Shown in pieces: positions 1 to 24,000 of a stretch of DNA of 24,000 nucleotides. Origin of the DNA: Fidelibacterota bacterium (GTDB lineage Bacteria > Fidelibacterota > Marinisomatia > Marinisomatales > TCS55); NCBI GenBank assembly GCA_018651745.1, contig JABIDL010000030.1, forward strand, positions 3,032 to 27,031. Direction: 5' to 3'. Both the position numbers and the translations under genes were made by a program. Positions within the stretch are counted from its first letter, which is position 1. Each line of letters opens with the position of its first letter. The notes beneath the pieces are model-generated. The model saw only the letters and a list, made by a program, of their open reading frames with translations. It had not been told where the DNA came from and made no database searches.

Positions 1-1
1 T

Positions 2-544
2 GAAACATTGGCACTGTTCGGATTTGGTTTAGATTCTTTTGTGGAAGTGATTTCCGGTATTGGAATATGGCACATGGTTTTGCGGATCCGGAAGAGTGAA
101 GATGAACATCAAGGACATTTTGAGAAAACGGCTCTCAAAATCACCGGATCGGCATTTTATATATTATCCGCAGGATTAATAATTTCATCAATATATAATT
201 TGATAACTGGTGCTCAACCCCAAACTACATTTTGGGGAGTTATCATAGCTGGCTTGTCTCTTGGTGGGATGTGGTGGCTCATCCGGGAAAAATTAAAAGT
301 GGGCAAAGCACTGCAATCGGATGCCATCATTGCCGATGCGAATTGCACCAAAGCTTGTATGCAATTGTCCTTTGTTTTATTGGTTTCCAGTTTGGGCTAT
401 GAATTATTTGGAATCGGAAGCATTGATGCTGTGGGCTCTCTAATTATTGCAGGGTTTGCATTTCGAGAGGGAAAAGAATCTCTTGAAAAAGCAGATGGTA
501 AAGGAGAATGCAGTGATTGTGAACAATCTTCAAAACCAATGTGA
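2..544 (+). CDS. Multi-pass membrane protein resembling short cation-transporter (CDF-like) family; 5' end truncated by the window edge
   Basis: The frame is open from position 2 (gaa aca ttg...), so the TTG at 8 is probably internal. Several hydrophobic helices are present, with an FGFGLDSFVEVISG motif and an acidic/Cys C-terminus (GKGECSDCEQ). TGA stop at 542-544. Family assignment is from motif recall only. Confidence 0.45.
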   Translation, partial: ETLALFGFGLDSFVEVISGIGIWHMVLRIRKSEDEHQGHFEKTALKITGSAFYILSAGLIISSIYNLITGAQPQTTFWGVIIAGLSLGGMWWLIREKLKVGKALQSDAIIADANCTKACMQLSFVLLVSSLGYELFGIGSIDAVGSLIIAGFAFREGKESLEKADGKGECSDCEQSSKPM

Positions 545-603
545 CTAAACCAGAGAATATAGAAATTAGTCAGGTCTATCTCTGTTGGGCATTATATTAA
601 GCC

Positions 604-1137
604 ATGTTTCTTCCGTCACATATTGCATCAGGATACATTTTGGGGAACGCTTTGAGCTGCAAAAATCCCACTTGGACAGATGGTCCGTTTTTGTCGGTTT
701 TACTCTTTTCTTCCATCCTTCCGGATGTGGATGGAATTTGGTCAAATACCGTGGCGGGGCATCATTCGTTTCTTCATACACCCATTTTTTGGATATTCCT
801 TTTTATAGGAATGACGGGCTTGGGGTCGATTTCAAACATCCGCTGGATGAAACCCGTTTCTCTTGGAATTGTTCTGGGTGCGATGCTGCATCTTTTCACA
901 GATTGGATTACGGCGCGAACGGTTGGGATTCAGTGGTTATATCCGTTTAATATGACCAATTTTGATGTTTATTCTGTTCAGCCCGAAAAAGGACAAATCC
1001 CGGTTTGGGATATGATTCGCGATCCGTATTTTTCGTTTTACATTGAGAACAAAGTATTGCTTTGGTTTGAAATTGGCATGAATGGACTTGCCTTAATCTT
1101 ATTTGGGAAAAATAAATTACAGGGAAATCGAGTATGA
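604..1137 (+). CDS. Membrane-bound metal-dependent hydrolase, YdjM/DUF457-like
   Basis: 177 aa and hydrophobic, with the characteristic His/Asp motifs SH, LPDVD, HHSFLHTP and HLFTDW spaced as in YdjM-type proteins. The stop overlaps the next ATG as ATGA (1134-1137). Confidence 0.7.
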   Translation: MFLPSHIASGYILGNALSCKNPTWTDGPFLSVLLFSSILPDVDGIWSNTVAGHHSFLHTPIFWIFLFIGMTGLGSISNIRWMKPVSLGIVLGAMLHLFTDWITARTVGIQWLYPFNMTNFDVYSVQPEKGQIPVWDMIRDPYFSFYIENKVLLWFEIGMNGLALILFGKNKLQGNRV

Positions 1138-2123
1138 AATCTATTCTGCAAATTCTGACACCGATATTTTTGTCAACTTTGTTGTGGGGTCAATGACCTC
1201 TCTGAACGAATCCAAGCCTCCCGGTCGGGACGGCCAATTCTGGTGTTGGATTAGATAAAGGTGATCTTATCGTGGGGGCGAATATGATGGTTCAAAATAT
1301 CGAGTGGTGGCATAGTGAGTTAATAGAATCCGGTGGAGACCACGAAGGGAATCTGAAATCAAGCTTGGCAGAAGTAAATGCAACCTATGGGATTTCTGAT
1401 AACTGGAACCTGAGTGTGGATGTTATGACGGGAAACAGATCCATGGATTTTTATCCTGACGCGAATATTCATCACCGCGATGAAAACAAAATGGGCATCG
1501 GTGATACGAGAATTACGCTTCGCTATTTGATAGAAAATACAACATTTGGCCCCGGTCAGCGGGTTTTTATTGGAGGCGGATTAGTTATTCCTTCAAAGAA
1601 TTCATTGACTGAAAATCCATTTAAACTTGGGGAATCCGGAGAGACACACACACATTTTGATTTGAGCGAAGGCGTGGTTAAAGCGCATACAGAATTCCAA
1701 TATTTCAGGCGATCAGAAGGATCCATTTTTCCGGGAGGCGTTTTGAAAGTGGAAATACCGTTAGAAACGAATCAATACGGTTTCAAAGCGGGAATCCAAT
1801 TATCCGGTGCGATTCTGGTTTATTTTCACACCCAATCTTTTTGGAGTGGGATTCCATTTTTACATATGCTGGGTCAGTATCGAAACCCAGATATTTGGGA
1901 TGGAGAAGAAGCACCGAATTCAGGGGGAAGTGTACTGCAAATTGGCGGAGGCTTAACCTTTTCGAAGAACGGATATCTATTAACTGGATCGGCTCGTGTA
2001 CCGATATATTTTAATGCAAGTGTGGCAGGCCAAGAAGAAAAAGATGTATCAAATAGAACGGATGTTTGGGGAGGATCCTTAAGTATTAGAAAAACAATTA
2101 ATCTGTTTAAATTTGAGGACTAA
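1134..2123 (+). CDS. Outer-membrane beta-barrel transporter-like protein (Phenol_MetA_deg-like). It is full length only if the in-frame TGA codons at 1194 and 1203 are decoded (candidate Sec-x-x-Sec); otherwise it is a pseudogene or a signal-less fragment at 1272..2123
   Basis: ATG 1134 encodes the signal peptide MKSILQILTPIFLSTLLWGQ in the same frame as ORF 1272..2123. The only interruptions are TGA 1194-1196 and TGA 1203-1205. The downstream part has alternating beta-strand character, a GIGDTRITLRYLI motif and a C-terminal aromatic (LFKFED). The barrel ORF alone lacks any export signal. Confidence 0.5.
1216..1234 (+). promoter_or_regulatory. SECIS-like stem-loop (GCC-U-CCC-[GGUC]-GGG-AC-GGC) downstream of the two in-frame UGA codons
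   Basis: Hand-folded: 1216-1218 pair with 1232-1234, and 1220-1222 pair with 1227-1229, leaving the apical loop GGUC at 1223-1226. The hairpin starts 10 nt after the second UGA. The loop G lies about 20 and 29 nt from the two UGAs. A possible lower stem is UCCAA (1211-1215) with UUGGA (1246-1250). Confidence 0.35.
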
Positions 2124-2127
2124 AACC

Positions 2128-2487
2128 ATGAATATAATGAAAGGAAACAACATGAAAAAATCACTCATTCTAATCGCCGGAGCAGCAATGATTATTGCAG
2201 CATGTGGCGGAGAAAATAAAACAGCAGATGTGGCACTTAGCACAATTCAATGCGGAATGTGCACATCTACAATCGAGAATGCTTTATCTGATGTCAAAGG
2301 TGTAGTAAGTATCAAAATCGATGAAGAAAAGAAAGTTGGGAAAGTTGTGTATCAGGCAGGAGTTGTTGATTTGGCAGCAATTGAAAATGCGATAGCAGCT
2401 GTTGGTTACAATGCCAACGATACCAAAGCCGACCCAAAAGCATATTCCGAACTTGCAATGTGCTGTAAAGTCCCTGGCAAGGAGTAA
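2128..2487 (+). CDS. Heavy-metal-associated (HMA) domain lipoprotein, CopZ/MerP-like periplasmic metal chaperone
   Basis: Signal peptide plus lipobox (LILIAGAAMIIAAC), then an HMA fold signature with CGMC (IQCGMCTSTIENALSDVKGV) and an extra C-terminal Cys pair (AMCCKVPG). ATG 2128 has GAGGA 8 nt upstream. ATG 2152 is an alternative start. The track's TTG at 2113 is unlikely. Confidence 0.8.
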   Translation: MNIMKGNNMKKSLILIAGAAMIIAACGGENKTADVALSTIQCGMCTSTIENALSDVKGVVSIKIDEEKKVGKVVYQAGVVDLAAIENAIAAVGYNANDTKADPKAYSELAMCCKVPGKE

Positions 2488-2523
2488 ACCATTTTAAGAA
2501 CAATGAATCGGGGTTGACGCTTT

Positions 2524-3690
2524 ATGCTAATCCCGTTTTTGTTTACTTTTTTATTTGCAGGACGCTTTACGGATCCACCTGTTGGCGTTGGTAGCCGCTA
2601 CCCCAATATCACCGAAACTGATCGCGGATTTACCCTTTGTTGGTTTGAACCGGTAGGAAAAAAATTCAGCCTAAAAATGTCTGAATTTGACGGAAACTAT
2701 TGGACTAATCCGGTTACAATTACTATGGGCGAGAACTATTTTATAAACTGGGCAGATTTCCCCTCAATTTATTATTTAAATGATAATCGGTTTGCCGCAC
2801 ACTGGCCCCAAAAGAGCGGAACCGGTCCGTATGATTATGATGTGAAAGTTTCGCAGTCATTCGACCGCGGAAAAACATGGACAACCTCTGTGACGCCGCA
2901 CCGCGATAAGAAATCCGGCGAACATGGTTTCGTTTCGTTCTTCACCAATTCCAAAGGTGGCCTTGCGTTGGCTTGGCTGGATGGCCGGAATATGTCCGAT
3001 GGACATGGCGGAGGAGATTACGGAGCTATGAATTTGTTCACAACCACTCTGGATCTGGATGGGAATCTTGGACCCGAAATAATGCTGGATGATAAAGTTT
3101 GTGAATGCTGCCCGACATCGGCGGTTAATACCGAAGATGGTGTATTGGTGGCATACAGAGATCGTTCCGAAACTGAAATCCGCAACATAAATGTGGTAAG
3201 ATTAACCGAATCATCTTGGACAGAACCCGAGCCACTTCACAATGATAATTGGAAAATTTCCGGTTGCCCGGTGAACGGACCGAAGCTTGCGGCTAACAGT
3301 AAAAATATTGCAGCTATATGGTTCACGTCACCCAATGAAACACCACAAGTTCTGTTTTCTTTATCCAAAGATTTGGGGGAATCCTTTAATGATCCTGTAA
3401 GATTAGACAGCGGAATGCCGATTGGCAGGACCGACCTCATTTGGCTAGACGGACGAAAGGTTCTGGCAAGCTGGATGGAATACGGGGAAGACAATACACA
3501 CATTATTTTTAGGACAATATCCATTGATGGGCGGTTAGGGAAACCGTTTATTGCAGCAGAAATTGACGCCGGTAGGGCCAGCGGTTACCCGGTGATTACT
3601 CGTATCGGAAGAAAGATTTTCTTGGCATGGACGAGCAGCGGCGAATCCGGGAAAGTGGAATCGAAATGGGTTCCGGTTTCAAAATTTTGA
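2524..3690 (+). CDS. BNR/Asp-box repeat, sialidase-fold (beta-propeller) protein with Cys cluster
   Basis: Asp-box motifs SQSFDRGKTW and SLSKDLGESF. Repeated W/D-rich propeller-like segments (NWADFPS, LAWLDGR, LIWLDGR, LAWTSSG). Unusual VCECCPTS and SGCPVNGP motifs. Hydrophobic N-terminus. Confidence 0.6.
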   Translation: MLIPFLFTFLFAGRFTDPPVGVGSRYPNITETDRGFTLCWFEPVGKKFSLKMSEFDGNYWTNPVTITMGENYFINWADFPSIYYLNDNRFAAHWPQKSGTGPYDYDVKVSQSFDRGKTWTTSVTPHRDKKSGEHGFVSFFTNSKGGLALAWLDGRNMSDGHGGGDYGAMNLFTTTLDLDGNLGPEIMLDDKVCECCPTSAVNTEDGVLVAYRDRSETEIRNINVVRLTESSWTEPEPLHNDNWKISGCPVNGPKLAANSKNIAAIWFTSPNETPQVLFSLSKDLGESFNDPVRLDSGMPIGRTDLIWLDGRKVLASWMEYGEDNTHIIFRTISIDGRLGKPFIAAEIDAGRASGYPVITRIGRKIFLAWTSSGESGKVESKWVPVSKF

Positions 3691-3765
3691 TCTATTCAAT
3701 TCTAATTTTTCCATTTAAAAACCCCTTTTTCTAATTTGATGATTGTGTAAATTCATTTTCATATT

Positions 3766-5367
3766 ATGAAGCAACTCATCACAGTCTGGCTCATCCGAAT
3801 CTTAACCGCAACCATTTTCATCGGAGGCGTTTTACCGGTTTTAACTACACCGGTTTCTGCCCAAGAATCCAATAAGAAGAAAAAGAAAAAAAGCCGAAAA
3901 AAACCTTCTAAGAAAAAATCATCTAAGAAGAAAAAGAAATCCTCTAAAAAAAAGAAGCGAGGAAAGGCTAAAAAGAAACGTAAAAAAAGACCCACAAAAA
4001 AGAATAAAGCAAAACGTAAAACCAAAAAATCGAGTAGTTCAAAATCAACCGTGGCAGACCGGTCACGTCCACCTAAGATGAATGTGACAGAATTTGCCGA
4101 TGAGTTATACACCATTACTGAGGCACTGAATGTCAGTTCAGATCAATTATCCCGAGCAACGTCTTATCTTAAAGAGCCGGATCAAAAGCGCCTTGTTAGG
4201 CTGGATTCGAGGGAAGCATTTACGACAACGGACTATGAAAAAGCAGCAGATAATGCACCTCAAAATATCCGCCTTCAAAGACAACTCGGTTTGCATTATG
4301 AATCGGTTCAGGAATTCGAAAAGGCAAAAGATGTGTATTTCCGGCTTTTGACTAAAGAACCCCAGAATTCGGATTATCATTACTTTTTAGGTTCCCTTTA
4401 TGCTAAAGTTGGCGCTATTGGGAAGGCACAGCATTCATTCGAAGAAGCCTTAGATCTCCAACCTGATCATTATCAAACGTTAAATGCGATGGCATCTTTT
4501 TTAGGTTCGCCCCGTGAAAAAAATATGAGCAATGAAGTATTATCTCGATCTGCAGTAAAAAACCCGGATGGTCCGGCTCAGCAAATGACATCCATCCAAA
4601 ATAAATTGAACTCGGGAGAAGCCCAAAAGGCAATTATGTTGGCAAAATCTGCTTCTGAAGAGCATCCTAACCACAGTGGATTTATATTTCTGCAAGGCAA
4701 GGGATATGAAGATCTTGGCGAAATTGATCAATCTAAAGCGTCTTACCAAAAAGCAATCCACATGGATCCAAAAAATAAGGAATCCCATATGGCACTTGCG
4801 AACTTGTACTACAACCAAGGAAAATATGTGTATTCTGCATTGGGTTATAGTGATGTAGTCTATCTCGATCCGTATAATGTTGATGCCCGATACATGCAAG
4901 GGCTCAGTTATTACAACGCATCCGAATGGGGAAGAGCCGCCAATGCTTGGGAAGATCTTTTGCATTATGATCCACAGCATCCGTTGGTCCGCATGTTGTT
5001 GCCCCAAGCATATTATGTATTGGCAGTGGAATACAACCGAATCGGAAAATCGGCACAAGGACGCTCGGCATTTGAAAAAGCAATGAGCATTAATTCTAAC
5101 ACGAGATCTTGGCTTTCGGGTGCGATGCGAACCTTGGGGAAAACGTATCGGGAGCGAGGAATGTATAAAGAATCGCTGGCCGCTTTTCAGGAAGTGATCG
5201 AACTAAAACCAGCCGATTCAAATGCATACCTTGGCATGGGTGTAACCTATTGGAAAATGCAAGAAACTCAACTAGCAAAAGCTGCATGGAATCGCAGTCT
5301 GGAATTAAGCCCGGATGACAATGAAGCAAAGGGTTGGTTGTTCATTGCACATCAAGCTGGTTCTTGA
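3766..5367 (+). CDS. TPR-repeat protein with N-terminal hydrophobic segment and extreme poly-Lys/Arg linker
   Basis: 533 aa. N-terminal MKQLITVWLIRILTATIFIGGVLPVLTTPVSAQ, then a K/R-rich tract at residues 37-88, then multiple 34-aa TPR-like units (e.g. YHYFLGSLYAKVGAIGKAQHSFEEALDLQPDH and AYLGMGVTYWKMQETQLAKAAWNRSLELSPDD). Confidence 0.75.
   Translation: MKQLITVWLIRILTATIFIGGVLPVLTTPVSAQESNKKKKKKSRKKPSKKKSSKKKKKSSKKKKRGKAKKKRKKRPTKKNKAKRKTKKSSSSKSTVADRSRPPKMNVTEFADELYTITEALNVSSDQLSRATSYLKEPDQKRLVRLDSREAFTTTDYEKAADNAPQNIRLQRQLGLHYESVQEFEKAKDVYFRLLTKEPQNSDYHYFLGSLYAKVGAIGKAQHSFEEALDLQPDHYQTLNAMASFLGSPREKNMSNEVLSRSAVKNPDGPAQQMTSIQNKLNSGEAQKAIMLAKSASEEHPNHSGFIFLQGKGYEDLGEIDQSKASYQKAIHMDPKNKESHMALANLYYNQGKYVYSALGYSDVVYLDPYNVDARYMQGLSYYNASEWGRAANAWEDLLHYDPQHPLVRMLLPQAYYVLAVEYNRIGKSAQGRSAFEKAMSINSNTRSWLSGAMRTLGKTYRERGMYKESLAAFQEVIELKPADSNAYLGMGVTYWKMQETQLAKAAWNRSLELSPDDNEAKGWLFIAHQAGS
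3874..4029 (+). repeat. Low-complexity purine-rich coding tract (poly-Lys/Arg with SKKK-like units; several A7-A8 homopolymers)
   Basis: Encodes KKKKKKSRKKPSKKKSSKKKKKSSKKKKRGKAKKKRKKRPTKKNKAKRKTKK, in which 38 of 52 residues are K/R. The DNA is almost pure A/G with runs such as aaaaaaa and aaaaaaaa. Confidence 0.85.
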
Positions 5368-5405
5368 GCACTCGTTTATTTCGTAATATTCCCTTTCTTA
5401 ATTCT

Positions 5406-6524
5406 ATGAGAATGAAACCCATCTTATGTTTGGTTTCGTTTTCTATTCTTTTCTCATCACATCCTGCCGATGATAAAGTCCATGAAGGCGTTCGAGCTTT
5501 TTATAATTATGAATATGATCAAGCTGTATCGATATTAACTGATGTAAGTTTTGAACATCCTGATCATCCCGGAATTTTTCTTATTTTGCCTGCTGCAAGA
5601 TGGGTGCTGGCGCAGGCGCATAGTAGTGTTGAAGTTTCCTATACCGTATTAGAGCATGACTTAAATGAAGCGTTGTTTATCTATAAAGATCTGATAAAGG
5701 ATAATCCGGACAATCAGGAATATCGTCTTTACTATGGTTCTGCTCTGGGCTTAAAGGCAAGGGTAAATCTTGGGAAAAAGGAATGGGTCAAAACGCTTTC
5801 AAATGCTTACAAAGGCTTCCGCATCATTCAAGATGTGGCGGAGAAAGATTCCTCCCTTGTTGACGCCAATCTCCCAATCGGTATTGTGGAATATTATGCC
5901 GGCATGAGCAATGGACTGATTCAGTTTGCCGCCGGATTGTTTGGGCTGGATGCCTCACGCGAAGTTGGACTCTTGAAAATTCGTAAGGCGGTCGAAGCAG
6001 GTTCTTGGTCATGGACTGAAGCAAGTGCGATTCTTTCTTTTATCTATTTATGGTCTGACAGAAATCCGGACGAGGCTGAAAATTTCAGCCGAAAACTGGT
6101 GGAAACATATCCGCAAAATTTTTATTACCGAATTTTGTTAACCGAAAGTTTAACTCGCAATGGGAAATTGGAAGATGCTAAAAAATCGCTGCTAATTTTG
6201 GATAATTCGATTGGAAGTCTAACGGAAATTCAGCAAAAATGGTTTTATGGATATCTTCAATTCGAATGGGCACTGTATCATTTCTATTCCGAGAATCAGG
6301 AAGTCTCAATGCGCTATGTGAAACAAACCATTTCCTCTTACGGAGCGGAATTGGATATCATTCTGGGCGAAGCGTTTTTATTGAATGGAAAATTACTCGA
6401 CTTAAAAGGAGAGCGAAATGAAGCGGTGTTATCCTACCGGCGATGCAAAGAATTGGATAACATGTCGCAAGCAATGCGTGATGCAAAAGAGTTTCTTAAA
6501 AAACCATTTTCTCTACCGAAGTGA
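5406..6524 (+). CDS. Secreted TPR-like/helical-repeat protein
   Basis: ATG 5406 gives the signal-like N-terminus MRMKPILCLVSFSILFSSHPADD. The track's extension from 5334 overlaps the previous gene. Helical repeat character runs throughout (YNYEYDQAVSIL, YRILLTESLTRNGKLEDAKKSL, GKLLDLKGERNEAVLSYRRCKELD). Confidence 0.6.
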   Translation: MRMKPILCLVSFSILFSSHPADDKVHEGVRAFYNYEYDQAVSILTDVSFEHPDHPGIFLILPAARWVLAQAHSSVEVSYTVLEHDLNEALFIYKDLIKDNPDNQEYRLYYGSALGLKARVNLGKKEWVKTLSNAYKGFRIIQDVAEKDSSLVDANLPIGIVEYYAGMSNGLIQFAAGLFGLDASREVGLLKIRKAVEAGSWSWTEASAILSFIYLWSDRNPDEAENFSRKLVETYPQNFYYRILLTESLTRNGKLEDAKKSLLILDNSIGSLTEIQQKWFYGYLQFEWALYHFYSENQEVSMRYVKQTISSYGAELDIILGEAFLLNGKLLDLKGERNEAVLSYRRCKELDNMSQAMRDAKEFLKKPFSLPK

Positions 6525-6562
6525 TTGGATGTTGTGTTTCCTCACCGGTAAATTTGTAGTCT

Positions 6563-7648
6563 ATGATTGAACGGCATGAAACACGAAAAGTAATGGTTGG
6601 CGATGTTGCAATCGGAGGCGGCGCGGCAATTCCGGTGCAATCCATGACCACTACCAAAACGCATGACATCAAGGCGACGCTAAAGGAAGTGGAACGCTTG
6701 GAAGAAGCGGACTGCCAAATTATCCGTATCACAGTTCCCGATGAAAAAGCAGCCAAGGCGCTACCGGAAATCAAAAAACACATGACGGTTCCGTTGGTGG
6801 CAGACATTCATTTCAATTATCGCATGGCGCTCGAAGCCGTGGATGCAGGCGCTGATAAGATCCGCATCAATCCCGGAAATATCGGCGGAAAGGCGCGCGT
6901 GAAGGAAGTGCTGGAAAAAGTGAAAGGCGCGAACCTACCAATCCGCATCGGCGTAAATGCCGGAAGTTTGGAACGGGATTTAATAAAAAAATACGGATTT
7001 CCAACCGCGGAGGCGATGGTGGAAAGTGCACGCCGGCACATTAACATTTGTAAAGAGCACGATTTTGAGGAGATTATTGTTTCCCTAAAAGCATCGGACG
7101 TAAATCTCATGATTGATTCCTACCGCCTGTTCGCCGAAGAATTTGATTTTCCCACGCATCTCGGCGTTACCGAAGCAGGGCCGACCAAGGCAGGCAGCAT
7201 CAAATCCGCTGTTGGCCTCGGAACACTCTTAAAGGAAGGCATCGGAGACACGATCCGGGTGAGCCTTACGGACGATCCGGTGGAAGAAGTGCACTGCGGT
7301 TACGAGATTTTGAAATCGCTTGGGCTCGCAACCAAAGGCGTAACGGTTGTTGCCTGCCCAACCTGCGGACGTTTGGAAGTGGACCTGTTCAAGATCGCCG
7401 GTGACATGGAAGAGCGGTTGAAAAATGTGAAAACGCCGATGTCAATCGCGCTGATGGGTTGCGCGGTGAATGGCCCCGGTGAGGCGGAACATACAGATCT
7501 CGGAATTGCCTTTGGGAAAGGCGCCGGGCATTTGTATTATAAGGGCGAAAACATTGGAAAGGTTAGCGAAGATGCGGCAATGGGAAAATTGGAAGAGCTA
7601 ATTTCTGATTACGAAAAAGAGGTATCTACAAAAGGAGACGAATCATGA
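6563..7648 (+). CDS. ispG: 4-hydroxy-3-methylbut-2-en-1-yl diphosphate synthase (GcpE/IspG), MEP pathway
   Basis: End-to-end family resemblance: RKVMVGDVAIGGGAAIPVQSMT, RITVPD, ADIHFNY, IRINPGNIG, the Fe-S ligand motifs ACPTCGR and GCAVNGPGE, and 361 aa length. Confidence 0.95.
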   Translation: MIERHETRKVMVGDVAIGGGAAIPVQSMTTTKTHDIKATLKEVERLEEADCQIIRITVPDEKAAKALPEIKKHMTVPLVADIHFNYRMALEAVDAGADKIRINPGNIGGKARVKEVLEKVKGANLPIRIGVNAGSLERDLIKKYGFPTAEAMVESARRHINICKEHDFEEIIVSLKASDVNLMIDSYRLFAEEFDFPTHLGVTEAGPTKAGSIKSAVGLGTLLKEGIGDTIRVSLTDDPVEEVHCGYEILKSLGLATKGVTVVACPTCGRLEVDLFKIAGDMEERLKNVKTPMSIALMGCAVNGPGEAEHTDLGIAFGKGAGHLYYKGENIGKVSEDAAMGKLEELISDYEKEVSTKGDES

Positions 7649-8088
7649 AAATATTACTCTCATTATTATTCATCACATCGTTTGCATTCCCTCAGGATGA
7701 AGCAAATCCGAATACCATTTCCCCGGCAGTGGCTTACTGGAAAACACTGACACCGGGCGAAAAGGAACTGTATTTATTTTCGTACCTCACGCAGGTGTAT
7801 GAAACGCACCAGGACTTGATCAAAAAACGTGGCTACGATGAAATAACAACCTGGTATTACGAGAACCGTGCAGAATTAATTTATGGCATTTTTGACAAAC
7901 TCGAAGAGGAGGAAATCAGTCGATTTGTAACTTGGATTGACGAATATTACAGCCATGAAGAATATATAAATCGTCCATTCTATGAAGCGATGTCCTTTGC
8001 TTTTCGGTTTCAAAAAGCATCAGGAGAGACCCTTTGGGATAAGTACGAAAATATGAAATTTGATACAATAAAACCGGATAACGACTGA
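7645..8088 (+). CDS. Hypothetical secreted protein
   Basis: ATGA overlap with the ispG stop. Signal peptide MKILLSLLFITSFAFPQ. A 147-aa Tyr/Glu-rich body with no recognisable motif. Confidence 0.55.
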   Translation: MKILLSLLFITSFAFPQDEANPNTISPAVAYWKTLTPGEKELYLFSYLTQVYETHQDLIKKRGYDEITTWYYENRAELIYGIFDKLEEEEISRFVTWIDEYYSHEEYINRPFYEAMSFAFRFQKASGETLWDKYENMKFDTIKPDND

Positions 8089-8279
8089 TGTCATTTTACC
8101 GGCCGCGTTTCCTCAAGGAATGGAATTTCATTCGGCAGGAAGGCGGATATAGACTTCTTTTCAAGAAAAAGGGTTGGGTGGTTTTTTTTGCCTTTTGCAC
8201 ATTTTATCTTATTCGAGATTCAATTTTATATTTGCTGATTCCTTATCTTGCTTTCAAAGGAATTATTACCTGTAATTAA
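8088..8279 (+). CDS. Hypothetical small membrane protein (63 aa)
   Basis: TGATG overlap with the upstream stop. Basic N-terminus followed by a hydrophobic stretch (GWVVFFAFCTFYLIRDSILYLLIPYLAF). It ends 1 nt before the comM ATG. Support is packing and ORF integrity only. Confidence 0.4.
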   Translation: MSFYRPRFLKEWNFIRQEGGYRLLFKKKGWVVFFAFCTFYLIRDSILYLLIPYLAFKGIITCN

Positions 8280-9821
8280 ATGGTTTCCAAAGTTCTTAGT
8301 AGCGCTGTCCTTGGGATTGATGCCTACATTGTTGAGGTTGAGGCAAACCTTTCCGGTGCTCAGTTACCCAAATTTATAACCGTTGGCCTCCCGGAAGGTG
8401 CCGTAAAGGAAAGCAAAGAACGAGTCACAGCTGCGATTCGCAACAGCGATTTTATTTTACCATATAAACATATTACAATCAACCTTGCTCCGGCGGATAT
8501 TCGCAAAGAAGGATCTGCATTTGATCTTCCGATTGCCGTTGGAATCCTTGCAGCCACCGGTGCGGTAAAACAAAATTTTCTCAACAATTTGCTTTTGTTG
8601 GGTGAACTTGCTTTGGATGGCTCGCTCAGACCAATCAAGGGAGCGCTCCCGATCGCCATTAACGCTGCCAAAAAAGGAATTAAGGGAATCATTCTTCCAA
8701 ACGAAAATGCGCAAGAAGCCGGAATTGTGGACGGTATAAAAGTAGCCGGTGTGGATTCACTGGCAGAAGTGGCGGCTCTGCTAAATGGAAAAATGTCCAT
8801 GGATCCTATCAAAGTAGATAGACAGAAACTCTTTAATGAACAAAAAAATTATGATTTGGATTTTGCCGATGTGAAAGGTCAGGAACATGTAAAGCGTGCA
8901 ATTGAAGTGGCAGCAGCCGGAGGGCATAACGCCATTATGATCGGTCCTCCCGGAAGCGGGAAGACGATGCTGGCAAAACGTCTTCCGACCATTCTTCCGG
9001 ACCTCGTATTGGAAGAAGCACTACAGACTACCAAAATTCATTCCGTTGCCGGATTGCTTCCAGATGGAAAGGGGCTGATTGCTACACGTCCGTACCGTTC
9101 GCCGCATCATACTATTTCGGATGCAGGACTGATTGGCGGCGGAACGGTTCCGAAACCGGGTGAAGTCAGTCTTGCGCACAACGGTGTATTGTTTTTAGAT
9201 GAACTTCCGGAGTTCAAGAAAAATGTTTTGGAGGTCATGCGTCAACCGCTGGAGGATGGTTCTGTTACCATCGCGCGCGCAACAATGTCGCTAAGTTACC
9301 CATCCAATTTTATGTTGGTGGCGGCTATGAATCCATGTCCTTGTGGTTATGCGACAGATCCGAAAAATGAATGCACCTGTAATCCGCAATTGATTCAAAA
9401 ATATATGAGTCGAATTTCAGGTCCACTCATGGATCGAATTGATATTCACATCGAAGTCCCGTCAATCTCATTTGATGAATTATCCGAGAAGGAAAGTGGG
9501 GAAGCATCCAAATTTGTGCAAAAAAGAGTGCAGAATACCCGCAATGTTCAATTAACAAGGTTTGAAGGAAGAGATTCCATTTTTTGCAATGCACAAATGG
9601 AATCCAAAAATATTGCTGATTATTGTAAAATTGACAAAGAAGCATCTGATTTGCTGAAGACAGCCATGGAAAAATTGGGCCTATCAGCTCGAGCGTACGA
9701 TCGGATTTTAAAAGTATCACGGACGATTGCAGATTTAGAATCTTTAAAAGAAATCAGTTCTCAACATGTGAGCGAAGCAATTCAATATCGTAGCCTGGAT
9801 CGTAAGTTATGGCTTCAATGA
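8280..9821 (+). CDS. comM: YifB/ComM family Mg-chelatase-like AAA+ ATPase
   Basis: N-terminal Lon-protease-like domain (GIDAYIVEVEANLS, GLPEGAVKESKERV), Walker A GPPGSGKTMLAKRLP, Walker B VLFLDELPEF, a C-x-C-G...C-x-C zinc-like cluster (NPCPCGY...CTCNP) and a C-terminal ARAYDRILKVSRTIADL...QYRSLDR. 513 aa. Confidence 0.93.
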   Translation: MVSKVLSSAVLGIDAYIVEVEANLSGAQLPKFITVGLPEGAVKESKERVTAAIRNSDFILPYKHITINLAPADIRKEGSAFDLPIAVGILAATGAVKQNFLNNLLLLGELALDGSLRPIKGALPIAINAAKKGIKGIILPNENAQEAGIVDGIKVAGVDSLAEVAALLNGKMSMDPIKVDRQKLFNEQKNYDLDFADVKGQEHVKRAIEVAAAGGHNAIMIGPPGSGKTMLAKRLPTILPDLVLEEALQTTKIHSVAGLLPDGKGLIATRPYRSPHHTISDAGLIGGGTVPKPGEVSLAHNGVLFLDELPEFKKNVLEVMRQPLEDGSVTIARATMSLSYPSNFMLVAAMNPCPCGYATDPKNECTCNPQLIQKYMSRISGPLMDRIDIHIEVPSISFDELSEKESGEASKFVQKRVQNTRNVQLTRFEGRDSIFCNAQMESKNIADYCKIDKEASDLLKTAMEKLGLSARAYDRILKVSRTIADLESLKEISSQHVSEAIQYRSLDRKLWLQ

Positions 9822-10351
9822 AAGGAAAAAGAAAACATATTCGATTAGCTGATTATGATTATTCTCAATCAGGTATTTATTTTGTCACAATTTGCTCTCA
9901 GATACGGGAATGTATTTTTGGTGAAATAACGAATGGAAACATGAAATTAAATCTAATCGGGAATATTGCTTACCGTTGCTGGGAGGGAATCGAAAAGCAT
10001 TATACGTCTGTAAATCTGTTTGATTTTGTAGTGATGCCAAATCATGTGCATGGAATGGTAGGATTGAATTCAACTCAATTCAAAAATCCGGTATTAGGTG
10101 ATATTGTTGGCAAATATAAAGCAGCAGTAACAAGGGAAATAAACAAACGTAGGGGCGAGATATATCGCGCCCCTACAAAGGTTTGGCAAAGAAATTATTA
10201 TGAACACATCATTCGGAACGAAACTGCATTCGAGAGAATTACAGAATACATTCGATCCAATCCATCCAATTGGAAACAGGATAAAGAAAACCGAGATCGA
10301 AACAAATTGAATAATTTTTATGGATGGGTAGATACCTACTGGAAAAATTAA
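9809..10351 (+). CDS. IS200/IS605-type Y1 HUH transposase homologue, RAYT-like (REP-associated tyrosine transposase-like), apparently domesticated and single-gene
   Basis: HUH motif MPNHVHGMV and catalytic Tyr region WQRNYYEHIIRNE, with an N-terminal YDYSQSGIYFVTICS. About 180 aa. Alternative start ATG 9818 forms an ATGA overlap with the comM stop. No room for flanking inverted repeats or REPs. Confidence 0.85.
   Translation: MASMKGKRKHIRLADYDYSQSGIYFVTICSQIRECIFGEITNGNMKLNLIGNIAYRCWEGIEKHYTSVNLFDFVVMPNHVHGMVGLNSTQFKNPVLGDIVGKYKAAVTREINKRRGEIYRAPTKVWQRNYYEHIIRNETAFERITEYIRSNPSNWKQDKENRDRNKLNNFYGWVDTYWKN
10149..10176 (+). repeat. GC-rich REP-like palindrome beginning with GTAG, embedded in the RAYT-like coding sequence
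   Basis: GTAGGGGCG (10149-10157) is the perfect reverse complement of CGCCCCTAC (10168-10176). The stem extends to 11 positions with one A/G mismatch around an ATATAT loop. It encodes RRGEIYRAPT and stands out as GC-rich in an AT-rich gene. Confidence 0.5.
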
Positions 10352-10359
10352 AGAAAAAT

Positions 10360-10869
10360 ATGATACTCATTATCAGTTCAAGTTTGAATCCCAACAGCCT
10401 GAGCAGGGTCATGGCTCAACAGGTCAAGATTAGACTTGAGGAAAATAATGCGGAAGCTGAATTTATTGATATGCGTAATTACGATCTTCCTTTTTGCGAT
10501 GGAGACTCATGTTACAATCATCCGAAAGTAAAGGAAGTAAAGGAAAAAATACAGTCAGCTCGTGCGATTTTATGTGCATCGCCTGTTTATAATTACGATG
10601 TGAATGCTGTTTTGAAAAATCTGGTCGAACTTACAGGAAAAGCATGGGAAAATAAAACTGTTGGACTTGTATGTTCGGCCGGTGGACAGGGTAGTTATAT
10701 GAGTCCGATGCCATTTTTAAACAGTTTGATGCTGGATTTCAGGTGCCACATAATTCCACGCTTTGTTTACACTACAAAATTCGCATTTACAGATGGCGCC
10801 ATATCTGACGAAAATTTGAAGAACAGAATTAAAGAATTATCAGCTGAATTAAAAAATACAAGAAGATAA
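10360..10869 (+). CDS. NAD(P)H-dependent FMN reductase / flavodoxin-fold oxidoreductase
   Basis: ATG 10360 gives MILIISSSLNPNSLSRVMA, the typical N-terminal strand plus phosphate-binding loop of NADPH-dependent FMN reductases. Also PVYNYDVNAVLKN and VCSAGGQGS segments. About 169 aa. Confidence 0.8.
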   Translation: MILIISSSLNPNSLSRVMAQQVKIRLEENNAEAEFIDMRNYDLPFCDGDSCYNHPKVKEVKEKIQSARAILCASPVYNYDVNAVLKNLVELTGKAWENKTVGLVCSAGGQGSYMSPMPFLNSLMLDFRCHIIPRFVYTTKFAFTDGAISDENLKNRIKELSAELKNTRR

Positions 10870-10873
10870 TGAG

Positions 10874-11839
10874 ATGGAAAAAGATTTAACATTAAAAGAC
10901 GTTTTCCCACCCATTGATCCGTATAATGGATTTATGTTAGATGTTTCTAGTCTGCATTCAATTCATGTAGAAGAGTCTGGGAATCCGAATGGTAAACCGG
11001 CTCTCTTCCTACATGGTGGGCCCGGAGGCGGAATTGAACCAATCTATCGCCAGTATTTCGACCCCGAGAAATGGCGACTGATTCTAATAGACCAGCGCGG
11101 CTGCGGAAAGAGTTTGCCGTTTGCCGAACTCGAAGAAAATACTACCTGGGAACTTGTAGAAGATATTGAGAAAGTCCGCGAATATTTGGGAATAAAGAAC
11201 TGGGTAGTTTTCGGTGGAAGTTGGGGAAGCACCCTTTCTCTAGCCTATGCAGAAACGTATCCCGATCGTGTGATAGGGTTAATCCTGAGAGGTATATTTA
11301 TGCTCAGAAAAAAGGAACTGCAATGGTTCTATCAGGAAGGCGCTAGTGAAATTTATCCGGACGCTTTCGAGCATTATGTAAAACCTATCCTTGAAGAGGA
11401 TCGAGATGATTTTCTGCATGCTTTTTATAAACGCTTGACCTCTAAAGACAGGATGACTCGATTGGAAGCTGCCAAAGCCTGGTCAATTTGGGAAGGCGCA
11501 ACCAGCAAACTGTATGCAGACTCAAATTTGGTTGAACGGTTCGGAAAGGACAAATTTGCGGAAGCCTTCGCGCGCATAGAATGCCATTATTTTGTGAATG
11601 GAGGATGGTTTAACCCGGAAGACCAGCTCCTGCGGGACATCAATAAAATTCGGCACATACCGGCCGTAATCATTCAAGGGCGGTATGATGTTGTATGTCC
11701 AGCAACTTCTGCTTGGGAGTTGCACAAAGCCTGGCCCGAAGCAGACTTTCATATTGTTCAGGATGCCGGTCATTCCATGTCTGAACCGGGAATTCGCTCA
11801 AAATTGATAGAAGCAACGGAGAAGTTTGCTACTTTGTAA
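10874..11839 (+). CDS. pip: Proline iminopeptidase (prolyl aminopeptidase), alpha/beta hydrolase
   Basis: HGGPGGG oxyanion motif, DQRGCGKS, nucleophile elbow GGSWGSTL, C-terminal GRYDVVCP and DAGHS. 321 aa, with end-to-end family resemblance. Confidence 0.93.
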   Translation: MEKDLTLKDVFPPIDPYNGFMLDVSSLHSIHVEESGNPNGKPALFLHGGPGGGIEPIYRQYFDPEKWRLILIDQRGCGKSLPFAELEENTTWELVEDIEKVREYLGIKNWVVFGGSWGSTLSLAYAETYPDRVIGLILRGIFMLRKKELQWFYQEGASEIYPDAFEHYVKPILEEDRDDFLHAFYKRLTSKDRMTRLEAAKAWSIWEGATSKLYADSNLVERFGKDKFAEAFARIECHYFVNGGWFNPEDQLLRDINKIRHIPAVIIQGRYDVVCPATSAWELHKAWPEADFHIVQDAGHSMSEPGIRSKLIEATEKFATL

Positions 11840-11959
11840 AAATGTCAGAATCTTGATAAAATGGATTATGAACGTATGCTTTGATCAACAGATTGGCGTT
11901 ATTTCCGTGAATTCAATCCACTGTTTTGCGTTGCTGAGTTTTTTAACTAAATTGTAACC

Positions 11960-12829
11960 ATGGCTGGCCAATCCCGAAAGAAAACTAAAACCCTTGAAGT
12001 CATGGTTGCGGATGTAATTCGTGAGACTCCCGATACTTCAACGATAATCTTTTTTACCGGCAATGACCATCTTGATTACGCGCCGGGGCATTTTCTAACA
12101 ATTGAACCCCACCAGTTTCCAGCACTCGAACGGTGGACTGCATATCTTGAGGATCAAAAGGGTAGAAGAGAACCTCCTCGGGCGTATTCTATGGCAAGTT
12201 CACCGGATGAACATCACCTTGCGATCACAGTCAAGGAAGAACGTTATGTTACCGATGTCACTAAATATCCTCCACTTTTATCCCCGATCTTGGCCTACCG
12301 CACTGTCCGGGGAACCAAAATGAAAATCACCGGATTTGCCGGTCCGTATACACTCCCGAAGGATGGGGTTCCTGAGAGTATTCTGCATATTTGTGCCGGT
12401 AGTGGAATCGTCCCAAACTGGAGTATTTTGAAGTATTGTCTTCGTAACCATCCCGATATGAAACACCGCCTCATTTATAGTAATAAAACGTGGGCAGACA
12501 CTATTTTTGGCGAAGGATTACTTGATTTGCAGAGACAATTTCCTGAAAACCTAGAAATAGTATTTACCATAACCCGTGAAGACACTTTCCTGAAAAATGG
12601 CGCAACCTTACAAAAAGGTAGGATTACGAGAGATTTAATAGAAAAAACGATTGAAGAGCTTGATAACCCGATGCTGTATGTTTGCGGTCCGGCTTTGTCT
12701 AAATGGGATAAATTGTTAGCCAAAAAGAATGGAACTACCCCACCGCCTAGATTTATGGAATCTGCCTTGGGATTGTTGGAAGATCTGGGGGTAGATAAAA
12801 AAAGCATTACAAAGGAATCCTACGGTTAA
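11960..12829 (+). CDS. Ferredoxin-NADP reductase-like FAD/NAD(P)-binding oxidoreductase
   Basis: RAYSMAS (RxYS FAD-binding motif), CAGSGIVP (NAD(P)-binding GxGxxP) and YVCGP near the C-terminus. 289 aa. Confidence 0.8.
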   Translation: MAGQSRKKTKTLEVMVADVIRETPDTSTIIFFTGNDHLDYAPGHFLTIEPHQFPALERWTAYLEDQKGRREPPRAYSMASSPDEHHLAITVKEERYVTDVTKYPPLLSPILAYRTVRGTKMKITGFAGPYTLPKDGVPESILHICAGSGIVPNWSILKYCLRNHPDMKHRLIYSNKTWADTIFGEGLLDLQRQFPENLEIVFTITREDTFLKNGATLQKGRITRDLIEKTIEELDNPMLYVCGPALSKWDKLLAKKNGTTPPPRFMESALGLLEDLGVDKKSITKESYG

Positions 12830-12966
12830 ACGGAAGTTTTAATTATTTCATTGTCTTAATCTTTTAACTATTTTTGGATAAAGCCCCAAAATCTTCAAAA
12901 AATAGGTTTCCATTCACTCATGAATTGTAACTGAAATTCATCTTACGTTTATTAGAAATAATCCCA

Positions 12967-12996
12967 TTGACAAATCATTGGTTTAGGGTTTAAAAT
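12967..12996 (+). promoter_or_regulatory. Candidate sigma-70-type promoter for the pilus operon (TTGACA-N18-TAAAAT)
   Basis: TTGACA at 12967-12972 and TAAAAT at 12991-12996, about 120 nt upstream of the pilin ATG inside the window's only long (290 nt) AT-rich intergenic region. Sequence match only; promoter consensus in this lineage is unknown. Confidence 0.3.
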
Positions 12997-13118
12997 CTCA
13001 AAAACTAGGAATATGATGATCGTCAATACGCTCGTTAGTAGAAATCATTAAAATTTTGTACATTACTTGGCTTTATTTGAACCCAATAAAACATCTTTAC
13101 AAAGGAACAGGAAAAAAC

Positions 13119-13526
13119 ATGAATAAAATAATAGAATCCCTAAAGAAGGGTTTCACAATGATCGAGATTATGGTTGTGGTTGTAATTGTCGCGATTTTAG
13201 CGGCGGTAGCTGTGCCTATTTATATTGATTATGTTGAAAGTGCCCGTGCGTCTGAGGCGAAATCGGTAATTGGAAGTATCACAAATGGTGCAAAGATGTA
13301 TCGGCAAACGTACGGCGAATGGCCGTCAGATGTTGAAGAAATTGAAAGTGCAGGACAAATAAGTGTCGATCGAGCAACCAAACGTCAATGGATTTTCGAA
13401 ATCCAAATGCCCGAACGTGTTCTTGCTACCAGCACCAGTGAAATGGAAGGTGGCGAAGGAAAGGTTGTTGAATACAATGCCGAAACGGGACAATACACAG
13501 GGTACGGAACCAAAAAACGTAATTAG
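13119..13526 (+). CDS. Major type IV pilin / GspG-like pseudopilin with prepilin-type N-terminal cleavage/methylation motif
   Basis: ATG 13119 (AGGAACAGGA upstream) gives the leader MNKIIESLKKG followed by FTMIEIMVVVVIVAILAAVAVPIY, i.e. G-1, F+1, E+5 and a hydrophobic alpha1 helix. The mature protein is 124 aa with no cysteine. Confidence 0.85.
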   Translation: MNKIIESLKKGFTMIEIMVVVVIVAILAAVAVPIYIDYVESARASEAKSVIGSITNGAKMYRQTYGEWPSDVEEIESAGQISVDRATKRQWIFEIQMPERVLATSTSEMEGGEGKVVEYNAETGQYTGYGTKKRN

Positions 13527-13532
13527 AATTGT

Positions 13533-14585
13533 ATGAACATTGATAAACTTCTATCCTACGCTCTCGAAAGCGGTGCTTCGGATTTACATTTAAGTACCGG
13601 ATCTATTCCGATGGTTCGCATTAACGGAACCATGAAGCCGTTGAATCGTCCTGAAATGGAAGATTCTGATATGGAGACTATTCTTCCTCAAATCATGGAC
13701 GAAGATCAAATTTCTCGGTACCGAAAAGATAAGGAAATTGATTTATCTTACAAATTAGATGGTCAGGGAAGATTCCGCGTGAATTTCTTTCACCAAATCA
13801 GCGGGCTTGCAGGAGTATTTAGAACTATTTCTGAAGTTCCGAAAGGGTTTGAAGAACTTGGATTGCCGCCTGTTTTATCGAATTTAGCAATGCTCGAAAA
13901 TGGTTTGGTTTTGCTTACCGGTCCTACGGGATCGGGGAAAAGTACCACGCTTGCCGCTATGATTGATTATGTGAATCAAAATAAGTCGAAGCATATAATC
14001 ACGATCGAAGATCCTGTTGAATATTTCCATAGTTCTAGCCAATGTCTCATCAATCAGAGAGAATTGGGTCTTACGACCCATAGTTTTGCAAATGCGTTGA
14101 GAGCAGCTCTTAGAGAAGACCCTGATGTGATTTTGGTTGGTGAAATGCGGGACCTTGATACGATTTCACTTGCACTCACCGCGGCGGAAACGGGACACTT
14201 GGTTTTGTCAACTCTTCATACTTCGAGTTCCGTAAAAGCAGTGGACAGAATTATTGATATTTTCCCCGCCAGCCAAAAAAGTCAAATCCGATCGATGCTT
14301 TCGGAAAGTTTGGAAGCAGTCATTTCCCAAAAATTATTACCAACCAAAGATGATAAAGGTCGAGTCCCGGCATTGGAAATTCTTATGGCGACAACGGCTA
14401 TTCGGAATCTTATCCGAGAAGACCGAATTTACCAAATTCCTTCCGTGATGCAGTCCGGAGGAGTGGATGGAATGCAAACGCTTGACCAAGACCTTCAAAG
14501 ACTTGTTTCTCAGGCAATTATCGAACGATCGCAAGCAGTTGCATTAGCAGATAATCCGAAACTATTTGAATCAAAAGTCCTGTAG
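13533..14585 (+). CDS. pilT: Type IV pilus retraction ATPase PilT
   Basis: 350 aa. Walker A GPTGSGKSTT, Walker B/Asp box ILVGEMRD, His box TGHLVLSTLHT and the PilT-specific AIRNLIRE motif. N-terminal ASDLHLSTGSIPMVRING. Confidence 0.93.
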   Translation: MNIDKLLSYALESGASDLHLSTGSIPMVRINGTMKPLNRPEMEDSDMETILPQIMDEDQISRYRKDKEIDLSYKLDGQGRFRVNFFHQISGLAGVFRTISEVPKGFEELGLPPVLSNLAMLENGLVLLTGPTGSGKSTTLAAMIDYVNQNKSKHIITIEDPVEYFHSSSQCLINQRELGLTTHSFANALRAALREDPDVILVGEMRDLDTISLALTAAETGHLVLSTLHTSSSVKAVDRIIDIFPASQKSQIRSMLSESLEAVISQKLLPTKDDKGRVPALEILMATTAIRNLIREDRIYQIPSVMQSGGVDGMQTLDQDLQRLVSQAIIERSQAVALADNPKLFESKVL

Positions 14586-15038
14586 ATGAAACTGCACAAT
14601 TCAAATGGATTTACGTTTATCGAAGTGTTGATTGCTGTGGTAATTGTGAGTGTGGCAGCATTTGGCTTAATGCTCGGCGCTGTACATGCAAGAGGAGAAT
14701 TGCAGGCGCTTGAAATCCGCGAACGTGCGACAGAAGAATTATTAAGTTTTGTAGAAACCATGAAAGGTCGCGTTGCAGATGGACGATTAACTGGAATTGA
14801 GCGTAGTGGAGATTTAGAAGGGAAACAAGTTTTTCTTTTGGGGAACAATGAAAACCCCGATAAAATCGAAGCAAAAATTTACTACGATCCGATTTATGAA
14901 GAACCTTCAGATTCTTCCGGTGGAATGGATCGCTATAGGTTTAAAACATGGATCACATGGAAGGATTATACGTCTGCAAGAAACGATGTAAAGAAAACCC
15001 GTGTATTAGAAATGGTAATGCTGGAGTATCCGCTGTGA
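14586..15038 (+). CDS. Minor pseudopilin (GspI/PilV-like) with prepilin N-terminal motif
   Basis: Leader MKLHNSNG followed by FTFIEVLIAVVIVSVAAFGL. The ATG directly abuts the pilT stop. 150 aa. Confidence 0.8.
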   Translation: MKLHNSNGFTFIEVLIAVVIVSVAAFGLMLGAVHARGELQALEIRERATEELLSFVETMKGRVADGRLTGIERSGDLEGKQVFLLGNNENPDKIEAKIYYDPIYEEPSDSSGGMDRYRFKTWITWKDYTSARNDVKKTRVLEMVMLEYPL

Positions 15039-15655
15039 AGATTTCTTTCACTGAAAAATCATCTCCGGGACTTACTCTCATTGAGTTGGTTACATCTATG
15101 ACGGTGATTGGCATTATGGTTGTCGGACTCTCAATGGGTGTACAAGGAATTCTTTTTCATTATCAAAACGACTCAGTCTTGTTGGAAGTTCGGCAATATG
15201 GTCAGGCTGTTATGCGGGAAATTATGTATGAAATTAATTCTTCAAGATTTATAGAAAGAGATTTTGCAAACGGATATGCACGTCTTAGTCTTTATAAGTA
15301 TGATAAAAATGGGAACGAATCTACTTTGTTCATATCCGGGCATGCGCTGGATGGAATTCAATTTGATGGAAGAAATCCGGTAGGCGGAACACTCGGGTTT
15401 CCCAGAAAGGGTCGCTTTCGTGATAACCGTCAGCGGATTGTTCGGCTCGAAACATTCAAGGCAGACCAGAGGATTGAAGAACGACCAAGTCTCCAAAAAT
15501 TTGCAGAAGCCACATGGGATATCGAATTGATTTTTTCAATTGAATCAGATGTAAACGATCAGAATCCGTTGAATACAAATATCCGGGTAAAGCGAACCGT
15601 ATTTATGCCGAATAAATATATTTCTCTCTACGAAAAATCCAGCGAACAAGGGTAA
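15035..15655 (+). CDS. Minor pseudopilin (GspJ/PilW-like) with prepilin N-terminal motif
   Basis: GTG 15035 forms a GTGA overlap with the upstream stop and gives the leader (M)KISFTEKSSPG followed by LTLIELVTSMTVIGIMVVGL. The track's 14948 start would add a 41-aa leader overlapping the previous gene. Confidence 0.7.
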   Translation: MKISFTEKSSPGLTLIELVTSMTVIGIMVVGLSMGVQGILFHYQNDSVLLEVRQYGQAVMREIMYEINSSRFIERDFANGYARLSLYKYDKNGNESTLFISGHALDGIQFDGRNPVGGTLGFPRKGRFRDNRQRIVRLETFKADQRIEERPSLQKFAEATWDIELIFSIESDVNDQNPLNTNIRVKRTVFMPNKYISLYEKSSEQG

Positions 15656-15657
15656 TT

Positions 15658-17778
15658 ATGGGACATTTTCAAAAAGGTACTGCAACAATTACGGCTGTTA
15701 TTTTTACCATGATTAGCCTACTGCTAACCATTGCCTATTTACGATATTCCTTGTCGGCTGCAGTCGTTGAAAAATATAGGTTTGCTGAATCGACCGCCAT
15801 ATTGCTTGCGGAAACAGGAATTAATAAAGAAGGGATGCCGAAATTGCCCTATTTATCCGATGAAGCTTTAGTGTTGGCAACCGAAAAAGTAAAATTCAGC
15901 GAAACGCCTGAATTTGATGGGTATTATCACGACGTTGTTTGTTCATCATATGTGAATGAATACGGGAAAACTTTCTTTTACGCTAGCGCCTGGGGAACGG
16001 TTGAATTTGAAAGTACGGAGGGGCAAACGGTAGAAATTAAACGGAAGGCCGAAGTCAACCTTGTTGCGGAAGATTTTTCAAAATTTATGTATTTCACAAA
16101 TTCAGAAGAACCGGGTGGTGGTCCGCAGGTGAGTGGAACAGTTACGTTTGGTGCATCTGATTCCCTTGAAGGGATTGTTCATACTAATGGCGAAATAACA
16201 ATGAGCAATTGGGGTTGCCCTGTGTTTTCGGGAAAGGTGAACGCTAGCGACGGGATTAATATGGCGAATTGTGAGGGAACATCTTTTGCGAATGCTACTT
16301 ACGACGACTCCGCGGACGTTATAAGTTATCCACCAACAAATACGGTTCAATTAGTTAAAAATGCAGCAGATTACGTGTTTACAGCTGATGATTTACTTGG
16401 GCGAGGTTCCATTAAAGATTCTTTGATTATGACAGAAATTGAATTTGTAACAGGGGGATTTAAAGTTGCACAATGGGCGTATGTTGTTCCTCCGATTACC
16501 TTAGATGGCCAACCTGTTCTTTCATTTACTTGGGATGAAGATAACTCAATTGCCGAGTTAGATAATGGAAAAATAGGTTTGGAACTTCCCTTTAATGATA
16601 TATCCGGATATGCCGGTGCAGATTCAGTTTTCATAAGCAGTTACGATTCTGAGGGTGAAGATGTTGATAACGTTTTGTCTGATTATGCTATTGGTGATAC
16701 TATTGTTATTTCTTCTGTGGATACAAGTTATAAATATTGGGCTGCGGTCATTACCTCTAAATCAACCACAGGAGGCAATCATATCTACAAAGTAAGTTAC
16801 CAAGAACAAGGCGCTTTTATTTTCGGTGGATTTGTAGATGGGGAGTCTGTTCAATTATCACACCGAACAGGATTAGAATCTGGAAGATTTAATCAATATG
16901 GTTTTTACCATAATCATAATGATAATGGTTCAATGTGTGCATCATCCGGTTTTCACCATTTTGATTTTGACCCACCAAGTAGTGGGGCTCAATATGTAAT
17001 GAATTGGACGATGTTTCATAGAGACAGAGCTGTGATTTATGTGAAGAAAGGTCAAGTTCGAGTTTACGGGGAGGTGGATGGACAGTTTACGATTGTGACG
17101 GATGATAACGTTGAATACAGGCGCCACGATGATTTACAAATATGGGATAGAGTATGGGGGAATATTTGGCTGATTGATGATGTTATTTATGCCGATTCAA
17201 ACCCGACTACCGGCGAGGTTGTATATGGCACATCCAATCGCTTAGGACTCGTATCCGGAGGAAATGTAATTATTGCGAATACTGCAGAAAACGGTGCAAG
17301 AAACAAAGCAAATGGTGCGGATATCATTGTCAATGCAGGCATTATTGCTATGCATGATTCTTTCGTAGCACATTATTGGCAGAATTCAGTTACCGGTGAT
17401 GCGGAAAATGGTTGGAACCCTTTTACAAATGCGCCATATTATGCTTCAAATCCTACAAATTCTAGAGCAGATGGACGCGGTACTTTTAGGAATCCAAATT
17501 CAATTTTGCAACAGGATACAGGAAATGATTTGCGTGGTACGGTAAAATTGTGGGGGTCGATTACTCAAAATTTGCGTGGATATTTGAAAAGGAATCCATA
17601 CGGTCCTTATGGTAATTACAAAATTGAATATGAAAAGAGTTATCATTACGATTATAATTTCAGCGATTTTTATGCGCCTCCCAATTTTCCCAATACAACG
17701 GGTGCTGACGGTGGTTTAAAATTAATTCTGAAAAGTTACAACGAAGTTCAAACTCGGAACGGAGGATCTGAAGGATGA
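15658..17778 (+). CDS. Giant PilX/GspK-like minor pilin candidate (706 aa) with predicted beta-helix/solenoid C-terminal region
   Basis: The N-terminus MGHFQKG-TATITAVIFTMISLLLTIAYL resembles PilX_N/GspK-type pseudopilin N-termini that lack E+5. The body has solenoid-like G/N/D turn motifs (GIVHTNGEITMSN, GKVNASDGINMAN, LVSGGNVIIANTAENG, ADIIVNAGIIAMHDSF). It sits immediately after two minor pilins. Confidence 0.55.
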   Translation: MGHFQKGTATITAVIFTMISLLLTIAYLRYSLSAAVVEKYRFAESTAILLAETGINKEGMPKLPYLSDEALVLATEKVKFSETPEFDGYYHDVVCSSYVNEYGKTFFYASAWGTVEFESTEGQTVEIKRKAEVNLVAEDFSKFMYFTNSEEPGGGPQVSGTVTFGASDSLEGIVHTNGEITMSNWGCPVFSGKVNASDGINMANCEGTSFANATYDDSADVISYPPTNTVQLVKNAADYVFTADDLLGRGSIKDSLIMTEIEFVTGGFKVAQWAYVVPPITLDGQPVLSFTWDEDNSIAELDNGKIGLELPFNDISGYAGADSVFISSYDSEGEDVDNVLSDYAIGDTIVISSVDTSYKYWAAVITSKSTTGGNHIYKVSYQEQGAFIFGGFVDGESVQLSHRTGLESGRFNQYGFYHNHNDNGSMCASSGFHHFDFDPPSSGAQYVMNWTMFHRDRAVIYVKKGQVRVYGEVDGQFTIVTDDNVEYRRHDDLQIWDRVWGNIWLIDDVIYADSNPTTGEVVYGTSNRLGLVSGGNVIIANTAENGARNKANGADIIVNAGIIAMHDSFVAHYWQNSVTGDAENGWNPFTNAPYYASNPTNSRADGRGTFRNPNSILQQDTGNDLRGTVKLWGSITQNLRGYLKRNPYGPYGNYKIEYEKSYHYDYNFSDFYAPPNFPNTTGADGGLKLILKSYNEVQTRNGGSEG

Positions 17779-18830
17779 TTCTTGGATTGGATGTAGGAAG
17801 GCAGGTTATCAAAACTGTTACTGTGGAAAAACAGCGATCCGGAGGATATAAACTTCTCCATGTAGCTCAACGGCTTATTCCGGAACAGCATAAAGCGTAT
17901 GACCCGGAAGCTGTAAGTCGTCCCATTGTTGTGATGGCAATAAAAGAAATCCTGAAACAGCAAAAAATAAATCCGAAACGTGTGCGAAATCTTGTAAGCA
18001 ATATCAACGGCACCAATGTCAGTGTTCGTCAAATCATGACAATGGATATGGCGACGGAAGAATTGCAATCAGCGCTCACTTTTGAGGCAAGAAAGCATAT
18101 TCCGATGGATGGCACAGATGCGGTCATTGATTTTCAAATCTTCGGCCAAAATCCCAATGAAGTGGATAAAATTGATGTTGGTATGGTCGCTTGTACGAAG
18201 CGCGTTTTGAATGGACATTTGGATTTATTAAAAGAATCCGGGTTTAAACCGGGAATCGTTGATACAGATCCCATTGCACTTTCTAATGCGTTTGTGTTAC
18301 ACCACGATTTCCCTGAAGAGGGTGTGATTGTGTTATTAGACATCGGTGCTGTATCCAGTTCCTTGGTGGTTTGGGGACAAAAAGACCAATTTTTTACACG
18401 AGACATTCCGGTAGGTGGACACTTGTTTGTAAAAGGATTATCAGATGTACGAAAAATGGATTATATAACGGCGCAAGATGAATTGTACAAAGATGGCGTG
18501 AATGCTTTTCAAGAAACAAACGGTACGCAGGAAATCGGTCTAGCCGAAACTCAGCGAACGGTTTTTGATAATTTAGTTGAGGATGTTCGAAGGTCACTTC
18601 GGTATTACGCTAAAACAACCAACCAAAGTTTCTTTCAAAAGATTTACCTTACAGGTGGCTGTGCAGGTACTCCCGGTCTTTGTGATTTTATTCAAAGTAA
18701 TTTGAATATTGATGTAGAAATATTTAATCCGTTCGCAACTCTAGATGGAACGGATGGGTTGGATATTTCTAATCCCGGCCAATACGGTGTAGCCGTTGGG
18801 CTTGCCATTCGCGGAGGGGTGGAAGCGTGA
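17775..18830 (+). CDS. pilM: Type IV pilus assembly protein PilM (actin-like ATPase fold)
   Basis: ILGLDVG N-terminus, DIGAVSSSLVV, YLTGGCAGTPGL and a C-terminal YGVAVGLAIRG. 351 aa. ATGA overlap upstream. Confidence 0.9.
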   Translation: MILGLDVGRQVIKTVTVEKQRSGGYKLLHVAQRLIPEQHKAYDPEAVSRPIVVMAIKEILKQQKINPKRVRNLVSNINGTNVSVRQIMTMDMATEELQSALTFEARKHIPMDGTDAVIDFQIFGQNPNEVDKIDVGMVACTKRVLNGHLDLLKESGFKPGIVDTDPIALSNAFVLHHDFPEEGVIVLLDIGAVSSSLVVWGQKDQFFTRDIPVGGHLFVKGLSDVRKMDYITAQDELYKDGVNAFQETNGTQEIGLAETQRTVFDNLVEDVRRSLRYYAKTTNQSFFQKIYLTGGCAGTPGLCDFIQSNLNIDVEIFNPFATLDGTDGLDISNPGQYGVAVGLAIRGGVEA

Positions 18831-19423
18831 AAAAATTTATCACAATTAACCTGAATCAATCCGAAACAAAGGAAGCACGGATTGAAATCTGGCGTGATCG
18901 CGTTAGATGGGGAATTTTTGGAATGATCATTTTGTTTTTACTGGGTGCAAACATCGGGGTGTGGATGATTGGGCAGGGATATCGCACACTAATTGAACAA
19001 AAACAATCTGAAATAACTCAAGTTAAAGAAGACATAAATAATCTTCGGAAAAAAGGAAAAAACCTATCTAAAGATGACATCATTTCCTTGGCAGATTTAG
19101 AGGGTAACAGATATCTGTGGGCGCGCTATCTTGAATTGCTGGGTGAAATGACTCCCGAAGATATGGCTTTGACAGGGCTAAAATACCGTAATAAGAAAAT
19201 GATTATTGAAGGGATTGGTGTTATTTATCAAGATGAGGAACAAAAATTTGAAATTGTGTACAATTTTATAAATACACTGAAACAAAATCGCGATTTTTCG
19301 GATAATTTTAGCAGAATCAAATTTGATCAAGGTTCGCGAAAAAAAGTTCGCGGGCAGGACATTTATGAGTTTAGAATTGAAGCAACGCTGAAGCCTGGCG
19401 GAAGGACACTGAAGTCATCATGA
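18827..19423 (+). CDS. pilN: PilN-like bitopic pilus alignment protein
   Basis: GTGA overlap with pilM. INLNQ N-terminus (compare the INLLP motif), a single TM helix (WGIFGMIILFLLGANIGVWMI) and a coiled-coil segment. Position directly after pilM. Confidence 0.7.
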   Translation: MKKFITINLNQSETKEARIEIWRDRVRWGIFGMIILFLLGANIGVWMIGQGYRTLIEQKQSEITQVKEDINNLRKKGKNLSKDDIISLADLEGNRYLWARYLELLGEMTPEDMALTGLKYRNKKMIIEGIGVIYQDEEQKFEIVYNFINTLKQNRDFSDNFSRIKFDQGSRKKVRGQDIYEFRIEATLKPGGRTLKSS

Positions 19424-19989
19424 AACAACGAAATACAATGTTATTCTTTGTGCTAATCGGGTTATCGGCTGTTTTTTGGCTTAACCTGAAATTTTCAATT
19501 TCTGATCATCCTGTAACAATGCTGGATTTGGAAGATGAACAGGAAGAATTAAATGAGCAGCTGATTAGTGCACAAATTTTAGCCAGTAAGCTAGATAGAG
19601 TCTATACCCTGTTTGATGAAAATTTAGCGATAGGAATTGCAGACTCAATTGCGGAAGATGCATCTATGCCCTTCTTACAGAATTTGACTGAAATGATGAA
19701 TGATTTAGGTGTAACTCTGATGAATATCAAACCCAAACCGCGTGAAAAAAGAGAAAACTATTTCAGTGCTCCATACGAATTACTGTTAAAATGTAATTTT
19801 GATCAGTTGGGAAAATTTGTTGCTGAAATTGAACGATCACCGAGATTAATTACAATTGATGAATTTCTAGTAAAAAATGGGATTGAACGTGTGAAAACAA
19901 CAACCTCAGAAGCAGATTTAAAAGAGCAAATTGTTGAGCTTCATCTATCCACTTTAACTTTGGTTAAATCTAAAGGATCATCGTCATGA
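19420..19989 (+). CDS. pilO: PilO/GspM-like bitopic pilus alignment protein
   Basis: ATGA overlap. N-terminal TM helix (MLFFVLIGLSAVFWL), a coiled-coil, then a ferredoxin-like C-terminal part (YELLLKCNFDQLGKFVAEIERSPRLITIDEF). Synteny after pilN. Confidence 0.6.
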   Translation: MKQRNTMLFFVLIGLSAVFWLNLKFSISDHPVTMLDLEDEQEELNEQLISAQILASKLDRVYTLFDENLAIGIADSIAEDASMPFLQNLTEMMNDLGVTLMNIKPKPREKRENYFSAPYELLLKCNFDQLGKFVAEIERSPRLITIDEFLVKNGIERVKTTTSEADLKEQIVELHLSTLTLVKSKGSSS

Positions 19990-20516
19990 GTAGAGAAAGA
20001 ACCGTTTGGGCTTTACTGCTGATCTTGAGTACCCTTTCAATCGGGATAATGGCGTACAAAGTGGCCCCGCTCAATACCAAATGGTCCGGGGCAAAAGAAA
20101 GAGCAGAACAGATTCAGTTCGGTACAGATGAGGAACTTGAAAAAGTGATTGAATTTTTAGAAACAAGACTATTAAATCGCAGTCAATACCAGTTTGCCTT
20201 GGATGAAGAACCGATGCGTCTTACCAATGTATTGTACCTCACAGACGCATACGGTCGTCCCATGCGATATCGAAAAACTGGGAAACTTCGTGTTACAGCA
20301 ATCATCGATGGATCTACCCAAAGAGCCATTGTTAATTATCGTGATAGGAATTTTGTAGTGACTGTAGGCGACTCTGTTGCCAAGGGTGAAGTAGTATGGA
20401 TTGATGCCGAAGAAGTGGTTATTATTTCAGAGAATAAAGAAATCCATTATAGGGTATCTGGACTAAGTGTAGAAGAGGATGTATCCTCAAAAAACGGACA
20501 GAGGAGAGAATATTGA
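19986..20516 (+). CDS. PilP/GspC HR-domain-like protein, TM-anchored
   Basis: ATGA overlap. N-terminal TM helix (VWALLLILSTLSIGIMAY) rather than a lipobox. The C-terminal beta segment LRVTAIIDGSTQRAIVNYRDRNFVVTVGDSVAKGEVVWIDAEEVVII resembles secretin-interacting HR domains. Position directly upstream of the secretin. Confidence 0.5.
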   Translation: MSRERTVWALLLILSTLSIGIMAYKVAPLNTKWSGAKERAEQIQFGTDEELEKVIEFLETRLLNRSQYQFALDEEPMRLTNVLYLTDAYGRPMRYRKTGKLRVTAIIDGSTQRAIVNYRDRNFVVTVGDSVAKGEVVWIDAEEVVIISENKEIHYRVSGLSVEEDVSSKNGQRREY

Positions 20517-20517
20517 T

Positions 20518-22014
20518 ATGAAACGGCTGATTGCAATCATGTGTATCGGGATACTGGGTTCCATATTACCCGCACAGAAAAATACAGAGAAAAATATTGG
20601 AACTGTTTCTGCAAAGGAGGCTATGGAACCGACACTGGTAACCATTCATGCCGAAGATGCATTTTTACCGAGTATTCTTGCTATTCTTGCCAGCGAAAGC
20701 GGATATAATATCGTTACAGATCCCAATGTGAACCGGCAGGATAAAATTACAATTCATCTTGATGCTGTCCCTATTGAACAGGCAATAAATCTTGTAGTTC
20801 GAGCTGTGGGCTTGAGTTATGAAGTTGTCGGAAATTCTTTTTTGATTGCAGAACCAAAAAAATTAGCCGAAGAGGTTGGTATTACATCTCATGTGGTGGA
20901 ATTAAAGTATTCCGATGCGCTTGAAGTCAAAGAATTATTGAAAGATTTGACAGAACAAATTCAAGTGGATGTTTCCGGGAATAAATTATTGGTGAATGCA
21001 TCGCCGAAAAAAATCGCTGAAATTGAAGAAGTGATTCGCGAAATTGATATTCCGGCAATTCAGATTATGCTAGAAACCAGGTTGATTGAAGTAGCAATGG
21101 ACGAGGAACAGAAAAACGGAATTGATTGGTCAAGACTCGCGAAATATACCACAATCCTTGCTGAAAGCGGCACACCTCCACACGGCGTAACCGGGGCCGG
21201 AAGCATCATTCCTGGATTGGGCCAAACCCCAAACGATGCCGGTACGGGAGTTGTGGAAGAATACGGCGATATGCCTTTTGAACAACTTCCAGCTGATATG
21301 CCATTCAACCGCCTCTACTACACCGATGCCAATGACCAAAGTATTCTGCCCACAAAATTCAGCCGCCAATTAACGGCATTTGATGTGACCCTTGATTTAT
21401 TAATGAAAGAGAACAAAGCAGAAGTATTGGCAAATTCAAAATTGGTTACGCTTAACGGGAGAGAAGCCTATATAAAAATGATTGACATTGTACCGTATAT
21501 TTTAAGTTCGGGCGGTGTGGGCGGACAGGTTCAGGTTCAGCGTGAGGAAGTTGGAATAAAACTGACGATTAAACCCAAAATAAACACAGATGGATACATT
21601 ACAGTAAAGGTAGAACCTGAGGTTTCGTCTATTTTTGAATTTATTGGACCGGACAACAACATCCCGCGGGTTAAAAGCAGGCTTTCTTCAACCACAATTC
21701 GGGTGCGAGATGGAGAATCTATCATTATTGGTGGACTGATTAGTAAAGATAAAACAGTTACGGAATATAAAGTCCCTTACTTAAATAAAATCCCGCTGCT
21801 GGGTAAAAAGCTGTTTACCAGTTCTTCTATGACAGACAGAACAACCGACCTTATTATTCAAATAACTCCAACGGTTGTTAAAGATAACTATACAGGAATA
21901 CTAAAGCGCCAAGACATGATTGAACTTGAAGAAACTGTTATTCAATTGAAAGAAATAGATTCAGATGAAGCTGAAACTGAATCGCAAGAAGAGGAAAAAT
22001 CTAATGAAGAATAA
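20518..22014 (+). CDS. pilQ: Secretin (PilQ/GspD family)
   Basis: ATG 20518 gives the signal peptide MKRLIAIMCIGILGSILPAQ. N0/N1-like domains (LPSILAILASESGYNIVTDPNV..., VVELKYSDALEVKELLKDL). Secretin core (ETRLIEVAMDEEQKNGIDWS, TTIRVRDGESIIIGGL, VPYLNKIPLLGKKLF). Acidic C-terminal tail. Confidence 0.9.
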   Translation: MKRLIAIMCIGILGSILPAQKNTEKNIGTVSAKEAMEPTLVTIHAEDAFLPSILAILASESGYNIVTDPNVNRQDKITIHLDAVPIEQAINLVVRAVGLSYEVVGNSFLIAEPKKLAEEVGITSHVVELKYSDALEVKELLKDLTEQIQVDVSGNKLLVNASPKKIAEIEEVIREIDIPAIQIMLETRLIEVAMDEEQKNGIDWSRLAKYTTILAESGTPPHGVTGAGSIIPGLGQTPNDAGTGVVEEYGDMPFEQLPADMPFNRLYYTDANDQSILPTKFSRQLTAFDVTLDLLMKENKAEVLANSKLVTLNGREAYIKMIDIVPYILSSGGVGGQVQVQREEVGIKLTIKPKINTDGYITVKVEPEVSSIFEFIGPDNNIPRVKSRLSSTTIRVRDGESIIIGGLISKDKTVTEYKVPYLNKIPLLGKKLFTSSSMTDRTTDLIIQITPTVVKDNYTGILKRQDMIELEETVIQLKEIDSDEAETESQEEEKSNEE

Positions 22015-24000
22015 TTATAAAATTCTCACTCCATTGTTGTCAGGATTTTTACTATTTGTTACGTGCGATGAACAAAATCCTGTGGATTCGAGTGGAAGCG
22101 GATCCGGCGCAGAAGGGGCAAAATATACGCTTACACTTTCTATGCAACCCATGGCAACCGATTCCCTAGGGAATTTTGTAAGTGTTGGGGAAGATTTTGC
22201 CGGAACTCAAGCAAGTTCTCCGTTCACGTATTTAACTGCTGCGCTAACAGATACTGCAGGTTTGGCTGTGTCGGAAAAACTTATCAGTTTCAAAGCAGAA
22301 GTTGGTGGATCTGAATTTGGTAGTTTTGATTTATCTTCTGATTATACCAATGCTACAGGAATTGTAAATGTCAAATTTTATGATGGAAGTAGTAGTGCAT
22401 ATGATAATTCAGCAACCCAGGTTTATGAAGGTGTGAAAGTGACAGCATCCTTTATTGCAACAGAAGGTAGCACGGATGATATTGTTACAGCTTCATCACA
22501 ATTTAGCGTATTTGATACATCTGCAGTTACCTTATGGCCATACAGTTTACTCTTTAACTCAGATAAAGAATCTATTAATCTTGGGGGAGACGCTAAAGCG
22601 ACGTTGGAAGCGAAAGTTTTAGCCAAGAGAAACAATACGCCGGTTCAGGGCGCTGATATCTTCTTTTATTCCAAGGATGATAAAGGACTTTTTGCAGATA
22701 ACTATAAAGCAACAGACTCGTCCGGAACGGCTTCCACAACATTCGAAGATACAGGGAATCCTGAAGAAGTTGGAGTCATTACATTAAGAGTTGCATTTGA
22801 TCACCCCAATTTTGGAACAGTTTGGGATTCAATCAGCATTACCATTGTCGATACAACGTATAGTGGAGTGCCTGCATATATTGAAATCCCGCCTGTGAAT
22901 CCAGGTGAATTAATTATTGTTGGTGGGGGTGGAATTGAATCAACCAATTTGAAGGCAAATGTTTATGATGAAAATGGTATTTTAGTAAATGAGCCAACTT
23001 TGGTTACTTTTACACTTGGCCCGAATATACCTGAAGGTGCGAACCTTAATAACGCAGGAACAACCGATACAGCTTATACTATTAATGGAGTTGCTACTGT
23101 ATCTTTAAACAGCGGGACCGGCCCCGGCCCTGTTCGGGTCACAGCAACGGTTTCTTATGACACTTCTTTTATTTCATCAAATGCTGTTCCGGTTATTATC
23201 GCTACCGGCCCTGCAATGAGTATTTTTCCGGATTATGATTTAAATGATGTTACACCAATTGGCGCTGGCTTTTATGAAATGCAGGTTGCTGCAATGGTGT
23301 ATGATCTGTGGAACAACCCTGTAGCGGATAGCACCTATGTGTATTGGTCCATGGCTATTTCCGGCGAAGACCTTGATGGAGTTCTTGCAGCACAAATTGA
23401 AGGTGTAAGTTTTACAGGAAATATGAATAAAGATGAAAATGCGTTCCCGGGAATGGCGTTCTCAACAATTATTTTCCCAAGCGGAGATATGCTTAGCAAT
23501 GCGGTGGTTACCTCATTGTGTTTTGGTGGGGATTTAAATAATGATGGTGTGTATGGAGATACTGTTATGGCCAGCGTTGACGATGGTGTAGTGTTGCCGT
23601 TTTATGAAGGTTCGAATGGATCGCTGACCATATTCGTGAGCGCAACGTATTTTGATTTTACTGTAAGTGGTACCCCTGCAACTATCACTGCGACCGCAAG
23701 ATTGTTAGATCATTATGCAAATCCGATTAAAGATGCGAGAATTTTATTTTCAGCATCAGCGGCAACTTCATACTCTGAATATGGGGAAACGCATTCAGAT
23801 GATGGGTGGGGCCCAACAAGCACAGGTGGCGGCGATGGCTGTTTTAGTTGGTTTGATGTAAATGAAAATTCGTGGCCAGATACAGGTGAAACATGGACAG
23901 AAACGTACACCGATTCGGATGGAAATGGTTTCTGGACTGGTTACCCCCATATTGTACAATGTGGAAATCCAATTGTGCGTACCGATGCAGATGGATATAC
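22004..24000 (+). CDS. Large lipoprotein with tandem bacterial Ig-like (Big_1/invasin-like) domains; 3' end runs off the window
   Basis: Not in the supplied track because no stop lies within the window. I translated 22004-23998 codon by codon and found no stop (665 codons). N-terminus MKNNYKILTPLLSGFLLFVTCDEQNP (signal plus lipobox-like Cys). Repeated modules such as ATLEAKVLAKRNNTPVQGADIFFYS...SGTASTTFEDTG, NLKANVYDENGILVNEPTLVTFTL...GVATVSLNSGTGPGPVRVTATV and ATITATARLLDHYANPIKDARILFSAS. The ATG overlaps the secretin gene by 11 nt. Confidence 0.8.
   Translation, partial: MKNNYKILTPLLSGFLLFVTCDEQNPVDSSGSGSGAEGAKYTLTLSMQPMATDSLGNFVSVGEDFAGTQASSPFTYLTAALTDTAGLAVSEKLISFKAEVGGSEFGSFDLSSDYTNATGIVNVKFYDGSSSAYDNSATQVYEGVKVTASFIATEGSTDDIVTASSQFSVFDTSAVTLWPYSLLFNSDKESINLGGDAKATLEAKVLAKRNNTPVQGADIFFYSKDDKGLFADNYKATDSSGTASTTFEDTGNPEEVGVITLRVAFDHPNFGTVWDSISITIVDTTYSGVPAYIEIPPVNPGELIIVGGGGIESTNLKANVYDENGILVNEPTLVTFTLGPNIPEGANLNNAGTTDTAYTINGVATVSLNSGTGPGPVRVTATVSYDTSFISSNAVPVIIATGPAMSIFPDYDLNDVTPIGAGFYEMQVAAMVYDLWNNPVADSTYVYWSMAISGEDLDGVLAAQIEGVSFTGNMNKDENAFPGMAFSTIIFPSGDMLSNAVVTSLCFGGDLNNDGVYGDTVMASVDDGVVLPFYEGSNGSLTIFVSATYFDFTVSGTPATITATARLLDHYANPIKDARILFSASAATSYSEYGETHSDDGWGPTSTGGGDGCFSWFDVNENSWPDTGETWTETYTDSDGNGFWTGYPHIVQCGNPIVRTDADGY

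What the first reader, a model, noticed from the sequence alone, without database searches (positions are those of the whole stretch)
1134..2123. Signal peptide and outer-membrane barrel joined only through two in-frame UGA codons (U-P-L-U) with a SECIS-like GGUC hairpin: candidate di-selenocysteine protein
ATG 1134 forms an ATGA overlap with the upstream stop and encodes a textbook signal peptide (MKSILQILTPIFLSTLLWGQ). It is in the same frame as the 283-aa beta-barrel ORF (1134 and 1272 are both 0 mod 3). Across 990 nt the only interruptions are TGA 1194-1196 and TGA 1203-1205, giving Q-[UGA]-P-L-[UGA]-T at the predicted mature N-terminus. That is exactly the spacing of a CxxC redox/metal motif. 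The barrel ORF alone has no export signal, which an outer-membrane protein needs. The stretch between the second UGA and the GTG (TNPSLPVGTANSGVGLDKGDLIV) reads as ordinary protein. Ten nt after the second UGA lies the hairpin GCC-U-CCC-[GGUC]-GGG-AC-GGC (1216-1234). As I recall, GGUC is also the apical loop of the E. coli fdhF SECIS, and the loop G sits about 20 and 29 nt from the two UGAs, inside the spacing range I recall for bacterial SECIS models (roughly 15-40 nt). TGA is a genuine stop elsewhere in the window, so this is not a recoded genome. Neutral decay would rarely place two nonsense codons three codons apart at a CxxC-like position while leaving the rest of the frame intact. The flanking genes are Cys-motif metal-handling proteins.
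Basis: partly seen in the sequence, partly recalled or inferred. Interest (0 to 1): 0.8.

Follow-up and report, generated by a model that had tools for sequence, protein, structure and literature searches.

The report
Two-selenocysteine outer-membrane barrel protein
The two in-frame UGA codons are almost certainly read as selenocysteine, which makes this gene one member of a widespread, so far unannotated family of outer-membrane barrel proteins that carry a Sec-x-x-Sec (or Cys-x-x-Cys) motif at their mature N-terminus and sit beside mercury- and copper-handling genes.

Summary
Window 1134-2123 is one reading frame, interrupted only by TGA 1194 and TGA 1203. TGA is otherwise the commonest true stop in the window (14 of 24 ORFs).

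The selenoprotein reading is strongly supported.
- Across 101 distinct homologous loci from Marinimicrobia, Myxococcota and metagenomes, the two positions read UxxU (67), CxxU (11) or CxxC (23), and never UxxC. This gives Sec/Cys pairs at both sites.
- A signal peptide lies upstream in every case.
- Every Sec form (78/78) has a hairpin with a G-initial 3-4 nt loop, mostly GGUC, at a fixed distance. Only 1 of 23 Cys forms has one.
- The stem shows compensatory changes and frozen synonymous codons.
- The hairpin meets all four criteria of the published bacterial SECIS model for both UGAs. Its loop and spacing copy E. coli fdhF.

AlphaFold and Foldseek give a 12-stranded outer-membrane barrel resembling the COG4313 channel and FapF. 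No Pfam or NCBIfam model covers it. It is absent from a 2026 list of 119 selenoprotein families, and RefSeq annotates homologues as truncated hypothetical proteins.

Neighbours and fusions are HMA/MerP-like, thioredoxin-like, MerT, MerA/MerR, CopB and multicopper oxidase proteins. They point to soft-metal (Hg/Cu) handling, but that function is inferred.

The Sec machinery of the source genome could not be checked.

The parts
1134..2123 (+). Complete coding sequence of the di-selenocysteine outer-membrane barrel protein: 329 codons including 2 Sec codons, with stop TAA at 2121-2123.
   Evidence: Single frame with only two TGA interruptions. The same architecture is found in 78 distinct Sec-form loci.
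1134..1193 (+). Signal peptide MKSILQILTPIFLSTLLWGQ. The start ATG overlaps the upstream stop (ATGA). The conserved G-Q lies immediately before the first Sec, and cleavage probably falls between G and Q.
   Evidence: A hydrophobic N-terminal segment is present upstream of the motif in all homologues, Sec and Cys forms alike, while its sequence varies. Q at -1 is invariant in 23/23 Marinimicrobia-type sequences. The cleavage site is inferred.
1194..1196 (+). First in-frame UGA (Sec 21); 26 nt lie between it and the SECIS loop.
   Evidence: This position is TGA in 67 distinct loci and TGC/TGT in 34 (the CxxU and CxxC forms).
1203..1205 (+). Second in-frame UGA (Sec 24); 17 nt lie between it and the SECIS loop, against 18 in E. 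coli fdhF.
   Evidence: This position is TGA in 78 distinct loci and Cys in 23. CxxU forms exist but UxxC forms never do, so this looks like the primary Sec site.
1216..1234 (+). SECIS-like hairpin GCCUCCC-[GGUC]-GGGA-C-GGC, with the apical loop at 1223-1226. It is encoded by the codons for S-L-P-V-G-T-A.
   Evidence: RNAfold gives -10.9 kcal/mol. The four core pairs form in 28/28 sequences, with compensatory changes at three pairs; the covariation score is 0.247 against 0.083 in shuffles, 0/500 reaching it. Synonymous codons are frozen. The hairpin is present in 78/78 Sec forms and 1/23 Cys forms. It meets the bSECIS model criteria quoted in PMC13188914.
1206..1262 (+). Conserved flexible N-terminal tail TNPSLPVGTANSGVGLDKG, lying between the UxxU motif and the first barrel strand.
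   Evidence: The [ST]NPxL motif is conserved at protein level in both Sec and Cys forms. The tail has low pLDDT in both models.
1263..2102 (+). 12-stranded beta-barrel domain with invariant His-rich motifs (NIHHRDE, HTHF, APNSGG).
   Evidence: The AF2 model has pLDDT 80 and 12 strands. Foldseek matches FapF (E 1e-9) and the COG4313 channel 4rl8 (TMq 0.69, TMt 0.78). Invariant columns are listed.
604..1137 (+). Upstream YdjM-family membrane protein gene, overlapping the start of the barrel gene.
   Evidence: Pfam PF04307, E 4e-17. YdjM also neighbours the barrel in 4 Marinimicrobia-type loci and in L044.
2152..2487 (+). Downstream HMA (MerP/CopZ-like) lipoprotein with a CGMC metal-binding motif; the probable periplasmic partner.
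   Evidence: Pfam HMA, E 6e-9. NCBIfam MerP, CopZ and UxxU_metal_bind all hit below cutoff. HMA is the commonest neighbour, in 9 of 143 neighbour ORFs. P0104 is a barrel-HMA fusion.
2524..3690 (+). Downstream BNR_2-like protein with a CECCP motif. It is a conserved operon member of unknown role.
   Evidence: Weak Pfam BNR_2 hit. The same gene order is seen in L001-L004. No NCBIfam model hits it.

Best explanation
Window 1134-2123 is one gene for an exported outer-membrane beta-barrel protein that contains two selenocysteines.

How it is made.
- Translation starts at ATG 1134, coupled to the upstream ydjM-like gene.
- Both UGA 1194 and UGA 1203 are recoded as Sec by the standard bacterial route: SelB with Sec-tRNA binds one fdhF-like SECIS hairpin (1216-1234, loop GGUC) inside the coding sequence.
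- The hairpin is positioned optimally for the second UGA and is still within the accepted range for the first.
- After Sec-translocon export and signal-peptide cleavage (probably G|Q), the mature protein starts Q-U-P-L-U-T-N-P. This flexible tail is attached to a 12-stranded barrel with a conserved His cluster.

Inferred function. The N-terminal diselenol (a dithiol in the Cys forms) binds or relays a thiophilic metal such as Hg(II) or Cu(I) at the outer membrane. It would exchange the metal with the neighbouring periplasmic HMA or thioredoxin-like protein. The system may act as an outer-membrane entry or capture step for mer- and cop-type systems.

Shown: the conserved recoding signature, the Sec/Cys pairs, the SECIS, the fold and the gene context. 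Inferred: actual Sec insertion, the cleavage site, the topology of the tail, and the metal function.
For: Recoding.
- Both TGAs and the flanking peptide are conserved in every Marinimicrobia-type locus, from 100% down to 42% identity.
- Across 101 distinct N-terminal regions there are 67 UxxU, 11 CxxU, 23 CxxC and 0 UxxC.
- The Myxococcota branch has 58 full-length CxxC clusters and 61 N-terminally truncated gene calls among the top 120.
- One gene caller translated the TGAs as W (P0074: WGQ-W-AM-W-SNPSLPVG), which confirms the continuity of the frame.

SECIS.
- The hairpin is present in 78/78 Sec forms and 1/23 Cys forms, Fisher p = 2.5e-21.
- Cys forms L046 and L047 keep the peptide LPVG but use codons GTG GGC, which break the stem.
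- There are compensatory changes: CUCCC-GGUC-GGGAG versus UUGCC-AGUU-GGCAA versus CCUCCA-GGC-UGGAGG.
- The hairpin codons CTC CCG GTC GGG are fixed in 18-21 of 23 sequences, whereas invariant flanking Gly codons use all four synonyms. The joint probability under the window's own codon usage is 5e-4.
- All four bSECIS model criteria are met for both UGAs. The loop and spacing match fdhF.

Sec trait in the lineage. Canonical selenoprotein genes lie on sister contigs: DsrE-like T-U-GTC, DsbA-like Q-U-PYC and Prx DTPG-U. SelD is reported in SAR406 single-cell genomes (PMC5029168).

Fold. A secretin and a type IV pilus cluster in the window show that the organism has an outer membrane.

Function.
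- Neighbour counts are HMA 9, ArsR 5, MerT 4 and CopZ-zf 4.
- L039 carries MerR, then MerA (TIGR02053, 551 bits against a cutoff of 454), then a Trx-like gene, then the barrel.
- L045 has a mer cluster plus [HMA+Trx]-barrel, and L044 has [HMA+Trx]-barrel-YdjM.
- L042 carries the barrel with HMA-rhodanese, a multicopper oxidase and CopB.
- Fusions exist: barrel+HMA (P0104) and barrel+thioredoxin (P0095, P0096).
- Several orthologues have His-rich C-terminal tails.
Against: - No selA, selB, selC or selD was found in the 24-kb window or in about 426 kb of related loci. The source genome itself could not be searched.
- Single-sequence folding energy is not better than shuffles.
- The Sec-versus-Cys hairpin contrast is not corrected for phylogeny.
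- Some FCB-type Cys forms keep a shifted hairpin without the G[G/U] loop (L040 CACU-GCAA-AGUG; L045 UUCC-CCCG-GGAA).
- Decoding two UGAs 9 nt apart from one SECIS has not been shown experimentally in any system. It is only proposed for other UxxU proteins (PMC13582414).
- The metal function is contextual only. The soil and Myxococcota branch shows no mer or cop neighbours apart from the metal-binding/thioredoxin lipoprotein.
- The CxxC tail is disordered in the models, so its position (periplasm or lumen plug) is unknown.
Confidence: 0.86

Rival explanations
1. The UGAs are recoded in a SECIS-dependent way, but one or both insert cysteine rather than selenocysteine, through a tRNA-ReC (SelC*-like) system.
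For: PMC13582414 reports that tRNA-ReC-like tRNAs are enriched in genomes with UXXU-type hydrogenases. It warns that one or both UGAs may be read as Cys. Sequence data alone cannot tell Sec from Cys at a SECIS-directed UGA.
Against: Canonical single-Sec selenoprotein genes (Prx, DsbA-like, DsrE-like) lie on sister contigs, which suggests a normal Sec system. If Cys were the product, a plain UGC codon would be simpler, and CxxC forms do exist without the hairpin. No tRNA-ReC data are available for these genomes.
Confidence: 0.07
2. There are two separate units: a short upstream ORF or leader (1134-1196), and a barrel gene starting at GTG 1272 or ATG 1284. The conserved hairpin would be a regulatory RNA element such as an attenuator or a translational control.
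For: All automatic gene calls start downstream of the UGAs. The hairpin lies in what those annotations treat as a 5' leader.
Against: - A barrel starting at 1272 would have no signal peptide, although its fold is an outer-membrane barrel.
- The stretch 1206-1271 is conserved as protein with synonymous variation.
- Cys-form homologues are continuous ORFs running signal peptide, CxxC, [ST]NPxL, barrel.
- The hairpin disappears exactly when TGA is replaced by TGC.
Confidence: 0.02
3. The gene is a pseudogene: neutral decay introduced two nonsense codons.
For: There are two in-frame stops within 12 nt. In the window, the only ORF found by the mechanical ORF listing lacks an export signal.
Against: The same two TGAs occur at the same codons in 67 distinct loci across at least two phyla and many environments. 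There are no other stops or frameshifts, and protein-level conservation is strong on both sides.
Confidence: 0.01
4. The organism uses an alternative genetic code in which TGA means Trp or Gly.
For: One database protein (P0074) was translated with W at both TGAs.
Against: TGA ends 14 of 24 long ORFs in the window, and none of these ORFs has an internal TGA. Homologues have Cys, not Trp or Gly, at both positions.
Confidence: 0.005

Closest known systems
E. coli fdhF selenocysteine recoding (UGA plus an in-frame SECIS hairpin read by SelB)
   Same: The in-frame UGA is followed by a coding-region hairpin with a GGUC apical loop. The loop starts 17 nt after UGA2 here and 18 nt after the UGA in fdhF. 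The hairpin meets the consensus bSECIS criteria.
   Different: Two UGAs 9 nt apart share one hairpin. The upper stem sequence is unrelated (CUCCC/GGGAG against GCA/UGC). The protein is an exported outer-membrane barrel, not a cytoplasmic molybdoenzyme.
Known UxxU bacterial selenoproteins: the HMA-type metal-binding (seleno)protein NF041115, Prx-like UxxU, FmdB-family UxxU, and the UXXU Group 4 [NiFeSe] hydrogenases
   Same: They share the Sec-x-x-Sec motif, presumed decoding by a single downstream SECIS (PMC13582414), and a link to heavy-metal or mercury biology for NF041115 and the MerT-type selenoproteins (PMC13188914).
   Different: The protein family and fold are different. No NCBIfam or Pfam model, including NF041115, hits the barrel. 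The motif sits at the extreme mature N-terminus of an outer-membrane barrel.
COG4313 / PF13557 (Phenol_MetA_deg) outer-membrane channels (Pput2725, PDB 4rl8) and FapF (PDB 5o65/5o67)
   Same: All are 12-stranded barrels. Against 4rl8, TMq is 0.69 and TMt is 0.78; against FapF, E is 1e-9 to 4e-11. Two Myxococcota homologues carry a precomputed PF13557 hit. Those structures are known, from my own knowledge, to have an N-terminal segment that plugs the barrel.
   Different: Sequence identity is about 10-15%. Pfam does not hit the window protein, and a PDB profile search finds nothing. The N-terminal [C/U]xx[C/U]-[ST]NPxL motif and the His motifs (NIHHRDE, HxHF) are specific to this family.
Other outer-membrane selenoproteins listed in 2026: the TonB-dependent receptor of FCYXU type (NF049945) and the GSU2204/MtrB-PioB-like barrel (NF041027)
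   Same: They are outer-membrane beta-barrel proteins predicted to contain Sec (PMC13188914 Table 1).
   Different: They have a single Sec, different and much larger barrel families, and different motifs. Their NCBIfam models do not hit this protein.
mer operon periplasmic and inner-membrane Hg(II) relay (MerP CxxC to MerT CC to MerA)
   Same: A vicinal dithiol-type motif sits on an exported protein encoded next to HMA/MerP-like, MerT-HMA, MerA and MerR genes.
   Different: To my knowledge, no outer-membrane component is part of the canonical mer system. This protein is not homologous to any Mer protein. Some members sit in copper loci instead, and soil members have no mer context.

Membership tests
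Bacterial selenoprotein gene (UGA-Sec recoding) | An in-frame UGA conserved among orthologues, with protein-level conservation on both sides. | tested here: met
   Both TGAs are conserved in 67 distinct loci (UxxU) and the second in 78. A signal peptide lies upstream and [ST]NPxLPVG plus the barrel lie downstream.
Bacterial selenoprotein gene (UGA-Sec recoding) | Cys-containing homologues aligned at the UGA position (a Sec/Cys pair). | tested here: met
   Of the distinct DNA regions, 23 are CxxC and 11 are CxxU. Full-length CxxC proteins include P0102, P0104, P0105, P0117, P0126, P0151 and P0173, plus 58 Myxococcota clusters.
Bacterial selenoprotein gene (UGA-Sec recoding) | A bSECIS hairpin as defined in PMC13188914: 3-9 nt apical loop, upper stem of at least 4 bp, G in the first two loop positions, 16-37 nt from the UGA, and MFE of -7.5 kcal/mol or lower. 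| tested here: met
   The loop is GGUC (4 nt), the upper stem is 4 bp with 3 more after a bulge, the spacing is 17 nt (UGA2) and 26 nt (UGA1), and the MFE is -10.9 kcal/mol. The hairpin is present in 78/78 Sec forms and shows covariation.
Bacterial selenoprotein gene (UGA-Sec recoding) | The Sec machinery (selA, selB, selC/tRNA-Sec, selD) is encoded in the same genome. | not testable with these tools
   It is absent from the window and from about 426 kb of related loci, and whole genomes cannot be queried. Proxies: other canonical selenoprotein genes on sister contigs, and SelD in SAR406 single-cell genomes (PMC5029168).
Bacterial selenoprotein gene (UGA-Sec recoding) | Selenium demonstrably incorporated (75Se labelling or mass spectrometry). 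| not testable with these tools
   This needs an experiment. Cultivable Archangium species carry the CxxU form.
COG4313 / PF13557 outer-membrane channel family | A 12-stranded outer-membrane beta-barrel fold. | tested here: met
   The AF2 models have pLDDT 80 and 87. Foldseek against 4rl8 gives TMt 0.78 and 0.69, E 8e-8 and 7.5e-11.
COG4313 / PF13557 outer-membrane channel family | A match to the Pfam PF13557 profile. | tested here: not met
   No Pfam family hits the window protein at E <= 0.1, nor nine relatives. Only 2 of the 120 listed Myxococcota clusters (of 416 hits at E <= 1e-10) carry a precomputed PF13557 hit. The relationship is at most a distant superfamily one.
HMA-type UxxU metal-binding (seleno)protein NF041115 | An HMA (ferredoxin-like) domain carrying the UxxU/CxxC motif. 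| tested here: not met
   NCBIfam gives no hit for the barrel protein. NF041115 matches only the neighbouring HMA gene and the fused HMA domain of P0104, both below cutoff.
mer (mercury resistance) operon component | Encoded in an operon with MerR/MerA or MerT/MerP. | tested here: inconclusive
   This holds for L039 (MerR-MerA, above the TIGR02053 cutoff), L045, L003/L010 and L005. In the window only an HMA lipoprotein is adjacent. L042 is a copper locus. Soil members lack mer genes.

The most novel reading that the evidence does not exclude
This is a large, unrecognised family: 254 clusters at 50% identity in a profile search, and more than 400 clusters in the Myxococcota branch alone. Its members are outer-membrane channels whose mature N-terminus is a diselenol (UxxU), a selenol-thiol (CxxU) or a dithiol (CxxC). 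Together with a dedicated periplasmic HMA/thioredoxin-like partner, the barrel would form a previously missing outer-membrane step of mercury and copper trafficking. In abundant ocean Marinimicrobia, selenium would be used to capture Hg(II) at the cell surface. The family would also be a natural case of one fdhF-like SECIS decoding two UGA codons 9 nt apart. The complete absence of UxxC forms would mark an evolutionary order of CxxC, then CxxU, then UxxU, set by SECIS spacing.
Probability: 0.4. Interest if true: 0.8.

Novelty: new member of a known kind. Interest (0 to 1): 0.68.

Why it matters
- It adds a new and abundant family to the prokaryotic selenoproteome, which stood at 119 families in a 2026 inventory. 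This family is systematically mis-annotated as a truncated hypothetical protein because gene callers stop at the UGAs.
- It is a rare double-Sec (UxxU) protein, and an outer-membrane barrel.
- It ties selenium use to mercury and copper handling in Marinimicrobia, a lineage relevant to ocean mercury cycling, and in Myxococcota.
- It offers a clean natural system for asking how one SECIS serves two closely spaced UGAs. The system includes cultivable Archangium species and an fdhF-like hairpin that E. coli SelB might recognise.
- The [metal-binding/thioredoxin]-barrel gene pair suggests an undescribed outer-membrane step in soft-metal trafficking.

Tried and rejected
- Rfam gathering scan of the window: nothing found.
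- Pfam and NCBIfam on the barrel, covering the window protein, the Archangium and Bradymonadia forms, and nine distant relatives: no family.
- PDB sequence and profile searches: nothing relevant.
- PLSDB plasmids by tblastn with a Sec-form and a Cys-form query: no match.
- Search for Sec machinery: ARAGORN on the window and 31 loci found no tRNA-Sec. A phmmer search with E. coli SelD, recalled from memory, against six-frame ORFs of 426 kb found nothing. This is uninformative given the small sample.
- Single-sequence folding z-scores were not significant, so I did not use stability as evidence.
- My first register-fixed, contiguous-stem measure under-counted two things: the bulged Marinimicrobia hairpins, and the triloop variants shifted by one register. 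It also picked spurious alternatives. I replaced it with a criterion tied to loop position and the loop G.
- The claim that the hairpin is absent from all Cys forms had to be softened. L040 and L045 keep shifted hairpins that lack the G[G/U] loop.
- The Bacteroidetes Q-rule (pyroglutamate N-terminus) was considered as an explanation for the invariant Gln before Sec1. PMC5837995 states that the rule does not hold for the whole FCB group, so it remains speculation.
- Scans for further in-frame-TGA genes in the window found none that were convincing.
Full report
**Observation.**
- ATG 1134 overlaps the TGA stop of the upstream ORF 604-1137.
- The frame 1134-2123 is open except for TGA 1194-1196 and TGA 1203-1205.
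- It reads MKSILQILTPIFLSTLLWGQ-*-PL-*-TNPSLPVGTANSGVGLDKGDLIV..., followed by the 283-codon ORF that mechanical ORF finding reports (1272-2123).
- TGA is the commonest genuine stop in the window (14 of 24 long ORFs), and none of those ORFs contains an internal TGA. The genetic code is therefore standard.
- The hairpin lies at 1216-1234. RNAfold draws it as GCCUCCC[GGUC]GGGA-C-GGC at -10.9 kcal/mol. That stability is not better than dinucleotide shuffles (z = -0.85 and +0.33).

**Homologues share the interruption.** A protein search found 26 clusters at 43-100% identity, and none covered the first 45 or so residues. I read the DNA upstream of these genes in assemblies and in 30 loci from a scan of one genome per species.
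- Every Marinimicrobia-type locus has, in frame, a variable hydrophobic signal peptide followed by (G)Q-TGA-x-x-TGA-(T/S/A)-N-P-S-L-P-V-G. This holds down to 42-45% protein identity.
- There are no other stops or frameshifts.
- The gene callers had simply restarted after the stops. Many database entries begin MPVG..., which is the Leu or Met codon inside the hairpin.
- One entry was translated with Trp at both TGAs (P0074, WGQ-W-AM-W-SNPSLPVG).

**Sec/Cys pairs occur at both positions.** Distant relatives (26-28% identity) in Myxococcota show the same N-terminal motif. Some read C-A-G-C (Bradymonadia, Polyangiaceae), some C-A-G-TGA (four Archangium genomes), and one TGA-A-G-TGA. A profile search of 1.8 billion cluster representatives found 254 members, including full-length CxxC proteins. 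A search from the Archangium protein found 416 clusters. Of the best 120, 58 are full-length CxxC forms and 61 are N-terminally truncated calls. After a metagenome scan, pooling all loci gave 101 distinct N-terminal regions:

| Form | Distinct regions |
|---|---|
| UxxU | 67 |
| CxxU | 11 |
| CxxC | 23 |
| UxxC | 0 |

**The hairpin behaves as a SECIS.** Several independent lines agree.
- Every Sec form (78/78) has a hairpin of at least 4 contiguous base pairs. [quoted passage not shown] The loop starts 29-31 nt after the first codon. Only 1 of 23 Cys forms has such a hairpin (Fisher p = 2.5e-21, not corrected for phylogeny).
- There is a natural control. Cys forms L046 and L047 keep the peptide LPVG but encode it as CTC CC(C/G) GTG GGC, which destroys the stem.
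- Among 23 Marinimicrobia-type sequences, invariant Gly codons outside the hairpin use all four synonyms. Inside it, the codons CTC CCG GTC GGG are fixed in 18-21 of 23 sequences. The two deviants change together (TTG/ATG CCA GTT GGC) so that pairing is kept. The joint probability of the fixed codons under the window's own codon usage is 5e-4.
- Pair counts on 28 distinct sequences show the four core pairs forming in 28/28. Three pairs have compensatory changes (C-G/G-C; C-G/A-U/G-C; C-G/U-A). The covariation score is 0.247 against 0.083 in shuffles (0/500), and it is lower at all slid registers.
- The element meets all four criteria of the published bacterial SECIS model (PMC13188914) for both UGAs: the loop starts 17 nt after UGA2 and 26 nt after UGA1.
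- Its loop and spacing mirror E. coli fdhF. I checked my recalled fdhF sequence against 5426 E. coli genomes. It matched 5413 at >=99% identity (the three rows listed are 100%), with the GGUC loop 18 nt after the UGA.
- CxxU forms exist but UxxC forms never do. This fits a SECIS positioned for the second codon, with the first UGA acquired later.

Caveat: two FCB-type Cys forms retain shifted hairpins without the G[G/U] loop. The same has been described for Cys-type relatives of other selenoproteins (PMC13582414).

**Sec trait.** The window contains no sel genes and no tRNA. Its other genes are IspG, a ComM-like gene, an IS200-like gene, a type IV pilus cluster and a secretin. About 426 kb of related loci contain no sel genes either, and the source genome cannot be queried. 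The proxies are as follows.
- Sister contigs that carry this gene also carry textbook selenoprotein genes with in-frame TGA at the catalytic Cys position: a DsrE/TusD-like protein (T-U-GTC), a DsbA/Rcas_1661-like lipoprotein (Q-U-PYC) and a BCP/PrxQ peroxiredoxin (DTPG-U).
- SAR406 single-cell genomes are reported to encode SelD (PMC5029168).

**The protein.**
- AlphaFold2 on the post-UGA sequence gives a 12-stranded barrel (pLDDT 80). A full-length Cys-form relative gives pLDDT 87, with the CxxC tail disordered.
- The best Foldseek matches are FapF and the COG4313 channel 4rl8 (TMq 0.69, TMt 0.78).
- Two Myxococcota members carry a PF13557 hit, but the window protein matches no Pfam or NCBIfam model and no PDB sequence.
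- Invariant motifs include [ST]NPxL after the second Sec/Cys, NIHHRDE, HxHF and APNSGG. Several orthologues end in His-rich tails.

**Context and function (inferred).** In the window the gene is flanked by a YdjM-family gene upstream. Downstream lie an HMA lipoprotein with CGMC and a BNR_2-like protein with CECCP.
- Across 20 Marinimicrobia-type loci, the commonest neighbours are HMA (9), ArsR (5), MerT (4) and the CopZ zinc finger (4).
- One subfamily sits directly after MerR, MerA and a small thioredoxin. The MerA scores 551 bits against the TIGR02053 cutoff of 454.
- A Cys form sits after a full mer cluster and an HMA+thioredoxin fusion gene.
- Another Cys form has the order [HMA+Trx]-barrel-YdjM.
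- Another Sec subfamily lies in a copper locus with a multicopper oxidase and CopB.
- In the soil and Myxococcota branch, the only constant neighbour is an upstream lipoprotein with two C-x-EH-x-VP-x3-C-x2-C motifs plus a thioredoxin domain (WCAPC). In a marine UPGU subfamily the neighbour is HMA+thioredoxin.
- Fusions exist: barrel+HMA and barrel+thioredoxin.

The conserved unit is therefore a metal-binding/thioredoxin-like periplasmic protein together with this barrel. I infer that the N-terminal diselenol or dithiol exchanges a thiophilic metal, or reducing equivalents, with that partner at the outer membrane. Hg(II) and Cu(I) are the likeliest substrates. The evidence for this is contextual only.

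**Rival explanations.**
- Pseudogene, alternative genetic code, and "leader ORF plus separate barrel gene" are each contradicted by the comparative data (see the rivals section).
- SECIS-dependent insertion of Cys through tRNA-ReC cannot be excluded from sequence.

**Novelty.**
- The family is absent from the 119-family inventory of May 2026 (PMC13188914) and from the 2022 Haft preprint.
- It has no NCBIfam model in the June 2026 release.
- RefSeq and GenBank annotate homologues as truncated "hypothetical protein".
- The mechanism is the standard bacterial one, and UxxU motifs are known elsewhere.

I therefore rate it a new member of a known kind. It has unusual features: double Sec, an outer-membrane barrel, and a link to mer and cop loci.

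Noticed in passing
window 2524-3690 (+): A 388-aa exported protein with a weak BNR_2 match and a CECCPT motif. It is conserved directly downstream of the barrel-HMA pair in several Marinimicrobia loci, and no NCBIfam model hits it. It may be a further member of the metal module.
   Followed up: partly
window 3766-5367 (+): A TPR protein whose N-terminal region after the signal peptide is an extreme Lys/Ser/Arg-rich low-complexity tract (KKKKKKSRKKPSKKKSSKKKKKSSKKKKRGKAKKKRKKRPTKKNKAKRKTKK). The opposite strand gives a spurious 118-aa ORF rich in Phe and Leu.
   Followed up: no
window 8-544 (+): A cation-efflux (CDF) family ORF at the window edge, ending in a Cys-rich tail (GKGECSDCEQSSKPM). 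In sister locus L007/L001 the equivalent position holds a DUF4396 gene, and in L040 DUF4396 is fused to HMA.
   Followed up: partly
window 9809-10351 (+): An IS200-like Y1 transposase ORF (Pfam Y1_Tnp, E 6e-8) lying between a ComM-like gene and an FMN reductase gene.
   Followed up: no
L003/L004 nt 1877, L010 nt 3982; L017 nt 12807; L021 nt 11323: Three other selenoprotein genes with in-frame TGA lie on contigs that carry the barrel gene: DsrE/TusD-like (YT-U-GTCC), a DsbA/Rcas_1661-like lipoprotein (DYQ-U-PYC) and a BCP/PrxQ peroxiredoxin (ADTPG-U-IKEAC). The gene callers truncated or missed them.
   Followed up: partly
L040 nt ~360-420 and L045 nt ~5100-5150: Cys-form (CPAC) relatives retain a hairpin at nearly the same place but with non-SECIS loops (CACU-GCAA-AGUG; UUCC-CCCG-GGAA). 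These may be relics or precursors of the SECIS.
   Followed up: partly
L024 (CAXRJK010000058.1) versus L023 (DEAI01000008.1): A contig labelled as a Winogradskyella sp. MAG carries a barrel gene and flanks nearly identical to those of Marinimicrobia UBA2986. This suggests a binning or labelling error in that MAG.
   Followed up: no
L063, L065 and L029, upstream of the barrel gene: A Myxococcota lipoprotein with a duplicated C-x-EH-x-(V/I)P-x3-C-x2-C motif fused to a thioredoxin domain (WCAPC). Pfam recognises only the thioredoxin part. It appears to be an uncharacterised metal-binding module.
   Followed up: partly
L026, L025 and L035, nt 5994-6009 of each: A second small hairpin (GGGGU-GAAGCA-ACCCC) encloses the second Cys/Sec codon in high-GC relatives. 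It occurs in Cys forms as well as Sec forms, so it is probably a by-product of the G-x-C-S-N-P codons and not a recoding signal.
   Followed up: partly
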